Below, piece by piece: positions 1 through 64,000 of a stretch of 64,000 nucleotides of DNA. Below the pieces are notes generated by a model. It did not search any database. It was given only the letters and a program-made list of their open reading frames with translations, and was not told the DNA's origin. The stretch is from a virus. Lineage: Duplodnaviria; Caudoviricetes. The position numbers were made by a program, and so were the translations under genes. The first letter of the stretch is position 1. Every line of letters begins with the position of its first letter. The stretch covers positions 32,001-96,000 of the IMG/VR virus record IMGVR_UViG_3300022671_000005; one strand, given 5' to 3'.

Positions 1-57
1 TCAACTAAGTTCCATTACTACAAAGCTAAGTTAGACCAGATCTATAGAAACATGTAA
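1..57 (+). CDS. 3' end of a gene truncated by the window edge
   Basis: Frame 1 reads STKFHYYKAKLDQIYRNM then TAA TAG, directly before a hairpin at a convergent junction. Confidence 0.45.
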   Translation, partial: STKFHYYKAKLDQIYRNM

Positions 58-66
58 TAGACTTAT

Positions 67-103
67 CTATACACTACCATGCGTTATGCATGGTAGTGTA
101 TAG
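67..103. terminator. Inverted repeat, 16-bp stem
   Basis: ctatacactaccatgc-gttat-gcatggtagtgtatag between convergent stops. Confidence 0.7.
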
Positions 104-114
104 GGTCTATTAAT

Positions 115-525
115 TTAACTTATATATTTTGCTTTGAAACCAGCTTCTGCTAATGCATTGATAACATTAACAATATCTGTCTCTAAGACATCAAACACTT
201 TAATGTTGATGGAATTAGTTATAGCAATAGGTGCAAGAGTAGCTTCATCTATCCACTCTACTGCAAAAGCAATTTTCCTAGCAGGATTACCATCATCTGC
301 TGTGTTGATGATTATGTATTCTTGTTCAGCAGCTGGAGTTACACTTGGAGTATCCTTAAGAACTTCTGCATGATATTTGTCAACATCAGTAAAAGCTTTG
401 GCTACATCATAGGTTACTACACCTGCTACAACACCAATCCAAACATTACTATCATACGTATTGATAGTACTGAATTGAATCTTGAGACCAGTTACAATCT
501 CGTGTCCATTAAGAATTAAACTCAT
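115..525 (-). CDS. Hypothetical phage protein (136 aa)
   Basis: ORF overlaps the groEL stop by 4 nt; natural amino acid composition; no GroES motif seen. Confidence 0.75.
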   Translation of the reverse strand: MSLILNGHEIVTGLKIQFSTINTYDSNVWIGVVAGVVTYDVAKAFTDVDKYHAEVLKDTPSVTPAAEQEYIIINTADDGNPARKIAFAVEWIDEATLAPIAITNSINIKVFDVLETDIVNVINALAEAGFKAKYIS

Positions 526-2282
526 TTTGTATCACCTTCTTTTTCATCTATTATCACACCTCCTGGTATGATAACTCGATTAGTGAACATAAACTTAAGG
601 GCTACCTCACCGAATCTTCTAATCAGACCCTTATCAACAGATATGGGTTGTAGAACAGTAGCTTCGCATTTTTCAGAATCTAAGCAATCTCTTAAACTTC
701 TTATACATTTAATTGCCACATTGTAGACCATTGGTTTATTTTCATTTAACATACTTAAAACAACATCTGCTTCATTTTCTGGTATATACTTACAAGAACA
801 TTCTGTTAGTTTTACAATACCATCTTTAAAAGCAGTAACTATAGATTTCTGAAGTTCACAATCTAAGCCTTCAAAAACCCTATCAAGGCATACCCTTAAG
901 AGTTGATAACCACCCATAGAAGCGCCTTCCAGTAGGGTAGCTCTAGTAGCCTTCATAGTGTCCTGTACAACATCTAAAAGTGCTTGATTATCATACGCTG
1001 CACCACCTATAACTATACGACCTTGTTTCTGAAGAAGTATAGTATTATAGATGCGTCTAGCATCCTTAACCATAGTGTCTGTAGTATGTGTAACCGATGT
1101 ACTTTTCTTATACTCTTCGACAAACTCATCTATATCTTTAAGGTATTTGAAGACATTACTATCTTCATCATGGAAGTCTGGATGTAACATATCTTCAGTC
1201 TTTTCCAACACCTTAGATATGCTGAGTATACCAGCTTTAAATGATACATTGGCATGATTAAGAATAGCTAAGTCTTCAGCGTTTAAATTCTTAACACCAA
1301 AAGTTGTTAACATACCAACATGATCATTGATAGTTGGACTAAAAACATTGACATTAAAAATACCAATATTCTTATTACCTTTGATACCTATCAACTCTTC
1401 GATAGTTGTTCTAACTTTTACATCAGCACCATCTGGAGCTACTATAACAACCTTCTTACCATTGGCAATATAATCCTTAAGAGTCAATACTAATTTATTG
1501 AACTCTGCAGCATTTGATACCATCTGAGACAAGCAGAGTATTACATCAGTATCTTCCAGTTCAAATGCATCACCATGTGCTGTGTTGTAAAACCTATTGT
1601 CAAAGATATGTGCTTTGCAAGAGTAATCAGATTCATCAACTTTTACAGTAATATCTTTATCTGTCTCAAGACGCTCTCTTTCAAATACCACATAGTTCCA
1701 AGCTTCTTTAGGAGTTTCTGAGTATAACTCAGCAACACATTTGGATAACTCCTTATTGCCATGTGAGCTTGACATAGCCTGAGCTAATGCAACATTATAT
1801 ATTTCCTGTTGGGTAGATACAGTTACTTTAGACTCTTCTAGGATATCAAGCATCTTAGATGAAAATACGCTATATGCTTTAGTAAACTCACCATACGAAA
1901 TACGTTTGTCTTTAAGATAAGATTTAAGAGTTTTCATTATAGCCGCAACCATGATGAGACTAGAAGTCGTCCCGTCTCCTGACTCGCGCTCTATACGTTG
2001 ACTAATATAAGCCATAGTGTCTTTAACATGTTTTTCCATAGGGCTAATAAACTCTATGGCTCTAACTATATTCAAACCATCTTTTGTAAAAGTAGGTTGT
2101 GCCGTTGGATCCGATGGATTAGTTAATATAGCAAACTTACCATATGGACCGCAATAATCTGAGAGTATCTCCATTATTGTTCCAAATGTTGAAATCATAA
2201 TCTCATCGATTTTAACCTCATCGATGATATTGGTCATTCCAACAAAAGCATTAAGTACCTGCCTCCTATCTTCTTCAGACAT
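522..2282 (-). CDS. groEL: GroEL-like chaperonin (divergent)
   Basis: GPYGK, FTKDG and GDGTTS nucleotide-binding motifs; VQDTMKATRATLLEGASMGG matches GroEL [20 protein letters not shown]. Confidence 0.9.
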   Translation of the reverse strand: MSEEDRRQVLNAFVGMTNIIDEVKIDEIMISTFGTIMEILSDYCGPYGKFAILTNPSDPTAQPTFTKDGLNIVRAIEFISPMEKHVKDTMAYISQRIERESGDGTTSSLIMVAAIMKTLKSYLKDKRISYGEFTKAYSVFSSKMLDILEESKVTVSTQQEIYNVALAQAMSSSHGNKELSKCVAELYSETPKEAWNYVVFERERLETDKDITVKVDESDYSCKAHIFDNRFYNTAHGDAFELEDTDVILCLSQMVSNAAEFNKLVLTLKDYIANGKKVVIVAPDGADVKVRTTIEELIGIKGNKNIGIFNVNVFSPTINDHVGMLTTFGVKNLNAEDLAILNHANVSFKAGILSISKVLEKTEDMLHPDFHDEDSNVFKYLKDIDEFVEEYKKSTSVTHTTDTMVKDARRIYNTILLQKQGRIVIGGAAYDNQALLDVVQDTMKATRATLLEGASMGGYQLLRVCLDRVFEGLDCELQKSIVTAFKDGIVKLTECSCKYIPENEADVVLSMLNENKPMVYNVAIKCIRSLRDCLDSEKCEATVLQPISVDKGLIRRFGEVALKFMFTNRVIIPGGVIIDEKEGDTK

Positions 2283-2287
2283 TATTT

Positions 2288-2764
2288 TTATGTTCCCTTT
2301 TCTTGAGTTTTAAGATGTTTAACACGTTCGATTAATTCCTTCTCGTTCTCGATTCTCATTTGCGTAACCCTTCTTTCAAGATCTATAAAGGAATCAAAAT
2401 CCATTTTCATAAGATCTATTGGAGTTAATCCAAATATATCGTATAATCTTTTATCAGATCCCATAGGATCTTTGATAATAGTACTGGAGCACAGATCCAT
2501 GATCCTATCATAGTAGTGACCTGTTACTGGTTTCATATCAGGTCTGTGTGAGAAATAATTATAAGGTTCTTTACTATCAATATGTTCTCTATTGAAGTGG
2601 GTGTCATAGAGGATTTGTAAACCTAAGTTCTTTTCAAATCCTCTAGCACCTATAGCTTCTTTTTGATATTGAACATACTTATTGTAAAAATCTATGATAA
2701 GATCCGGATCATCAGTTACGCCATACCTATCTGCCCCAGCTTTAGATAAGTAAGGGATGTAAAA
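2288..2764 (-). CDS. Hypothetical protein; frame open upstream of the tracked ATG (2536) to 2785 without a canonical start; probable -1 frameshift extension of the upstream gene
   Basis: Manual translation: ...FYIPYLSKAGADRYGVTDDPDLIIDFYNKYVQYQKEAIGARGFEKNLGLQILYDTHF...MKPVTG; overlaps the 3' end of 2716..4239. Confidence 0.65.
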   Translation of the reverse strand, partial: FYIPYLSKAGADRYGVTDDPDLIIDFYNKYVQYQKEAIGARGFEKNLGLQILYDTHFNREHIDSKEPYNYFSHRPDMKPVTGHYYDRIMDLCSSTIIKDPMGSDKRLYDIFGLTPIDLMKMDFDSFIDLERRVTQMRIENEKELIERVKHLKTQEKGT

Positions 2765-4239
2765 AGCGCTTGGGCATCCCAGGCTTTATACCCATTGATG
2801 TGATCAGTAGAACTCTTACCACATTTTTCACATGCAATAACAGCATATCCAACATGTGAGAGTTTAGTCCTCTTGATATAATTTGTAACTTCTTTCATAA
2901 TTATACCTTCATCCTCACTATCGTCGTTGAGTGCCAGTGCCGCATGAACACCTTTTACATCTCTACATGAGAATTCTACGCTCCCTTCATCATCAAGGTA
3001 TGACACTCTACTTATCCAAGGTGTGAAGTTCCTATTGTAGTTGAGCATTATTCTACGAGTAGTTTGAACACTACTTGCTGAATGATCCTCATTACCATTA
3101 ACAACTATCTCAGCCATTAGAGATTTTTGATATGATAATACTTCACCAATAGTTGGAACTTTGAGATCATATTTGATATGATTGTGTGAGAACGATGAAG
3201 ACATATCAAGAGTATCATTTCTATACTCTTTCAATTGTTCTGGTTTGACAGGTTCATCAGAAATGAGAAACTTAAGGGCATCTTCTGCCATTTCAGAAGT
3301 ATCAACTATTCTCATTCTGTTGATATCCATCAATTTGGATTTGGAAACATGTTGACAATCCTCATGACCACATACTAAATCAATTTTAATGCCATTCCTG
3401 TGCATCATCGAACAGACTGCCCAGTAGAGTGTATCTAGATCTTGAATAGATACATTGTCAATCAGAGTTTTCTTTTTATTCCAACCTATCAAATTTGAAT
3501 TAACAACTGCTGCATTGAGTAGGTCCATAAATTTAGCTTTGAGATGCATGTCGTGAATCATGAACATCAATCCACCAATTATTCTACCAAGCTCTTCCCC
3601 TTCCTGATCCACTTCAACATAGAAGTCGTCAAGCTCTGTTAATTCAAGGGGTCTTAAACAAACATAGAATCCAGAGTTATATAGGTATACCTTCTTAATA
3701 CCTTTAATTCTGGAAGTAAATGCCATTCTTGCGGCTTCTCCAGATAGCTCTGCATTGTAAGATTTCTTACCATGTGAAGTCTTGTCTTTATCCGATACTC
3801 TGAGTGCTGACGGATCCTTAGTTTCAGCCATTGCTTCTGAAGCAAACGCTGCTTGCATATTACTCGCTGGAGTATCATCTGTTTGAAGGAGTCTACTTAT
3901 GTAGTGATCTCTATCAGACAATATTTCTCTACGTTTCTTATGAGTAATTTTTTTATCACTAAGTACGTCACTAACCTGCTTTGCAGTTTCAACTGGATTA
4001 GTGTTGCATAGAGGTAAATGGTAATTTGCAGGTGTTGCTTTTTCAGAATCCATATTTGGACTCTCATTATTATTAACATCTTTATCAATAATTGGTTGTT
4101 CAATAGATTTAACCTGATCGGGTTCCTCAACAATTATTTCTGGAGAAGATTGTTTCTCTTCTTTCTCTTTTGCAATTTTTTCTTGCCACTCTTTTTCTGT
4201 TAACTCATTAGGTTCATTACTGTTCTGTTCTTCTGACAT
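2716..4239 (-). CDS. Conserved phiKZ-like protein (gp52-like); possible baseplate-hub/tail assembly chaperone
   Basis: Acidic disordered N-terminus; Cys motifs CGHEDC and CEKC; lies near the DNA polymerase gene as in phiKZ-like phages. Confidence 0.55.
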   Translation of the reverse strand: MSEEQNSNEPNELTEKEWQEKIAKEKEEKQSSPEIIVEEPDQVKSIEQPIIDKDVNNNESPNMDSEKATPANYHLPLCNTNPVETAKQVSDVLSDKKITHKKRREILSDRDHYISRLLQTDDTPASNMQAAFASEAMAETKDPSALRVSDKDKTSHGKKSYNAELSGEAARMAFTSRIKGIKKVYLYNSGFYVCLRPLELTELDDFYVEVDQEGEELGRIIGGLMFMIHDMHLKAKFMDLLNAAVVNSNLIGWNKKKTLIDNVSIQDLDTLYWAVCSMMHRNGIKIDLVCGHEDCQHVSKSKLMDINRMRIVDTSEMAEDALKFLISDEPVKPEQLKEYRNDTLDMSSSFSHNHIKYDLKVPTIGEVLSYQKSLMAEIVVNGNEDHSASSVQTTRRIMLNYNRNFTPWISRVSYLDDEGSVEFSCRDVKGVHAALALNDDSEDEGIIMKEVTNYIKRTKLSHVGYAVIACEKCGKSSTDHINGYKAWDAQALFTSLTYLKLGQIGMA

Positions 4240-4310
4240 TGCGTATACTCCTTTTAGGGTTTAAATTATAGTTAAGTATATGATTACCAGTACCATTAAA
4301 AATAAAAAAT

Positions 4311-4342
4311 ATACAGGTTGGTCCTGTTGGACCAACCTGTAT
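4311..4342. terminator. Inverted repeat, 14-bp stem
   Basis: atacaggttggtcc-tgtt-ggaccaacctgtat, followed by a T-run on the minus strand. Confidence 0.75.
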
Positions 4343-4354
4343 CATATTCGAACA

Positions 4355-5212
4355 CTATGCAATCTTAGGAAACCAAAGACTGACGGGTTGTACAGATTCT
4401 ACTTTTATGAGGTCATCCTCATAAATAATCACCAACCCAACTGACTTTTTGTTGGGCGCAACACATATGTTTGTAGTACCACATTGTTTAGACTTCTTAA
4501 CATACTCTGATTTAGATATGGAAGTTAAACCTTCATAAATTGGTATCTTGAGTAAGTAATCACTGTTTATCTTGGGTAATTTACTGAAGTCTATTTCCAC
4601 ACGTGACAATCGAGTTCCAGTAGCCAAAACATTATTAACAGGTACAAACGAAACATTTTCATTACACAAAACATTCCTATGGAATACAGCATAATTGTTC
4701 TTTATGGCACCAATCAAATGGTCACTTACTTTTATAGCAACCAATTTATCTACAGGTGGTTTACCTTTAACTGTTTTTGTGATAAATACTTTTTTTTCAT
4801 CGTCACTATATTTAAAGGAATCCAGCAATCCTTTATTGACAGTGGTTGATAATTCAGAAATATTTATACATGATCTTCCAGTTAAACAGAACGGGAAAAT
4901 CCTCATTAAAGTAGTCACAAAGTCCTCGTTTTTAAATGCAACTTTATGAACAAAATCATCTACTGTAGGTTTATACATATAAACTGGAACCATAGGAGCC
5001 TCTTTCTTACCATTTTTCTTACCTATTGGCATCTTGTGTCCCATGGTAGAGAAATATACATTTAACGGATCTGTTGAATCGATCCATAAATATTTTTGTC
5101 TTCTAGCAAACAAGGAAGATAAAAATAATCTTAATACATCTAGGTCTTCTTTTTCCAATTTCATATTTACACCAGATTTAATATTTGAACTTTCATTACA
5201 TACAAAGTTCAC
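4355..5212 (-). CDS. Hypothetical protein (basic; start may be 5164)
   Basis: 285-aa ORF followed by a hairpin. Confidence 0.7.
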   Translation of the reverse strand: MNFVCNESSNIKSGVNMKLEKEDLDVLRLFLSSLFARRQKYLWIDSTDPLNVYFSTMGHKMPIGKKNGKKEAPMVPVYMYKPTVDDFVHKVAFKNEDFVTTLMRIFPFCLTGRSCINISELSTTVNKGLLDSFKYSDDEKKVFITKTVKGKPPVDKLVAIKVSDHLIGAIKNNYAVFHRNVLCNENVSFVPVNNVLATGTRLSRVEIDFSKLPKINSDYLLKIPIYEGLTSISKSEYVKKSKQCGTTNICVAPNKKSVGLVIIYEDDLIKVESVQPVSLWFPKIA

Positions 5213-5333
5213 ATGGTATTAAATTTAATTAGTGTCATATGGGAATAGACTAACCTATAAAATAGTAATTAAATTATTATAAACGTCTATCATCTTACGT
5301 AGTGTAAATCAAAAAAAATAAAAAAGGTCATTA

Positions 5334-7412
5334 ATGAACAGAATAGTTGAAACAGTAAATAGACCAGACTTGGGTAAAGTCTACAGATACCATATGTGTA
5401 GATATCTGATGATGTTGGGTATGGAAAGAGAGACGGCCATTAAGTTTGTAGAGAGTGTTATATCAAATAGGTTTGTTGATAAGACTATAGTTTCTATTGA
5501 TAAAGAAGGTGGTCATTTAAGATTTAGAAAGACAGGACTTTTAAATTTTACTAAAAAGATGTCTGATGTTATAGTAACCCCTAGTGGTAGTTTCTATGAA
5601 CCACATTATAAAAAGATGTCTTTGATGTCGGTGTTTGCTGAAGACGGATTGGCTAAGCGTAAGATATTGAAGAATAAACAGTTTGAATGTAAAGCTGCTG
5701 GTGATTCTGCAGGGGAATTACAAGCCATGTATGCTCAAACACAGGTTAAGATAAATCTTAACTCATTACCGGGTGGTTTTGGTAGTCCGTACAACATCTT
5801 TTATGATAAAGGTGGTTATAATGCAATCACTTCAGTAGCTCGTGCTCTTATAGCACATGCATACACTACAGCTGAATTATGTCTTGGTGGTAATCCAGCT
5901 GTATTTGATTTTGAAGAATTGATCAATTGGGTTATGACTGCTACAGGAAAAATGCCTGATAATGAAACTATAGCAAGAGTTACTGACAAATATGGAATAA
6001 AGTGGGCTACTAAAAAAGATCTTTTAGATTACTTTGTAGATACATTAGGTTGGTACAATCCAGGTGTTAATAAAGATCAAATAAAAAGTCTGATTTCAAT
6101 GTTGACAGATTATCAAATTCAATACATGTATTATCTTGGTAATCTACCACACTTATTGTTTAATAACGATAACATCTTTCGTAATAAAATTAAAGACATT
6201 CTTTCTCACGAAATTCTACCTATCGATGGTATTGATCCAAATGATTTTAAAAAGATTGATAGTGATATATTTGCTGTAGCTATGACTATTAGAGCTAAAG
6301 AGTTGGAAGGTATCAATATTAAAGAGATTATCACCGAAGCTCCAGATGTAGCTAGACAGATTGTTGCAACAGCAAATTCGATTCAAAACAAATTGAAAGA
6401 TCTAGACGAGTTGATGGAAACATTTATCTATTCAAATATTTCTACTCAAAAGATTCTTACTAGAACAAACATGAGAAGACATACTGTTGTTGTTTCAGAC
6501 ACTGATTCTATCATATTCACTTCTAAGAATTGGTTGAAGTGGTATACTGGAACATTAGAAGGTTTATCACAGGAATCGTATGACATAGCTGCACTGGCAA
6601 CATATTTCATAACCAAAGTTAATGAGGACTCTATGGCCAAGTTTGCCATAGACTGTGGAGCTACAGGCAAGTATGTCAGACAAATGAAAATGAAGAATGA
6701 ATATTTATATCCTATCCTTCTCATTTATGATATTAAGAAAACTTACTGTGGTATAGTAAGGGTGCAGGAAGGTGTTATATGTCCAGATGGTGATCTAGAC
6801 CTTAAAGGTGGTGCATTGAGATCGTCTAATATACCACCTATTAGTTTAGACTTTATTAAAAACTTCATTGAGAATCATATTCTTAATCCAGCAGAAAAAG
6901 GAAGGCTTAAAGCTTCTAAACTTATTGAAACTGTACTAGATTACGAAGTAGGTATACGAGGAAGTTTAGAGAGGTTAGAGACTACCTTTGTAAAGCGTGA
7001 GTCTATAAACATGAAAGGTAATTATTCCAAACCTGAAAGTTCAGCATGGATGTATGGAGTTGCTTGGAATGATATCTTTTCTAAGAAATATGGAAATTTT
7101 TATCCACCAGACAAAGTGTCTGTGTTGAAATTGTTAATTCCAACTCCAGAGTATTACGAAACAGTAAAACGAATGGACGAAGAGCTATATAGGCGAATGC
7201 TCAAATATGTTGAAACCTATGGTAAATTCCCAACAAGTGTTGTCATACCTAATAATGTCTCAGGTATTCCAAGAGAACTTTCTCCTATAATAAACACAAG
7301 AGAAATTATCTGGAACAACATGAGACCTACTTACCACACCTTGGAAAGATTAGGTATATATGTTGGTTATAAAAAAGAAAATGCATTACTTAGTGATTTT
7401 TATACGACATGA
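5334..7412 (+). CDS. Family B DNA polymerase, polymerase portion (phiKZ gp50-like)
   Basis: Motif B-like KINLNSLPG, motif C SDTDS, then MKNEY and KKTY; no exonuclease domain recognised, consistent with the split phiKZ-type PolB. Confidence 0.88.
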   Translation: MNRIVETVNRPDLGKVYRYHMCRYLMMLGMERETAIKFVESVISNRFVDKTIVSIDKEGGHLRFRKTGLLNFTKKMSDVIVTPSGSFYEPHYKKMSLMSVFAEDGLAKRKILKNKQFECKAAGDSAGELQAMYAQTQVKINLNSLPGGFGSPYNIFYDKGGYNAITSVARALIAHAYTTAELCLGGNPAVFDFEELINWVMTATGKMPDNETIARVTDKYGIKWATKKDLLDYFVDTLGWYNPGVNKDQIKSLISMLTDYQIQYMYYLGNLPHLLFNNDNIFRNKIKDILSHEILPIDGIDPNDFKKIDSDIFAVAMTIRAKELEGINIKEIITEAPDVARQIVATANSIQNKLKDLDELMETFIYSNISTQKILTRTNMRRHTVVVSDTDSIIFTSKNWLKWYTGTLEGLSQESYDIAALATYFITKVNEDSMAKFAIDCGATGKYVRQMKMKNEYLYPILLIYDIKKTYCGIVRVQEGVICPDGDLDLKGGALRSSNIPPISLDFIKNFIENHILNPAEKGRLKASKLIETVLDYEVGIRGSLERLETTFVKRESINMKGNYSKPESSAWMYGVAWNDIFSKKYGNFYPPDKVSVLKLLIPTPEYYETVKRMDEELYRRMLKYVETYGKFPTSVVIPNNVSGIPRELSPIINTREIIWNNMRPTYHTLERLGIYVGYKKENALLSDFYTT

Positions 7413-7413
7413 C

Positions 7414-7451
7414 CTATATCCCTATCGTAGTGTACTACGATAGGGATATAG
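7414..7451. terminator. Inverted repeat, 18-bp stem
   Basis: ctatatccctatcgtagt-gt-actacgatagggatatag starting 2 nt after the polymerase stop. Confidence 0.75.
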
Positions 7452-7517
7452 ACTCGAATGAACTATTGTATGTTTACGATGCAAAATATTAATTATTAAC
7501 AAAGGTTAAGAAAGACA

Positions 7518-8546
7518 ATGTATTCTTCAGAAGAATTACAAGATCAATTTCTAGATGACATTGTTGAAATTTCTCCACTCATAGAGGATTACCTTGCAGC
7601 GCAATTATACGAACTTGAAGTTGAGTACGCAGAAGATATTTCTGATGAGACCAAATTTAATTTAGTTTTGCGAATGGTGTTGGGTGAACTATCTACCATA
7701 GGTATAGAAATATATGGTGGTACTGATATCTTTAATGATACAGAAAAGATAGAACTTATTAAAGTATTGAGAAAAGAATTTGATATTTGGAATCTCAGAA
7801 CTACTTTAATGTCAAGTGAAGATTTTAGAAATAGTGTTGAATCGTCTTCTAGGGATTGGGATGAGGAAAACATAGTCCATGTTATCTCTTCAATAGCTAG
7901 AGACATATTCCCATTAAGTACAACATGGGAGTATATAAATAACATGGCTCTTGAGCATGTTGCAAGTACTAATAATTTACATCAACATGTAATGCGACTT
8001 ATTGAATCCATAGAGAGTGGAGTTATAAGTAATAATGAAGAAGATGAGTTGATATCTGAATACACAAAACAAATTTCCTTTCAAAGGGTTAGATTCATTC
8101 AACACATCGAGGCTTTGCGTAGAGATTTATTAGACTTCCAAGATATTGACAATTACAAAGTTAATATGGTATTGGATGATGCCCTAATGACTTACGATAT
8201 CGATCTAATTAATAATCTGCAACCTGATCAGATAAGTATATATTTAGATGATGCTGACCCACACCCTGCATATAGGTCCGATGGTAAACCTGATGTAAGG
8301 ATAGTTGAACATCACAAAAAATTGCATACTCATCATGCAGAATGTCTTCTGCTTAAGAATCTTCTAACAGGGGATTTTAACAGTGATGTTCCATATGTTG
8401 CATTGCTTGTGGCAGATGGTCATAGAGAACCTTGGACTATTGAAAAGAATATACAAACCTTTAGAGAATACACTAAAGACCTAAAGCTATCAGCTGTTTT
8501 AAATGCAACTGCAGATAGATGGATGAAATTAATAACAAAGTTGTAA
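7518..8546 (+). CDS. Hypothetical acidic protein (phiKZ gp79-like position)
   Basis: 342-aa ORF directly upstream of the RNAP beta' subunit. Confidence 0.7.
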   Translation: MYSSEELQDQFLDDIVEISPLIEDYLAAQLYELEVEYAEDISDETKFNLVLRMVLGELSTIGIEIYGGTDIFNDTEKIELIKVLRKEFDIWNLRTTLMSSEDFRNSVESSSRDWDEENIVHVISSIARDIFPLSTTWEYINNMALEHVASTNNLHQHVMRLIESIESGVISNNEEDELISEYTKQISFQRVRFIQHIEALRRDLLDFQDIDNYKVNMVLDDALMTYDIDLINNLQPDQISIYLDDADPHPAYRSDGKPDVRIVEHHKKLHTHHAECLLLKNLLTGDFNSDVPYVALLVADGHREPWTIEKNIQTFREYTKDLKLSAVLNATADRWMKLITKL

Positions 8547-9859
8547 TTAAGCTTATGAATGAGTCCTTTCTAAAATATGTACACCATTATGCAGATCGCT
8601 TACTTCAAAGAGATACATTGATATCGATGTTTATGAGAAGTGCTCCTGGTGACATACCAACTGGTGACGATTTAAAGGAAGCAGACCCTTCCGTCACAAA
8701 TGGTGTTATTGTCAAAACAGGAAGTGGTTTTGCATTCATGCACGATGGAAATATTATTGGAATACAACCTAATAAGATTGATCCTAATGTTCCATTTGAC
8801 ATCTATGACGAAATCATGGTTGGTCCTAAAGAAATATCAAATTGGACCAAACCTAAGTCAGAGTCTACAACGATAGGCCTATACCTACTTAATTATATCA
8901 TTCTTGCTTCAGTATTTGGAGATAAGATAGATTATGTTAATGAGGAATGGGATATTGGAAAGATAGAAAAACAAATCGCTAAGGGTATACTAGACGATGA
9001 GATATCTGTAGCAGAATACAGAAAATATATTGACAATGCTTATTTCATTGGTCACTTCTCTGAACTATGTGTTCCTACTGTTACTGAAAGATCGTTTATA
9101 ACTGATCCAAAAGTTGCTGTTAGGAAAGCCGAACTTCTTGAACAATATAAAGGACAACTTAACGATCCAATTATTATCGAGAAGATAGAAAGTGAACTTA
9201 TCGCTATGGATAAAGCATGGTTAGTAGATGATCCTTCGGCTGGGTTTCATAATGCTAATGCTAAAAAGTCTTATGGTATACATAGAAAGAAACTATTTAT
9301 CACAGTTGGTGGTATAGAAGCATTTGACCAAGATGGTGCTAGTTATAATTTCATTGAGAACAGTCTAGATGAAGGTTGGGATCCAAATGATATGGATATC
9401 ATAGCAAATGAAACACGAAAAGGTTCATATAACCGTGGTGCTGAAACCCAAAAGGGTGGTGCCCAAACTAAATTCATCTTACGAGTATTCCAGGATATTT
9501 CCATAACTGAGAACGATTGTGGAACTAAAACAACTGTAAAACACATGATAACAAAAGCCAACTATTTGAATTATGTTGGTAGAGCTATTAAAGAAGGAAC
9601 TAAGTTTATCATTCTAGATGACAACTCTGTGGTCAATTATATAGGCAAAGAGGTAGATCTTAGAACACCATTATCATGTAAAACTACTGATGGGTTATGT
9701 CACATGTGTAGTGGACAGAAATTTAAACAATCTGGAATTGAATCGATAGGTACAAGAGCTATTGGTATCAGTTCTAAATTTATGCTTGCTAGCATGAAGG
9801 CATTTCATGGTAAAGTTATTTCTGTTACTAACATTGACCCATTTGAATTTATCCAATAA
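8519..9859 (+). CDS. Virion RNA polymerase beta' subunit, middle fragment (phiKZ gp80-like); start may be 8555
   Basis: Bridge-helix-like RKGSYNRGAETQKGG, ENDCGT, Zn site RTPLSC-x6-CHMCSG, trigger-loop-like SMKAFHG. Confidence 0.9.
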   Translation: MDEINNKVVIKLMNESFLKYVHHYADRLLQRDTLISMFMRSAPGDIPTGDDLKEADPSVTNGVIVKTGSGFAFMHDGNIIGIQPNKIDPNVPFDIYDEIMVGPKEISNWTKPKSESTTIGLYLLNYIILASVFGDKIDYVNEEWDIGKIEKQIAKGILDDEISVAEYRKYIDNAYFIGHFSELCVPTVTERSFITDPKVAVRKAELLEQYKGQLNDPIIIEKIESELIAMDKAWLVDDPSAGFHNANAKKSYGIHRKKLFITVGGIEAFDQDGASYNFIENSLDEGWDPNDMDIIANETRKGSYNRGAETQKGGAQTKFILRVFQDISITENDCGTKTTVKHMITKANYLNYVGRAIKEGTKFIILDDNSVVNYIGKEVDLRTPLSCKTTDGLCHMCSGQKFKQSGIESIGTRAIGISSKFMLASMKAFHGKVISVTNIDPFEFIQ

Positions 9860-9882
9860 ACGTTAATCATAAAGAGGTTATC

Positions 9883-10536
9883 ATGGCTGAAGAAAAGAAA
9901 ACGACAACTAAGCGAACCAGAAAGAAGAAGACTAAAACTTCTACCAATCCTTCAACTGAGGCTAAGAAAGCTATAGCTGCTGAAGAAGCTAAACAGGCAG
10001 AACAAGATGCTGCAAAGAAAGCTGAAGAAGAAAAAATCAAGGCTGATGAAGAGGCTGCTAAAGCTGAAGCAGAGGCTAAGGAGAAGGAAAAGGAAGAGTT
10101 AGAAAAACCCAAGAAGAGTACAAAATCCACTTCTAAGATTAAACTTCCTGAAGTTGAAAAAGTTAAGATCATGTTGAGGGATTATGTTGAAAGCGCTTCG
10201 AAAGGTGTTGCAACTCCTGCTACTAGAAAGAAACAAGTTGATAAACTTGTTAAGCTAGTTACTTTCCTTGCTAACAATCCTAAGAAAGAAGTTATTAATG
10301 AAGCATATGACACCTTTAAGAAAGAACGTAATGGTGTAATGCACGAATCATTACTTCTTCAAGGTGTTAGTCACTTGAATGCATCCACTCGTGAGAAGGT
10401 AGAACTCCTCTATGGTGCATTTGTTCTTACTTTATCCAACACTAAAGCTAAAAAGAAAATTCGTCCAAATATTGACTTATTGACGAAACGTTTTGGTGAT
10501 GGTGTTGGTAGCTGGTTTGCAGCTAAAAATAAATAA
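9883..10536 (+). CDS. Hypothetical protein with K/E/A-rich low-complexity N-terminus
   Basis: RBS agagg; 217-aa ORF followed by a hairpin. Confidence 0.8.
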   Translation: MAEEKKTTTKRTRKKKTKTSTNPSTEAKKAIAAEEAKQAEQDAAKKAEEEKIKADEEAAKAEAEAKEKEKEELEKPKKSTKSTSKIKLPEVEKVKIMLRDYVESASKGVATPATRKKQVDKLVKLVTFLANNPKKEVINEAYDTFKKERNGVMHESLLLQGVSHLNASTREKVELLYGAFVLTLSNTKAKKKIRPNIDLLTKRFGDGVGSWFAAKNK

Positions 10537-10548
10537 GTATATTCTTAT

Positions 10549-10581
10549 AGTACACCTGTGGGTTTAACCCACAGGTGTACT
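10549..10581. terminator. Inverted repeat, 16-bp stem, convergent junction
   Basis: agtacacctgtgggtt-t-aacccacaggtgtact. Confidence 0.75.
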
Positions 10582-10596
10582 TAAATTATTTCTCTT

Positions 10597-11043
10597 CTAT
10601 TCTACCGTAGATACCTTTTCCATTTCTCCTTCAGAAACAGATATCTTTTCTTCAACCATACGTTCTGAGATTCTATCATCTGCAGCTTTTAGATCAACTG
10701 GATTACCTTCAGAAGGTCTCTGTACCATATCTGGTGCAATCTGCTGAAGAAGTTCAATGACTCTACCTGCATGATCAGCATCATCGTCATCGCTTTTCTT
10801 TTGTAGATTTAACTTCAAATTATTTATCTGAACAGCTTCTTGACTTTTCATCAAACTATCAACTGTTGAAATCATTCCAAGTCTACTCTCTAATTCACTA
10901 GCTCGCAATTTTTCAGGAGTAAAATCCGTCTTTTCAATTGCTTGCATGACTTTAGAAATTAATGAATTTCTTCTAAGATGATTCTCATCTGCCAAAGAAT
11001 TTATGTTGGAAAAAAGATCGTCTATATCTTTAGTATTGTCCAT
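10597..11043 (-). CDS. Hypothetical protein (148 aa)
   Basis: RBS aaggtg upstream; helical composition. Confidence 0.75.
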   Translation of the reverse strand: MDNTKDIDDLFSNINSLADENHLRRNSLISKVMQAIEKTDFTPEKLRASELESRLGMISTVDSLMKSQEAVQINNLKLNLQKKSDDDDADHAGRVIELLQQIAPDMVQRPSEGNPVDLKAADDRISERMVEEKISVSEGEMEKVSTVE

Positions 11044-11094
11044 AATAAAACACCTTTTTTAAAAAAAATTAACTTATAGCTATACATATTATGT

Positions 11095-11388
11095 ATGACA
11101 ATATACCAACCAAACTTGCGTTTTCTGTTGTTGTCAATTGTTGTCAATACGTGTTCATGTCACTTTTCGTGCTTAATTTATGGTTGCTCCTTTGCCATAT
11201 CCAAGCTGAGTCTGTGTGGTCTTTTTAAGTTTGGAACGAAAAATGACGATCGGTTGTTGGTCGAAATCAACATGTCACTCCATGCCCTGCTTATCGGTTC
11301 TGGTTGTTCTGATAAGGGAGATGACATCTGATTCTCTATCAGACATTGCGTTGATGTAACCTACTGGGCATTGCCCAGTAGGTTACAT
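11095..11388 (+). ncRNA. Candidate structured non-coding RNA
   Basis: Intergenic, less AT-rich than its flanks, several G-U-containing stems, long-range pair ccaaactt/aagtttgg, terminal hairpin. Confidence 0.3.
11354..11388. terminator. Inverted repeat, 17-bp stem
   Basis: atgtaacctactgggca-t-tgcccagtaggttacat. Confidence 0.75.
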
Positions 11389-11411
11389 TATTTTCGTTCA
11401 CTAAATAAATA

Positions 11412-11419
11412 TATATTAC
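11412..11419 (+). promoter_or_regulatory. phiKZ-type early promoter TATATTAC
   Basis: Exact motif in intergenic DNA upstream of the 11467/gyrB unit. Confidence 0.7.
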
Positions 11420-11466
11420 ATATATGAAGACATACTTTTTAAGTTCATTAAATAATAATATACATA

Positions 11467-11946
11467 TTGGAGGAAAAGAGAATGAGTATGACTTGGTCTG
11501 ATTATATGGAAATCAAAAGTTGGAATGAAAGTTTTGAACGACAAATTATAAATGAGATCGAAGCTCTTGATGAGGACGATATTCATCACATTTTTTCTTT
11601 ATTTCAAAATGAATTGTGTGATAGGGAGATTCATCACATAACAGGAGTTCATGAATTTATCATTTACAAAATAAGAGTAGGAGCAGTCTTTACTGAAATT
11701 GGTCAACTATATAACTATCCTATAGTTTTTTCCAGAGAGTTGATGATTAATAGGCTAATTACCTTAGTTAGAGAAGAAGGGGCTGATCCGGTTACTATGA
11801 TTAATATGACAGGAGCTCATCCAAATCTAGCTACTGAAATATACAATAAGTATAGACAAACTCCAACTAATGTTCAACTATTTAATAAACTTTACACTCA
11901 ACAGAAACAACAACAATCAATTGAAGACAGGACTATAAATGGCTAA
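11467..11946 (+). CDS. Hypothetical protein, possibly HTH-containing (start probably 11482)
   Basis: RBS ggagg before ATG 11482; overlaps the gyrB start; LCDREIHHITGVHEFIIYKIR resembles an HTH. Confidence 0.7.
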   Translation: MEEKRMSMTWSDYMEIKSWNESFERQIINEIEALDEDDIHHIFSLFQNELCDREIHHITGVHEFIIYKIRVGAVFTEIGQLYNYPIVFSRELMINRLITLVREEGADPVTMINMTGAHPNLATEIYNKYRQTPTNVQLFNKLYTQQKQQQSIEDRTING

Positions 11947-14386
11947 ATACACATCAGCGGATGTACAGACAATTGAAGGGTTGGCTTACGTTCGTCACAG
12001 GGCAGGTGTATACGGTTTCGATGATCAAAAACAACAAGGTCAATTTCAGTTAGTAAAGGAAGTAATTGACAACACAGTTGACGAAGCCACAACAACACCA
12101 AACAAAGATCATGTTACTGATATCATATTTATTAAATATGGCAAAAATTATCAAGTTATAATACATGACACAGGCCGAGGAATCCCATTAGAATCTTTAG
12201 TTCCTTGTTTCACAGTATTAGGAACATCTGGTAAGTGGAATAAAGCTTATTCAGCATCTGTGGGTACTAATGGTATTGGGGCTAAAGCTACAGCAGCATT
12301 ATCTAGAAGATTTTGCGCTATAACTAGAAGGAAAGAAGGTAGCGCAATCGTATCTGTTGATCGTGGTGAAATAATCCATCAGCAAATTAATAAAAAGAAA
12401 ATAACTGATGGTGAACTTTATGGAACTACAGTATTTTACGAACCCGATTCAGACATTCTTGTAGGAACTGACAAATTCTTTGATGAAGATGGTGGATATA
12501 GACAGATTGTAGATCTTATTGAATTTATAGTAGTATTTACAAAGAATCTTACTGTTAGAGTTTGGAATAGTACAAATAGAGTAAAAGATCCTGACATCAT
12601 AGGAAAACCTTTAGATGTATTAAGTAACTTACATAATGTTAAGAAGACCTTATCGTTCGAAGCGTCGTGTAGTTGTACACCGACCGAATACATGCGAAAA
12701 AGGTATGGTCTGACAGCCAAGATTGAGTGGCATAGTGAAACCTTTGAGAAAGTTCTAGATCCAAATGATTCCAATGATGAGTTTGGGTATGAGATAAGTT
12801 TCTTCCTGACTTCAGATTTTAACAAAAGATCTGGTCAACTAATATCTGCAGTTAACATGACTCAGATATATAACAAGTCGGCTGTACATTTAGTGGGATT
12901 TAGAGAAGCTATCAAAGAGCAAATGACAGATTTTATTGACGATTCAGAAATAAGAAATTTCTTTATCGAACAATACAACTTACCATTCCACTCTATTGTT
13001 ATGGCCAAGTATCAAGGAGCAGCATTTAAAGATCAAGATAAAACAAACTTTACTAATGCAAGATTCTTGAAACTTTATAAGGCACATTTAGTAAAGACTT
13101 TTGAAAATCTTGGTAAGAAGTACTGGTTAGATTTATATGAAATGATTGCTGAAGATATTGAAGTTAAATATCACAAATTCAATGATCGTGGATTGAATCT
13201 AAGTGCTTCTATGAAGAACTTAGCGTATAGTTTAAATAAACCTGGATCGTACTGTGCATGTCGTGAAAAAGATCCTAGTAAAATTGAGTTGTTCATGGTT
13301 GAGGGTGATTCAGCTATGACAACCATCAAACAGATATGTGATAGAGACACACAAGCAATATGGATGTCTGGTGGAAAACCAGTAAATCCATTCAAGAAGG
13401 ATTATTCTGTAATTAGAAAGAATTTAGCTTATCAAGATCTTATTAAGATAATAGGTGTTAGTCCAGGAGATACCGATCTGTCTAATATGAATTTTAGCAC
13501 AATAAGCATACTTGCTGACGCTGATCCAGATGGCTATCACATATCGGCATTGATGTTAGGTATTCTTTATAGTATCAATCCACTTATATTGGCAGAGAAA
13601 AGAGTAAGATTATCCACACCCCCTTTGTATATACTAACACATCGTGTCCAACATAAATCATTGTTCGTTCGTGATAAAGCAGCGTTAATGGACGCTAGAT
13701 CAGAAACAGCTAGACGTGTTATAAATATAAAATTAAAGTGTGGAGATACAGAAAGACTATTGGATGAAGAAGAATTTCGTTCAATGTACTATCTTATCCA
13801 TAGGGTTGGAACAACGATAGAATCTGTAGCAAAGCGATTAGCCATACATCCAGGTATTTTAGAAATGTTTATGCATTGTCTACCTCATTTGAAAGGTAGA
13901 ATAGATACCAAAGCTATTGCTAAAAAATTAAATCTTGACTATTGTGGATATAAAGAAGCCAACAATAGTCTAATCATGACTTCAGGTGCAGACGAATTCG
14001 TGGTACCTCTAAATAATGTGGTAAGTGATATCACAGGACTTATCATGCCAGAACTAGGGCCTCTAGCATTCGATAAAATTGAATTACTAATATCAACTAA
14101 ACTAACAGATTTATATAAGAATCAATCAGTTACGTTGATGGAGTTGTATCACACATTCATGCAAGTAAGCGAGTTGTTTAACACCAGCAGAATGAAAGGT
14201 CTTGGCCAAATGCCAAAACACGTTCTGAAACAAACTTGTCTAGATCCAGCCACCAGATCATTTGTTACTTTGACCTCTTTAGGCGATGTCGATGATTTGT
14301 ACCGTGTATTGGGAGTTGATACTCAAGCACGTAAGGATTTAGTGAGTCAGTTTGTTGGAGGTGAAGACGACGATTATTTGTTATAG
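11939..14386 (+). CDS. gyrB: Type IIA topoisomerase B subunit (GyrB/ParE-like)
   Basis: GHKL motifs EVIDNTVDE, DTGRGIP and GTNGIG; TOPRIM motifs VEGDSA and DADPDGYHI; TPPLY; RMKGLGQM. Confidence 0.93.
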   Translation: MAKYTSADVQTIEGLAYVRHRAGVYGFDDQKQQGQFQLVKEVIDNTVDEATTTPNKDHVTDIIFIKYGKNYQVIIHDTGRGIPLESLVPCFTVLGTSGKWNKAYSASVGTNGIGAKATAALSRRFCAITRRKEGSAIVSVDRGEIIHQQINKKKITDGELYGTTVFYEPDSDILVGTDKFFDEDGGYRQIVDLIEFIVVFTKNLTVRVWNSTNRVKDPDIIGKPLDVLSNLHNVKKTLSFEASCSCTPTEYMRKRYGLTAKIEWHSETFEKVLDPNDSNDEFGYEISFFLTSDFNKRSGQLISAVNMTQIYNKSAVHLVGFREAIKEQMTDFIDDSEIRNFFIEQYNLPFHSIVMAKYQGAAFKDQDKTNFTNARFLKLYKAHLVKTFENLGKKYWLDLYEMIAEDIEVKYHKFNDRGLNLSASMKNLAYSLNKPGSYCACREKDPSKIELFMVEGDSAMTTIKQICDRDTQAIWMSGGKPVNPFKKDYSVIRKNLAYQDLIKIIGVSPGDTDLSNMNFSTISILADADPDGYHISALMLGILYSINPLILAEKRVRLSTPPLYILTHRVQHKSLFVRDKAALMDARSETARRVINIKLKCGDTERLLDEEEFRSMYYLIHRVGTTIESVAKRLAIHPGILEMFMHCLPHLKGRIDTKAIAKKLNLDYCGYKEANNSLIMTSGADEFVVPLNNVVSDITGLIMPELGPLAFDKIELLISTKLTDLYKNQSVTLMELYHTFMQVSELFNTSRMKGLGQMPKHVLKQTCLDPATRSFVTLTSLGDVDDLYRVLGVDTQARKDLVSQFVGGEDDDYLL

Positions 14387-14405
14387 TGATGCAAAAAGTA
14401 TATTA

Positions 14406-14435
14406 AGGTATGGTGACCAAATGGTCACCATACCT
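14406..14435. terminator. Inverted repeat, 14-bp stem
   Basis: aggtatggtgacca-aa-tggtcaccatacct. Confidence 0.7.
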
Positions 14436-14471
14436 ATCCTTCTCGTTATAATCTCATCAATAAAACACTAA

Positions 14472-14479
14472 TATATTAC
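14472..14479 (+). promoter_or_regulatory. phiKZ-type early promoter TATATTAC
   Basis: Exact motif upstream of 14532. Confidence 0.7.
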
Positions 14480-14531
14480 TACTACGATGTAGTATATACT
14501 TATTAACCACGATTTATATTTTAGGAGCATA

Positions 14532-15203
14532 ATGGAAACGGTTGAAAGATTTATAGATACTCAGATTGTCTATAGCAACTATTGGATCCATAGTGAACGA
14601 CCTGAAGTTGCAGGTAGACAATTTATTGAAGCTATATTCTACCTTCATTACGCTTGTAATAATTTAACCGGACTTTCTGCATGGAGATCTTACATTAATC
14701 TATTATCTATACTGAGAGTAGCTAGTAGGATTTATTGTGGTGAAAATGTTTCGAAAAAATTGATGAACGTCCTTGAAGGTAGAGATTTGTATGACAATGT
14801 ACATTTTGATGTATTGAGAAGGTTTATTAATACATCCACAAATATGTATGAGAAGATAATTTATGGTTTATTACATAAATCTTTAATATTACATAAGCCT
14901 GACACTTCCTTAATACCTAATAGAGATGAATTTATTTCAGACCTTATGATAATTCTTTCAAAATCTAGAAAGTTTAATATCATCTGCAATCCAGATTCTG
15001 AAATTCAAAACAATCAATACGGTGCAAGTGAATGGTTTGATAGAAATGTTAATAAGTTGAGTACCTATGATTACTACCTTGATGCAACCAAAATATTAAT
15101 GATAACAGACACAATAGTGTTGTCATATATGAAAAGAACAACAAAATTTAAAGAACTTTTTCCTAGTGTTAGGAAAATACAATTGAGAGAACTATACGAT
15201 TGA
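14532..15203 (+). CDS. Hypothetical protein (223 aa)
   Basis: RBS aggag; early promoter upstream. Confidence 0.8.
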   Translation: METVERFIDTQIVYSNYWIHSERPEVAGRQFIEAIFYLHYACNNLTGLSAWRSYINLLSILRVASRIYCGENVSKKLMNVLEGRDLYDNVHFDVLRRFINTSTNMYEKIIYGLLHKSLILHKPDTSLIPNRDEFISDLMIILSKSRKFNIICNPDSEIQNNQYGASEWFDRNVNKLSTYDYYLDATKILMITDTIVLSYMKRTTKFKELFPSVRKIQLRELYD

Positions 15204-15233
15204 TCACTAATAACACAATATAGGTAACGCAAT

Positions 15234-15689
15234 ATGAGAGTGAATCCACAACCACATGTGGAATCTTCTATAACGAAGAACTTTCTTGCTTCTTTGAACA
15301 GCGTCAAAGCAGAAGGTATTCCTAATAGAAATCTACATGGTGAGCTTCTCTTTACTAAGGAAGATGTGATGGCTTCTAGAGATGAGCTTACACAATTATT
15401 AAGGGCAATGTGTTTTGAGAAAGGTATGACTAAACAGTATGTTACAGAGAAATACCGATCCTACGCCCATGATGTTTTACAAGAAGTTCCAAAGAAAATA
15501 CCAACAGGTGCAGGGAACTTGTTGCATGCAATCAAACGAGACCCAGTGTCATTCAAAACATTTGTAAAATTATTTGCTTGTGTTTTGAATTATAAGTTTG
15601 ATCTGACTGTTACTATGACAGATCCAGATGGTAAAACTGAAGAGTTTAATTACGTCCAAACTATGGAGAGAATAGTTAACTCTGAATAA
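15234..15689 (+). CDS. Hypothetical protein (151 aa)
   Basis: ORF followed by a hairpin. Confidence 0.75.
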   Translation: MRVNPQPHVESSITKNFLASLNSVKAEGIPNRNLHGELLFTKEDVMASRDELTQLLRAMCFEKGMTKQYVTEKYRSYAHDVLQEVPKKIPTGAGNLLHAIKRDPVSFKTFVKLFACVLNYKFDLTVTMTDPDGKTEEFNYVQTMERIVNSE

Positions 15690-15705
15690 TTTGAAACGAC
15701 TTCAT

Positions 15706-15741
15706 ATAGAGTACTGTGATACATCTATCACAGTACTCTAT
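15706..15741. terminator. Inverted repeat, 16-bp stem
   Basis: atagagtactgtgata-catc-tatcacagtactctat. Confidence 0.75.
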
Positions 15742-15855
15742 TTTAAGCCATTACGAAACATTTTTTTAATCTATATATGGTATTTTTTCAAACTAAAATG
15801 ACATTATATACAAACCGACACAATTAAACTTTTCAATAAATAAGGGCATTTTTGA

Positions 15856-18129
15856 ATGGAGATTAAAGATGGTGGTTACTCTGTATCTGAAGCAGTTTCT
15901 AGAAACTATGCTTTGTATGGACAATCCACTTTACAAACAAAGATAGCACACGTTATAGATGGTATAAAATGTGTTGCTAGACGAATACTTTGGACGATAG
16001 GCACAAATGAAAAACCTAGACGTGTTACTGCTATTACAGGTTCCACATTAGAAAAATATCACCCATCAGGTGATATGTCTATTAATGATGCTATATCTAG
16101 GTTAGCGCAACCCTACAACAATATAGTACCACTTATATCTTCAGATACTAATGTGGGTATGTATGGTGGAGGAAAAGCTTCTGCTCCAAAATATCTTGAT
16201 GTGTATTCCGCTAAGTTTACTCAGGATGTTTTCTTCAATGGGATAGATAAAGAAGTTTATAAATATGTTCAAACCGAATATGGTGAAGGTGTAGAGCCAG
16301 AGTACCTGATACCAAAAATACCTATGGCGTTGATCACTGGAGATTTTGGTATGGCTATAGGACATAAAACAGAATTGGCCATGCTTGAGTTAAATTCTGT
16401 ATGTGAATTAGTCAAGAAGTATATCTCCTTAAAGAAGCAATATGGATGTAATGCCATTCCTAACAATGTCATGTTTCGTGAGACTGCAGAATTATTAATA
16501 CCAGACTTTCCTATTTATGGTTTGCTAAGAAACAGATCTAAATTAATGAAGGAATATTCACTTGGCAATTATGATGTTCCAGTTGTAGTAGATGGTATTT
16601 TGGAAATACATCAAAATAACATAACTATTACTTCACTACCTTGGGGAATATCTCCAAGTAAAGTAGACAAAGAACTTGGCTCATACATGGTAGAGAAATT
16701 AAATAGTTACACGCCTAAAGTTATTCAAAGTAAATTGGAATTTATGCACAAACACTTCAATGAAGTTGGAGAGCATAGCACTGGTGATGTAAAAGCTAGT
16801 CTAGAATTGACTATGAAGCGTGGTGTGTCACCATTTTTAGCTTTAGAAAAGTTAAAGGAACTTTCTCACTTTAATGGAAAATTTAATCCAAATACATTAC
16901 TACTTGATACAGATGGTGTTTGTAAGTATATGACACCTATTAATATTGTAGAAATATGGTATCAAGAAAGGGTTAAATCTATTTTAAATGAGTTGAAAAT
17001 AGTTCAGAATAGATATGTTAGAAAAGTTCGTGAACTTGAAGCTCAGATTATTATAATAGATCATACGAACACTGTCACTAAGATCTTTCAAGAAAGTGAA
17101 GATGATATTGAAGCCTGTCTCAAGCTTGCAAAAAGATTTGGTTTAACTGAGGCACAAGCTAGATTCATTAGAGAGATATCTATGGCAGACTTAACTAGAA
17201 AAGGTAAGGATGCACTTGTTCTTGAAAAAGAGAAGATAGAAAAACATTTGGATCTCATGAAAGCAAAATTTAATGCTATTGATGATGCTATATACGAAGA
17301 TGTTGATGAGATACAACGCAAGTATGCTAAACAATATCCTAGAAAATGTATGTTCCCAGATTTTACTGGCGCTATACGTGTAGACAATGGTTTTATACAA
17401 ACAAGGTCAGTAAATGAAATTGATGAATATATTTCTAGATTTGGAAATAATGAAACGGATATTGTGCTATACCCATCTGGACCTAAGAACAAATTCATAG
17501 TTAAAGATGAAATGATTTATACTGAAGACAGTATAGAACATCCTAGGGAATTCGTAGCCGATGATTACATTGTAACTAGATTCAAACCTAAGTTTACAAT
17601 ATGCATGAATAATGATGGTGCTGTTAGTAGAGTTCAAGGAATTGGAACATCTAAAGATCTAAGTACAACCTTTGTTGGAGATCAGATGTTGGTTATTGAT
17701 AGTTCCTACAATGTAAGTCAACAACCTACTTCTAATATATCTTTGAGAAAAACTCTTGGTGCTAGAGGTGCATTGTTCGATTCCATATATTTTAGTGATA
17801 TGGTCGCCGATGAAGTTATAGTTGCCACATGTAACAGTAGAGAAAAGAATAATATCAGATTTTCTAGAGTTACTGTTGGTAAAGGTAAAGTTCTAACTGT
17901 GGCTATAGGGAAGACTGAAATACTTGGAGTGTTTAGGGTTGATTGTGATTTTGCAGTCTCTGTACCGAACAAATATCTGAATAGATGCAATGTAAGACAT
18001 CTACTTATTAAAACATCTGACATTAAAACGGATTCTAATGTTAAGATAGATCTCAATAAGAGAATGGTCAATGATGGTAGAAGGATAAGTAAACTCGGTA
18101 AAGGGTCTTACATATATTCCATTAAATGA
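15856..18129 (+). CDS. gyrA: Type IIA topoisomerase A subunit (GyrA/ParC-like)
   Basis: DGIKCVARRIL, KYHPSGD, RLAQPY, ASAPKY (catalytic Tyr), PDFP, FGLTEAQARFI; beta-rich C-terminal domain. Confidence 0.9.
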   Translation: MEIKDGGYSVSEAVSRNYALYGQSTLQTKIAHVIDGIKCVARRILWTIGTNEKPRRVTAITGSTLEKYHPSGDMSINDAISRLAQPYNNIVPLISSDTNVGMYGGGKASAPKYLDVYSAKFTQDVFFNGIDKEVYKYVQTEYGEGVEPEYLIPKIPMALITGDFGMAIGHKTELAMLELNSVCELVKKYISLKKQYGCNAIPNNVMFRETAELLIPDFPIYGLLRNRSKLMKEYSLGNYDVPVVVDGILEIHQNNITITSLPWGISPSKVDKELGSYMVEKLNSYTPKVIQSKLEFMHKHFNEVGEHSTGDVKASLELTMKRGVSPFLALEKLKELSHFNGKFNPNTLLLDTDGVCKYMTPINIVEIWYQERVKSILNELKIVQNRYVRKVRELEAQIIIIDHTNTVTKIFQESEDDIEACLKLAKRFGLTEAQARFIREISMADLTRKGKDALVLEKEKIEKHLDLMKAKFNAIDDAIYEDVDEIQRKYAKQYPRKCMFPDFTGAIRVDNGFIQTRSVNEIDEYISRFGNNETDIVLYPSGPKNKFIVKDEMIYTEDSIEHPREFVADDYIVTRFKPKFTICMNNDGAVSRVQGIGTSKDLSTTFVGDQMLVIDSSYNVSQQPTSNISLRKTLGARGALFDSIYFSDMVADEVIVATCNSREKNNIRFSRVTVGKGKVLTVAIGKTEILGVFRVDCDFAVSVPNKYLNRCNVRHLLIKTSDIKTDSNVKIDLNKRMVNDGRRISKLGKGSYIYSIK

Positions 18130-18134
18130 AAATA

Positions 18135-18174
18135 TCTAGTATACACATGCACCTAGGTGCATGTGTATACTAGA
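18135..18174. terminator. Perfect 40-bp palindrome
   Basis: tctagtatacacatgcacct|aggtgcatgtgtatactaga. Confidence 0.75.
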
Positions 18175-18231
18175 CCCTTACTATATAAAAATTTTATTTT
18201 GCCATATTATGCATAATTCAAAAGTTTTAAT

Positions 18232-18924
18232 ATGAGGATAATTAACATGTCCATTGCAGAAAAAAAGAAAAAAATATTAGCATATATCAAGAAAGGGTTT
18301 AAGGACATAGATCCTGGAGGGTATAATTATAAAAGGTATGAAGAACTGTTCATGAAAATGTCAGATAAAAAATTCGAAAGATTGATGAAAGATCTTTCTG
18401 AAGGTAAATGGCAATTTCACATATATCTTCCAAATATGAAAGAACGGGTCCCTGCTAAAAATATACTAGATACTGCTGAAAGAATAGGTTGTAAACTATT
18501 TCACAGGATATGGATCACTGATCCTAATACTGGAAGAAAATACTTAACTAGACATACTTATCCTGTATACAACATTCCCGTTAGGAGAATGGAACAAACT
18601 TTAGATAAGAAGATGTCTGTACCAGATAGTGATAGGACTATAGATGGTCTTACTGGTCAAGTAACTGGTAAAGATAAAAGTTCAGCTTTATCTAACCCAG
18701 AGATTCAAGGATTACATTCTAGAGGTTTGAGAAGAACCCTTGACGAGTTAGTTACAGTTAGGGGTGGTGATATTTCTAGTTATGGTGAATTTAGAAGTCA
18801 ACTAGAAGAACAGGGTGATGCATCATTAGATACCCTTAGTGGTGGTACTGTTAGTAGAACTGCAAAAATTACTGAAGTATTCCTAGATGCAATGCATATT
18901 GAAAGTAATCTAATTGAGGAATAA
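18232..18924 (+). CDS. Virion RNA polymerase beta subunit, C-terminal fragment (phiKZ gp149-like)
   Basis: DGLTGQVTG and LSNPEIQGLHSRGLRRTLDELVTVRGGD parallel RpoB [28 protein letters not shown]. Confidence 0.85.
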   Translation: MRIINMSIAEKKKKILAYIKKGFKDIDPGGYNYKRYEELFMKMSDKKFERLMKDLSEGKWQFHIYLPNMKERVPAKNILDTAERIGCKLFHRIWITDPNTGRKYLTRHTYPVYNIPVRRMEQTLDKKMSVPDSDRTIDGLTGQVTGKDKSSALSNPEIQGLHSRGLRRTLDELVTVRGGDISSYGEFRSQLEEQGDASLDTLSGGTVSRTAKITEVFLDAMHIESNLIEE

Positions 18925-18926
18925 CT

Positions 18927-20162
18927 ATGCCTGTTAAAAACAACATGTTTGTATCCACTCCTAAGAAACCAGATATATCTGAAGTTGGAGAATCTCCTAG
19001 TAAGATATCTAATGAAGAGTGGAACAGATTAACTGACGAAGAAAAGATAGCTATAAACAAAGAAACCTTAGCTAATATAAATGCAGAGTATGATGCTAGG
19101 TGTACTCCTGCATTAGCAGGTACGACTGACGAGAAGGTCGTCGAACATAAAGCTAACGTTGTTGCTAATCAAAATGCTAGACTAACAGCTATAGCTCAAA
19201 TACCACAATTCTCTATTGAATGTAACAAGATATCAAAGTTGTCTAATTTCTTGGCTAAAGCTGAAGCTGCTATTATGGGACCAGTAGAATTAGCACAAGA
19301 AGTCTATGAAGACTTGTTGGATGGTTTACAATTTATACAAGACCAAGTGAATGAACTTGCTAATTTTTGTGACAATTTAGACACATCAACTAATTTACTA
19401 TCGGTTCAAGCAGATGCCGGTTTTTTAGGGATCTTGGATGTTGCTATTGGTTTAGCAGATCCGACATTGTGGCAAAAACTTGCCGAATGCGGAACTAAGT
19501 TAGCATTATTACCTGCATCTATTCTTTCACAAGCTACACGTGAGATAGCTGGGAAGTCTGTTGAGTCATTAGCTATTATAGTCAATACTGTTGAAACAAC
19601 AAAGTTGAGTGATTTGGAAGATGCTATAAAAGCAAGTGCTTCAATAGTTGGAGATTCAGCAGAAGACTTAGTATCTTTTGAATCTATATTAGCATTAGCT
19701 GGTCTTACAAAAGACCAACTTATACAGACTTTACCATTTGGATTTAATCCAGGTGAAGATCTTCTCTATGCTAGAGATATATGGAATGCTACTAGAGATA
19801 AGAAGACTAATGTATATGAAAGTGTAGTGTCTCCAACAAGACAGCTGATGGCAAGAGCCATGGTTGAAAGATTAGTTAATCCAAGATTAAATAGTCTTCC
19901 AGAATCAGGTGTTAAGAGGAACCCGTCTTCTAAGTTCACACGCAGTAATTCAAATGGTGTTAGTAACGTATATTCCTCTGGAGATGTGAGAGTTAGAGAA
20001 AGGAGTATTGTCTTTGGTGATACTTTCCAAGATCAGACGGGATATATACATATCTTAAATGAAAATATTTCTACGGAAGATAGAATAGAGATATACCGAA
20101 ACAATAAGAAGGTTAGATCTAGGAAGCTTAATCCTGTACCAGAACCTGTAAAGGTTTATTAA
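18927..20162 (+). CDS. Hypothetical protein, probably virion (411 aa)
   Basis: RBS gagga; co-transcribed with the vRNAP subunit. Confidence 0.7.
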   Translation: MPVKNNMFVSTPKKPDISEVGESPSKISNEEWNRLTDEEKIAINKETLANINAEYDARCTPALAGTTDEKVVEHKANVVANQNARLTAIAQIPQFSIECNKISKLSNFLAKAEAAIMGPVELAQEVYEDLLDGLQFIQDQVNELANFCDNLDTSTNLLSVQADAGFLGILDVAIGLADPTLWQKLAECGTKLALLPASILSQATREIAGKSVESLAIIVNTVETTKLSDLEDAIKASASIVGDSAEDLVSFESILALAGLTKDQLIQTLPFGFNPGEDLLYARDIWNATRDKKTNVYESVVSPTRQLMARAMVERLVNPRLNSLPESGVKRNPSSKFTRSNSNGVSNVYSSGDVRVRERSIVFGDTFQDQTGYIHILNENISTEDRIEIYRNNKKVRSRKLNPVPEPVKVY

Positions 20163-20186
20163 TTTGAATTTTATATATTATTTTAC

Positions 20187-20219
20187 AGTCTATCGCACCA
20201 TTTTAAGGTGCGATAGACT
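20187..20219. terminator. Inverted repeat, 13-bp stem
   Basis: agtctatcgcacc-attttaa-ggtgcgatagact. Confidence 0.7.
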
Positions 20220-20257
20220 TCACTATTTTTGTGGCTTAATCAATTCATTAATAAATA

Positions 20258-20265
20258 TATATTAC
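20258..20265 (+). promoter_or_regulatory. phiKZ-type early promoter TATATTAC
   Basis: Exact motif upstream of the operon containing the nvRNAP subunit. Confidence 0.75.
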
Positions 20266-20319
20266 GATTATAGCTACACGATTCTAATACTAGAAATCGA
20301 AACAAGTGGAGTTTAAAAA

Positions 20320-21462
20320 TTGGATAGTATATCTAAACTAGAGTGCAAGATGCATCGCATCAGCACAAAAGAGGCTGGTTATTATTACGAACTATTAATA
20401 ATCAACCGTACAACAAATAATATTGTGATCATTGATCATAATAACAGTCAAGAGGTTATAGAGCCGGTAAGACATATTAACAATACTGTTGAAATTATAG
20501 TTCGTAAAAACAATGGTGAAAGAAGAGAGTTTGTTAAACGTGAACAAGCATATGTTGACACTGCTTTAGATACCAAAAGAATAACTATACCACAATGGCA
20601 TATTGAATCTTCATATGCTCATATACCAGAAATAGATGCAATAATTACAAATCCAGATTTAGGTCATACGTTAAGACATCCAAATAGTACATCAACATCA
20701 TCTGCAGAGATAGTAGAAGCTGTCCAAAGTATTGTTGGTTCTAAAGATGGTATTTATTTACACTTCCTGGTCAAAGACCCCAAAGGAAGAGTTGAGAAGA
20801 TATATGGTGCTTTCAACCCTACAAGTCCATTCTCTATGGAAGTTTTATGTATTCCAACAAATGAAACTAATGCAACCTTGACTGTAATAGCAGGTTCTAG
20901 GGATAGGTCATACATTCGTGAAGTAATCGATATAGATCCATTATTTGAAAACGGATCATTATCTATTGAAGTTAGATCAATATTTCTAACATTGGGATTA
21001 ACCTCAGACGATGCAATTAAGGCAGCATCTGCAAAATTGCAAGATAATGATAGAGTCGTATATGATAAAGTCACCAAAATGATGACTAATGAACGTAAGG
21101 ATCATGAAAGAGTAATAGAGAATCTTAAATCCGCACATAAGTTGGAATTAAATGAACTTAAAGACAAACATAGAGATGAAAAATTAAAGCATAAAGAAAC
21201 AATAACAACCTTAGAAGATAAGATTCGTTCACTAAATGAATGGAAGACTGTATTTGAAGCAAGACAAGAAGTGAGTAAATTAGATCAAGATCTAAGAACA
21301 TATGAAGCTAAACGATACGAATCAGAAGAAAGACTTAAGAAAGCTAAGTTAGCTACAACTGCGGAAACCACAAAATTATTCATTACGGTATTCAAAGTGG
21401 CAAGTGGTGTGGCAGTTGGAGTTATAATTCCATGGATTGTAGGAAAATTTAAGGAGGAGTAA
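20320..21462 (+). CDS. Conserved phiKZ-like protein (gp122-like) with coiled coil and C-terminal membrane anchor
   Basis: TTG start with ggag RBS; K/E coiled coil; hydrophobic C-terminus; precedes the nvRNAP beta gene. Confidence 0.7.
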   Translation: MDSISKLECKMHRISTKEAGYYYELLIINRTTNNIVIIDHNNSQEVIEPVRHINNTVEIIVRKNNGERREFVKREQAYVDTALDTKRITIPQWHIESSYAHIPEIDAIITNPDLGHTLRHPNSTSTSSAEIVEAVQSIVGSKDGIYLHFLVKDPKGRVEKIYGAFNPTSPFSMEVLCIPTNETNATLTVIAGSRDRSYIREVIDIDPLFENGSLSIEVRSIFLTLGLTSDDAIKAASAKLQDNDRVVYDKVTKMMTNERKDHERVIENLKSAHKLELNELKDKHRDEKLKHKETITTLEDKIRSLNEWKTVFEARQEVSKLDQDLRTYEAKRYESEERLKKAKLATTAETTKLFITVFKVASGVAVGVIIPWIVGKFKEE

Positions 21463-22997
21463 TGTGGTCACATTTGCTTGAACAATTGGGAGATAAAGTC
21501 CCACGGTTCAATGATTATCTACTCTCTAGATATAGAGAAGAAAAGATAGAACAAATTCCAGCCTATTTAGATAGATTGTTTAAGCAATCTATGAAGACAT
21601 TAGAGTCTAAATTTGGAGATGCTGCAAAAATCTTCAAATATGTTGATTATGTTGAACTAACCCCTGAAGAAAGGTTGGAGTATTTAAGAAAAGAAGTGAA
21701 GTACAATAGAAAGTTTGATATAAGAGTATCAAACGTTAGAACCATCAGATATGACTTTACGTTTTCCGATGAGAAAATATCAATGTATGTAGACATGCCA
21801 CTTATAGTCAATCATGCCATCACTCTAAATGGTGTAGACTATTATCCTCTTTTTGCTATAGTAGAGGTAGGCGGTATGGCCTTAGATAAAGACACTGTCA
21901 CTTTACGAGTAATGAGAGCTAACCTTAGATTCTTTTTAGATGAAGACAAACAACGTTTTAGTATTATAGATACCAAAGGTAGATACAGTACAGGAATAAA
22001 TGTTACTTGTCAGCTTCACTTAAAGGCTAGTTCTAAACCCCCAATTATTTTGTATCTATTAGCAAAATATGGTTTTACCAAATCTATGGAAATGTTAGGG
22101 TTTGGTGGTAAGATAGTGCTTACTGACACATGTGACACTTGTGATGATTATGTGTGGGTCAAAGTTAATGATAACACATATATCAGAATAGATAAAGACA
22201 TGTGGGGTGATAAAAAGGCAGTAAGAATTATTATAAGTCTTAAGGTCATCTATAAGGTGAATAGAAGATTCGATATTAATATAATCCACGACAGTGTGTA
22301 TTATCGAGTTGTTCTTGGGAAATTGACATTTCCCTCTGCACCTAACAATGTTCTAAGAGAACAGAATGCCTCAGATCATCTAGCTATGAACGATTCATTA
22401 TTGGACGAACCATCACTAGAGAATTTTAGATCAATTGGGCTTAATGTCAGGTCTATAGATGATCTATGTGTTGAGATATTCAACAATATAGACGATTATT
22501 TGTCATCGTCCAGACTTAATGATTTGTACAATAAGAAACTGGCTAGCCTTGACAAGTTGACAAGTAATCTGATTGAAAAATTTAATCTCAAACTATTCAA
22601 TCAAATTATAAATGCTAAACCTGGCCTAACCATTGATTCTGTAAAACGTCTGATGTTTTCAGCTGGTCAGAATTGTAGATGGATGATAGGATCTCAATTG
22701 TTTAGATCCATGCCAACCATCATCAACGATAATGCACTTCTCACTATAACTGGGAAGAAGTTTAGAACATTTGGTAATGTTGAGATGTCGAGAGAAGCTA
22801 AACGCTCAAATATGCCTATTGATCATTTGAAGTCACATCCTTCTTCGATCATAGTTGAATCAATTCAAACTGTACCAACATCAGGTATAGCTAATGGTTC
22901 TATAAATCCATATTTAAATATTGGTAATGATGGAACATTCATTATTGATGAAGAACTTAAGAAAGTGGTAGAACACGTATTTGATACCACTAGTTAA
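21462..22997 (+). CDS. Non-virion RNA polymerase beta subunit, N-terminal fragment (phiKZ gp123-like)
   Basis: PRFN N-terminus, DLYNKKL and HPSSIIVES...GSINPY resemble RpoB segments; synteny; early promoter. Confidence 0.8.
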   Translation: MWSHLLEQLGDKVPRFNDYLLSRYREEKIEQIPAYLDRLFKQSMKTLESKFGDAAKIFKYVDYVELTPEERLEYLRKEVKYNRKFDIRVSNVRTIRYDFTFSDEKISMYVDMPLIVNHAITLNGVDYYPLFAIVEVGGMALDKDTVTLRVMRANLRFFLDEDKQRFSIIDTKGRYSTGINVTCQLHLKASSKPPIILYLLAKYGFTKSMEMLGFGGKIVLTDTCDTCDDYVWVKVNDNTYIRIDKDMWGDKKAVRIIISLKVIYKVNRRFDINIIHDSVYYRVVLGKLTFPSAPNNVLREQNASDHLAMNDSLLDEPSLENFRSIGLNVRSIDDLCVEIFNNIDDYLSSSRLNDLYNKKLASLDKLTSNLIEKFNLKLFNQIINAKPGLTIDSVKRLMFSAGQNCRWMIGSQLFRSMPTIINDNALLTITGKKFRTFGNVEMSREAKRSNMPIDHLKSHPSSIIVESIQTVPTSGIANGSINPYLNIGNDGTFIIDEELKKVVEHVFDTTS

Positions 22998-23017
22998 ACA
23001 AAGAGAGTTTCAGAATA

Positions 23018-23043
23018 GAGTAGGGAGATTAATCTCCCTACTC
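23018..23043. terminator. Perfect 26-bp palindrome
   Basis: gagtagggagatt|aatctccctactc. Confidence 0.7.
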
Positions 23044-23069
23044 AGATTTTTTCATAATTGATATATGTA

Positions 23070-23077
23070 TATATTAC
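23070..23077 (+). promoter_or_regulatory. phiKZ-type early promoter TATATTAC
   Basis: Exact motif 40 nt upstream of ATG 23118. Confidence 0.7.
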
Positions 23078-23117
23078 TACTTTGATAAACCCACACAACC
23101 AACAGGAGGTATACTCA

Positions 23118-24578
23118 ATGTATAATCATTATGGTGGCCAAACACCATATCAAGGAATGATAGATGTAGTTGCTAATGAATGTAATCAATGGTTACAACA
23201 TGCTAACCCCAATATGGTTAACATAGCCGGATTTGGCCAATGGTTAAATGAAAAAGGTATCGCACAAATAACTCAAAAACTGGCTTCTATTCGACAGAAT
23301 CCAGACACTACTTTTTTGCGTGAGTTCGTAAATAGGGAAATACAAACTGCAGGGGTATCGTTGGGTTTTATATTTGCACAACAAAGTTACCAACCACAAC
23401 CAAGTTATCAACCACAGCCAAGTTATCAACCACAACAACCTCAAAATTACATGTTTTCAAATAACACATCAACAAGAGGGAGTGCTTACTCCTCACCATA
23501 CGGCAATACTCAACCCCAACAACAACAACAACCAACTAAACCTCAAGAAGTGGAACAACCCACAATTGAAAAGAAGGTATCTGAATATAGGTTTCCAAAA
23601 CAGACTACAACAAGCAAATTGGATATTGTTGGTAGCGATGGAGAAGCCATATTTTATGATGCGGATGATGAATCAACATTCTGTCATTTAAACCTTGAAA
23701 CAGAATTGGCTTTCTCGGGTCATGAGGATATTGTTGATTATCTCCAAACTGTCAAACCATCTGGAAGATGTATTGTATCTCTAACATATTTGGATTATCA
23801 GTTAACAGATATTCCAACAGAAGATTTTGTAAAGATCAAAGAATCAATGCAAAATCTTATGAGTGGACAAATCGGAAATCTTTCCGATCATGAACTGTTT
23901 AACGAATTTCATGAAGCCCTTAAAAATGTGCCTAGTGGTATAGTACAAAGACTTCTACGATTCTTATTGAGGAGTATCAACAGTTATACTACCAGTAGGT
24001 TCTTGCAACATAGTGATGTTGCAAAGAAAGTCATTCTTCTTAGAAAGCCTAAGGATATTGATTCTATTCTTACAAACGATAAAGAGTTGGAAGAATTCAA
24101 ATCTGTACATGGATATAAATCACGTATGCGTGAGATAATGAGAAATGTGATTTCTGAAATCGCAAACTGCATTATTGCAGAACCAACAGAATTTGGTATG
24201 AATAGCCCTTGGTTATCTTCTTGTAAAAATCTACCAATACCTGAAAAGAAAGAATTGGTTAAAGACGTTTATGGATTTCCAGATAAGGATATAATTAATC
24301 TTCAAAAGAACCTGGCAGCCAAGTACGCTATATTTGGTGTGAGGCGCAAGATTAATGTCATCTTTGATAAGCCCAAAAATCCATCTTCGTTTAGCAAGTT
24401 ACAACCAAAGATGTCCTGTAACATTATCGTAGAACCGCAATGTGATTACGAATACGTCATCCTTGGTGATGCTGGTGGTATTGAACCACAAGAGATCATT
24501 GTTGTTGATGGAATGTATTCACAAACCTTCACGTTAGGAGAAACTCTCGACAATTTATCGGTGATAACTCACTGGTAA
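23118..24578 (+). CDS. Hypothetical early protein with Q/P/S/Y-rich low-complexity region (start corrected from 23058)
   Basis: aggagg RBS before ATG 23118; the promoter lies inside the tracked extension. Confidence 0.8.
   Translation: MYNHYGGQTPYQGMIDVVANECNQWLQHANPNMVNIAGFGQWLNEKGIAQITQKLASIRQNPDTTFLREFVNREIQTAGVSLGFIFAQQSYQPQPSYQPQPSYQPQQPQNYMFSNNTSTRGSAYSSPYGNTQPQQQQQPTKPQEVEQPTIEKKVSEYRFPKQTTTSKLDIVGSDGEAIFYDADDESTFCHLNLETELAFSGHEDIVDYLQTVKPSGRCIVSLTYLDYQLTDIPTEDFVKIKESMQNLMSGQIGNLSDHELFNEFHEALKNVPSGIVQRLLRFLLRSINSYTTSRFLQHSDVAKKVILLRKPKDIDSILTNDKELEEFKSVHGYKSRMREIMRNVISEIANCIIAEPTEFGMNSPWLSSCKNLPIPEKKELVKDVYGFPDKDIINLQKNLAAKYAIFGVRRKINVIFDKPKNPSSFSKLQPKMSCNIIVEPQCDYEYVILGDAGGIEPQEIIVVDGMYSQTFTLGETLDNLSVITHW
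23384..23437 (+). repeat. 3 x 18-bp tandem repeat encoding SYQPQP/Q
   Basis: aagttaccaaccacaacc / aagttatcaaccacagcc / aagttatcaaccacaaca. Confidence 0.9.
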
Positions 24579-24588
24579 TTACCTACAC

Positions 24589-24621
24589 TCACAGGTGGTG
24601 AACAATCTTCACCACCTGTGA
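24589..24621. terminator. Inverted repeat, 14-bp stem
   Basis: tcacaggtggtgaa-caatc-ttcaccacctgtga. Confidence 0.7.
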
Positions 24622-24652
24622 TACAACAACCCGTACACGATAGGAGGCAATC

Positions 24653-24910
24653 ATGTACAGAATTAAATATGTCTTCTCTTTAATAGAGGAGAAATTCATT
24701 GTTAACGAAATAACCGAGACATCAAGGAATTTAAAACTTGGTGTTAAAGATTTTCCTCAAGCCATATGGAATGTGGTTCATAAGATTGGAAAAAAGCTTA
24801 CCCGTGAAATGGAAGATATCGGGGGTGAACTTGTTCAGCACATCTTAATTGAAGAAGAAGATTTAAGGAGTGGTGTTAACGCTCCTGTCAAATCCGTTAG
24901 GTTCTATTAA
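24653..24910 (+). CDS. Hypothetical protein (85 aa)
   Basis: Strong RBS aggagg. Confidence 0.8.
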   Translation: MYRIKYVFSLIEEKFIVNEITETSRNLKLGVKDFPQAIWNVVHKIGKKLTREMEDIGGELVQHILIEEEDLRSGVNAPVKSVRFY

Positions 24911-24925
24911 AACGGAAATTAAGGT

Positions 24926-24957
24926 ATGGATATGCAAGCTATAGCTTGCATATCCAT
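24926..24957. terminator. Perfect 32-bp palindrome
   Basis: atggatatgcaagcta|tagcttgcatatccat. Confidence 0.7.
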
Positions 24958-24965
24958 GTCTCATA

Positions 24966-25481
24966 TTGCCTTATTTAGAGTTATTAGATAAGTGTATCAC
25001 ATGTGTAAATAAAAGACCATATAGATTAATAAAAATGAATAGTGATCATGACAAAATGTATGGTATGCAGAGAATGCGTACAGTGTTTGGTATTGCGAAT
25101 AAGCGTATCAAACAAACTAAGCGGCTACTCGGTATTCCAGAAGACATTACTAGGGATGAACTCTTGGTCACTAGAAACACAGAGACCGTAGAGTTAATCT
25201 CTGAAACAGTTGATGATGTGAACAGAATGTTAAACCTTGAGTTAATATCTGTTGGTATACAAGTGGCTATAGAGCCTGAAATATCTGATGGAGTAGATAG
25301 GATTCGTGCTGAATTAGCACAACTTATAGAAATACTTACCAAGGGATATAAACCAGGTCCTGTGGTTGACAAAGTTGCAATAAGAGATAGTGAAAAACCT
25401 GTTGGGATAATGGTTGCTTCTATAATATCAATAATAGTAGCAGCATTTCTGATTATTATAGCTGTTGATTCCGACAAATGA
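24966..25481 (+). CDS. Hypothetical membrane-anchored protein (start probably 25035)
   Basis: C-terminal hydrophobic helix IMVASIISIIVAAFLIIIAV. Confidence 0.65.
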   Translation: MPYLELLDKCITCVNKRPYRLIKMNSDHDKMYGMQRMRTVFGIANKRIKQTKRLLGIPEDITRDELLVTRNTETVELISETVDDVNRMLNLELISVGIQVAIEPEISDGVDRIRAELAQLIEILTKGYKPGPVVDKVAIRDSEKPVGIMVASIISIIVAAFLIIIAVDSDK

Positions 25482-25507
25482 AAATTTTGAAGTGTTACCA
25501 AGTAACC

Positions 25508-25532
25508 CATAGTCAGACTCTGTCTGACTATG
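25508..25532. terminator. Inverted repeat, 11-bp stem
   Basis: catagtcagac-tct-gtctgactatg. Confidence 0.6.
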
Positions 25533-25540
25533 TTTAATAT

Positions 25541-25915
25541 ATGAGGGAAACTAAATTAATGGAGATTAATATTTTGGATTCATTGGAGTTCTCTGGTTTA
25601 TATGATACAGAGCACGATCATTTGGATCCATATGCCAAGTCAGTAATGGATCAACTGACGTTGGTAAAACAACGTATGTATGAAATAGATAATGGAATCA
25701 TCTCTATAGAAGATGAAGCGGAAGAGTTTATACTAGGGTTTGTTAGCCTTGGTGACAAAAGAAATAACATAAATATAAATGATACTTATACTCCAGATTT
25801 CTCATTTAAAAATCTTATTAAATTGAGAAGACAAGTGGAAGATTTGATACCATGCAACTATTTACCAGTTGTTTCTAAGTATCTATTTATGTTATTAGAA
25901 AGTACTAAGATTTGA
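25541..25915 (+). CDS. Hypothetical protein
   Basis: 124-aa ORF between hairpins. Confidence 0.7.
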   Translation: MRETKLMEINILDSLEFSGLYDTEHDHLDPYAKSVMDQLTLVKQRMYEIDNGIISIEDEAEEFILGFVSLGDKRNNININDTYTPDFSFKNLIKLRRQVEDLIPCNYLPVVSKYLFMLLESTKI

Positions 25916-25924
25916 TGACGAATG

Positions 25925-25960
25925 ATAAGTAGTGCTAGGCATATGCCTAGCACTACTTAT
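25925..25960. terminator. Perfect 36-bp palindrome, convergent junction
   Basis: ataagtagtgctaggcat|atgcctagcactacttat. Confidence 0.75.
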
Positions 25961-25977
25961 TAAATTCATTTATTTTT

Positions 25978-26814
25978 TTAGGTAAAAATCAAACTATCTT
26001 CATTACGATAGATAACATTTTCTTCAAGTACTGAAGCAGGATCTGACATATCAATACCAGTAGTGGTACGATGTGTTGCGAGCTGTGCATAGATAGCTTC
26101 AGTCATAGTGAAATCAACACCACCTTGGTCTTGAGCAGTTACATCCTGATCTTCACCAGTGTAAAAACCAAACTCACTGATTCTAGCCAGACGATAATCA
26201 CCACCATAAATAACCTCGATAGCTTCAGCTATTTCAGCACCCGTTACCTGAACAACACCATCCATAGATACAATAACTTTAGCAGTTGCATCATCGATAG
26301 TATCAATCCCATTGCTAGGAACTGGGGTGGGTGTTAGGTTAGACGGAGAGAACACATAAGGTGTTTCTTGGTTATTTAGAAGGTTAACCTGTGTGATATC
26401 AATATTGTCATCAGGGAATGTGATCATTTTCAACCAATAGCAGAAGTAATCTTCGCCATCGAATGTCTCTCTCGTACGCATACGGTAATTCAACATTGTT
26501 GTAGGATCAAGATCATCTGCAACTGGAACACAACGAAATGGAATAGGTTGATACAAATCCATATTTTCAACAGATGCGAGATATGGTTGTGACAGAGTAC
26601 TATCATTGACGTTGTAATAACCATTAATTCCGATACCAAAATATTTTAAGGTCGGATTATTATCTGGAAGTATGAGTGGTTGTACATTCCTTTTAGAATT
26701 GATAGTAGTATCAAGTCTAGCAGTGAAGCCTGCACTCATCTGGGCCCTTAGTTGATTTTCTAAGCCCAATATCGTATTGACATTGTTCTTTGTGTTGAAG
26801 GTGCTTTCAAGCAT
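25978..26814 (-). CDS. Virion structural protein (phiKZ gp127-like)
   Basis: YFGIGING, DLYQPIPFR, YRMR, YWLK and ARISEFG; lies beside the gp128-like and portal genes; RBS aagga. Confidence 0.7.
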   Translation of the reverse strand: MLESTFNTKNNVNTILGLENQLRAQMSAGFTARLDTTINSKRNVQPLILPDNNPTLKYFGIGINGYYNVNDSTLSQPYLASVENMDLYQPIPFRCVPVADDLDPTTMLNYRMRTRETFDGEDYFCYWLKMITFPDDNIDITQVNLLNNQETPYVFSPSNLTPTPVPSNGIDTIDDATAKVIVSMDGVVQVTGAEIAEAIEVIYGGDYRLARISEFGFYTGEDQDVTAQDQGGVDFTMTEAIYAQLATHRTTTGIDMSDPASVLEENVIYRNEDSLIFT

Positions 26815-26890
26815 ATTTTTTAATTCCTTATTTTTTTTATTCTACCTATAAAATTAGTCAATAGAATAAAGATGATTATTTAAAACTGTT

Positions 26891-29800
26891 CTATTCCGTC
26901 GTTCTGTATTCAGAACTTTGTATAAGATCAAATCTATTAATCCTATTGATTATAGAGTTAGTAACACCATTGGTCCTAGGTTCTCTGAGAGGTGCTTCTG
27001 CAATATATGGATGATCCAAAGGAAGATATGTGTTTATACCCCACTTGTGGGCTAGATAACCTTCTATCTTTTTGACATCTATAAGACTGGGGTTGACAGC
27101 AATAACAGCTTCACCTATAGCACCTTGGAACCAAATAGGTAGAGCTGTGGTTTCTGAACCATGAGATCCTATAAAGAACGCAGTGGCATCAAAATCATCA
27201 CATATAGATACATTACCTGGAACCAAATCTTCACCATTGATTCCAGCAAATGTTTGCTGAATAAGATCTTCTGTTCTATTGTATCTAGTCACAGATAAAT
27301 TAACATCACCATAGTTTATTATTGGACTACTAAATGCACTACTATAATCACCCTGAATTGGTCTACCATCTTGCATGGTAGATATAAATATAGGAGTTCC
27401 GCCATCATCATAGTAAACGTGACTAAACTCTAGAACAGTTGCAGTATTAAATCCAATACCTCTAAATCTATTATGTTGATAATCTGCATCTTCGTTTTTA
27501 AAACTCATTACAACACCAGCATAACTATTAAGTTGATCAATAGCATTAATGGTGAATATATAGATATCGCTATTTTTATCAAGCAATTGAGCAGATTTAT
27601 TAGTAGTGTGATACAATGAATTGGTTCCATCGAAATATACCATTGGTAATCCATTTTGTGATCTAACACCATAAGAAGGTCTATACGAATCTTGCTTGTG
27701 GGTCATATCAGCTTGTAAACTACCTTTGTCCAACCATTCATTGATAAGAATTCCATCTAAATCTAATGAAGATGTGTCAGGAGCATCTAGCCAAAATTTA
27801 GTTGAGACATCTAAATCAGCTATAGTCCAAAAACCACCAGGAACAACAGATCCACGTGGGAATAAACCATTAAAGTTATTAACTCTATTGTGATTTATTA
27901 CGTTGTGCTCTTTTGTTATTTCCATAGTTATTTCGGTTGTATGCTCTATCGTATCTTCAACATTTGAGTCAAACAAACTAGCATCAAATTCCATTTCACC
28001 AAAATAATCTAATACCCATTTGTCATTATAGGTTGTTTGTGCAAACCTAATGTAAGTATTAGGAGAAAGTTCGGTGTCTAAGAAAGCAATATTGTAACTG
28101 CATAACTGTACAAACAATTGCTTGATCAACCTAAACTCTTCAGCTGTGAATTGATCAAATGTTGTCTGAGTTGATTCAGTTATTGGTATAATTGCTTCCA
28201 ATATGGCATTAGATACATTATGATAAGTCTCTTTAACTTTAACGTTATTATCTAGAGATGTGATAGCATCTTGCAAAAACTGATTGTCAGAAAACCATTC
28301 ATTATAGGTAGTATGTGGTATCCCAAAATCCAATGTTATTGTTTCAGTTGCTAATAATTGTTTGTAAAGTAAATCATATGCAAACTGATAAGCAGTGTTT
28401 GACACTCCATGCTTTGCACGTATGTCAGTAACAATAGCAAAAAAGTGACCATCAATAAGTTCTAACAATCTCTCGGGAGTAGTTATAACACCAACATTGG
28501 TTTCTATTCTATCAAAGATATCATCGTAATCTATAAGACGATTAATTCTCCAAATAGAATCATTGAATTGAAACTCTTGTTCTATAGTCGGAAACTCATC
28601 TTTAAATGCATGAACAATATGAGCAGTAGTAGGAATCATGAAGGGGTTCCTAACATCAACAGTCATACCAACATAATCGTTTTTATTACCTTCAGTAACT
28701 GCGATTATACTACCATCATTTAAGGTTATTTCTTTTCCAACTACAGTGTCAATATTGGTTGATGATAATGTTACTGAAGTTTCATATTCTCTACCCATAG
28801 TGTAGAATAATAGAGCAACAGCTTCTTTAACTGTTAATGGAATAGTTTGAGAATCACTTATCTTAATCTCTAAGTTATAATCTAACTCATCACGAGATAT
28901 TCTGTAAAGTATGGTCTCTACCATTATGTTTACATATAGTTCATGAAACTCATCGTAGATATTGAGTTTTTGTATTTCCACAAGTTTTGTAGGTAACCAA
29001 CCTAATTTAGAATGATCTAAAGTAAGCTTCTGTTCAGCAATATACTTTTCATCAAGTTTTGGTTCTAGACCATTTTCAACTTCTCTTTCAAATATATCCT
29101 GATGAGTTTCTATTCCATTTATCAGAGCTTCAGTCGGTGTTCTTAAATCTCTAATATCTTTGGAGATAAACTCCGCAGATGGTCTTACAGTTTCTTCACT
29201 ATCCTCAGTATACAACATGGCAGATTTTGCTCTTAATGCTGTATTCCTAGGATAGAGTAAGTTCTCAGAGAGTATAGATAGAGTTCCGTCTTTACCTCTG
29301 TTTTGAATTAAATATCTTAGATTCTTATATAAGAACATCTGTTCAGTGAAATTCAATACACTTCGATAATCACCCAATCCATTAGACGTGAGGTATTCCC
29401 ATATCTGAGTAGTATGTGCTCTGGATGTACCTATATTAGATATTCTTTGTCTGAAAATAACTAATGGTAATAATGTCCACAACATCCACCACTCTGTCAT
29501 TGGGTAGTATGCTTCATAGTAAAACTCAGGTATATTCCACCTTTCTCTGTACATTGTAAGAAAGGTAGTTAATGAATCTAGTATTGAAGAAACTTCTTGA
29601 TCTTCCAATAGTTCCGAATCGTACGTCAATAAAGAAAAATTGGGTGCAGCTATTGCTTCATTGATATTAGATACTGGATATAGTATCGATTTTATTAAAT
29701 CAGCCTGAGTCGGATAAGTGTCAATTAGATCTTGAAATTGTTCATTTGGTATCTTATAAGTTGTGTATGTCTTGTGGTGTATAGCAAGATTAGATTTAGT

Positions 29801-30031
29801 GAATTCAATAGTAGTGCCATCGTCGATAGATGTTACATACATCATTTGATCTAAATCACTATATTCACCGATAAGGTTGAGATAGTATGGATTCTCTGTC
29901 TCATCATCAAGTTCTACACCAGATACTTCTTCAAGCTGAGTTCTTTTAACATCAGCTAAATATGTGTTCTTAATGGTAGCAGACTTTAAGAAGTCATATA
30001 CTTCCGTTAAGAAAATATCTGTTTGGATCAT
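26891..30031 (-). CDS. Virion/baseplate protein (phiKZ gp128-like) with an added C-terminal ConA/LamG-like domain (start corrected from 30121)
   Basis: NPYYLNLIGEY, QIWEYLTSNG and QMFLYKNLRYLIQNRGK; divergent from the portal gene; C-terminal FWLDA...WLDKG...IEGYLAHKWG module. Confidence 0.75.
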   Translation of the reverse strand: MIQTDIFLTEVYDFLKSATIKNTYLADVKRTQLEEVSGVELDDETENPYYLNLIGEYSDLDQMMYVTSIDDGTTIEFTKSNLAIHHKTYTTYKIPNEQFQDLIDTYPTQADLIKSILYPVSNINEAIAAPNFSLLTYDSELLEDQEVSSILDSLTTFLTMYRERWNIPEFYYEAYYPMTEWWMLWTLLPLVIFRQRISNIGTSRAHTTQIWEYLTSNGLGDYRSVLNFTEQMFLYKNLRYLIQNRGKDGTLSILSENLLYPRNTALRAKSAMLYTEDSEETVRPSAEFISKDIRDLRTPTEALINGIETHQDIFEREVENGLEPKLDEKYIAEQKLTLDHSKLGWLPTKLVEIQKLNIYDEFHELYVNIMVETILYRISRDELDYNLEIKISDSQTIPLTVKEAVALLFYTMGREYETSVTLSSTNIDTVVGKEITLNDGSIIAVTEGNKNDYVGMTVDVRNPFMIPTTAHIVHAFKDEFPTIEQEFQFNDSIWRINRLIDYDDIFDRIETNVGVITTPERLLELIDGHFFAIVTDIRAKHGVSNTAYQFAYDLLYKQLLATETITLDFGIPHTTYNEWFSDNQFLQDAITSLDNNVKVKETYHNVSNAILEAIIPITESTQTTFDQFTAEEFRLIKQLFVQLCSYNIAFLDTELSPNTYIRFAQTTYNDKWVLDYFGEMEFDASLFDSNVEDTIEHTTEITMEITKEHNVINHNRVNNFNGLFPRGSVVPGGFWTIADLDVSTKFWLDAPDTSSLDLDGILINEWLDKGSLQADMTHKQDSYRPSYGVRSQNGLPMVYFDGTNSLYHTTNKSAQLLDKNSDIYIFTINAIDQLNSYAGVVMSFKNEDADYQHNRFRGIGFNTATVLEFSHVYYDDGGTPIFISTMQDGRPIQGDYSSAFSSPIINYGDVNLSVTRYNRTEDLIQQTFAGINGEDLVPGNVSICDDFDATAFFIGSHGSETTALPIWFQGAIGEAVIAVNPSLIDVKKIEGYLAHKWGINTYLPLDHPYIAEAPLREPRTNGVTNSIINRINRFDLIQSSEYRTTE

Positions 30032-30156
30032 GGTATAATTCACTCTATTATAAATGTTAATATTTACAGTAACGTCTGTGTGAAGCCATTTTATTGAATA
30101 GATACTTAAAAAAATTACCAATTAATAAAACAACCATGTCACTGGAGATATATACA

Positions 30157-32712
30157 ATGGCAGAAGAGAATAATAAAGAAGCAATTAGGCGTTGGTCTAG
30201 AATTTTTTCACTATTTGGTGTCAATAAAGAGACTCCAACTAATCAACAACCTAATCCATCAAATGACTTGTCCGCACCTTTATCGTCTGGAGCTTTTAGT
30301 AATCAAGAACTTGAATACCTTCCAGGGTTTGCAGCATCTAAAACAGATTCGACTAAGATAAGTCATATTGAAACTTATCTCAACAGAACTTCAGATAACG
30401 TTGTTCAAAGAACTAGAGAGATCCAAAGATTTAAAGTTCTTACTCCTGAAATTGGTAAGGCTAAGATGGTTCTTGTTCCAACTATCATGTCTCCAAATGA
30501 TGTTCAGACGGACAGCATTGCTATCACTGTTGATTGTGATGATATAGAACCAGAAACCGCAATGGACCTTGCTAATGACCTGACAACCTATTTTAATGAT
30601 CATCTTAAGCTTAGCACTAAAGTAGCAGATTGGATAGGTGAGGCACTATTTGAGTCCGGAGCCAAACCAGTTCTTATTTTGCCTAAAGGACCCATATCTT
30701 TACTTACTGATGCGATGGATCTAGAAAAAGAGCTAGCTAAAGAAGGTAAAGTTCTAGGTGTAGGTATGGAAAACATATCTATAAAAATGGAAGGTTACAA
30801 TGATGTTAATATAAGTGAAGAATCTTTAGAGTTAAATTTAATAGACAATGAAGATTTGAATATCTTAGACATTGACATTGAAGATGCCATTACTGATCAG
30901 TTTGCTGACCTTATGGATGAAGATAGTAAAATTAAGACTTCAGTAGAGTCCATGGTCAAAGCGGCAAAAGATAATAAAAAGAAGGTTAATGAGAGGGTAA
31001 AAGATGTCTTCACATTTACCACTGATTATAGATCTATCATGTCTGGTAAGGACACGAAGGATTCTAAAGTAAAAACTCTGACGAAAAGAGTTGCTCAAAG
31101 TTTATATGGCTCAGCTGGTGGTAGATTATTTATTGGTAGTGATGAGGGTGATCTAAAAGATGGAGACCATCCGACACTTATACCTTTACCTTCCGAATCC
31201 GTGATACCTGTAGCTGTACCTGGGAGTCCTTCTGAACATATAGGATATTTCATTCTAACCGATGGATTTGGTAACCCCATTGATGAGACAGGCACTGGCG
31301 ATGCAGCTAGTCCTTACCATAGCACTAATAAGAGTAAATCTTCTTGTAATGCTACTTTGAATGAGGGTACTCAAATCATATATGGTGGTTCTTTTGGTAG
31401 TGACAATATTACTAAAAACCAACAGTTTGAAGCAGCTTCCACAGTGTTTGGTATCACTATAAGAAAAATGCTTGAAGAAAAACTTAGAGATAATGATCTT
31501 GAAGGTATTACCCTAAAACAACATCAAGCTATCATGACTACGTTGTTTCAAAGACTTATCAGAAAAGCAAAGGTTAGAATCTTATTTGTACCCTCAACTA
31601 TGGTTGCTTATTATGCTTTCGGTTATCGTCCAGACGGAACAGGTAAGTCTATACTGGAAGATAGTTCTTTCCTCATTTCATTGCGTAACACTATGGTTAT
31701 AGCTAATGTTTTGACAGCTATTAAGAACTCAACTGATAGAACTCGAATTGAGTTTAATGTTGGTGATCAAGCCACAAACGTTGAGCAAATAATGGACACT
31801 GTTAAAAAGATGTTTGTATCTAAACGGATGCTTAACTTCGAACACGATCCATTAACTGTCGCACGAGATCTTATTCAAAACTCAGTATCCATTATCCCAA
31901 AAGGTCTAAGAGGTCTTGAAGATTTGGATGTACAAACTGACAATGCAGGTGGCTCTAATTCCACTGAACCAGATACTGACATGATGGATAAAATGTCAGA
32001 GTTAGTTACACTCAGTATGGGTATTCCTCCATCTGCATTAAATAGGTTGAGTGAAGATGAATATTCTAGATCTATAGCAACTACTAATTTATTCTTTGCT
32101 AATGAAGTAAGGATGAAGCAGCTAGTTGTTACAGAAACTACCACCCAGTTGGTTAGACAGTATATCTATACATCTAAAGAATTAATGACTAAGATTATAG
32201 ATATTCTTAAGATAACTAATAAGTCTGATAAAACTGATGTTGATGCTAATGATGACACTGTCAATTCTGACAATCTTGAGAACCAGACTGATGATAAGAT
32301 TTCTAAAGTTGAAGATGTTCTTTATAAGGTTATCAATGGTGTTAGTGTTAATCTCCCAACTCCAACTATTGCTGCAACTAAAGCACAATATGAAGAGTTA
32401 AGGGAAGCTGTAGATGCAGTGGATCAATTGGTCGACAAACTCTTTGACGAGGAGACTATTGGTGTTGATGATAACGAGACTAAAGAAGCTTATAATGCTA
32501 TGAAAGGATTCGTTAGACAGTTAGTACTCAGAAAGATTGCAGCTGAGTTAGGACCTCACGGAGCTATAAATATACCTAGCATTAATAACATAGATCAAGA
32601 TGAAATAGCGGACTTCAATCAAGCCATTATTAACTTCAAACGTCAATTGTCAGACATGAAGAAAAGTCTAGACAAGAAAGTTGAAGAAGAGGGTGGTGGA
32701 AGTAGATGGTAA
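30157..32712 (+). CDS. Portal protein (phiKZ gp129-like; start corrected from 30094)
   Basis: TIMSPND, ESVIPVAVPGSPSEHIGYFILTDGFGNP, GTGKSILED; ggag RBS before ATG 30157. Confidence 0.8.
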   Translation: MAEENNKEAIRRWSRIFSLFGVNKETPTNQQPNPSNDLSAPLSSGAFSNQELEYLPGFAASKTDSTKISHIETYLNRTSDNVVQRTREIQRFKVLTPEIGKAKMVLVPTIMSPNDVQTDSIAITVDCDDIEPETAMDLANDLTTYFNDHLKLSTKVADWIGEALFESGAKPVLILPKGPISLLTDAMDLEKELAKEGKVLGVGMENISIKMEGYNDVNISEESLELNLIDNEDLNILDIDIEDAITDQFADLMDEDSKIKTSVESMVKAAKDNKKKVNERVKDVFTFTTDYRSIMSGKDTKDSKVKTLTKRVAQSLYGSAGGRLFIGSDEGDLKDGDHPTLIPLPSESVIPVAVPGSPSEHIGYFILTDGFGNPIDETGTGDAASPYHSTNKSKSSCNATLNEGTQIIYGGSFGSDNITKNQQFEAASTVFGITIRKMLEEKLRDNDLEGITLKQHQAIMTTLFQRLIRKAKVRILFVPSTMVAYYAFGYRPDGTGKSILEDSSFLISLRNTMVIANVLTAIKNSTDRTRIEFNVGDQATNVEQIMDTVKKMFVSKRMLNFEHDPLTVARDLIQNSVSIIPKGLRGLEDLDVQTDNAGGSNSTEPDTDMMDKMSELVTLSMGIPPSALNRLSEDEYSRSIATTNLFFANEVRMKQLVVTETTTQLVRQYIYTSKELMTKIIDILKITNKSDKTDVDANDDTVNSDNLENQTDDKISKVEDVLYKVINGVSVNLPTPTIAATKAQYEELREAVDAVDQLVDKLFDEETIGVDDNETKEAYNAMKGFVRQLVLRKIAAELGPHGAINIPSINNIDQDEIADFNQAIINFKRQLSDMKKSLDKKVEEEGGGSRW

Positions 32713-32731
32713 ATTAAAAAAGATTAAAAAG

Positions 32732-32766
32732 TGTATCCTACCTACGTCAAACGTAGGTAGGATACA
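32732..32766. terminator. Inverted repeat, 16-bp stem, convergent junction
   Basis: tgtatcctacctacgt-caa-acgtaggtaggataca. Confidence 0.75.
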
Positions 32767-32804
32767 TTTAATCTATAATCATTAATTGATATAGTATTTA
32801 TACT

Positions 32805-33662
32805 TTAAGCATCTGACTCTTGGTTGAGGATCTTAGAGATCTCATCCGACAGACCAGTATTTGCCAAATTGGAACTTACTGTATCAGGAGTTACAGCTAC
32901 GTTATCATAAGCATATTGACCGATCTGTAGAGATTCAGCAACCTTTTGTCCAACTTCACGTGTCTTATCATTATGGAGAACGATAGCACTGAAGGTAACA
33001 GTACGTTCCCTCACGTTGGTGGTACCAATGGTTCTTTCGAACCCAATCTGTCCACCAGGGTCGGTCGGGAACATGTTAGTATAAACAGCAGCATCAATGA
33101 TACGTTTTTGATGCATGGTTGGATCAAACTGAAGAGCAAGCATAGTCATGGAATATGTACTGGAAACAAATTCCAAAGGTTCTGCTCCATTATTCAGTCT
33201 AGCCATAGATGCATTAGTATCTGGATCTTGGATATCACGAACCCAACGGTTGAACAAGTTCCATACCAAGTTACCTTTCAATTCGTGAAATACGAACGAA
33301 GGGTTAACAGCACTTCTCTTAGTCTGTGTTGGGACTTGAATGTTCTGTCCGTCGTGACCAAATGGTTGATCAGCAACTTCTAGAGTATATCCAAAGTCAA
33401 TTCCAGTTACTTGTTTTGCATGAGTTTCAATAAGAGCTTTAAGTGTCTTACCGAAGTCACTATCTTCATTACGATTCACATACATCGTAGGAATCTGTAG
33501 AACAACCAAGACAGTCGGAGTGAATGTCAAGGGAGTAGATGCATCTAGGTTTCTGGTATTAAAACCAGCACCAAGCTGACCACCCTTAAGCATAGCAGCA
33601 GCCGTCTGGACAGCTCCAGCGCCTAAAGCAGCAGCATTAGTAAGTAATGATTCATTAGCCAT
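32805..33662 (-). CDS. Tail tube protein (phiKZ gp30-like)
   Basis: Directly after the sheath gene; LKALIETH, FDPT and TNMFP motifs; 285 aa. Confidence 0.8.
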   Translation of the reverse strand: MANESLLTNAAALGAGAVQTAAAMLKGGQLGAGFNTRNLDASTPLTFTPTVLVVLQIPTMYVNRNEDSDFGKTLKALIETHAKQVTGIDFGYTLEVADQPFGHDGQNIQVPTQTKRSAVNPSFVFHELKGNLVWNLFNRWVRDIQDPDTNASMARLNNGAEPLEFVSSTYSMTMLALQFDPTMHQKRIIDAAVYTNMFPTDPGGQIGFERTIGTTNVRERTVTFSAIVLHNDKTREVGQKVAESLQIGQYAYDNVAVTPDTVSSNLANTGLSDEISKILNQESDA

Positions 33663-33673
33663 TATAGATCACC

Positions 33674-35836
33674 TTAACCTTCGAGATTTTCACGTTGCGC
33701 AATCAAGTCTGCCGCCCATACACGATGGTTAGCAGGTGAAATGAGTTCCAACCTAACATGGTCAACATAACCAAGCTGTTGTTCTTCATTTGTCTGATAT
33801 ACGGTGAGATTGAATTCATAACGATCGTTATAAATAACTTTAACACGATCACCAAGATCTTTCTCAATGAGAGCATGAAGGTCTTCAGCAGGTTTAGTAA
33901 GACCAGTATGTTTGGCCCAACTTTCACGCATAGCATGCTTGGTGTAAACAACTGCATTAGTGTAGTCATCAATAGCAAGAACACTTGTATCATGTACATA
34001 AACACTATGCAGTGAAGCATAATGAATCTGATTCCGACTTGCATACTGGAAGTAGTTAAGACCTTCATCCCAACTACGACGCTTCTGAGCTTCAGATGCA
34101 GGTGCCCAGTTCCAAGACTTAAAGAAGTCAACACGACTATTCGGAAGACCTTCAGGTGCTTGAGACATACGATCAGTGTTATGATAATCAGCCAATTTGA
34201 AAGCATACCAAATCGTTGCTGGAGTGATACCCTTATAGTTACCACTAGCAAGTTGACCTGCTTGCATAAAGATAGAAGCACGACATGCACCAGTACCTTT
34301 AATGATTGATTCAGGAATCAACAGGGCACGAGCACGAAGAGCTGATCCAACAGCAAGGTCTGTAGCTTCATCATTGTAAGTTGCAATATCATGAACTGTT
34401 ACATCAGAACCAATGAACCCAGGGGTATTGGAATCAGTACCAGTGTATACATTACCAGCAGAATCACTGAATGTCTTACCAATCAGATCTTCATCATCAA
34501 TCTCACCAGCAACTGCTCCAGTATCTACAACAGTGTAAGTAGTTCCAAGATCTGCAACACGTTGTGTAGAGAGAACAACCTTGACATCTTGACGGGTGGC
34601 CATAAAGTCACACATGGCGTACTTACCACCTTGAAGTGTCCAACCAGTATCAATGATGTGAGTAAACGGATAACGTGCTTCATCTACAATGTCTGGATTC
34701 ATGGTAAGTTCCAAGAAATCAACAAAGAGAGTTTCGATAGCAGGATCTGTTATATTACCATCATCACCATTAGACAGATAGTTATTAACGTCTTTGACCA
34801 GCTCAAGTGAGGTACCACTGAGAACAGCATGGTCATAGGGTTTACCATCAAGGTCTATTAATGAGATAGGGTTAACATACCAACCATCATCAAGCATATC
34901 AGTGCGATTTACTTCAACTGCACGAATAGCATCACCAACTGCTTCAACATTACTAGCATATACTTTGATAGTATAAGGAAGTTGTTTATTAGCATCGGGA
35001 TCATATGCTGCTTCAAGAATATCATTTAGAGATACTCTCATAGAAATCGATTCATCGATAACGTTAGGTTTGAGAACAGCAGTACTATAAGTATTATTAA
35101 AAGAATCAATGATAGGATCAACACCTGAACCATTAGCTTCTTTTTGTGTAGGAGCAAAATTAAAATAGAGTGAACCAGCACGGTCTACTCTACCAGTTTC
35201 GTTCTGATCAGTATCGTACCAAAGTTGGAAGGCAACATCATTACCCCATTCACCTGGACTTACAGATTTAAAAGTCATGTAAGGATACCATGTTGTGTCA
35301 GGAGGTCCTGCAACAGTATAAGGTACAAGATTGTCGAAGTCTTCACCACCATTAAGAGTGGTACGAATACGCCATTCAAGTTCTACACCTGCTTCCGTAA
35401 GAGGATTGCCAGGATCGCCTGGATCATCTTCTGGTATTGGATCGCCATTAGTATCTAGGATACGATTACCATCACCATCTTTTTGATACTGAACAACATC
35501 TGCGGCTGTAACACCTACTTCGAGAATAGCCCAGGAGGTCTCTGCAGTTGCATCGTCAGCTAGACGAACAATGAAGGCACCATTTTCTGGGAATGTCGTA
35601 TTAAGAAACAGGGCGTCCTTTGAGAAGTACGTAGAATATTCATTGAAGGTTTCAGCTCCAAAGATCCTACGAGCTTCAACAATAGAAGGACACCATTGTG
35701 GTACACCAATCGGACCCTTTTGGGTCTTCATAGCATACACGGGGCGATGCAATGGCAAGAATTCCGATACAACAGGAGTGAAGATCGATTCATCTATGAC
35801 ATTGATCTCATAATGAGGATATGATTCTGTGATCAC
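33674..35836 (-). CDS. Contractile tail sheath protein (phiKZ gp29-like)
   Basis: GTG start with aaggagg RBS; LPLHRP...KGP...IFGAETF, ARYPFTHIIDTG, LRARALLIPES; 720 aa. Confidence 0.85.
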   Translation of the reverse strand: MITESYPHYEINVIDESIFTPVVSEFLPLHRPVYAMKTQKGPIGVPQWCPSIVEARRIFGAETFNEYSTYFSKDALFLNTTFPENGAFIVRLADDATAETSWAILEVGVTAADVVQYQKDGDGNRILDTNGDPIPEDDPGDPGNPLTEAGVELEWRIRTTLNGGEDFDNLVPYTVAGPPDTTWYPYMTFKSVSPGEWGNDVAFQLWYDTDQNETGRVDRAGSLYFNFAPTQKEANGSGVDPIIDSFNNTYSTAVLKPNVIDESISMRVSLNDILEAAYDPDANKQLPYTIKVYASNVEAVGDAIRAVEVNRTDMLDDGWYVNPISLIDLDGKPYDHAVLSGTSLELVKDVNNYLSNGDDGNITDPAIETLFVDFLELTMNPDIVDEARYPFTHIIDTGWTLQGGKYAMCDFMATRQDVKVVLSTQRVADLGTTYTVVDTGAVAGEIDDEDLIGKTFSDSAGNVYTGTDSNTPGFIGSDVTVHDIATYNDEATDLAVGSALRARALLIPESIIKGTGACRASIFMQAGQLASGNYKGITPATIWYAFKLADYHNTDRMSQAPEGLPNSRVDFFKSWNWAPASEAQKRRSWDEGLNYFQYASRNQIHYASLHSVYVHDTSVLAIDDYTNAVVYTKHAMRESWAKHTGLTKPAEDLHALIEKDLGDRVKVIYNDRYEFNLTVYQTNEEQQLGYVDHVRLELISPANHRVWAADLIAQRENLEG

Positions 35837-35928
35837 AATGTAACCTCCTTAATTATTGACAATTTTATGCTGGATTAAAAATCTAGTCTATTTGATTAAC
35901 AAATCGACAAAACGAGGAAAACGTATAT

Positions 35929-36975
35929 ATGCAAAAAAATAATATTCTTGACACCGAATTTGCCAAAGTTTACAATTTGAAACCTATGGCAAAAGATGCT
36001 GCGAAGTTTTTAGTGGCAAAAAGAAACCTTATGGATAAAACACCAGAAGGTTATGTTCAACTTGTCTCAGATGTAAATCCTATGATTTCATCACATATGA
36101 ACACCTTATTTAAAAATCTCGTTCAAAGAAACAAGATTAAAGAAATATTCATGTACAGTATGATTAGAGGCGCAGTTGATGACTTACCAGAGATATTAAC
36201 TATTGACGATGTAGTTATTGATGGAAAATACATTGATACCAATGTACCATCAGAACTACAAAAGTGTTGGGTTAATATAACTTCTTCCCTTTCTATTAAT
36301 AGAAACGACAGGACTGGTTTACTACAAGTAAACGATATCCCAAAATTGATTTCTTCATTAGTTAGGGCTTTTCTCTGTATGTCATATAATGACAGTAAAG
36401 AGTGGCTATCTCCAAAGGCTGCTTCTTTCGTCATAGAGTACTATACCATGGCTATGGAAATGGTTATGGATAGACTATATAATTTGAATTATGAAGAATC
36501 TGTTGTTCCCAAACTTCTTTTCGCATGGCACTATGCAGAACTTATGGCAGATCCTAAAGAATCTTCAGAAGTACCCACGTTACTCACAAAGACTTCACAT
36601 CTTTTTAAAGGTAATCTATCAGGTGCTAGACTACAAGAACTGTTGAAAGAAATTGTGGAATTCAAATCTGGTAGATCTATGAATATTGATACTGTTGTGG
36701 ATTGCATTAAACAGTTTGGTGTTTCAAGAATGAAGAATCTAACAAAACCCAATTTGTATAGGTACTTCTCAGTATCATCTGCAGACAACACCGCTATGAC
36801 AATAGCTATGGATTATCCACCCTATTTCCTTCATCAAATACTTAAGGTAGCTGCTGGTGGTAAACACGCCATTCTGTCTACAATATACAAGTCCAGATTT
36901 GATAAGAAGTATATAGAAAAAACCTTAGATCAAATAATTATCGACAAACAATTAATTGAGGGAGTAAACCGCTAA
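35929..36975 (+). CDS. Virion protein (phiKZ gp28-like position)
   Basis: Divergent from the sheath gene and upstream of the gp27-like gene; AMDYPPYF motif. Confidence 0.6.
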   Translation: MQKNNILDTEFAKVYNLKPMAKDAAKFLVAKRNLMDKTPEGYVQLVSDVNPMISSHMNTLFKNLVQRNKIKEIFMYSMIRGAVDDLPEILTIDDVVIDGKYIDTNVPSELQKCWVNITSSLSINRNDRTGLLQVNDIPKLISSLVRAFLCMSYNDSKEWLSPKAASFVIEYYTMAMEMVMDRLYNLNYEESVVPKLLFAWHYAELMADPKESSEVPTLLTKTSHLFKGNLSGARLQELLKEIVEFKSGRSMNIDTVVDCIKQFGVSRMKNLTKPNLYRYFSVSSADNTAMTIAMDYPPYFLHQILKVAAGGKHAILSTIYKSRFDKKYIEKTLDQIIIDKQLIEGVNR

Positions 36976-36976
36976 T

Positions 36977-39900
36977 ATGGCAGAAACAATAGATACGAAA
37001 TTAGTTAACTTCTTCAATTCGTATCTGTTCAGAAAAGTTTGGAATGAACCTGGTAAAGAGTATAGAAGAAATATTAAACCACAAGTGCTAGCTAAACCGT
37101 TTGCTAACTCATCCATAAAGTTAGAGTGGAAAAGATATGGTCTTCCTACTGCTGAAAAATATCAGGTTTATTACATTCCAGAATCAACAATGAGTGGTAT
37201 AACTTTCAGAAGGTATACTGATTGGATTAACGCTGTTGATTTTCTGAACGATAGTAATATTGAATTAAGATTTCACAATACTGATGGAGTAATGCTCCCT
37301 AGAGAACATGTCAATTTGGTAAGTCACCCTGAGAAGCCAGGTGTTCTAATAGCCATCAAGAGAAGTATATTTACTTCTATACTTGGAAGTGATATTGCTA
37401 ACATGCTTGTAGCTTTCTATTATGATAGTGATGAAGAGCATGACATTACAATAGATACATATACTTTAGACGGTGGTACTGATATAAATGCAGTATATGC
37501 AGTTGCACAAACTGGAACCTCTGTTTATGTAAATGGTATTGCTACCCAAGTTACTGATATAAGTGACATATCAATTGCTAATGCAATAGTTGAAATTGTT
37601 ACTGATGCTAATGTTCTTGATGAATTTGAGATAGACCTAGCTGATGCAAATGAGAGAAGGAATTTCATTAGTGATATAGACAACGAATCTAAAACCATTG
37701 TTCATATTCCTAAAAGTCTCAATCCTGATAATAAAGTGATTACTCACAACACTTGTGATATATGGATATATCCTAGGAATGGTGCCACTGCTAATAGAAA
37801 TGGTAGATTCTTTCATCGTGCTATTGAGGAATATACATTCACTCAAGTAACACATAATGATTTTGCTATACCTGATATTATTATTAATTCTTATTCGGAT
37901 GTTTTAAACACTGATGAATTTAAACTTGTGGTACAACTTAAAAATCACGAGAAAGATAATGTTCTTATTACTGATAAGAATTATATCGGTTTACTTTACT
38001 CACATGCTGATGACAACACTATTCTTGATTTCTTAGAAGGTGTAGGACCAGAAGACTTTGATTTCTGGAAAGCTGAAACGTTAGAAAATAGCGACTATGT
38101 CAAGATGATGACAGACGTTCCTGATTTTGTTGACGTTATAAATCTACCGATATATATTGGTGCATTAGGTTATTACAACTCTATTGCTTTAATAAGTAAT
38201 CGGATTAAGAGGATAGAATTAGAAGACTTTGGTGGTTCAGTAAGCCATAGATTTATTACACCTATCCCTATAGTGTTTGAAAGTATCAAAGTTTACCCAA
38301 TGGTATTTGTTAACGGATTGAAGATTGATAGTAATCTTGTTGAGGTCAATAAAGTTCGAAGTGGGTCTGTCGTTATTGATGTAGATGAATCTGTTGCGTT
38401 AGATATCAATGATGATGTATATGTAGAACTCTTTGAAGAGATTCCACATAATATCTTCGAAGTAAGACCTACTGCGACATACAACCATATAGGTGTAGAA
38501 AATGATAACTTTGTACTGTATGAAGTAACAGATGCTCCATCAGCAGTGCCTGGTATAGAACAAAGTTATGATAAGATTTATACTAGGATAGATGATATAT
38601 CGACTGTTGGATCATATGTTGATTCAGTAGGTGGTAGATATGTAGCATTTAATTCTAGTGCATACAACAGAATCTTTATAATTGCAAATAGTAAAGGTTT
38701 TGAATATAGGTCGTATAATCTAGATACAATGTTATCTAACAATGATCCCCTAGCATTTGATTTATCAACTACTGTAAAAAGTATTGATTTTGACCCACCG
38801 TATGTGTGGGAAGATCATACAGGGATATCGTCTGCGTCTGGTGACATATCAGATCCATTAGATCCAGATGCTGAAGATCCATATCCCGCATGGCATCTTT
38901 TAGATGGAAATACCTCTTGGGATTTGTCAGGTAGATGGGTTACTACATTAAGACCTGAAGGTAACAAAGTTGATTTTGAATTAGCTGAAGATAATTATGA
39001 CACATATTGGCTGATAGGTTACCGTATTGGTGCTATGCCTAACATGCATGATGCTTTGAGAGCGTCACAAATGCCTATAAATTGGCAGGTTAGAGTAGAT
39101 GGTAATCTGGTAGATGCAGTTTCTAACGAGTGGTGGTATCTCAATCCTGAGGTTGTTCACACACATATGTTAGCAACTCCTGTTCTTGTTAGTACCAATA
39201 TTGAATTCTTACTAATGAGCGTTCAGACACCTGGTGCTTTCCAAATACAAACAGACTTATTTGAACCTATATTCAGTGATTCTGCAGAATCTGTAAATAT
39301 CCCGTATCTTGGAAATTTATCATGTATCCCTTATTTGAATGGTAAAGAACTTGTCAAGAATGTGGATTATCATTTAGCAGATATATTGGCAGACTCTATG
39401 GGAACAACTCCTCATTTATGTGGTAGACAATTAGTTGTTACTAATGCTGCATACTTGAAAGAGTCTGGAAATAAAATGGAACTTATACTTACCTACAATT
39501 CTGTTGAAGGTGAATTGCAAGGATTTTTAGAAAAATCATACCTGGGTGAGCAAAATGCTAATCCAAGGTGGTTCGAAGAACTTAGCCAAGTGGTTGTTGA
39601 TGGACTAATAGCTGAAAACATTTCTACAATGTTTGGAACCGTACAAGTTCCTAGTCCAGACGTTATAGATCAACAAATGTCTGCTTGGTTTACATTTGAC
39701 GATGATTATAGTAATAAGAAAAGTGGTGATTATACTTTAACACCATCTGCAGGAATAACACTTGTAGACGATGTTGATGGAACCTATATGAATGTTCCAG
39801 ATGGAGAGCTTGCATCAATTGTACCAAGTGTAGCCACTCCAAACAATTTCACTTTCTCTACTGTTCTAGAATTACTTGATGATAATCCAGCAAGTTTTGG

Positions 39901-40723
39901 TCCAGTGTTGGATATGTATCTTTCTAGTTTTGTCAAGTACACTCTCAGTACAACTGCAGCTGGAGACTGGTATTCCAATATACTTAATGGAGAAGACACT
40001 TCTACTATTGTAGGTTATGAGACTGGAAAAACACATGTGGCTATAACTGTTGAATCTGGTGTAAATATTAGTGTTTACATAAATGGTGTGTTAGTACATA
40101 CATACACCACACTCTCAGCCCTGAGTGTAGATCAGATACAACTAAAAAGTTCTGGCACAAAAGGTGTTAAGTACTATGACGTTATGGTATTCCATAGGGT
40201 GTTGTCACTACCTGAGATAGTTCAAGCTGGATCTGTTTCTGATGAAACTAGATTTAGATTGGGATCTCCATATGGAACAAGAACTTTAATTCCTGAGAAA
40301 AGTAGATATTTCGTAAATAGGCATTATAGTGATGATGACACTGTCAAGTTGGATGCTCTTACAGAGTACTTCAGAGGCAACGCTAGTAATATTGATCCAG
40401 TTGTTCTGATACCTTACAGTCACAGGATTGTTAGTATACGTGCTCACATTATAATCAGAGATATAATAAACGGAGTTTTTGTACTCAATATAGATCCTGA
40501 TGATTCAGCAGTTCTTGCTGCAATATCAGACTACGATTATCTTAAGAAGTATGATATACTGTTTGATGCAGAGACTAGTGTTGATCTAGACTTTGTTGAT
40601 GTTCAAGGCATGTACACTGATCAAGATATTGTCGACACAAACATTCTATTGCAAATAGATAGATTGTTAGAGGTTATAATCGACGACAGTGTAACACATT
40701 TGAGACCTAATCACGAATCATAA
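36977..40723 (+). CDS. Baseplate protein (phiKZ gp27-like) with inserted discoidin-like and LamG-like domains
   Basis: KVWNEP, QVTHNDFAIP, FWKAETLENSDY and ALGYYN; inserted blocks at ~38780-39290 and ~39670-40230. Confidence 0.7.
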   Translation: MAETIDTKLVNFFNSYLFRKVWNEPGKEYRRNIKPQVLAKPFANSSIKLEWKRYGLPTAEKYQVYYIPESTMSGITFRRYTDWINAVDFLNDSNIELRFHNTDGVMLPREHVNLVSHPEKPGVLIAIKRSIFTSILGSDIANMLVAFYYDSDEEHDITIDTYTLDGGTDINAVYAVAQTGTSVYVNGIATQVTDISDISIANAIVEIVTDANVLDEFEIDLADANERRNFISDIDNESKTIVHIPKSLNPDNKVITHNTCDIWIYPRNGATANRNGRFFHRAIEEYTFTQVTHNDFAIPDIIINSYSDVLNTDEFKLVVQLKNHEKDNVLITDKNYIGLLYSHADDNTILDFLEGVGPEDFDFWKAETLENSDYVKMMTDVPDFVDVINLPIYIGALGYYNSIALISNRIKRIELEDFGGSVSHRFITPIPIVFESIKVYPMVFVNGLKIDSNLVEVNKVRSGSVVIDVDESVALDINDDVYVELFEEIPHNIFEVRPTATYNHIGVENDNFVLYEVTDAPSAVPGIEQSYDKIYTRIDDISTVGSYVDSVGGRYVAFNSSAYNRIFIIANSKGFEYRSYNLDTMLSNNDPLAFDLSTTVKSIDFDPPYVWEDHTGISSASGDISDPLDPDAEDPYPAWHLLDGNTSWDLSGRWVTTLRPEGNKVDFELAEDNYDTYWLIGYRIGAMPNMHDALRASQMPINWQVRVDGNLVDAVSNEWWYLNPEVVHTHMLATPVLVSTNIEFLLMSVQTPGAFQIQTDLFEPIFSDSAESVNIPYLGNLSCIPYLNGKELVKNVDYHLADILADSMGTTPHLCGRQLVVTNAAYLKESGNKMELILTYNSVEGELQGFLEKSYLGEQNANPRWFEELSQVVVDGLIAENISTMFGTVQVPSPDVIDQQMSAWFTFDDDYSNKKSGDYTLTPSAGITLVDDVDGTYMNVPDGELASIVPSVATPNNFTFSTVLELLDDNPASFGPVLDMYLSSFVKYTLSTTAAGDWYSNILNGEDTSTIVGYETGKTHVAITVESGVNISVYINGVLVHTYTTLSALSVDQIQLKSSGTKGVKYYDVMVFHRVLSLPEIVQAGSVSDETRFRLGSPYGTRTLIPEKSRYFVNRHYSDDDTVKLDALTEYFRGNASNIDPVVLIPYSHRIVSIRAHIIIRDIINGVFVLNIDPDDSAVLAAISDYDYLKKYDILFDAETSVDLDFVDVQGMYTDQDIVDTNILLQIDRLLEVIIDDSVTHLRPNHES

Positions 40724-40730
40724 CTAATAG

Positions 40731-40763
40731 TGTTAGGGTGCTATCCTATGTAGCACCCTAACA
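40731..40763. terminator. Inverted repeat, 13-bp stem
   Basis: tgttagggtgcta-tcctatg-tagcaccctaaca. Confidence 0.7.
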
Positions 40764-40801
40764 TATATTTTGATACTTTTCAAATTGGAGATTTTTAACA
40801 T

Positions 40802-42475
40802 ATGGGTATTTTGTTATTTCGTGGCTCTAAGCCCGACGTCTACCTAAAATCAGATATCTACGATCCTGATGTTCATGGTGTTCCTTCAGAAGCACCAGAA
40901 GGATTAACAGTTCCTGCCATTGGTTCTATAGTTATTGATGGTGATGTTGGAAACCGTATTCTTTGGGTTGTGGATTCTATTGATGAGATAATATTCGAAG
41001 GTGAAACTGTTTTAAAGACTAATCTAGTCCCTGCAGATATTATCGATGATGATGATTCATCTACCAGACTTGTAAGTTATGGTAATGATACTTTAATGCT
41101 TTATTATGATGATAGGTCTACACCTACTCGTTGTATACCAGATAGTAAATTTGTATGCATCGGTGGAAATGCTGCTGAGTACAGATTAGTTAAAACTATT
41201 GATGATGAAGAAGTTGTTATTAGTCTACTCCTAGATGGTGGTGGCACTATCATTAACGATCGTATACCTATTGTAGATTCGAGCATTGCGGGAATCCGCA
41301 TACTTGAAGACTGCTACACAGCTACTGATCTAGACGATGGTGATTTTGTAACTATTCAGATCTTTGATAGCTCTGGTGTAATGACAACTACTGCTAGAAT
41401 GACTTGTAAGAGATCTACTATTTTGAATGACTTAGTAGCTTCTTCCAATCCTATAGTTTCGTTTGATGCTAATGCTAACCAAATTGATGGTGCAAACTTT
41501 GTTGTTTATTTAGGACAAAATCCTGAGGACTTAACAATATGGCCAGAAATTGGATATGCAGATGGTCAGCAAGAGATTATTAACGTGGATGGTGTTAATA
41601 CATTTGTATATGGTCTTGATGATGTAAACTCAGATATAGTTGGATTACAATTTCCAATCTTGATAAAACATTTCTTAGCAGCTGATGTTGCAGCTACCAT
41701 AGCCCTAGGTGAAGGTGCGAGATACATTCAAGTTGAGAAGAATATTTTAATTGTACCTAGAGTTTACTCTGCATTCTCTAAAATTGGTATTGCACCTATA
41801 TATAACTCTGGAACTGGTGAATGGACATTACAATTTCTTGCATATCGTTCAAGTCGTGATCAGTTTACTTTGTTGAATCCAGGTGTGGTAACTTATGATG
41901 GAATTGCATTTGATGGATCACTATTGGGTGTACAACAAGTACTCACTATAAAGGTTCCTTATACAAATGAAAGTGGTAATACTGTCGAGTTTGAACAATC
42001 ATTTGTCATTAAAGTAGATAGTATTGGCGTAGCAGCCCCATTCTTAATTGCAGACGATGCTGTGACTACTTTTGTATATGGCGAAGAATCGGCAACACAT
42101 AAGCATCCTACAATTCAGTATGATTCAGTAGATGAAATTTACTTCATACCTACAAGTAGACATGCTGATGTTGATGCATTCTTGGACGATTTCTATGACA
42201 GAGCAGCTCCTCCGTATCTGCCAGAAACTGAGGTTGAAGCACCCACTCCAACTCATTTCGTGTTTAGGAATTCTACCAATGGGCAAGTAGTTACACCTAC
42301 ACCTATTGAAGTTGCACAATATGATCAAGAGATTACATTGGCCACTGTAGGTACGCCGGATCAATTCTTAGGTGAACCTTTGATTGTTGAATTCTTATAT
42401 TACAATGGATCTTCTTATGAGATCCTATTTGGTATGGGAACATTGCCTGTTGAAGCAGGCACCTATAATAACTAA
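40802..42475 (+). CDS. Virion/baseplate protein (phiKZ gp26-like)
   Basis: Acidic and beta-rich, 557 aa; EAPTPTHF motif; synteny; ggag RBS. Confidence 0.65.
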   Translation: MGILLFRGSKPDVYLKSDIYDPDVHGVPSEAPEGLTVPAIGSIVIDGDVGNRILWVVDSIDEIIFEGETVLKTNLVPADIIDDDDSSTRLVSYGNDTLMLYYDDRSTPTRCIPDSKFVCIGGNAAEYRLVKTIDDEEVVISLLLDGGGTIINDRIPIVDSSIAGIRILEDCYTATDLDDGDFVTIQIFDSSGVMTTTARMTCKRSTILNDLVASSNPIVSFDANANQIDGANFVVYLGQNPEDLTIWPEIGYADGQQEIINVDGVNTFVYGLDDVNSDIVGLQFPILIKHFLAADVAATIALGEGARYIQVEKNILIVPRVYSAFSKIGIAPIYNSGTGEWTLQFLAYRSSRDQFTLLNPGVVTYDGIAFDGSLLGVQQVLTIKVPYTNESGNTVEFEQSFVIKVDSIGVAAPFLIADDAVTTFVYGEESATHKHPTIQYDSVDEIYFIPTSRHADVDAFLDDFYDRAAPPYLPETEVEAPTPTHFVFRNSTNGQVVTPTPIEVAQYDQEITLATVGTPDQFLGEPLIVEFLYYNGSSYEILFGMGTLPVEAGTYNN

Positions 42476-42498
42476 GATTATAGAGACACTGTCTCGTT

Positions 42499-42529
42499 CC
42501 ATCACTGCTAGCTATGCTAGCAGTGATGG
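42499..42529. terminator. Inverted repeat, 14-bp stem
   Basis: ccatcactgctagc-tat-gctagcagtgatgg followed by gtttt. Confidence 0.75.
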
Positions 42530-42697
42530 GTTTTCATTCCAATTGTATTTGATTTATTATTTTTATTATTACTGGTAACTAATAATGTATAATAGATACA
42601 CGCTAGTATCTCTTTTTTGCAGCTACGGTGTATAGTTAAATAGTGGAGCTATTTTATAGTTAATAAAACACTTAACCTCTAAGGAGTCGGATTTGTT

Positions 42698-44041
42698 ATG
42701 AAAATACTTTGTATTACTAAAAGAACTCCAAGAGACCTAATGTGTTTCGACACTACATATTCAGACTACAATACTGTCAAATCTGACATAGATATCAATA
42801 CCGTAATTGATATCATTGTTGTTGATGAAGTAGAAGAAACAGTTTACATTGCCAACCTTTCAAAAATGCTTTTGCAACAACCAGAAGTAATGGCAGCTGC
42901 TGATTACACAGAGCTTGAAAGTGTGTTAGATGAAGGTCTTCTGGTAGCATATAAAACCAAGTCATATATTCCAAAACAGAGATTCACAATAGATTCTGGT
43001 AAACTTAAACTTATTGCCAACACTACTGATATCTTAGGTTTGGATATTGACTTAACCTATTATCACATGAGAGACATGGTCTCTCCAAAGATAGTATCTG
43101 CATCCCATTCAACATTATTAACTGAATCATATGGGACTATTTCCAACCCATCTCTTAGGAATGTTCTATTTCTCAGAAATAGATTGAGAGATCTCATATT
43201 TACTCATAAGAATCAAGTGGGTGAAAAGGCAGTTAATTTTGCAAACACTATACCTTCCATTTCTGGTAAGATACATTACCCCATCGTATTTGAAGATGAG
43301 TTGTATGTCAAAGATGGTACTAAGTCATTGAAGAATGTTCCAGAAGGTGGGATGGGAAATGTGTTAATAGATTTTACACCTGTTGGCGATATAGATATAG
43401 TTAGGTTCCCTGATTGTGAAAAGATCGCACATCCTGCACAAACGATCATTAGAATGCCAGAAGGAAAATCCTTTAAGGATAAGACTGCATTGTTTGTAGT
43501 GGCTGGTAGATTTGTAATGAGTTCAGAATTCAGGATAATGGATGAGAGATCATTTGTATTTAATCCATGGGCGTTTCCTCTTAAGAATATTATCTTATCC
43601 AATAAGGCTATACTGGGTGAGAAAATAGAGGGTACTATGCTCTACCAGGACACCAACCCTGAAGGGACTTTTGAAGTAGAAATGATGGATGATGATAACT
43701 ATGAGAATTTCATTATACTCATTGATAATCCTACTTGTGAATTTTACATGTTGAATATGAAAATGGTTGTTAGGCCTAATGTTCTCAAATTCCCTCCTTT
43801 CACAGGAGGTGTGTTAATTAAGAACATGACTCGTGAGATAATTGATTATTCTCTTGAGTTAGAATCTGATCAAACTATAGTTTATCTTGCTCCAACACAA
43901 CCTTTAAATAGAATGACAAATGAAGTAGAAAACAATATGCACAATATTGCATATCAAACCAGTAATGTTCCCGACTTCAATCATTCTATAAACGACAAGG
44001 ATGATGGTTACACAGTAATTGACATCGTTGCAGAAGGGTAA
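42698..44041 (+). CDS. Hypothetical protein, probably virion (447 aa)
   Basis: aaggag RBS; first gene of the protease operon. Confidence 0.7.
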   Translation: MKILCITKRTPRDLMCFDTTYSDYNTVKSDIDINTVIDIIVVDEVEETVYIANLSKMLLQQPEVMAAADYTELESVLDEGLLVAYKTKSYIPKQRFTIDSGKLKLIANTTDILGLDIDLTYYHMRDMVSPKIVSASHSTLLTESYGTISNPSLRNVLFLRNRLRDLIFTHKNQVGEKAVNFANTIPSISGKIHYPIVFEDELYVKDGTKSLKNVPEGGMGNVLIDFTPVGDIDIVRFPDCEKIAHPAQTIIRMPEGKSFKDKTALFVVAGRFVMSSEFRIMDERSFVFNPWAFPLKNIILSNKAILGEKIEGTMLYQDTNPEGTFEVEMMDDDNYENFIILIDNPTCEFYMLNMKMVVRPNVLKFPPFTGGVLIKNMTREIIDYSLELESDQTIVYLAPTQPLNRMTNEVENNMHNIAYQTSNVPDFNHSINDKDDGYTVIDIVAEG

Positions 44042-44044
44042 ATT

Positions 44045-44722
44045 ATGTCTAATAACAAATATTTTAAGAAAGTAAAGGATAGTTTAATCTTTATAGGAAA
44101 TACACTTGATGTCTATATACCGGTTAGGTATGGGCAACATGGATGCTTAGATATTTCTGAAAGTGTAATTGCATTAGGTATTTTTGATATGACCATAAAT
44201 GGTAATATCGAAAGTGGTATGATGATTCCTGCTAAGATTAAAATGAAACCCAATGATATAAACAGTATGTTGTTGAATGGTGAACGTTATCAGAAGCTAA
44301 CATTTTTGAAAGACGATATCGTTATCCACGATACTCATGTAGTCAAAGATGAACATATAGCTTATGTAATGTTTTATGAGTTTATATTTAGTGGCAAAGC
44401 TCCTAAATTTCTAACTTATGAAAAACTAGGTTTTATATTTGAAAAGGCTGTTGAAGTTACAGGAATTAAGTTCCCAACTAACATGGCTGTATTCGAAATG
44501 ATGATATCTGCATTACATAGAGATCCAGAGGATCTTACTAAGTTCTACAGACTGACCAACATGAAAAAGAAACCTTTGCAAATTCCTATGAGATCAGTTG
44601 CACATGCTGCTACATCAACTACCACTAAGATAGTTGGATCTTATGACAATGAAGGATATGATGCGGCTCTTGTTAATGCTGCTGAAACATCTAGTGAAAT
44701 TGAGAATTTGCTCCGCAATTAA
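44045..44722 (+). CDS. Virion RNA polymerase beta' C-terminal subunit (phiKZ gp176/SPN3US gp244-like)
   Basis: VFEMMISALHR and ATSTTTKIVGSYDNEGYDAALV parallel RpoC HIEVIVRQMLR and [20 protein letters not shown]; adjacent to the prohead protease as in relatives. Confidence 0.7.
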   Translation: MSNNKYFKKVKDSLIFIGNTLDVYIPVRYGQHGCLDISESVIALGIFDMTINGNIESGMMIPAKIKMKPNDINSMLLNGERYQKLTFLKDDIVIHDTHVVKDEHIAYVMFYEFIFSGKAPKFLTYEKLGFIFEKAVEVTGIKFPTNMAVFEMMISALHRDPEDLTKFYRLTNMKKKPLQIPMRSVAHAATSTTTKIVGSYDNEGYDAALVNAAETSSEIENLLRN

Positions 44723-44760
44723 AACAATCAATCTATTAACATAAATAGGATTACTTAAGT

Positions 44761-45606
44761 ATGTCTAATGTAGTTTTTTCAGTACAGACTCTTAGGACAG
44801 ATTCTGGTGGTACACTTAAGTGTGTTAAACCTAATTCTGACGGAGTTTATTGTGACGTACCTGTAGCCGTTGTAGGTATTCCTTCTAGGAATAGAGCAGT
44901 ATACGACATGCAGAGTACATTAGCAGCTATGTCTGATCCTTCAACCAGATTCTACAAGAATCTCTCAGAAGGAAATCTTGAAGGTGAGTGGGGTCATCCA
45001 GAACTATCACCTATCATGACAAAGCAAGATAAAATCAATGCAATTATGAGAACTCTCAAGATCGATAGGTCTATGGTATCTCATTACTTCACCAAGATCA
45101 GAACTGAGCAGTCTAGAGATGGACAATTTGTTATTGTTTATGCTGACGTTGTATGCTTCGGTCCTTATGGTAAATATCTAGAACAATCATTTGCAGATCC
45201 AAAGCGAAATACTTGTTTCTCATTGAGGTCTTTAACAAGTGATCCATCACCACTACCCGATGGCAACACTATCAAGAAGATGAAACTCCTTGTCACATTT
45301 GATGCTGTTGATGGTCCTGGATTTGAGATGGCTGGTAAGCGTTACATGAACATAGATAATGAATCATATGAAATTGAAGACAGTCAACTCATAGAAGCAT
45401 CTGTTAATGAGATAATTCAATTCCCAGACTTTGCCAAAGTAGTTGGATATGAATCTATCACATCACAAGAAATCTTAGACATCTTTGAAGCAGATAAAGT
45501 CTGTATAGAAAGAGAGTTTACGATTGAAGGTGTTTTTGATCCAGATAAGAATACCATTGTAACACCTGATGGACCCAAATCTGTGTTCCACACACTGTTT
45601 AATTAA
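44761..45606 (+). CDS. Prohead (head maturation) protease, phiKZ gp175/T4 gp21 family
   Basis: GEWGHP (His), FSLRS (Ser), TFDAVDGPG (Asp). Confidence 0.9.
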   Translation: MSNVVFSVQTLRTDSGGTLKCVKPNSDGVYCDVPVAVVGIPSRNRAVYDMQSTLAAMSDPSTRFYKNLSEGNLEGEWGHPELSPIMTKQDKINAIMRTLKIDRSMVSHYFTKIRTEQSRDGQFVIVYADVVCFGPYGKYLEQSFADPKRNTCFSLRSLTSDPSPLPDGNTIKKMKLLVTFDAVDGPGFEMAGKRYMNIDNESYEIEDSQLIEASVNEIIQFPDFAKVVGYESITSQEILDIFEADKVCIEREFTIEGVFDPDKNTIVTPDGPKSVFHTLFN

Positions 45607-45620
45607 AGGAGTATATTGTA

Positions 45621-46214
45621 ATGAAAATTCAAACACATATGCTTCCTAGACAATCCATTTTAAACCCTTCTATTAGTCGTACCCCTATGACTGGTGGTGG
45701 GTTTAAATGGACTATTTTGATTGATAACGATATTGTTAGTCCAGAGTATTACACATTGGCTTGTCAGGTACTACTGTCAGCAGAAGAAAGCGATGTTGTA
45801 TACATGCCAATAAACACACATGGTGGTAGTGTAGCATCTGGTCTTGCAATCACTGATGCAATGCAAAGAAGTAAGGCAAAGGTAATAACTGATGTTGTTG
45901 GTTATGCTTATTCTTGTGGTGCCATGATTTGGTCATTTGGTGATGAACTTCGTATGGGGAAATATGCTCGCATCATGTTTCATTCGAGTTCACATATGGC
46001 ATATGGTAAGAGTGCCACTATTGCTGAAGAAGCAGACCATCTAGTTGAAGGTATGAAATATCTAATGGATCGAATTGTTAAACGTGGAGTTCTAACTCAA
46101 GAAGAGAGAGACCGATGTTTTGACAGCAAATTAGATGTATACTTCAATTATAATCAACTTAAAGATAGACTTGAAGGTCTCAAGGATATCCCAAGAGATG
46201 AGGTATATCAATGA
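45621..46214 (+). CDS. clpP: ClpP-like serine protease (S14)
   Basis: INTHGGSV, AYSCGA (Ser), IMFH (His), DVYF (Asp). Confidence 0.88.
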   Translation: MKIQTHMLPRQSILNPSISRTPMTGGGFKWTILIDNDIVSPEYYTLACQVLLSAEESDVVYMPINTHGGSVASGLAITDAMQRSKAKVITDVVGYAYSCGAMIWSFGDELRMGKYARIMFHSSSHMAYGKSATIAEEADHLVEGMKYLMDRIVKRGVLTQEERDRCFDSKLDVYFNYNQLKDRLEGLKDIPRDEVYQ

Positions 46215-47041
46215 AATTCGATATATTAACAGGTTTATCACCTTTAAATAATGTTGTACCTGAGAATGAACCTTCCGTAGAAAATCTACATGGTGAAGGT
46301 GATATCTCTGACCTTATGGTTACATCTATGAATAATCTTGTTTCTGTTGATGATCTTGAAACTGAGGAGAAAGAGGTTTCAACTGAATCTATAGATGTTG
46401 ATATTTCAATAGAATCTTTAAATACTGACGAAACAGCAAATGCTGTTCCTTCCAATAGTGTAAAGAAAGCTCTTCAGAAGTTACAACAGGCTACTGGATT
46501 AAATTTTGACCAACCACAGCCTAAGCCCCCACCATCAATTCATATTGATAAAGGGGTATGCAGAGCTTACTTACAAGGTATGTGTTATTTGACACTTGCT
46601 CCTCTTATACACCTTCTTGCAAACGGTGCTAAGGATGACAAGTTTGTCATTGAAATAGATTTACCATATCTATCTACTTCAGATTGTATTACACTAGCAT
46701 CAACTATTGAACATTGTGAAAGTTATGTTACTGTAGCAGTTAGACGTATCCAATCTACAGAGACCTTTATGTTACTTGAGGTAGCTGACGAAGCTCATAT
46801 TGCACCTAACGTTCATGTTGTTGGTCCTATGACTGGATTTACAATAGGTACTTCTGTTGATATGTCAAATACTACAGAAGCATTCAAAGAGCATGAACAG
46901 TATGTTCAAGAACTTCTTAAAGATAACGGGTTCTTCACCGAAGATCAGCTGGAAGAGATTAATACTAAAGCTAAATCAGTTAGATTCACAACAGAAGAAC
47001 TTCTTTCAAGACTTAAAAAAGAAGAAGTGTCTGAAGATTAA
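46211..47041 (+). CDS. Degenerate ClpP paralogue with acidic N-terminal extension
   Basis: C-terminal ~160 aa is colinear with the adjacent ClpP (GFFTEDQ vs GVLTQEE, SVRF vs DVYF, ELLSRL vs QLKDRL); catalytic His/Asp absent; ATGA overlap. Confidence 0.6.
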   Translation: MKFDILTGLSPLNNVVPENEPSVENLHGEGDISDLMVTSMNNLVSVDDLETEEKEVSTESIDVDISIESLNTDETANAVPSNSVKKALQKLQQATGLNFDQPQPKPPPSIHIDKGVCRAYLQGMCYLTLAPLIHLLANGAKDDKFVIEIDLPYLSTSDCITLASTIEHCESYVTVAVRRIQSTETFMLLEVADEAHIAPNVHVVGPMTGFTIGTSVDMSNTTEAFKEHEQYVQELLKDNGFFTEDQLEEINTKAKSVRFTTEELLSRLKKEEVSED

Positions 47042-47068
47042 TTTCGTTGTTATCACACACATATATAT

Positions 47069-47102
47069 CTACATAGTGGAGGATATATCCTCCACTATGT
47101 AG
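47069..47102. terminator. Perfect 34-bp palindrome
   Basis: ctacatagtggaggata|tatcctccactatgtag followed by gttttt. Confidence 0.75.
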
Positions 47103-47167
47103 GTTTTTACAGTATCTAGATATTTTATAAATATAACGTAATATTTAAAACTTAATGAGAACTACAA

Positions 47168-49285
47168 ATGATATTATACGACAAAGACATATTAGAACAA
47201 AGATGTACTATACATTATGGGACGAGAAATTTATCATTTATTAAAATGTCCTATCTGCTAAGGCAGATGGGAGTTAAAAACAATAAATTCATGTTAGCAC
47301 TTATTGATCCTTCTTTACAAGGCGTCGATCCTCATAGTCCAGATCTTACAGAAGAGCAGATGGCTAGAATTGCTATAGAGTGCAAAATTAATCCGTGGTA
47401 TTTCTTCAGAGAAGTTATACGAGTTGCACAACCTGGTGCAGAACCTGTAATGTATATTTTAAACAGAGCTAATTTGGCTTTGATATGGTTACATTTAAAT
47501 AGTGTCGATACATTCCTTACCATGCCACGACAGATTGGTAAAACCATCGGTGTTCAGGGTTTAATGACATACAAGATATTTATCATGGGTAAGAACATCA
47601 ACGTTGGATTGTTTGCTAAAGATAATGATCTTCGTACGGAAAACGTATCTCGTTTAAAAGAGTTACGAAATGCCCTCCCTAGATACCTTTTTAAGGTTGG
47701 TCCTAAGTATAATACAGACAACCAAGAAGGATTGGTCTACAAACCTTTTAAGACCAAATATATCACATTTGTTTCTCAAAAAGATAAACGTAGTGCTGCT
47801 GGTCAAGGTCGTGGTCAAACCTTCACAGATGAGCATTGGGATGAGTTTGGTTATTATACTAACAACCATCTGTCATACCCGTCAGCTAAAGCCGCAACTG
47901 ATACAGCTCAACCTCTAGCTAGGGAAAGTGGGATACCTTGCGCTAATATCATGACTACAACTGCTGCTATGTTGGAAGACCCTGCTGGTATGTATGCACA
48001 TGGTATTAAATGTGATGCCTTGAGATTCTCAGAATTACTTTACGACTGTAAGGATAATGATGAACTTAAAAGATTAGTGGACTCTGGTTCTGATGGTGGA
48101 ATGGTCTATATTGAGTTTAGTTATAAACAACTAGGTAAAGATGATGCGTGGTTGAAAAGAGTGTCTCGCGGTAAAACTCAAGATGAAATAGATAGGGATT
48201 ATCTTAACATCTGGACACATGGTTCAGCTGGTTCTCTCATCAATACTGAAGTTCTTAAGAGACTTAAGTTGAGCGCTATAGAACCCCTATATACTGAGAT
48301 TAAAGAAGACTTAATAGTTCGTTGGTATGTTGATAGTAAAACAAGGAAATCTCAAGAGTTTATATCTAAACCTTATATCTTGGCATCAGATACTGCTGAC
48401 AATGTTGGTAGAGATGCAACATCATTGGTTATGATAGATCCTGCTACTATGGAAGTACTAATGGTTTGCAAGAGTAATCAGAGTAGTTTGGCACATGTTG
48501 TTCTAGTTGTTGTAGATCTGTTAAGAACTTTTAATAGAACTATCTTTATTCCAGAAAGAAATAAAGGTGGAGCATTCTTGGTTGACATGGTCCTACATGC
48601 CCTTAAAGATGATAGATCATTTAACCCGTGGTCTAGGATATATAATACACATCATCAAGACTATAGTAGTAAGTCTCCCGACTGTAGAAGACTAGATCTC
48701 AATTCTGGTAGTATTAGAAAGATGTTTGGATTCACAACTACTGCTTCTGAAACATCTAGAAAGCTTTTATATCAATCCATATTTACAACTGTTGTTAATA
48801 GAAATGTCGATAGGATACATGACAGTACTTTGATAGATGAGATAAGTGGTATTACTGTAGATCCTAAGGGTAGAATAGATCACACCTCAGACTCACATGA
48901 TGATGTATTGATAGCCTACCTTATTGGTTGTTGGTTTATCATGTATGGTAGAAACCATCATATGTATGGAATAAGAGAGAATGAAATACTTCAAGACTTC
49001 TCTGTAGACAGTGCTGATGTCGATCCTGTCACTAGGGAAAGAAATGCATCTGCTAAAAAGAGAATGAAATATCTTGAAGAGATGCTCTCTACTTCAGACA
49101 TATCAGATATGATCAGAAGAGCGTTTGAGAAAGAATTGAATTATCTTAAACGAATACTACCTTCTAAGGGTAGTGGTGATGATATCATAAGTCTTAAGCA
49201 AGTCAAAGAAGAAAGTGATAGACTTAAAGTTGAAGTCGTTAAGAACCAAGACTTTACTTCTTCATTGCAACACATAAGGTTTTAA
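47168..49285 (+). CDS. terL: Terminase large subunit (phiKZ gp25-like)
   Basis: ECKINPWYFFRE, Walker A PRQIGKT, Walker B HWDE, nuclease ASDTADNVGRD and HDDVLIA. Confidence 0.92.
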   Translation: MILYDKDILEQRCTIHYGTRNLSFIKMSYLLRQMGVKNNKFMLALIDPSLQGVDPHSPDLTEEQMARIAIECKINPWYFFREVIRVAQPGAEPVMYILNRANLALIWLHLNSVDTFLTMPRQIGKTIGVQGLMTYKIFIMGKNINVGLFAKDNDLRTENVSRLKELRNALPRYLFKVGPKYNTDNQEGLVYKPFKTKYITFVSQKDKRSAAGQGRGQTFTDEHWDEFGYYTNNHLSYPSAKAATDTAQPLARESGIPCANIMTTTAAMLEDPAGMYAHGIKCDALRFSELLYDCKDNDELKRLVDSGSDGGMVYIEFSYKQLGKDDAWLKRVSRGKTQDEIDRDYLNIWTHGSAGSLINTEVLKRLKLSAIEPLYTEIKEDLIVRWYVDSKTRKSQEFISKPYILASDTADNVGRDATSLVMIDPATMEVLMVCKSNQSSLAHVVLVVVDLLRTFNRTIFIPERNKGGAFLVDMVLHALKDDRSFNPWSRIYNTHHQDYSSKSPDCRRLDLNSGSIRKMFGFTTTASETSRKLLYQSIFTTVVNRNVDRIHDSTLIDEISGITVDPKGRIDHTSDSHDDVLIAYLIGCWFIMYGRNHHMYGIRENEILQDFSVDSADVDPVTRERNASAKKRMKYLEEMLSTSDISDMIRRAFEKELNYLKRILPSKGSGDDIISLKQVKEESDRLKVEVVKNQDFTSSLQHIRF

Positions 49286-49287
49286 AC

Positions 49288-50538
49288 ATGGATAGAACAC
49301 TTAAAGAGATTCTGTTAGAAAGATATAAGTTGGATATCACTAGGAATCATTACCTTAGGATTAAAAAACATCTTATCTCATGGGAACTTAGAGATCAACA
49401 TCCTGAAGCTTTGAATACTCCCATGTTGGGAATTACAAAGATTCATTTTCTGACAAAAGACACAATGGCTTTATTTGATATCTTTGATATTGAGAAGTCT
49501 GCTTTTGAAGCAACGTTTAGAGCTGCTAAAACTATTGATACTTCTAGAAGAGTTATAAGTGATGCGTACAATATGCTTACAGTATGGGCTGCTTATATGG
49601 TCGAACAATCAAGTTTGCCAAAAGCACAAAAAGAAGAGATGCAGTACAATCTCTTTAAACTCATGCAGTATCGCATTTTTACCTCTATAGTAAATTACAA
49701 CTTCCCACATAGAGCACAGGAAGATGTAATGGAGTATACTATCAATGAACTCTCTAACAAATTCGATATCAAACGCAATGAGACTTCTACTTGGAAACTT
49801 GTTATTGAAGCACGTAGCAAAGATATTGTTGGAAGAGACAGTATACATCATAGGACACTTAGATCGTTTGCACCTGATGACAAAGTCCTTTATGTTATAA
49901 CAGACGTTCATACTAGAATATGGGTTAAGCTAACCACCATAATCCAGAAGTTCTATAAGAATAAAGAAGCTGGTAACAGAATGGGTTCTTATGGTATAGT
50001 TGGTGAAATAGATGGTGAGAAAGTTGTTAAGAATCTGGTTGCTTCTTACGATCAGATGATAGAAGGAATATCTAATGATGTTCTATCTACCAACAAATTT
50101 ATTGATCACACATCTATTGATATTGCAGTTAAAATTACTGGCAATATACGAGCAGATATGTTTAGATCACTACTTATCAAATTTTCTGATATGGCAATCG
50201 ATCAACATAGAAAAAAGAATCAGGACCTGATTGAAGGTGTTGATGAACACAAATTGTTGATTGGTTACAGGATTCTGATATCCAACATAATTCAAAAGAC
50301 TTATCGTGAATGTATATTCGACAAGACTGTCAATATGAAATCGAAGCTTGAGATACTATCTAAATCTAGAAATATCTATAGAAGTTCTAGAATAACTAAT
50401 AAAGATATTCTTATTATTAAGAATAGTGTTTCTGATTTTGTAGATAAGTATTCTAATTCTAATAGAGAAAGTACTAATGCTAGTTTGCGCATTGCTTTCA
50501 TAAGTTATATTATCATATTAAGCTTTAAACACGTTTAA
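49288..50538 (+). CDS. Conserved phiKZ-like virion protein (gp32-like)
   Basis: VISDAYN, LSNKFDIK..W, YVITDVHTRI; 416 aa. Confidence 0.6.
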   Translation: MDRTLKEILLERYKLDITRNHYLRIKKHLISWELRDQHPEALNTPMLGITKIHFLTKDTMALFDIFDIEKSAFEATFRAAKTIDTSRRVISDAYNMLTVWAAYMVEQSSLPKAQKEEMQYNLFKLMQYRIFTSIVNYNFPHRAQEDVMEYTINELSNKFDIKRNETSTWKLVIEARSKDIVGRDSIHHRTLRSFAPDDKVLYVITDVHTRIWVKLTTIIQKFYKNKEAGNRMGSYGIVGEIDGEKVVKNLVASYDQMIEGISNDVLSTNKFIDHTSIDIAVKITGNIRADMFRSLLIKFSDMAIDQHRKKNQDLIEGVDEHKLLIGYRILISNIIQKTYRECIFDKTVNMKSKLEILSKSRNIYRSSRITNKDILIIKNSVSDFVDKYSNSNRESTNASLRIAFISYIIILSFKHV

Positions 50539-50556
50539 TCACACGTTGATAAAATC

Positions 50557-50590
50557 AGTACACATGCAGTCATTTGACTGCATGTGTACT
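50557..50590. terminator. Inverted repeat, 16-bp stem
   Basis: agtacacatgcagtca-tt-tgactgcatgtgtact. Confidence 0.75.
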
Positions 50591-50727
50591 ATTCTCATAT
50601 CACCCTTATTTTAGGGATGTGATACCTTGGTCTGCTTATATGTATTTGTATACATTAGATAAGGTTAAACATAAGCTATAGATAGCTTTTTGTATAAAGA
50701 TTTTAATGAAAAAGTAAAAAGAGAAAT

Positions 50728-50765
50728 ATATACTCTAGGAGCACCTAGGTGCTCCTAGAGTATAT
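50728..50765. terminator. Perfect 38-bp palindrome
   Basis: atatactctaggagcacct|aggtgctcctagagtatat. Confidence 0.75.
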
Positions 50766-50793
50766 TAAAATATTTAGATATCTCTAACTAAAA

Positions 50794-51885
50794 TTACATC
50801 TCGTACTGTTTTGCAACAGTGAGGAGAATTTTAGTATAGTCATTTGCATAAGAGCCGATAGTGCGAAGGGTTTTACCAGCAAGCTTACGATTAGCTTTGA
50901 TTTCTTTAGCTTTATCTTTTGAACCTTCTTCGTCTTCCTTTGAAACTTTCTTGGCAGCTTCTTTGAGTTTCTTTTCGATACTCTTAGCTTCAATCATAAC
51001 TTGAACAAGCTCTGTAGTTACTTTAGAAGCACCAACAATAGCAGCTTTGTTCCAACCAGCACGTTCCAACGTCATTTTGGAAATCCAACCGAAGTCAGAC
51101 AGAACATACTTTTTACCATTCCAAACGAAACCAGCTTTCTTCATAAGGTCAGTAACCTTTTTAGCTGCATCATTGTCAAACTCTTCCAAATTGTCAAACA
51201 TGGATTTCAATGCTTCCTTACTAGAACCCATGACATCCATGTAAGCTTTAGAAGTGACAAGCATCATTTTCTTGTCGGTATTTTTCGGCTGATCACGAAG
51301 ACCTTTGCCAACAATTTCTTTAATCTTAGAAGCACGTGCTTCTATAGAATTCAGAACTACAACAAGGTAAGCAATGGCTGCCAAGTATATAGCGATAGCC
51401 ACTGCTATAAAGAATACTTCTTCTGAAACTTCGGTTTTGTCTAATTCGAGTGTAGCTACAGCTTCATCAAACTCTTTCTTTTCAACTTTCTCAATAAGAG
51501 TGGCGATCTGCTCAGCAGCTACCTTAGTATTGGTAACATCAATACCAACTTGTGCAAGGGCTTCACTGTAGTGATTCAAGAGACTCTTATCGTCTTCGAG
51601 TTCAACCTTAAGAAGGCTTTCACGAATGCTTGAGATTTCTTCAATCTGTTCCATCTTTTCAAAAGTAGTGATAAGAACATTATCTGCACTTTGAATCTGA
51701 AGAGCAAGAGCATCCATATCAGCTTCATCTAATTTGGATTTAGATTCCACAATCTCTGCAATCTTAGCTTTAGTAGATTCGATGGAAGCTTCCAATTCAG
51801 CAACAGCTGCTTTCTGTTCTTCTGAAAGAACAATTGCATTTTCATCTTTGAGGGATTCTAGACTTTCAAAACTAATAGTAGTCAT
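50794..51885 (-). CDS. Internal head protein with acidic propeptide
   Basis: Acidic N-terminal half with S/A-x-E motifs (SFE, SLE, SIE, AAE, SEE); basic C-terminal half. Confidence 0.6.
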   Translation of the reverse strand: MTTISFESLESLKDENAIVLSEEQKAAVAELEASIESTKAKIAEIVESKSKLDEADMDALALQIQSADNVLITTFEKMEQIEEISSIRESLLKVELEDDKSLLNHYSEALAQVGIDVTNTKVAAEQIATLIEKVEKKEFDEAVATLELDKTEVSEEVFFIAVAIAIYLAAIAYLVVVLNSIEARASKIKEIVGKGLRDQPKNTDKKMMLVTSKAYMDVMGSSKEALKSMFDNLEEFDNDAAKKVTDLMKKAGFVWNGKKYVLSDFGWISKMTLERAGWNKAAIVGASKVTTELVQVMIEAKSIEKKLKEAAKKVSKEDEEGSKDKAKEIKANRKLAGKTLRTIGSYANDYTKILLTVAKQYEM

Positions 51886-51924
51886 TTTAGTTTTTCCTTT
51901 TTTGTTTTTTAAGAAAAGTTATTT

Positions 51925-52734
51925 TTATAACATGTATTTAAGTAAGGGTCCAACTCTTTGAAGATCCATCATGTTACCATTGACAAACTTGTTCAACTTC
52001 TCACGATACTCTTCATTCAAATCAGACCAGGGTTCGATTATCTGTCTTACGGACGCTATATCCATACCATACTCCACATAACTCCTATCGAGTTGAATGA
52101 TAAGTTGATTATAGATATACATCTTAGTGGCAAGCACACATAACTCAGCGAATGCATCTATAGATGATCCATTGAGACTGTTCATCGCTTCATCGTATGC
52201 AACTTGACATACCAGGACCCAATCAATTTGAGTATGACCACCTGGATGTAACCTAACCAAATCACCACTCAACAGCTCAGGTGTTGGTGTAGGAGGGACA
52301 CCACCTCCAGTTCTAGAGTGTATAAGCTCTTGTGTATAAGCACATATTGTTGCACCTTGCACTGTTGTAGATGGATGACCACCTGAGTTAGGCAAGGGGA
52401 ACATAACTCTATGAACTTCTGTGATATCACAAAAGTCTCTCTTATCTGGAGGTATCCGATAAATGGAATAAGATCCTGTACCAGAATTCATCTGAGAAGT
52501 AGTTTGCACTATCTGCTCTAGCATGGGTCCAGTTAATGAGACTTGTATGGTTTTACCACCAAGTAAATTACAATCCTTTCTTACACGAGAGTTTATAACT
52601 CTATCTACAATTTGTTGATCTGTAGATATGTTATTCCAAACGTGCTGCTGTATAGGCACAAAAGCTAATTGTAATATCTGAGGTGGAATCATGTGTTTGA
52701 TCCGCATTAGCGAGATCGGAATAGCTTGACTCAT
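51925..52734 (-). CDS. Conserved phiKZ-like protein, probably structural
   Basis: IPPQILQLAF, RVRKDCNLLGG, LATKMYIYN; RBS gagg. Confidence 0.65.
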   Translation of the reverse strand: MSQAIPISLMRIKHMIPPQILQLAFVPIQQHVWNNISTDQQIVDRVINSRVRKDCNLLGGKTIQVSLTGPMLEQIVQTTSQMNSGTGSYSIYRIPPDKRDFCDITEVHRVMFPLPNSGGHPSTTVQGATICAYTQELIHSRTGGGVPPTPTPELLSGDLVRLHPGGHTQIDWVLVCQVAYDEAMNSLNGSSIDAFAELCVLATKMYIYNQLIIQLDRSYVEYGMDIASVRQIIEPWSDLNEEYREKLNKFVNGNMMDLQRVGPLLKYML

Positions 52735-52815
52735 AGTAAGTATACCTCTTATTAGATATTAATCATTCATAAAATGTCTCACTACGAGTCCTTTCATCCG
52801 TAAGATAGAATTAAT

Positions 52816-53835
52816 TTATTTGGAAACATCCTGCAGAGCAATAAGTGTTTGTACTGCATACTGACGAAGGATAGCTTCGCCTTCAATGAATCCCGTGAAA
52901 AGACTATTTACAGAATTATTGTAGAGATTATAAATAGCTTCTTGTTCTCCGAAAGGAAGATTCATGAGAGCCTTGATGATCTCTTCATACTGCTTGTTGA
53001 ATTCGTTTCCAATCTTCTCATTACCAAATGAAGAATTGATAACCATTTCACCAAACTTTACAAGATCTTTAACATTGGCAACACCAGACTCTTCAATAGT
53101 CATTGGTTCAGGAGATTGAGATTCATCTGCCTTATAAGTATGCCAGTCGAAATAGTATTTGATAAGACACTTGGGATCATCCAACTTATAACTTTCAATA
53201 AGTTTAGTTTGATCTGCTGTCCACATCTCAAAGATGCTCTTATCACTTTCGTGTCTTGGAATAGAAACTGCTTTTAAGAAGATCTTTTCAATGGCAGCCA
53301 TTGTAGTCTCCATATTCATATAACCATATGCAACAATCTTCTTATTGGTTATGGCTACATCATCTCCAACCTTCTTTGCAGAATCGACTGAACGTATAAG
53401 CTTTTGTCTGATCTTTGAATCAGCTTTCATTGCTTTTGTCCAACCATTCTTCCAACGAGCTTTTAGATTGGAAGCTTTCTCTTTGATATAATCAATGATA
53501 CCTTCAGTAGACTCTTCGATCTCTGCAAGTGTAGCTTCAGCATCTTTAGATTTGAAAGATTTAGCGATCTTGTCAAGATTGTCACCAACCTGTGAAAGGA
53601 GCAAATCATCAATTCCATAACTCTCGATAGCGGTTTTAACTTCCTGCAATTCAGAGAAGCTTGCAATGAGAGCTTTAAACTCATCAACACCTTCTTGAAT
53701 TTCAGACAGACCAGAGTTACACTCGTGAGAGATAACATCCAATCCTTCTTCAACGTCGTTAGTTTCTTCAACAACGACATTCTTCGGTTCTTCCTCTGTT
53801 TCCAGAGCCGAAGCAAGTAGATCAAATTTATACAT
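52816..53835 (-). CDS. Internal head protein with acidic propeptide (start corrected from 53865)
   Basis: agagga RBS before MYKF; ALE, SHE, AIE and STE-G motifs. Confidence 0.6.
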   Translation of the reverse strand: MYKFDLLASALETEEEPKNVVVEETNDVEEGLDVISHECNSGLSEIQEGVDEFKALIASFSELQEVKTAIESYGIDDLLLSQVGDNLDKIAKSFKSKDAEATLAEIEESTEGIIDYIKEKASNLKARWKNGWTKAMKADSKIRQKLIRSVDSAKKVGDDVAITNKKIVAYGYMNMETTMAAIEKIFLKAVSIPRHESDKSIFEMWTADQTKLIESYKLDDPKCLIKYYFDWHTYKADESQSPEPMTIEESGVANVKDLVKFGEMVINSSFGNEKIGNEFNKQYEEIIKALMNLPFGEQEAIYNLYNNSVNSLFTGFIEGEAILRQYAVQTLIALQDVSK

Positions 53836-53910
53836 TTGACTTCCTCTTTTTGTTAATATTAACATTTGTACGCATATAGATTAAGAACGTACGTGGTACC
53901 TATACAATAT

Positions 53911-53946
53911 CTTACTGTTACTACCGTTTAAGGTAGTAACAGTAAG
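53911..53946. terminator. Inverted repeat, 15-bp stem
   Basis: cttactgttactacc-gtttaa-ggtagtaacagtaag. Confidence 0.7.
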
Positions 53947-53954
53947 TGTATAAA

Positions 53955-54659
53955 TTATTCAGGTTGATTTTTAGATAATATCTTCAACATCTTAAGTTGT
54001 TGATTACCTAAATCTAATGCTATTTCACCGAACTCATCTATGGCCTTTATGGAGAAGCTGTAGGCTATCTTAACCCAATTATCATCTTCTTCCGCTTTAG
54101 ACATTGTTCGTTCAATATCTTTCCTTAGATTATCCAGATAGGTACTAGACAATATATCCTTGATAACATTAAGATCTTCCACCATTCCCCTAACAGAGAA
54201 ACCATGATCTTTTAATGTCTCTCTAGATCTATCTACAGCTTCAGGATCTTTCTTCAACTTAAAGATATCATTTTTCTTACCTAGATATCTTGCAACATTA
54301 TCAGCCATCTTAGTTGCACTATCAATCTTGTCAGCTTCAAGTTGATTAACAACACTTCTTACTTCTTTAGCAGCAGCTACAAAGTTAGTTGCTAGGTTAT
54401 GAAAACGTTCTCTTGGATACCCATAAATAGTATATTCTAAGACTTTATTTGAATCAACATCTGTTGATAAATTATTAAAAGCATTTATCTGATCTAAGAT
54501 CTTACCATTGGAAGAATTAATCTTACTAAGAAAGTCTACAACCTTAGATGCAAAATCTTTTACTAACTCAGCTACATCAATAGCCTCAGTAGTTATTTCC
54601 ATATGTTCGACTTGAACATCATCTAGTGCTTTTTCAAGTTTCTTTAAATCAATATTCAT
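53955..54659 (-). CDS. Hypothetical helical protein, possible head protein
   Basis: ggag RBS; short acidic N-terminus ending ITTE. Confidence 0.65.
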   Translation of the reverse strand: MNIDLKKLEKALDDVQVEHMEITTEAIDVAELVKDFASKVVDFLSKINSSNGKILDQINAFNNLSTDVDSNKVLEYTIYGYPRERFHNLATNFVAAAKEVRSVVNQLEADKIDSATKMADNVARYLGKKNDIFKLKKDPEAVDRSRETLKDHGFSVRGMVEDLNVIKDILSSTYLDNLRKDIERTMSKAEEDDNWVKIAYSFSIKAIDEFGEIALDLGNQQLKMLKILSKNQPE

Positions 54660-54695
54660 ATCGGCTCCATCATGTATGTTTACATATAATGGGGA

Positions 54696-57245
54696 TTAGG
54701 TTATAGTCACACCTTCATTGTAAGATGTTGGAACTGCTATACCTTCAGGATTAAGACACACTACTTGACTGTTAGCAAATGAAGTAAATAATGAACTAAA
54801 ATGATTTACTAATATAAGTTGTCTTATTAACCCCTGTCTTATAAGCATGGATAGTAAAGTTAGTAGATTGCCTCTATGTGTAGCTGCAAATCCACTATCT
54901 ACTTCATCCAACTTCATTGGGAACTTATTACACAAACTCATATGTACACATAGTGCCAAGGTAAAAGCGAGATTTAACATCTCTTGTTCACCTTTAGAAC
55001 ACATTGATAAATCTTTAACTCCACTTTTATTATGTAAAGTTATTGGGAAATTGAAATCTAAAGTTTTATCTTCAGACAATTCCTTGAAGCTAAGATCATA
55101 ATTCCAAACAATAGATATATATTCATTAGCTGTTCGGAAAATGGAATTAATAAATCTAGTCATATAGATATGTGGTATTCCAGTATTAGGAGATAACGCA
55201 GCTTCCAACATATCCAGATTAGATTTATCGTTACGAAGCTTTTTAAGATTGGGATTGATCTCTTCATTCAACCTTATTCTAAGATGTGATTGTTCTTTCA
55301 ATGTTGAAGCAATACCAGACTGTTTATTGGAAGCAGCTTGCTTATACTCTTTTAAAGAACCTATCAAACCTTGTAGATAAGATATTCTCTGAGTTATAGA
55401 ATCAGAATTTACTCTAGCCATTGTTTCATCAGCAAAGTCCTTGAAACTACTTCGTATTTTAGATAACTTTTTATAGTTTACTAATTGTTTATCAAGCACC
55501 TTGTACTCTCTGTCAAATACTTTGAATTTATCTTGTAACTCTTTTAACTCAGAACGTTTGCCTACAAGACCTTTTGATATCAATTGTTTTGTTGGGAGCT
55601 TATTCTCCAACAACACCTTCAATCTATACTTAACAGATTTAAGGTCTTTTTGAATCTTTTCAACATTAGCAATGGCCCTTGAGTTAGCATACACCCTAGC
55701 AATAGTGTTATACACTTTAGATGCATTATCACTCAATGAATCAATAAATGCGTCTAACGAATCTGATATACATGCACACCAACTATTGGCATTGTAGAAA
55801 TTCTCCATGTACTGGATAGATCCTAACAATTGTCTAGAAGGCGATATTTCAGTAATAAGATTATTTTTCTTATCACGCAATGTCTCTAATGATTTTTCAT
55901 GAACTCTGATAGTTCTTTCTAAATCTAATAACTCTTTTTCCAATCCAGATATAGTGTAATCAAAATTAGTTCTTAAAGGACATTTCAAATTGCACGACTT
56001 ATCAGGAGTCAACACCTTTTGTTTTTTAATCTTGTCCCTTATGAGATTAGCATTCTTCTTAAGTCTATCTACATCTGATGCTAAACTAGCACCTTCACGA
56101 TTTATATTGACAAGATCAGATTCCCTTTCTGATATAACTCTAGATGGTAATATCCTTGACTCACAACTAAATAAAGCAGTTATGTGTTCATTCATATTTA
56201 TCAATATAGTGTCGTGATCATTCGGTAGATTTATAACTGGGAGATTAGTATCAATTTTGATTTCATTACAGGTGTCTTCTAAACCCTGTATCTCCAACCT
56301 AGTCTTTTTAATCTCTGAGTCAATATCGTCATTATCCAAGTCTTCATACTCATCTATTTCTTTTATGAGTTTCTTTATCTGAGTATTTAAGTCATTAAGA
56401 GTAGACTCTCTCATAGTCATAGAAGACTCTATAATACCAACTTTAGAAATAACATCTGGAGTACCAAACATTATATCATTTGGTATGGATCTAAGATCTT
56501 TCTTGAGAATCTCAGTTCTAATATCAAACTCTTCTTTATCAAAATCTTTTAAATCAGGATTGTAGTCATCGTGTTGTTTTAATAACTCGATATCCTGGTT
56601 CAATCTATACATCCATGAATCAATATTAGCTTGGAATTCAACAAGTTCTTTATCAAGCTTAGTTAGTGACTTGTACTCTTCTTCATCCATCAACTTATCG
56701 GTAACTTCTTGAAGTCTGACCTTCATCATTTTAATATTGGACTTTATCGATCTGAGTTTGGATGATACTTTTTTATGGTAATTCAAAACGAAAGTTAGAT
56801 CTGATGGGTAACATGCAAGCAATATATCTTTTCTAGCAGCTCTAGTCGTTGCAGACAAATTCATATTACCGCTAGTAAGATCCCTAACAAGATTATTCAT
56901 ACCAAAATGAGATTCACATAGACTGATTTGTGCTGTACTATTTTCAGATAGATTTAGATTTTCACCATTAAAAATAAATTTATGTATACCTTTAGATTTT
57001 GTAAATTCGGATCTCAATATGTACTCATTACCTTCATGAGAAACATATAGCTCTTTATAACCTTCATCTTCAAAGTCTGAACTCTGTGGTGGGAACACTG
57101 TCATCATTCTTAAGACACTAGATTTACCACTACCATTATTACCTATAATGGGAATAACTGATGACAGCATATCTATAGATAATGTTGTAGTATCACTATG
57201 AAGTAATGGAATGTATTTGTGTAAAATCAACTTTTCAAATTTCAT
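54696..57245 (-). CDS. sbcC: SbcC/Rad50-like SMC ATPase
   Basis: Walker A GNNGSGKS, long coiled coils, central CNLKC hook-like motif, signature CSKGE, Walker B LDEVD, H-loop VNH. Confidence 0.88.
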   Translation of the reverse strand: MKFEKLILHKYIPLLHSDTTTLSIDMLSSVIPIIGNNGSGKSSVLRMMTVFPPQSSDFEDEGYKELYVSHEGNEYILRSEFTKSKGIHKFIFNGENLNLSENSTAQISLCESHFGMNNLVRDLTSGNMNLSATTRAARKDILLACYPSDLTFVLNYHKKVSSKLRSIKSNIKMMKVRLQEVTDKLMDEEEYKSLTKLDKELVEFQANIDSWMYRLNQDIELLKQHDDYNPDLKDFDKEEFDIRTEILKKDLRSIPNDIMFGTPDVISKVGIIESSMTMRESTLNDLNTQIKKLIKEIDEYEDLDNDDIDSEIKKTRLEIQGLEDTCNEIKIDTNLPVINLPNDHDTILINMNEHITALFSCESRILPSRVISERESDLVNINREGASLASDVDRLKKNANLIRDKIKKQKVLTPDKSCNLKCPLRTNFDYTISGLEKELLDLERTIRVHEKSLETLRDKKNNLITEISPSRQLLGSIQYMENFYNANSWCACISDSLDAFIDSLSDNASKVYNTIARVYANSRAIANVEKIQKDLKSVKYRLKVLLENKLPTKQLISKGLVGKRSELKELQDKFKVFDREYKVLDKQLVNYKKLSKIRSSFKDFADETMARVNSDSITQRISYLQGLIGSLKEYKQAASNKQSGIASTLKEQSHLRIRLNEEINPNLKKLRNDKSNLDMLEAALSPNTGIPHIYMTRFINSIFRTANEYISIVWNYDLSFKELSEDKTLDFNFPITLHNKSGVKDLSMCSKGEQEMLNLAFTLALCVHMSLCNKFPMKLDEVDSGFAATHRGNLLTLLSMLIRQGLIRQLILVNHFSSLFTSFANSQVVCLNPEGIAVPTSYNEGVTIT

Positions 57246-57333
57246 TAGTATATCCTTTATATTCCTTTTTATATGATAGATTGTAAATCTACTTATTTAT
57301 GTTGATGGTTAATATTCAATATATATTCACGTA

Positions 57334-57341
57334 TATATTAC
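57334..57341 (+). promoter_or_regulatory. phiKZ-type early promoter TATATTAC
   Basis: Exact motif in an AT-rich divergent intergenic region. Confidence 0.6.
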
Positions 57342-57391
57342 TTTTGTGAATAAATAGCTAGTTTAATTTCATGTTATTTATATCACCTTGC

Positions 57392-57427
57392 ATCATCTAT
57401 ACATATTTTAAAATATGTATAGATGAT
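57392..57427. repeat. Perfect 36-bp AT-rich palindrome
   Basis: atcatctatacatatttt|aaaatatgtatagatgat; no gene end nearby. Confidence 0.8.
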
Positions 57428-57562
57428 ATTACTTTATGTGTACATGAATATTATTTTTGTTCAATATACCCAGTATACTTAAAAATAAATTGAAGGCTTT
57501 ATGTTATAGGGCATAAAGTCCTCTTACTAGTAAGAAACAACCAAACCGAAAGGAGTCCCCAA

Positions 57563-57970
57563 ATGAAAGAATTCATGGGACAAGAAGTCACCACTAAGGA
57601 GACTGACGCGAAGGACACACATCGTGTGTCTAAGAAAGGACAACACAAGATCTTTGCAGATCTTGGAGTGACTGATGAAGTACGCAAATCGTATGAAAAT
57701 GCACAAGACAAAATCATTGAGAAGGGTCTCAATGCAGTCGCTGAAGAAGCAAGGAAAAGCAAGAAGCGACAAGAGCTTATTGTTGGTACTGGCAATGGTT
57801 CCATTACCTGTACTGTCAAAGAAAAGCAAGTCAGCATTGATCCTAAAACAAAGAAACCTATTGTTAAGTATGCTGTGCCTGGTGCTCGGGTTGCTCGTAA
57901 ACTGAGTAAAGGTGTCAAAGACAAATTTGCTGAAGAACATGCAGGACTGCAGAAAGTATTTAAGTCATAA
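57563..57970 (+). CDS. Hypothetical basic protein (135 aa)
   Basis: aaggag RBS; K-rich; followed by a hairpin and T-tract. Confidence 0.8.
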   Translation: MKEFMGQEVTTKETDAKDTHRVSKKGQHKIFADLGVTDEVRKSYENAQDKIIEKGLNAVAEEARKSKKRQELIVGTGNGSITCTVKEKQVSIDPKTKKPIVKYAVPGARVARKLSKGVKDKFAEEHAGLQKVFKS

Positions 57971-57998
57971 CTGACTTAATACGATCTATAGTTATCTG

Positions 57999-58033
57999 TA
58001 CAGTGCTAGTGTCGTTACGACACTAGCACTGTA
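57999..58033 (+). terminator. Inverted repeat, 17-bp stem with T-tract
   Basis: tacagtgctagtgtcgt-t-acgacactagcactgta then gttttattttt. Confidence 0.85.
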
Positions 58034-58143
58034 GTTTTATTTTTTATTTTTTACATGACATAATATAAGAAATTGCTATTTCTACTCCCATCGTACCACA
58101 ATTATATTTAATCCAACTAGAACCCACACATGGGAGAGTATAT

Positions 58144-58749
58144 ATGTCTCGTGCGACAATAGTTCGTCAACTTAATATAGATCCAGCATTATCACATCTT
58201 GGCTGGTCTATAACTGATTATAATGTAGAACAAGGTGTGATGTCAGTATATAGATTTGGAACATTGGAAGCCACTAGGATAGTTAGTAAAGTGGCATTTA
58301 AGGAAGAAGTTGAAATGTACACTAAAAGAATGGTTACCTTAAAAATGATAAGGGATCATTTCAAACTTCTAATGGGTGAATTTAAACCCGATTTTGTAAC
58401 ATCAGAAGATGCATTTATGTATATGAGAAGACCTACGGCATTCTCTGCATTAATACAATGTATATCTACTATTGAATTCTTTCTAATGAATGAGTATAAA
58501 AAGAAGTTGTATAGAGTTGCTCCTAAAGCTGCTAAACATTGTTTAACAGGATCAGGCTCTGTGGGTAAAGACCCTATACAACAAACTATTTTTACTAAGG
58601 ATGATATAGTTTTTAAACAAAGAAAGCAAGCTGAAAAGCTAGGTGAACATGAAGCTGATAGTATATCTGTAGGTTATTTCTTTTGTAAGAATATACTTCC
58701 TGGTATAATCGCTCAACCTCAATTGATTAAAGAAAAAATCAAAAATTAA
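58144..58749 (+). CDS. ruvC: RuvC-like Holliday junction resolvase
   Basis: NIDPALSHLGWS, PDFVTSED, P..AKHCLTGSG...K, HEADSI. Confidence 0.85.
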   Translation: MSRATIVRQLNIDPALSHLGWSITDYNVEQGVMSVYRFGTLEATRIVSKVAFKEEVEMYTKRMVTLKMIRDHFKLLMGEFKPDFVTSEDAFMYMRRPTAFSALIQCISTIEFFLMNEYKKKLYRVAPKAAKHCLTGSGSVGKDPIQQTIFTKDDIVFKQRKQAEKLGEHEADSISVGYFFCKNILPGIIAQPQLIKEKIKN

Positions 58750-58762
58750 ATAAGGACCTACC

Positions 58763-58966
58763 ATGGTAGAAGTTCCAATATATACAGATACTGATAATCC
58801 AGAGATTTGTGACAATTGTAGAAACAGAAATGATCATGGGACACTGAGCCCATGCTTGAACACATCTACAAATTGTACTATGATGGTTTGTAAAAAATGT
58901 TTAGATGAAAATGATAATCTCATTCCAGTAGAAGAATGCTTCCCATCTAACGATGTTGTGATGTGA
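58763..58966 (+). CDS. Small Cys-rich protein, putative Zn-binding
   Basis: aagga RBS; CDNC and CKKC motifs plus three further Cys. Confidence 0.65.
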   Translation: MVEVPIYTDTDNPEICDNCRNRNDHGTLSPCLNTSTNCTMMVCKKCLDENDNLIPVEECFPSNDVVM

Positions 58967-58982
58967 TATTACTACGTTTTAC

Positions 58983-59014
58983 AGTACAGTACAGTCCATG
59001 GACTGTACTGTACT
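58983..59014. terminator. Perfect 32-bp palindrome
   Basis: agtacagtacagtcca|tggactgtactgtact. Confidence 0.75.
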
Positions 59015-59042
59015 TACTATGTAGTTCTTTATTTTTCATGTA

Positions 59043-59050
59043 TATATTAC
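59043..59050 (+). promoter_or_regulatory. phiKZ-type early promoter TATATTAC
   Basis: Exact motif upstream of the small-ORF cluster. Confidence 0.7.
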
Positions 59051-59096
59051 TAATGTGAACTGTGGTAAAACAAACAATCTCAAAAGGAGAATTATC

Positions 59097-59240
59097 ATGA
59101 ATGTGATAGTAACTGTTGTATGTGATATTGTCGGTCTCATCATTGGTGAACGTGCCTACTAGACAAGCAAACGTCAAGTCATTGAGAAGGCTGCTGTTAA
59201 GGTAAATCAAACAAACAAAACCGTAACATTCAATCTGTAA
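59097..59240 (+). pseudogene. Small early ORF interrupted by an in-frame TAG (59160-59162), or a 21-aa peptide
   Basis: aaggag RBS; MNVIVTVVCDIVGLIIGERAY*TSKRQVIEKAAVKVNQTNKTVTFNL*. Confidence 0.45.
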
Positions 59241-59253
59241 GGATATTAAAACA

Positions 59254-59562
59254 ATGGATGTAGATGAAAGAACTTTTATTGAGGACGCCAAGAACTTCCT
59301 TGGTGTTGTAACAGATTTGATGGAATCTAAACGTGAACCTCGAACTCGACGTTTCGATAGTGGCATGGTCGTAGATAAATATACGATTGATGGAGCAGAA
59401 TATTATGTTGTCAGCTTGAATGGTAATCAAATGTTCTCGATCAAACAAGGCGACTTGAAGTGGGTTGCTAGAGATAATGAAGGTAATACTGTTGCAAGCA
59501 GTAGATATCGTCACGACGTGTTTGATGACTTGAATAGGTTGATAAAAGAATTTGAGGATTAA
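59254..59562 (+). CDS. Small hypothetical early protein
   Basis: aagga RBS; 102 aa. Confidence 0.75.
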   Translation: MDVDERTFIEDAKNFLGVVTDLMESKREPRTRRFDSGMVVDKYTIDGAEYYVVSLNGNQMFSIKQGDLKWVARDNEGNTVASSRYRHDVFDDLNRLIKEFED

Positions 59563-59566
59563 AATT

Positions 59567-59848
59567 ATGTTAGGATTAAAAGTATTGTCATTTACTTTAG
59601 GTGACTTTTTAGTTACCAAAAAGTATGGCAGAGAAAACCGAACAAATTGGTACGAGATATCTGAACCTACTTCAAGTATTGGAGCAAAATATCTTGTAAT
59701 TCAAGACTCTAATGGGACATGGTGTCTAAAAACACCAAGTGGTCTTATCTTAGAGACTTCCCTAAAACATCATGTTTTATTCGACAGGTTTAGACCTAAA
59801 GAAGAAAAAGAAATCAAACTTGAAGAGGAGTGCGGAAATGTCGAATAA
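59567..59848 (+). CDS. Small hypothetical early protein
   Basis: gagga RBS before ATG 59567. Confidence 0.7.
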   Translation: MLGLKVLSFTLGDFLVTKKYGRENRTNWYEISEPTSSIGAKYLVIQDSNGTWCLKTPSGLILETSLKHHVLFDRFRPKEEKEIKLEEECGNVE

Positions 59849-59996
59849 TTTATCACCAGAAGAAATAATCGTAAACATTCTTTGTGAATATTTTAAAGTG
59901 GCATTAATATCCCACCTTGGATTGTTCCGTGGATTGTGTTACGTTCGAGTAACCGACAACAAATCGTATCACTGTATCGTGAATTGGTATAAATAA
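59838..59996 (+). CDS. Small hypothetical protein (52 aa)
   Basis: gaggag RBS before ATG 59838. Confidence 0.55.
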   Translation: MSNNLSPEEIIVNILCEYFKVALISHLGLFRGLCYVRVTDNKSYHCIVNWYK

Positions 59997-60018
59997 GAAA
60001 GTATAAGGAGGCAAATAA

Positions 60019-60648
60019 ATGAAATTCGATAAAACAGATATTAGGAACATGGTTGTGTTCCTTATTGTTGAAGTTATCGCGCTTGCTTGTATCGGAGGAA
60101 TGGTACAAGCTAATAGTGAAGTTCAGATTCCAGTCTCACAGGAGAGACTCGAAAAAATGATGGATTCACATAAACTGGAACCAAGGGTTCTTGGTATACC
60201 AAAAAGCCCAGTAAAAGAGGAAGAAGAGGAGCCTAAACCTAAGAAAAATAATAGACCAGATACTCCTATCTCAAAGTCATTATTGAATGGTTTGTGCTTA
60301 CAGGAAAGTAATAATAATCCCAACGCTTTAGGTGATTTCAGAAATGGAAAACCTATGGCTAAGGGAATATTGCAAATATGGCCAGCCTATGTTAAAGATG
60401 TCAATAGAGTGTATGGAACTTCTTATACACACAACGATATGTTCAATAAAGAGAAAGCCATTGATACAACCATCAAGTACTTAACGCATTATGGTAAAAG
60501 ATATACTCGTCTAACTGGGAAGCAACCTACAGACGAAGTGTATGCTAGGATTCATAATTCAGGTCCTAATGGTTGGAAAGATGATGGTTCTAGACTGTCT
60601 GTAAACGCTAATAAATATTGGGTTAGGCTTAAGCCTAAACTCGATTAG
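60019..60648 (+). CDS. Lysozyme/lytic-transglycosylase-fold enzyme (destabilase/i-type-like) with N-terminal signal anchor
   Basis: QESNNNPNALGD, GILQI, ARIHNSGPNGW; N-terminal hydrophobic helix; aaggagg RBS. Confidence 0.8.
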   Translation: MKFDKTDIRNMVVFLIVEVIALACIGGMVQANSEVQIPVSQERLEKMMDSHKLEPRVLGIPKSPVKEEEEEPKPKKNNRPDTPISKSLLNGLCLQESNNNPNALGDFRNGKPMAKGILQIWPAYVKDVNRVYGTSYTHNDMFNKEKAIDTTIKYLTHYGKRYTRLTGKQPTDEVYARIHNSGPNGWKDDGSRLSVNANKYWVRLKPKLD

Positions 60649-60651
60649 CAA

Positions 60652-60687
60652 AATAAAAGCCCATCAACCAGGGCTTTTATTTTTTTT
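60652..60687 (+). terminator. Classical intrinsic terminator
   Basis: aataaaagccc-atcaacca-gggcttttatt plus T-run. Confidence 0.8.
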
Positions 60688-60776
60688 CTTTCAATGTGAC
60701 AATCTCTGTTGGATAGTGGCGATTATATGGTGCAGATTTATATACCATTAACACAATATAAGAATGAGGTTTCACA

Positions 60777-61280
60777 ATGGATATCAATTTAAATACTAAA
60801 CCAGAAGAAGTACCTATTGTTCAACTAAGACCTGACAAATCTAAGCTTATAGATAAAGATCCTTGGTGGACTAACCTGACCACTATTCATTTTGAAATCA
60901 ATGGAGTCAAGCATTCTATACGACCAGGATTTGTTACTAATCTAGGATCCGTTCCAAAGCTAGTGAGGCATATAGTAGATCCCTCTGATGAATCTATGTT
61001 AGCCTTTATCATACATGACTACTTATATTCTAAATCCGTCACTGGTATAAGTAGAAAGGATGCAGACAAAGCATTGTACAAAATTGCCCTTATATGTGAA
61101 CAAGATAGGTTGGAAGCTGGCCTAACATGGCTAGGCGTTAGAGTGGGAGGTTGGATACCATTTAAAAAATTCAATTCAAAATATATAGCTATCAAACCAG
61201 AACTTCTTCAAAAAGTATGTGAAGATAACATGTTCATACCAAACGTTAATAATTACCCAGGAATAGATAAGGTGAAATGA
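60777..61280 (+). CDS. DUF1353 family protein
   Basis: [32 protein letters not shown]. Confidence 0.8.
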
Positions 61281-62224
61281 AAATAGAACAGCGACCAATA
61301 CGAGACTTTAATTGTCCATTAAAACATATTGAAATAGAGAAGGATTGTATTCTCAATACAGGTGTTAGACATGACGTTACTGGAAATCTAACATTAAAAC
61401 TTCCTAATGTTGAAACAGTTGAATTGAAATCTCTTATTGGCGTTCGTCAAATTTCTGGAGAAAGTATATTAGTAGATCGTTATTCCCATTACCTAGACAA
61501 AGGATCACCTTTCAATACGTTTGAATTGAAAGAGGGTATTCAGGTTGTCTTACAACTTCAAAACTTTATAGGTAAACGTAGATGGATAATAGTTGATAAG
61601 AAAACCATATCTACCAAACGTGTTATTAAACCTAAGTCAATACCTGAGTCTAAAGTTGAAGTTAAATACATAAAAGGTGACATGGGTAAACCAGGTCCTC
61701 GTGGTGATATAGGACCTCAAGGTCCACCAGGACCAAGAGGTATAATAGGTAAGAAAGGTAATCGAGGCATAAAGGGTAGACAGGGCCAAAGAGGATTGCG
61801 TGGTCATAGAGGTCTGCCTGGTATAAATGGGACCAATGGTAAGGATGGGATAAATGCTGACTCATTCTTAAGGTTACATATACCTGGTGAAATTATTTTT
61901 TGTGATGATCTACATAATATCAAACACGATATGTCTTATCGTTATTTTGGTAAAGACGCAACAATAAAAAGAGTAATAATCCAGATGGGTTATAACTTTG
62001 ATAGAGGTGGTGTAGTTCTTGACTTACTAATTAATGATAAGATTTCACCTTTTAAACATCCTCTAACTTTACATGAAGGTCAAGATATATGTGTCACACC
62101 AAAGATAAAAGAAAATATTGTTCTTAGAGATGGTGATAAAATATCGATTCCTTGTATAGTTAGTGGATTTGATACTACAAACAATTTACTAATATTAATA
62201 GAATACACATATGGAGGTGTTTAA
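61277..62224 (+). CDS. Collagen-repeat-containing protein
   Basis: About 20 consecutive G-X-Y triplets at ~61676-61855. Confidence 0.85.
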
Positions 62225-62587
62225 ATGCTATACACCATAGCAGACATCGAAACTGTTTTTGAAATAGAGCAAACGTTGGCTCTAGGTGGAAACATAGTCG
62301 GTGCTGCAAATACAAAATATACTTCCAATGGTGCATACACTGTTGACTTACCACCTCCGGAAGGTGTTGGTTCTGTTCCACTAGGAAGTGCAATAATAAT
62401 CGATCAAGTTTCAGGAACTGGTACTGTTTCAGACAACGTGTCTGTATTTGGCTTGGATGATGAAATGGGAGAGAATATAGTCGAAGTAGACGTTGATCCT
62501 GGAACAAAATTTGGAGTGATGTTAGTCATAGCTTACGGAAGAAAGCAATGGATGATGTTGCCACAATACCTAGTTGACAATGCTTAA
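62225..62587 (+). CDS. Small acidic structural protein, paralogous to the N-terminus of the next ORF
   Basis: ggagg RBS; IEQTLALGG...NTKYT..G.YT..LP...PLGS.II..Q.SGT.TV.D...YGR..W. Confidence 0.75.
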   Translation: MLYTIADIETVFEIEQTLALGGNIVGAANTKYTSNGAYTVDLPPPEGVGSVPLGSAIIIDQVSGTGTVSDNVSVFGLDDEMGENIVEVDVDPGTKFGVMLVIAYGRKQWMMLPQYLVDNA

Positions 62588-62613
62588 ATATATGACCAAA
62601 AGAGGATTTTTAT

Positions 62614-64000
62614 ATGAGTATACCTATCTACAATGAGCTGTTGGTGAACTACACAATAGAGCAGGAACTTGCTCTATCTGGTAGTATCACTGCACAAACA
62701 AATACAAAGTATACTGCCAGTGGTAGTTATACTTTAAATCTACCAAATGTTTTGACCACTCCCCTAGGTTCTGTTATTATAGTTGAACAATCTTCTGGAA
62801 CAACTACTGTTGAAGATCATACCTCTAGACGAGATTTATTTGATGAGGATGAAGAGCTTGATACGGATACTGTAGAATCTGGTGAAACTGAAGGTTACTA
62901 TTTACATTACTCCTACGGTAGGAGAATGTGGGTTAAGTTAAACAACATTCTATTTTCGGAAGGTGGAGGTGGTGGTGGAACTGCTGACCCACTTGAAGTA
63001 TTCACAGTTGCAGACATCACCACTAGAGATGCTTTACCTATAGGTGTTGCACCAGGAGAGGTTTCAGAAGGTGATGTAGCTGTTGTCTTAGATTCTGATG
63101 GTGAAGGTACTAAACAGAATTACACATATTTCACTGCCACAGGTTGGATATTATCAACTGAACTCACAAGTACTTATACAGAAACATTCTTTGCTGCTGA
63201 TGTGGCTGGGAGAGATCTTCTCCCTACAGGAACAGGCGTCAATAATGTAAGTATTGGTGATAACGTCATTGTTGCCGACGGTGACGGTAATGGTAATAAG
63301 GTAGTGTTTCAGTGGACTGGTGCTGGTGGATATGTTATTGTATTTTCTGAAGCTAACCAAGCAGAAGAGATTTTTACTGTAGCTGACATTACAGAACGTG
63401 ATGCATTGACCATTGGTCCTGGAGTTGATGAAGTGTCTAATGGTGACACTGTCAAAGTCCTTGATTATAATGGTTATGGATATTCAGCGCTGTACACTTA
63501 CTATGACGATACTGGATACGTGTTAACGTCCACATACGGTAACGAAGCTCTAGAGAAACTAGGTAGTGAAACATCTGAAGTCACAGGCTTTGTTGACAAC
63601 GACGCTATCGTAAGTAGTTATAATTCTACAACACGACAAATCACATTAACTCACCCATCTGGTGAAATAAAGTATGTTTGGAGAAATACGGTAAGATCCT
63701 TAGCTTCACCATATGTTTCACCATCACATCCTGATGTTAATGATAATTACTTTTTATCTATGGTTGATGGATCTAACCCAACATGGAGTACTACACCTTG
63801 GGAATTTCATCATATTCAAATGGGATTTGTGTCATATAATAAAATCCCCAGTGTTGAAATTGGTGTAAGAGAAACTCACGGTATCATGCCATATGAAACA
63901 CATAGAGAATTACATTTCAACTTTGGAACATGGAAAGAAGATGGTTCTGGTAAATTAACTACTGGAACTTATATTTTAAATGATGATACAGACGATGGAT
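62614..64000 (+). CDS. Large fibre/virion protein, truncated at the window end (absent from the ORF track)
   Basis: agagga RBS, ATG 62614, frame open to the window end; three 62-aa repeats. Confidence 0.85.
   Translation, partial: MSIPIYNELLVNYTIEQELALSGSITAQTNTKYTASGSYTLNLPNVLTTPLGSVIIVEQSSGTTTVEDHTSRRDLFDEDEELDTDTVESGETEGYYLHYSYGRRMWVKLNNILFSEGGGGGGTADPLEVFTVADITTRDALPIGVAPGEVSEGDVAVVLDSDGEGTKQNYTYFTATGWILSTELTSTYTETFFAADVAGRDLLPTGTGVNNVSIGDNVIVADGDGNGNKVVFQWTGAGGYVIVFSEANQAEEIFTVADITERDALTIGPGVDEVSNGDTVKVLDYNGYGYSALYTYYDDTGYVLTSTYGNEALEKLGSETSEVTGFVDNDAIVSSYNSTTRQITLTHPSGEIKYVWRNTVRSLASPYVSPSHPDVNDNYFLSMVDGSNPTWSTTPWEFHHIQMGFVSYNKIPSVEIGVRETHGIMPYETHRELHFNFGTWKEDGSGKLTTGTYILNDDTDDG

Follow-up and report, generated by a model that had tools for sequence, protein, structure and literature searches.

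Probable programmed -1 ribosomal frameshifting at the end of a phiKZ gp77-like phage gene and conservation of the arrangement in related loci

The tail assembly genes G/GT of phage lambda and E/E' of phage P2 are expressed through a -1 shift that occurs a few codons ahead of the stop of an upstream ORF, by which a minor, C-terminally extended fusion is made beside an abundant short form. In both, the downstream frame is startless and the arrangement is conserved despite sequence divergence. The shift site of P2 E/E' is U-rich (T6G). Another example is gene 10A/10B of phage T7, a long structural gene with a -1 shift at a U/Phe-rich site close to its 3' end, through which a minority of the molecules acquire a C-terminal extension. 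Two products, gp26 and gp26', are likewise made from T4 gene 26, where the annotation ascribes them to internal initiation; to our knowledge, no frameshift has been reported in this gene. In phage phiKZ, gp77 (PHIKZ077) and PHIKZ076.4 (gp76.4) are annotated in the phiKZ record as two genes with a 218-nt gap between them, and no description of a frameshift in the gp77 family was found in the literature searched, most subscription journals being outside its coverage.

The locus described here lies in the window, the whole stretch of 64,000 nucleotides that was analysed, and consists of two reading frames, ORF1 and ORF2, which form a gene pair homologous to phiKZ gp77 and gp76.4. It shares with lambda G/GT and P2 E/E' the placement of the putative shift a few codons before the stop, the extended minor product that would result, the startless downstream frame and the conservation of the arrangement in the face of sequence divergence. 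The comparison with lambda G/GT drawn in the earlier note holds as an analogy of mechanism but not as an identification of a chaperone pair: no homology to G/GT was observed, ORF1 is 507 aa long against roughly 140 for G, and ORF1 and ORF2 adjoin chaperonin and DNA polymerase genes in the clade of the window (head protein genes in the case of phiKZ gp77/gp76.4), whereas G/GT lies between the tail tube and tape-measure genes. No chaperone match for the gene pair was obtained in Pfam or PHROG. The protein family of T7 10A/10B differs from that of ORF1, and the extension in the present case differs from that of T7 in being a predicted folded domain, some 150 aa long, with an ORF conserved throughout a whole virus family. 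ORF1 is more than twice as long as T4 gp26. The similarity between ORF2 and phiKZ gp76.4 is marginal (hhalign E 0.077), the two occupying the same relative position, and phiKZ carries a perfect slippery heptamer where the window has a run of five T residues (T5).

All the features of the locus are on the minus strand. ORF1 (2716..4239; 507 aa), the predicted zero-frame product, ends with the TAA at 2718-2716. ORF2, the -1 frame (2288..2785; 165 open codons), extends from an upstream in-frame TAA at 2788-2786 to its stop at 2290-2288, overlaps the final 70 nt of ORF1 and is directly followed by a gene for a Cpn60/TCP-1 family phage chaperonin (522..2282; 586 aa). The chaperonin neighbour and the synteny are conserved in the clade of the window, and the other neighbours of ORF1 are a 285-aa ORF and a divergent DNA polymerase. 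A shift would generate, in addition to the 507-aa protein, a trans-frame product of 650 aa (493 + 157), the C-terminal extension of which comprises 157 aa from 2763 onwards and begins YIPYLSK.... The predicted junction peptide is AWDAQALFYIPYLSK in the window and ...STFFYFGGLEVK..., or ...STFF-YFGGLEVKPDGVVNDLR, in phiKZ. The anatomy given in the earlier note, namely a minus-strand -1 frame with 83 additional open codons lacking ATG, GTG and TTG up to the TAA at 2788-2786, an overlap of about 70 nt, a GCG-CUU-UUU-ACA site followed at 5-8 nt by a hairpin at 2721-2755, and products of 507 and about 650 aa, was reproduced in full when recomputed.

A homopolymer or assembly error, which had been raised as a possible source of the two frames, is unlikely, as an identical T5 run and identical frames are present in the related locus L007 from an independent sample, with the same zero-frame tail as in the window, and distant homologues terminate where ORF1 terminates. 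A distant Erwinia phage homologue aligns up to residue 503 of the 507 in ORF1; the zero-frame end of ORF1 is therefore considered genuine.

ORF1 matches phrog_4585 over residues 6-485 (E 4e-34), as do all the 15 aligned members of the ORF1 family, and the family profile matches phiKZ gp77 with a probability of 98.9% (hhalign, E 1e-17, 358 columns). On the basis of these profile comparisons, ORF1 is a phiKZ-gp77-like (phrog_4585) protein, and the earlier label of a 'gp52-like' gene is incorrect. The C-terminus of ORF1 carries a CxxC zinc ribbon, at which T4 gp26 aligns (hhalign E 2e-4, probability 45%). With Foldseek, about 20 BFVD models that bear the name of a baseplate hub subunit or a hub assembly protein match the predicted structure of ORF1 (E 1e-4 to 1e-2, TM by target approximately 0.5). 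The Pfam family PF12322 (T4_baseplate) is found on 14-24% of the members of Atlas clusters and is matched by two of the 15 ORF1 family members (E 0.0045); above the curated cut-off, it gave no match to the ORF1 of the window and was not detected in the window's own genome. T4 gp51 was considered as a relative of ORF1 and gave no match. No relative of solved structure was found by sequence search or Foldseek, and VIA-align on ORF1 returned long-helix matches only (Z below 7). The weak resemblance to T4 gp26 and PF12322, which points to the baseplate hub, is the sole functional lead for ORF1 and is to be taken only as a lead.

The comparative set comprised 32 loci, of which 21 are metagenomic and 11 are from cultured phages (phiKZ gp77/gp76.4, Eowyn, RSL2, PCH45 and others), the 11 being those inspected among the 194 phage records that match Eowyn ORF1. 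In every one of the 32, a small downstream ORF is present in the -1 frame relative to ORF1, and this frame is open from the T-run onwards. The length from the T-run to the stop is 143-178 codons in all the complete loci, whereas 4-33 stops interrupt the +1 frame over the same span (16 complete loci counted). The -1 frame of phiKZ is open for 167 codons and ends as gp76.4. Three other searches gave no match, viz. tblastn with the ORF2 frame against cultured phages, a comparison of the locus with the phage collection at the nucleotide level, and a search for related loci with a single ORF1 protein; the ORF2 alignment was too divergent to yield search patterns.

The putative shift site of the window is G_CUU_UUU (2761..2767, minus strand), with the T5 run at 2765-2761. 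The corresponding zero-frame codons GCG CTT TTT ACA occupy 2769-2758 and the 8-mer G-CUU-UUU-A occupies 2767-2760. The site departs from a canonical X_XXY_YYZ heptamer in the zero-frame phase, as had been cautioned earlier. A -1 slip would place the tRNA-Leu of the P site on GCU, and re-pairing in the -1 frame is thus open only to the A-site tRNA-Phe, on the tetramer U_UUU. A perfect U_UUU_UUN occurs at the homologous position in 24 of the 32 loci, even in genomes of 55-61% GC, and most of the relatives have T7-T8 runs. The remaining eight loci include four with CUU_UUU (the window, L007, L018 and pVa-21) and four with G/A_UUU_UUY. The T5 variant CUU UUU together with a long startless ORF recurs in separate lineages, represented by the window with L007, by L018 and by pVa-21.

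The T-run encodes a conserved (L/V/T)-F-F of ORF1. The first Phe codon is TTT in 32/32 loci against 13.6 expected (P 4e-15), and the codon before Phe-Phe, whichever amino acid it specifies, ends in T in 28/32 against 11.2 expected (P 2e-11), P values that overstate independence since the loci are related; the site was also located by a T-run search. Xoo-sp14, with 61% GC and only about 6% of its Phe codons as TTT, retains CTT TTT TTC; RSL2 (55% GC) has GTT TTT TTT and phiKZ has ACT TTT TTT ACT at the aligned Phe-Phe, which contains the perfect heptamer U_UUU_UUU. Judged by these synonymous positions, the U-run is under selection at the nucleotide level beyond its coding role.

The first ATG of the -1 frame (2534..2536, minus strand), which a gene caller would take as the start, would give an 82-aa ORF and is preceded by 83 codons of the same frame without ATG, GTG or TTG. 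The chance of 60 to 83 open codons, calculated from base composition, is P ~0.012 to 0.002, and the off-frame stop frequency in the genes of the window is 0.108 per codon. Codon usage over 2715-2537 scores +0.33 bit/codon in the -1 frame, whereas the remaining frames score -0.45 and -1.87; the value of the -1 frame is on a level with that of the called ORF2 (+0.29 bit/codon). As its codon usage is gene-like, the startless stretch is coding. In this stretch, pN is well below pS for the pairs window/L007, L009/L013 and L021/L023; the 76 codons from the run to the ATG at 2536 are open and conserved with L007 and L004, with pN 0.33 against pS 0.95, pN and pS being given in place of dN/dS because the pairs compared have diverged to saturation at synonymous sites. 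From the shift site onwards, the -1 ORF is thus startless, and it is both coding and conserved. No Shine-Dalgarno (SD) sequence precedes the ATG at 2536, the pairing energy being +0.4 kcal/mol where 43 genes of the window have a median of -5.4; this ATG is located inside the conserved domain, so that a start there would drop helices 1-2 of the predicted fold.

No match to ORF2 was obtained in Pfam or PHROG, and its predicted helical fold had no significant match in BFVD. Every database homologue of ORF2 is a small stand-alone protein, and among longer proteins no natural fusion of ORF1 and ORF2 in one frame was found; both searches are blind to frameshifted genes, and the second carries little weight. 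The argument that stand-alone homologues imply the absence of a fusion was rejected, since the database entries are gene-caller products from the first ATG or TTG and the DNA of these homologues shows the same startless upstream frame.

The best-surviving of the other explanations, although an improbable one, is that ORF2 is a separate overlapping gene initiated independently at a non-canonical start and that the U-run is a by-product of the conserved Phe-Phe. In the window, the start would be the CTG codon at 2780..2782 (minus strand), which lies within the Ala-Trp of ORF1 (GCC TGG) and would give a free ORF2 of 164 aa; in some relatives it would be an ATG, GTG or TTG at the Ala-Trp codons, where GCN TGG with N = A, G or T always creates a -1 frame start. 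The CTG has a weak SD-like pairing upstream (GGGU, -3.7 kcal/mol), and corresponds in position to ATG in L004, L009 and L016 and to GTG in L011; P0003 and P0014 have the Met of MGC... aligned to it, and P0015 has a GTG start, read as Met. Of the start sites named in the earlier note as contrary to a frameshift, the ATG at 2536 is devoid of a SD sequence, while the CTG draws some credit from the ATG or GTG of L004, L009, L016 and L011. However, CTG is a very poor bacterial start. Moreover, in 21 of the 32 loci the -1 frame contains no ATG, GTG or TTG ahead of the run, and 16 have neither these nor CTG/ATH there; in 12 loci the frame opens 12 nt or less before the run. Past the run, the first canonical start is reached after a median of 37 codons (range 7-95). 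In L013, the ATG shared with its close relative L009 is cut off three codons on by a TGA ahead of the T-run, and yet the frame past the run is open and conserved. The Ala-Trp motif is limited to one clade, whereas the T-run and the -1 ORF are universal, and coding does not explain the synonymous-site conservation of U_UUU_UUN in the GC-rich genomes.

A frameshift at the run would also accord with the hairpin downstream of it (2721..2755, minus strand), which is predicted to have a 9-bp core stem formed by TACTTATCT (2752-2744) and AGATAGGTA (2732-2724), two outer G-C pairs between CC (2755-2754) and GG (2722-2721), and an 11-nt loop. The stem starts 5-8 nt after the U-run, within the 5-9 nt spacing of stimulators, and its stability of -11.4 kcal/mol falls in the 6th percentile among the 48-nt windows of the locus. 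Across 13 loci of the clade, 69% of the cells are paired in the hairpin register against approximately 35% with the partners slid, seven of the 11 pairs are altered on both sides in a compensatory manner, and the covariation score of 0.286 was reached by none of 500 shuffles (0.162 in shuffles). The 48-nt windows downstream of the run are more stable than the background of the locus in the metagenomic loci (Fisher P 2e-4) and in the cultured phages (P 0.04), and the hairpins at the T5 sites of the window, L007 and L018 are among the most stable (2nd-6th percentile). The alignment of orthologues proposed in the earlier note therefore bore out the U-run and the -1 overlap in all the loci, the startless frame in two-thirds of them and the hairpin within the clade, but no clear conservation of the hairpin was seen in the distant cultured phages compared outside the clade.

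The same fusion protein would be obtained by transcriptional slippage, in which RNA polymerase adds an extra U on the T-run and the shift takes place at the RNA level, an explanation ranked slightly below independent initiation and likewise unlikely. The T7-T8 runs of most relatives approach the lengths at which bacterial RNA polymerases slip, and these phages use their own RNA polymerases. However, T5 runs, including that of the window, are too short for efficient slippage; the run is nearly always phased as X_XXY_YYZ in the frame of ORF1 (24/32 perfect), which slippage does not need, and a covarying hairpin at a spacing of 5-8 nt is the signature of a ribosomal stimulator. The least probable explanation is decay in the lineage of the window and L007, where the slippery site would have lost one of its Phe codons and with it the ability to shift, with the upstream open frame as a remnant and ORF2 made only as the 82-aa protein from the ATG at 2536 or not at all, which would suit the degradation in these two loci of the heptamer to T5 and of the Ala-Trp start to CTG and the occurrence in databases of homologues called from internal starts, but is opposed by the open, conserved and gene-like 76 codons ahead of that ATG, by the lack of a SD sequence and the loss of predicted helices that a start there would entail, and by the retention of a strong hairpin.

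Programmed -1 frameshifting shortly before the stop of ORF1, with proteins of 507 and about 650 aa made from one start, is accordingly the reading preferred here, with a probability of roughly 0.7; the proposal of the earlier note that ORF1 is fused in this way to the startless frame is the one best supported by the comparison of the 32 loci, with their common arrangement, mostly U_UUU_UUN sites, synonymous-site conservation and hairpin covariation. Most ribosomes would terminate at the ORF1 stop (2718-2716) and release the phiKZ-gp77-like protein of 507 aa, while a minority would slip back by one base on CUU UUU (2766-2761), held up during the slip by the hairpin at 2755-2721, and would read the -1 frame to 2288. 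The resulting product (about 650 aa) would lack the final 14 residues of ORF1, a short C-terminal helix, and would carry in their place a flexible linker and a helical domain of a predicted 140 or so residues. The shift may possibly serve to keep two forms of an assembly protein of the baseplate-hub type at a constant ratio. We infer the ribosomal rather than transcriptional nature of the shift, its continued operation at the weakened T5 site of the window and its efficiency. As far as can be told by comparing the loci, the arrangement and the U-run in all the 32, and the hairpin within the clade, are kept under selection.

In a broader form, held with somewhat less assurance but still considered probable, the proposal extends to all the Chimalliviridae (phiKZ-like, nucleus-forming jumbo phages) and their relatives, which would make a hitherto unrecognised trans-frame protein (gp77-gp76.4 in phiKZ) through -1 ribosomal frameshifting at a U_UUU_UUY site kept since the origin of the family. 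The ratio of the short to the long form would control an assembly step, possibly that of the baseplate hub, and the small 'hypothetical' genes that follow the gp77 homologues would not be separate genes.

If confirmed, the frameshift would add a deeply conserved recoding event to the intensively studied family of phiKZ and the nucleus-forming jumbo phages and would correct the annotation of the gene pair in related genomes, the 194 records matching Eowyn ORF1 giving a measure of these. The small ORFs, with annotated starts at arbitrary internal ATG or TTG codons, would then represent the C-terminal domain of the gp77 trans-frame protein. The series of sites ranging from a perfect U_UUU_UUY to T5 with stronger hairpins would provide a data set on the trade-off between slippery site and stimulator. 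The gp77 family itself would gain a testable logic, in which two C-terminal forms are made at a fixed ratio, as in the tail assembly chaperones.

The source of the window is an IMG/VR contig of 142 kb with an estimated completeness of 55%, and thus a jumbo phage. On the minus strand of the window, ORF1 (4239..2716, 507 aa) is followed by an 82-aa ORF (2536..2288), hereafter ORF2, whose frame continues open in the 5' direction as far as a TAA at 2788-2786. It is the -1 frame of ORF1, whose final 70 nt it shares, and the 83 additional codons 5' of 2536 include no ATG, GTG or TTG. The zero-frame codons GCG CTT TTT ACA (2769-2758, minus strand) carry a T5 run at 2765-2761, and a hairpin CC-U-UACUUAUCU / AGAUAGGUA-U-GG with a loop of 11 nt (2755-2721, minus strand) begins 5-8 nt past the run. 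The earlier note had proposed a -1 ribosomal frameshift on these features; the frame, the overlap, the missing starts and the T5 run are all borne out on the minus strand by their coordinates, and the hairpin matches exactly in pairing, position and spacing. Between 2715 and 2537, codon usage in the -1 frame scores +0.33 bit per codon, with +0.29 for the called ORF2 itself, against -0.45 and -1.87 for the two remaining frames; the chance of 60-83 open codons is 0.012-0.002. The startless stretch of the -1 frame is coding. The ATG at 2536 lacks Shine-Dalgarno pairing (+0.4 kcal/mol; median -5.4 across 43 window genes).

An exhaustive search without a profile, for which the 165-aa frame was the query, retrieved only 20 relatives, all of them small 'stand-alone' proteins of 60-163 aa. 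Orthologous loci were compared, as had been suggested, and were drawn from the contigs encoding these relatives, from viral and metagenome contigs and from the cultured phages pEa_SNUABM_54, Eowyn, phiKZ, Xoo-sp14, Centimanus, HPP-Temi, AH06, RSL2, PCH45, pVa-21, JM-2012, SPFM4 and ChrisDB, giving 32 loci once duplicates were removed (ORF1 identity to the window 21% to 65%; GC 25% to 61%). All 32 have the T-run and a small downstream ORF in the -1 frame, which is open from the run, 26-142 nt 5' of the ORF1 stop, and ends 143-178 codons past it; the +1 frame holds 4-33 stops across the same span (16 complete loci counted). The run always corresponds to codons of a conserved (L/V/T)-Phe-Phe of ORF1, and forms a perfect U_UUU_UUN heptamer in the ORF1 phase in 24 loci. 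Upstream of it the -1 frame is free of ATG, GTG and TTG in 21/32 loci, and of CTG, ATT, ATC and ATA as well in 16/32; in 12 loci the frame opens no more than 12 nt 5' of the run. The first canonical start past the run lies at a median of 37 codons (range 7-95). Since starts are missing 5' of the run, gene callers choose arbitrary internal ones, which accounts for the 'stand-alone' database proteins, including phiKZ gp76.4. The latter (80 aa) is the end portion of a 167-codon -1 frame (AF399011.1 locus, 3613-4128) that starts at ACT TTT TTT ACT (U_UUU_UUU) of gp77, which ends at 3667. The 218-nt 'intergenic' gap between gp77 and PHIKZ076.4 is open in the -1 frame and has no start codon.

Independent initiation of ORF2 at a non-canonical codon is an unlikely explanation, though the best placed of the alternatives. 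A candidate CTG is present at 2782-2780 (minus strand), within the ORF1 Ala-Trp codons GCC TGG, and the equivalent position is ATG or GTG in four relatives; SD-like pairing 5' of the CTG is weak (-3.7 kcal/mol). One of the related loci, L009, reads ATG GGA TGT AGA ACG GCT TTT TTT (MGCRTAFF...), and its relative L013 reads ATG GGA CGT TGA ACG ACT TTT TTT, where the TGA cuts off the possible start from the run while the frame past the run is open and conserved. The CTG is considered a fortuitous start, because the position carries none in most family members and the ATG of L013 is followed by a stop, though initiation at it keeps a low probability in the window.

Frameshifting at the T-run is further favoured by codon choice. 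With the shift site in each locus found by searching for the T-run, TTT encodes the first Phe in 32/32 loci (13.6 expected by the usage of each gene; P 4e-15) and the preceding codon ends in T in 28/32 (11.2 expected; P 2e-11), values to be read in the light of the shared ancestry of the loci, though synonymous sites are saturated in most pairs. The preceding T occurs regardless of the amino acid (Leu, Val, Ile, Thr, Ser or Gly). In the two genomes of 55-61% GC, TTT makes up just 6-10% of Phe codons. Xanthomonas phage Xoo-sp14 nevertheless has CTT TTT TTC, with a T7 run inside the coding sequence (2194-2200 of its locus), despite 61% GC, about 6% of Phe codons being TTT and 12% of third positions T. 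Ralstonia phage RSL2 (55% GC) has GTT TTT TTT, with a T8 run likewise inside the coding sequence (1894-1901). These runs are clean cases of selection on the slippery site against the compositional trend.

The window and its nearest relative, L007, have only T5 (CTT TTT ACA/ACC), as though one Phe codon had dropped out; L018 and Vibrio phage pVa-21 also have CTT TTT, and all four keep the long startless -1 ORF. The heptamer in the window is indeed imperfect, as had been cautioned: a -1 slip lets only the A-site tRNA-Phe re-pair, which makes it a site of the weak 'tetramer' kind known among bacterial frameshift motifs. The hairpins of the window, L007 and L018 are among the most stable (2nd to 6th percentile), that of pVa-21 lies at the 16th, and the median of all loci is about the 20th, so that a stronger hairpin may offset the weaker slippery site in this small sample of four. 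An SD-like GGGA is present in UGGGAU (2781-2776, Trp-Asp codons of ORF1), 11-14 nt 5' of the run. In E. coli dnaX an internal Shine-Dalgarno at about such a distance stimulates -1 shifting. The GGGA is kept throughout the Ala-Trp-Asp clade, for which protein constraint could be the reason.

The hairpin stem is upheld by a gap-free alignment of 13 loci of the window clade, in which 69% of its cells are paired, against 31-38% with partners slid by 1-3 columns, and both partners have changed in 7/11 pairs. Covariation scores 0.286, a value reached by 0/500 shuffles (0.162 when shuffled), and compensatory stems include UAUCU/AGAUA (window), UAUCG/CGAUA (L004) and CUACUGG/CCGGUAG (GC-rich L018). 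Compared with other windows of their own locus, the 48 nt past the run fold more stably in 21 metagenomic loci (Fisher P 2e-4), whereas in 13 cultured phages the P value is only 0.04; on these predictions the downstream structure is clade-specific and not universal. Transcriptional slippage on the T-run is disfavoured by how the run is phased, by the T5 variants and by the hairpin, and is slightly less probable than independent initiation. Loss of the mechanism in the window lineage is less probable again, the startless stretch being conserved and gene-like. An assembly error is rejected as unlikely on the strength of L007 and of the genuine zero-frame end of ORF1.

With -1 frameshifting as the preferred reading, both the zero-frame and the trans-frame products look real from alignments and models. 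An Erwinia phage protein aligns up to residue 503/507 of ORF1, the zero-frame tail past the run is homologous to distant C-termini, and this tail is modelled as a helix (residues 489-503). The trans-frame protein would exchange the tail helix for a linker and the ORF2 domain, and would be 650 aa long (493 + 157), joined at ...AWDAQALF-YIPYLSK. ORF2 is predicted to comprise a helical domain preceded by a disordered linker of ~19 residues; PHROG, Pfam and structure searches found no family or fold match for it.

ORF1 falls in phrog_4585 (function unknown; E 4e-34). In hhalign, a 15-member family profile matches phiKZ gp77 (PHIKZ077) at a probability of 98.9% (E 1e-17, 358 columns), and the alignment reaches the C-terminus (phiKZ ...IDMLSTFFTLAASKS against window ...AWDAQALFTSLTYLKL); therefore the label 'gp52-like' given previously is wrong. 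The family was located in 194 phage records, mainly phiKZ-like jumbo phages, by tblastn with the Eowyn homologue. Sequence and structure searches found no solved relative of ORF1; its AlphaFold model (pLDDT 76) matches T4-like 'baseplate hub subunit / hub assembly protein' models in BFVD (E 1e-4 to 1e-2). Weaker pointers to the hub are PF12322 matches in 2/15 family members (E 0.0045) and on 14-24% of members of Atlas clusters, the window's own protein being below the Pfam threshold. A third weaker pointer is T4 gp26, whose alignment falls on the C-terminal zinc ribbon (hhalign probability 45%, E 2e-4). The possible link to baseplate hub proteins is a lead only. T4 gene 26 (AF158101.6, 2803-3429) is the sole weak sequence relative with a known role; its C-terminal CPECGK aligns with CEKCGK of ORF1, and its annotation lists two products, gp26 and gp26', of which the latter is made by internal in-frame initiation.

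The gene directly downstream of ORF2 encodes a phage chaperonin. The window clade (window 522-5212; L004, L007, L009, L026, L029, L031) shares the order of an ORF of ~270-285 aa, ORF1, ORF2, chaperonin (Cpn60_TCP1) and a small protein of ~135 aa, which is PF20287 SH3DP in L004 and L026; L007 has a divergent DNA polymerase (PF20286) upstream on the opposite strand. The chaperonin is absent from this position in phiKZ and Eowyn-like phages.

The earlier comparison with lambda G/GT holds for the mechanism, since lambda G/GT, P2 E/E' and T7 10A/10B likewise have a -1 shift close to the gene end that yields a minor, extended form; it fails for membership of the G/GT family, where size, context and homology all disagree. 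The literature searched, most subscription journals being outside its coverage, yielded no account of frameshifting in phiKZ gp77 or homologous genes, which is not proof of novelty. From the comparison of loci, the finding is classified as a probable canonical -1 mechanism in a new gene family, kept across a whole virus family.

Follow-up and report, generated by a model that had tools for sequence, protein, structure and literature searches.

The heads of tailed phages and of herpesviruses are thought to mature by one dedicated protease, and enzymes such as T4 gp21 and phiKZ gp175 act inside proheads. In phiKZ, 201phi2-1 and SPN3US, the head proteins cut by the S80 enzyme (inner-body/ejection, capsid and portal proteins) begin with a propeptide in which S/A/G-x-E occurs several times, an arrangement that one of the proteins described here resembles. 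Propeptides of this type are cut multiply, and a site is also present in the C-terminal part of the protease (PMC5694885, PMC10052503), C-terminal self-cleavage being established for phiKZ gp175 and SPN3US gp245 (PMC5694885). No ClpP-family protein is named among the cleaved or packaged proteins in the relevant sections of these studies (PMC5694885, PMC10052503). The giant-phage head system of SPN3US also keeps a degenerate copy of its maturation protease gp245, namely gp117 (PMC5694885).

Co-encoded pairs of an active ClpP and a dead ClpP-fold subunit, expected in one ring, are represented by the ClpP/ClpR cores of cyanobacteria, plastids and apicoplasts, such as that of Chlamydomonas (7EKO), in which 7eko_A has Thr at the catalytic His position, as read from our alignment. 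The bacterial ClpP1/ClpP2 hetero-tetradecamers (Mycobacterium, Listeria, Streptomyces, Pseudomonas) are specified by two adjacent clpP paralogs; in most of these systems the triad is intact in both subunits, and ClpX or ClpC serves as partner. In the absence of an unfoldase, ClpP can cut peptides only if they are short or unstructured. Many phage members of the ClpP family function as prohead proteases and act inside procapsids without an ATPase. These ClpP/SppA-type enzymes (PHROGs 1684, 94, 2976 and 133; lambda gpC-like) often have C-terminal targeting or scaffold extensions and are the only head protease of their phages. Phage genes for an 'ATP-dependent Clp protease' are known from ICP1, rV5/PVP-SE1-like phages, phiTE and Pseudoalteromonas phages (phrog_1827); those of the ICP1/PVP-SE1 type occur singly in the neighborhood of PhoH and DNA-metabolism genes and are accompanied neither by a gene for a dead partner nor by an S80 gene.

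Genomic organization of the protease module

We analyzed a stretch of 64,000 nt (the window), which corresponds to positions 32,001-96,000 of the IMG/VR record IMGVR_UViG_3300022671_000005 (Duplodnaviria; Caudoviricetes). All features lie on the plus strand and coordinates are those of the window. The module, located at 44761-47041, comprises genes for an S80 prohead protease, a ClpP and a pseudo-ClpP, which likely close a five-gene head operon of an uncultured giant phage related to the phiKZ group. A terminator-like hairpin at 42498-42530 (14-15-bp stem with a perfect 14-nt inverted repeat, then a T run) probably forms the upstream limit of this unit. The first gene (42698-44041) encodes a 447-aa protein without a Pfam or PHROG match, homologs of which were found by phmmer at the same position upstream of the protease in the related loci L016-L021. 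It is followed by the genes for a 225-aa virion structural protein (44045-44722; phrog_2926, E 1.2e-47), the 281-aa S80 protease (44761-45606; PF20034, E 6.5e-38; phrog_3014), a 197-aa ClpP-family serine peptidase (45621-46214; PF00574, E 1.1e-18), here named ORF2 or A, and the pseudo-ClpP (46211-47041), named ORF3 or B. The start of ORF3 and the stop of ORF2 overlap in an ATGA at 46211-46214, as read directly from the sequence. An inverted repeat at 47062-47109, a palindrome with 24-nt arms followed by TTTTT, likely marks the end of the unit, ahead of the gene for the large terminase subunit (47168-49285; phrog_32359, phrog_2; 35.6% identity to TerL of Erwinia phage Ea35-70). A 537-aa ORF near the contig end, considered as a possible chimallin, has no PHROG match.

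The S80 prohead protease

The product of 44761-45606 is an S80 prohead protease of the phiKZ gp175/SPN3US gp245 type; it scored 130.6 bits against the family profile PF20034, well above the curated cut-off of 23.4. The blocks GEWGH79PE, FSLRSLT (S154/S157) and TFD181AVD were invariant between the window and locus L003 and are found near the positions expected from H77, S153 and D178 of SPN3US gp245, their equivalence to the catalytic residues being suggested by approximate position alone. A candidate self-cleavage site, G229-Y230-E231 (VVGYE↓SI; 45445-45453), is present in the C-terminal part, and six of seven related S80 proteins have S/G-x-E, then S/T, then I/L/V/K at about residues 220-231. 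By this site criterion, the S80 protein carries a candidate C-terminal self-cleavage site of the x-x-E type; cleavage itself is inferred from the sequence.

The active ClpP

ORF2 reached 68.2 bits against PF00574 (curated cut-off 20.2), and 97 ClpPs of solved structure were matched at E ≤ 1e-3. In a residue alignment with such ClpPs, the triad of Ser98 (45912-45914), His121 (45981-45983) and Asp172 (46134-46136), as well as G68-G69 of the THGG oxyanion loop, fell on canonical positions. Of the seven related ClpP copies, none has lost Ser or His, and only that of L017 deviates at Asp (Asn). ORF2 is thus likely to be a catalytically competent ClpP-family peptidase, its activity being inferred from these conserved residues.

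The best PHROG match of ORF2 was phrog_1827 (6.8e-32), and the 'ATP-dependent Clp protease' proteins of this family are its closest relatives in cultured phages (27-34% identity). The prohead-protease PHROGs were also matched, with phrog_1684 at 4e-23, phrog_94 at 1.5e-19 and the whole set including 2976 and 133 ranging from 4e-23 to 9e-13. Like many ClpP/SppA-type prohead proteases, the ClpPs of relatives can have long C-terminal extensions: the active ClpP of L016 and L018-L021 bears A/S-T-E↓G/A-L, then a tail of 100-190 aa that is acidic or rich in Gly. Active ClpPs of the window's own clade have no S/A/G-x-E site and end in a conserved tail, RLE-x-L...IPRDEVY, with Arg at P3. A Clp-type AAA+ gene was not found in the three genomes that were ≥90% complete, nor an AAA_2 ATPase in four genomes. 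Since ClpP without an unfoldase is restricted to short or unstructured peptides, any role of ORF2 in the head would be limited to such substrates.

Fold and origin of the pseudo-ClpP

ORF3 consists of an acidic, mostly disordered, propeptide-like N-terminal extension (aa 1-108; 46211-46534) and a non-catalytic ClpP-fold domain (aa 109-276; 46535-47041). BLASTP of ORF2 against ORF3 gave no match, and therefore paralogy is shown through profiles and structure; searches of ORF3 against Pfam and PHROGs were likewise negative. As found by hhalign (99.2%), in an AF2 model and by Foldseek and VIA matches to ClpPs, the ClpP fold of the domain is complete, and the handle helix is retained as well. The model was structurally most similar to bacterial ClpP1/ClpP2 (8xon, 9if4, 9ndj, 4ryf), and the best PDB sequence match of the B-family profile was 7eko_A, a Chlamydomonas chloroplast Clp core subunit (E 0.017). 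While the whole fold is kept, the catalytic His, Asp and GG loop are lost: according to hhalign, PYL replaces HGG (GG to Y153-L154), G205 the His and S256 the Asp. The window copy retains Ser182; in the B family, the Ser column is variable and the catalytic columns contain no conserved His or Asp. An alternative active site formed by Cys125 and His134, two residues conserved in the closer B subfamily, was examined and dismissed, as these map to the non-catalytic I38 and Q49 of ORF2 and are not retained in distant B proteins.

In a quick tree with long branches and without any ClpR sequence, the B proteins formed one group (SH-aLRT 98), and A and B together were set apart from the ClpPs of ICP1, PVP-SE1, RAS14 and J2-1 (SH-aLRT 93). 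By phmmer, the window ClpP matched B proteins of distant relatives with 2e-6 to 2e-11. Within the limits of this tree, B is probably an old duplicate of A that arose by a single ancient duplication inside the phage lineage. Because the pseudo-ClpP groups with the adjacent phage ClpP, its likeness to ClpR, to which it is not orthologous according to this tree, is taken as an analogy only. B diverges faster than A, with 55-75% identity compared to 77-89% for the ClpP homologs among the Logan homologs listed; only three pairs, apparently on common contigs of lengths 5529, 7120 and 2584, could be tied to one contig, and this solely by equal contig sizes.

Conservation of the module in related phages

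A scan of viral contigs with the S80 alignment retrieved seven IMG/VR loci (L015-L021), which are distributed over six contigs besides the window's own. The S80, A and B genes were adjacent in all seven, and this order persists down to 24% identity in the pseudo-ClpP. The gene for the 225-aa structural protein is located directly 5' of the protease gene in six of the seven loci; in L017 it is likewise upstream, but separated by a gap. A terminase gene was present 3' of the module within the 5-kb flank in four related loci, none being seen in L016, L020 and L021. The A/B junction varied in relatives between overlaps of 4 or 11 nt and gaps of 15-24 nt.

Viral-contig scans with the queries A1, P0008 and ORF2 gave no match and a scan with A5 recovered only the known contig, and neither the module (blastn) nor ORF3 (tblastn) had a match in 50,697 phage records. 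Fused A-B proteins or longer forms of 661-2000 aa were not found in a weak search that left the range of 484-660 aa uncovered. No cultured phage with the module was found, and therefore no virion proteome exists. In Stenotrophomonas phage RAS14, which was rejected as a carrier, the gene after clpP does not encode a B homolog and no S80 match was obtained. The cultured Vibrio jumbo phage sm033 encodes a pair of a degenerate ClpP and a ClpP without extensions beside RNA polymerase and helicase genes; as this pair is located far from the S80 gene, such pairs need not be head proteins. The degenerate ClpP of sm033 was not accepted as a member of the B family (hhalign probability 2%); in the tree it falls inside the B group on a very long branch (2.93), a placement that we distrust.

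According to one alternative explanation, the dead copy acts on its own as a structural protein, head-internal or scaffold-like, that merely reuses the ClpP fold, e.g., as a ring-shaped core component, and the active ClpP is not its partner and has an unrelated job of its own. In favor of this view, the extension is always on the dead copy and never on the active copy in the window's clade, the dead copy evolves faster, and SPN3US gp117 offers the precedent of a diverged and possibly inactive prohead protease paralog (PMC5694885). SPN3US gp117 derives from the S80 enzyme rather than from a ClpP and is not gene-coupled to an active partner. Against the view of a stand-alone protein, the two genes considered here are tightly coupled and never apart on the contigs examined. 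Furthermore, the active copy of several relatives has its own site and acidic tail, so both proteins apparently have the same destination, and the complete ClpP fold with its handle helix is retained, as expected of a ring partner. We therefore regard this alternative as unlikely.

The acidic extension and its putative S80 sites

Residues 1-80 of ORF3 contain 19 D/E and only 2 K/R and show a pLDDT of 41-71 in the AF2 model, in which the first ~108 residues are mostly disordered. At its end, the extension has a helix (aa 82-95) and a PKPPP stretch. Three candidate S80 sites are present: S22-V23-E24 (PSVE↓NL; 46274-46282), in a partly conserved column, S57-T58-E59 (VSTE↓SI; 46379-46387), and S66-I67-E68 (ISIE↓SL; 46406-46414), which is conserved family-wide. 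At one aligned slot before the fold, S/A/G-x-E occurs in 30 of 32 B proteins, with variable flanks. The criterion for a propeptide, S/A/G-x-E in a terminal region conserved among homologs, was thus met by three sites within aa 22-68. An extended motif was found 2.72 times per B extension compared to 0.58 ± 0.13 times after shuffling, a 4.7-fold enrichment, and its density was 2.7 per 100 aa in the extension, 0.50 in the fold and 0.42 proteome-wide. The motif S/A/G-x-E is short and the region acidic and rich in Ser; the case is built on its column conservation and enrichment rather than on its presence alone. The major capsid protein has five copies of the extended motif within its N-terminal 153 aa, further copies cluster at 224-285 of a portal-like 872-aa protein, and the motif coincides with the conserved C-terminal site of S80 proteins from this lineage (e.g., VGYE↓SI), a placement that agrees with the known processing of gp175/gp245 substrates (PMC5694885, PMC10052503). 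That the extension is a propeptide cleaved by S80 is inferred from these observations, as no cleavage data exist.

Alternatively, S/A/G-x-E-x-L and G-x-L-V-x-V-E-x-L might be docking or regulatory motifs rather than S80 sites, and the extension might never be removed. The motif is indeed short and the region acidic, conservation of a hydrophobic P2' residue is not a reported feature of the gp175/gp245 logos (PMC10052503), and the short beta strands predicted by AF2 at residues 35-37 and 43-45 could form a binding element. Against this stands the occurrence of the extended motif at the S80 C-terminal site, in the capsid N-terminal 153 aa and at 224-285 of the portal-like protein; in the latter two, these are the regions where the phiKZ and SPN3US homologs are cleaved (PMC5694885, PMC10052503). 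We consider this possibility very unlikely.

The results bear out all parts of a sequence-only reading of the window that are accessible to sequence analysis, and the comparative evidence adds strength to it. A ClpP with a full Ser-His-Asp triad directly after a gp175-type protease was confirmed by residue alignment and family profiles, and an ATGA-coupled, colinear paralog without GG loop, His and Asp was found as claimed. The acidic extension of ~80 aa with SVE, STE and SIE also held, its strongly acidic part being aa 1-80 and its full length reaching ~aa 108. Lack of a ClpP fold in the protein starting at 46211, which would have refuted that reading, was excluded by structure and profile comparison, and the proposed check of neighborhood conservation showed the trio on six further contigs. 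The stated absence of a Clp ATPase from the window was borne out as well and extends to the four genomes searched, in which no AAA_2 ATPase was found.

A cytoplasmic function in host takeover has to be considered, too: the phage ClpP, with or without its dead copy, might dock to host ClpX, ClpA or ClpC and redirect host proteolysis, and the extension would be a regulatory lid, decoy or adaptor instead of a capsid-targeting propeptide. With no phage-encoded ATPase, a host unfoldase is the natural partner of a canonical ClpP, and the comparative survey of Iyer et al. interprets the ClpP of jumbo phages as a protease that probably acts against the host (PMC7824862). The nearest ClpPs of cultured phages (ICP1, PVP-SE1, J2-1) are encoded beside PhoH and DNA-metabolism genes and not head genes, and the sm033 pair is near RNA polymerase genes. 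In contrast, the pair described here is directly 3' of the S80 gene in every locus found, in a block of head genes with terminase next where found; sites of the S80 type are conserved in its extension, and their motif is common to the processing regions of the capsid, portal-like and S80 proteins of this genome. By inference, the ~108-residue extension of B, of which ~40 residues would be left after a cut at E68, or the tail of A in relatives may hinder docking of an unfoldase. A host-directed role thus appears improbable to us.

Discussion

The identities of the three proteins, the loss of catalytic residues in B, the conserved synteny and motifs and the absence of a phage Clp ATPase from the genomes searched are shown by this analysis. 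Our preferred model, a head-packaged ClpP/pseudo-ClpP complex trimmed by S80, is only somewhat more likely than not, complex formation, packaging and cleavage all being inferred. In this model, translational coupling would lead to joint synthesis of A and B and their assembly into mixed ClpP-type rings. Co-assembly in one ring is an inference with indirect support, i.e., the ATGA overlap and the invariable adjacency of the genes on all contigs examined. The B extension would serve as capsid-targeting propeptide and bring the complex into the prohead core, where at maturation S80 would cut it after S/A/G-x-E; the window copy offers three sites, the conserved one being SIE68↓SL. The released chamber would work without an ATPase and might digest unstructured peptides released by S80, such as propeptide and scaffold fragments, to sizes able to exit the shell before DNA packaging. 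Such a clean-up role in the head is possible but speculative. Data on protein-protein contact, packaging or cleavage are lacking, which counts against the model.

The sequence-only reading had likewise proposed a ClpP/ClpR-like complex sent into the prohead by a propeptide. This is supported by the sequence; the hetero-oligomer, its packaging, the cleavage and the suggested 'activation' remain inference. The parallel to ClpR held merely as a functional analogy, the dead copy having probably come from duplication inside the phage lineage. Of the two roles suggested, degradation of released propeptides in the prohead is the better guess; ejection into the host is unlikely, since by our reasoning an assembled ring of ~300 kDa is too large for the tail tube, and work inside the prohead is therefore preferred. 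That no equivalent had been described agrees with the literature searched, in which nothing relevant was found on packaging of a ClpP or on pairs of the ClpP/ClpR kind in phages.

Each of the described systems differs from this arrangement. Unlike ClpP/ClpR cores, the phage pair has no cognate ATPase, and its dead subunit has a long acidic N-terminal extension with head-protease sites and is encoded in a head-gene operon. In contrast to most ClpP1/ClpP2 pairs, one subunit is dead and no phage unfoldase is present. Whereas the ClpP-type enzyme is the sole head protease in ClpP/SppA-type phages, it occurs here alongside an assemblin-like S80 enzyme and with a dead partner, and compared to phiKZ-type cargo, the packaged cargo would be a second protease complex.

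A bolder reading, compatible with the evidence but less likely than not, is that of a self-compartmentalized ClpP, composed of active and dead, propeptide-bearing subunits, that is unmasked by S80 inside the immature capsid. The two enzymes would form a protease cascade: after site-specific cutting by S80, the chambered enzyme would shred the peptides and so make room in the shell for DNA. As the proteins are small and easily expressed and the predicted sites explicit, the idea is directly testable. The locus also cautions against labeling every jumbo-phage ClpP an anti-host 'ATP-dependent protease'. If the bolder reading is true, neither a ClpP/ClpR-like heterocomplex of a virus nor a protease cascade inside a capsid would have a precedent. 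Such a system would add a second layer to capsid-internal proteolysis, with a pseudoenzyme subunit as delivery and regulatory handle, and would represent an independent viral reinvention of the plastid ClpP/ClpR arrangement.

Gene organization and conservation of the protease module

The window derives from a 142-kb IMG/VR phage contig (G000) with a completeness estimate of 55%. The large terminase of this contig shares 35.6% identity with its counterparts in Erwinia phage Ea35-70 and in related giant phages of the phiKZ group. The contig further encodes a tail sheath, a DNA polymerase and virion proteins of phiKZ type. Two hairpins (42498-42530 and 47062-47109) flank a five-gene unit encoding, in this order, a 447-aa protein, a 225-aa virion protein, the S80 prohead protease, a ClpP and a pseudo-ClpP. 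The last three genes are all located on the plus strand. ORF1 (44761-45606, 281 aa), the S80 protease, matched Pfam PF20034 (E = 6.5e-38) and phrog_3014 (4.4e-37). ORF2 (45621-46214, 197 aa), the ClpP, matched PF00574 (1.1e-18) and, as best PHROG, phrog_1827 (6.8e-32); residue alignments to solved ClpPs, with the codons read directly, gave Ser98, His121 and Asp172 as catalytic triad and THGG as oxyanion loop. The start codon of ORF3 (46211-47041, 276 aa), the pseudo-ClpP, lies within the ORF2 stop codon in an ATGA overlap.

IMG/VR was scanned with an S80 alignment, and all gene contexts in this comparison come from IMG/VR contigs only. The scan yielded seven loci (L015-L021) on six contigs besides the window's own, three of which are 236-238 kb long and at least 90% complete. 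S80 protease, active-type ClpP and a second ClpP-like gene were directly consecutive in 7/7 loci, usually with the 225-aa and 447-aa genes upstream. A terminase gene was present within the 5-kb flank after the module in four loci (L015, L017-L019); none was seen within the 5-kb flank of L016, L020 and L021.

In the distant loci, the second-gene proteins have kept the Ser and lost the His and the GG loop. Since they are matched directly by the window's ClpP (phmmer, 2e-6 to 2e-11), they bridge the active and the dead families. In a maximum-likelihood tree, all second-gene proteins formed one group (SH-aLRT 98) that joined the active ClpPs of the lineage (SH-aLRT 93), separate from the ClpPs of ICP1, PVP-SE1, RAS14 and J2-1. 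This was a quick tree with long branches and without any ClpR sequence; it is consistent with a single old duplication inside the phage lineage rather than descent from plastid ClpR. Cys125 and His134 of ORF3 (46583-46612), which occupy non-catalytic positions, are conserved to 90% or more across the 28 closer pseudo-ClpPs and missing from the distant second-gene proteins.

The N-terminal extension of the pseudo-ClpP

Residues 1-108 of ORF3 lie ahead of the fold, and residues 1-80 contain 19 D/E versus 2 K/R and were modeled with low confidence. Candidate cleavage sites are SVE24, STE59 and SIE68. Of 33 aligned sequences, 32 include an N-terminus, and in 30 of these one slot just ahead of the fold reads [S/A/G]-x-E, with x-[L/M/I/F] almost always coming next. 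Apart from this slot and two further recurrent elements, P-S-x-E-N-L close to the beginning and G-x-L-V-x-V-E-x-L, the extension was poorly conserved. The motif [SAG]xEx[LMIVF] occurred 2.72 times per extension versus 0.58 ± 0.13 after composition-preserving shuffling (maximum 1.06 in 1000). Its density was 2.7 per 100 aa; for the fold domain the value was 0.50, and for all contig ORFs of ≥ 150 aa it was 0.42. That these motifs are docking elements and not cleavage sites appears very unlikely to us. In one family member, P0011 (377 aa), the usual acidic extension is itself preceded by an additional N-terminal domain of some 130 residues.

Candidate S80 sites in other proteins of the same phage

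S80 proteases are known to cleave on the C-terminal side of Glu: gp245 of SPN3US does so after A-X-E, and the documented sites of phiKZ gp175 include SLE-13 and SQE-122 (PMC5694885, PMC10052503). The S/A/G-x-E consensus proposed in the sequence-only reading fits these documented sites. Both proteases remove their own C-terminal peptide and strip long N-terminal propeptides from capsid, portal and internal proteins, with several cuts in one propeptide being common (PMC5694885, PMC10052503). The S80 proteins of the lineage have kept [S/G]-x-E↓S/T-[I/L/V/K] at residues 220-231 (VGYE↓SI in the window; arrows mark candidate cuts).

The major capsid protein (719 aa; contig G000 109342-111501, L022:11342-13498) matches phrog_3231 at no better than E = 7.6e-11 and is thus very diverged. 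Residues 1-153 hold five of its S/A/G-x-E sites and the other 566 residues hold four; LSTE153↓SF is probably the maturation cut. A portal-like, portal-sized virion protein (872 aa; window 30094-32712, plus strand, phrog_3004) has a [SAG]-x-E cluster at residues 224-285 (VGME↓NI, SEE↓SL, SVE↓SM), which suggests a propeptide of ~250-285 residues resembling that of the SPN3US portal gp81. When all contig ORFs were ranked by how many extended motifs fall within 80 residues, the N-terminus of the capsid protein and a 408-aa protein came first, with four sites each; ORF3 has three, tied with five other ORFs including the portal-like protein. Because such clusters are common to the capsid, the portal-like protein and ORF3, the ORF3 extension resembles, from sequence alone, the processed head proteins of the phage itself.

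Two proteins without PHROG match are further candidates inferred in the same way. The 408-aa protein (contig G000 14157-15383, L023:14157-15380), with its four motifs in 80 residues from position 40, could be packaged. A 363-aa protein (window 50794-51885, minus strand) starts with MTTISFE↓SLE↓SLKDEN...ASIE↓ST, i.e., three S-x-E sites in 36 residues, and continues as a long coiled part that is rich in Lys/Glu and includes a hydrophobic stretch; it is likely another S80-processed head-internal protein.

C-terminal tails of the active ClpPs

The fold of the active ClpP in L016 and L018-L021 closes with ...A/S-T-E↓G/A-L, followed by 100-190 acidic, Gly/Ser/Pro-rich, low-complexity residues (L016:5829-6794, L018:5811-6692, L019:5810-6976, L020:5850-6926). 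Because of this motif and tail, active and dead partners are both inferred to bear a removable tail in these loci; in the window's clade the dead partner alone bears one. The tail in L019 consists of nearly pure G/S/E/D/K repeats. The active ClpPs of the window's clade (45621-46214 and its near homologues P0030-P0036) end with a conserved RLE-x-L-(K/R/Q)-(D/N)-IPRDE-(V/G)-Y. This RLE-x-L..IPRDEVY tail aligns with the A/S-T-E-G-L site of the distant relatives, with Arg at P3, and may represent a site that has degenerated or else a motif for docking.

Comparison with cultured phages

The module was absent from the cultured phages searched. Ea35-70 has S80 without ClpP, whereas RAS14 has ClpP without S80. 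The giant Vibrio phage sm033 has S80, but a degenerate ClpP (160 aa, 17.9 bits, annotated as hypothetical; L013:5166-6157, vB_VpaM_sm033, OV032902.1 210165-211156) directly before clpP1 lies 56 kb off, beside RNA polymerase and helicase genes. Neither protein bears an extension, and they may represent a second, non-head ClpP/pseudo-ClpP pair. The 'ATP-dependent Clp protease' genes of ICP1 (L027:1507-2487), PVP-SE1 (gp151, L028:1465-2394) and J2-1 (L029:1447-2517) encode 309-356 aa, in which the ClpP domain is followed by 130-170 residues of acidic C-terminal extension, and are located 1-4 genes downstream of a PhoH-like gene in all three.

Published work regards jumbo-phage ClpPs as cytoplasmic anti-host enzymes that act through host unfoldases (PMC7824862), a reading that suits the gene context in ICP1, PVP-SE1, J2-1 and sm033. 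For the window's module we consider it unlikely, as it leaves the head-operon position and the conserved sites unexplained.

A putative head-packaged ClpP/pseudo-ClpP complex

ClpP subunits are active only as rings, and dead ClpR-type subunits co-assemble with active ones. The coupling and invariable adjacency of the two genes suggest that active ClpP and dead copy would likewise co-assemble; that the dead copy is instead an independent structural head protein seems unlikely. S80/gp21-type proteases work inside assembled proheads. Judging from the conserved sites, the extension of the dead subunit may bring the complex into the prohead and then be trimmed by S80. Among phage enzymes of the ClpP/SppA type, many serve as prohead proteases without an ATPase, and ATPase-independent work fits here since none of four genomes from the lineage encodes a Clp-type AAA+ protein. 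Ejection into the host, another suggestion of the sequence-only reading, is doubtful, as the assembled 14-mer is judged too large.

The full-text literature searched described neither a ClpP/ClpR-like pair in a phage nor a packaged ClpP. S80 protease, phage ClpP, ClpR-like dead subunit and S80 propeptides are each of a known kind; their combination is new. On balance we favor a head-packaged, S80-processed ClpP/pseudo-ClpP complex, with co-assembly, packaging and cleavage all inferred. Less securely, and as speculation, its chamber would then digest unstructured peptides within the shell in a clean-up role.
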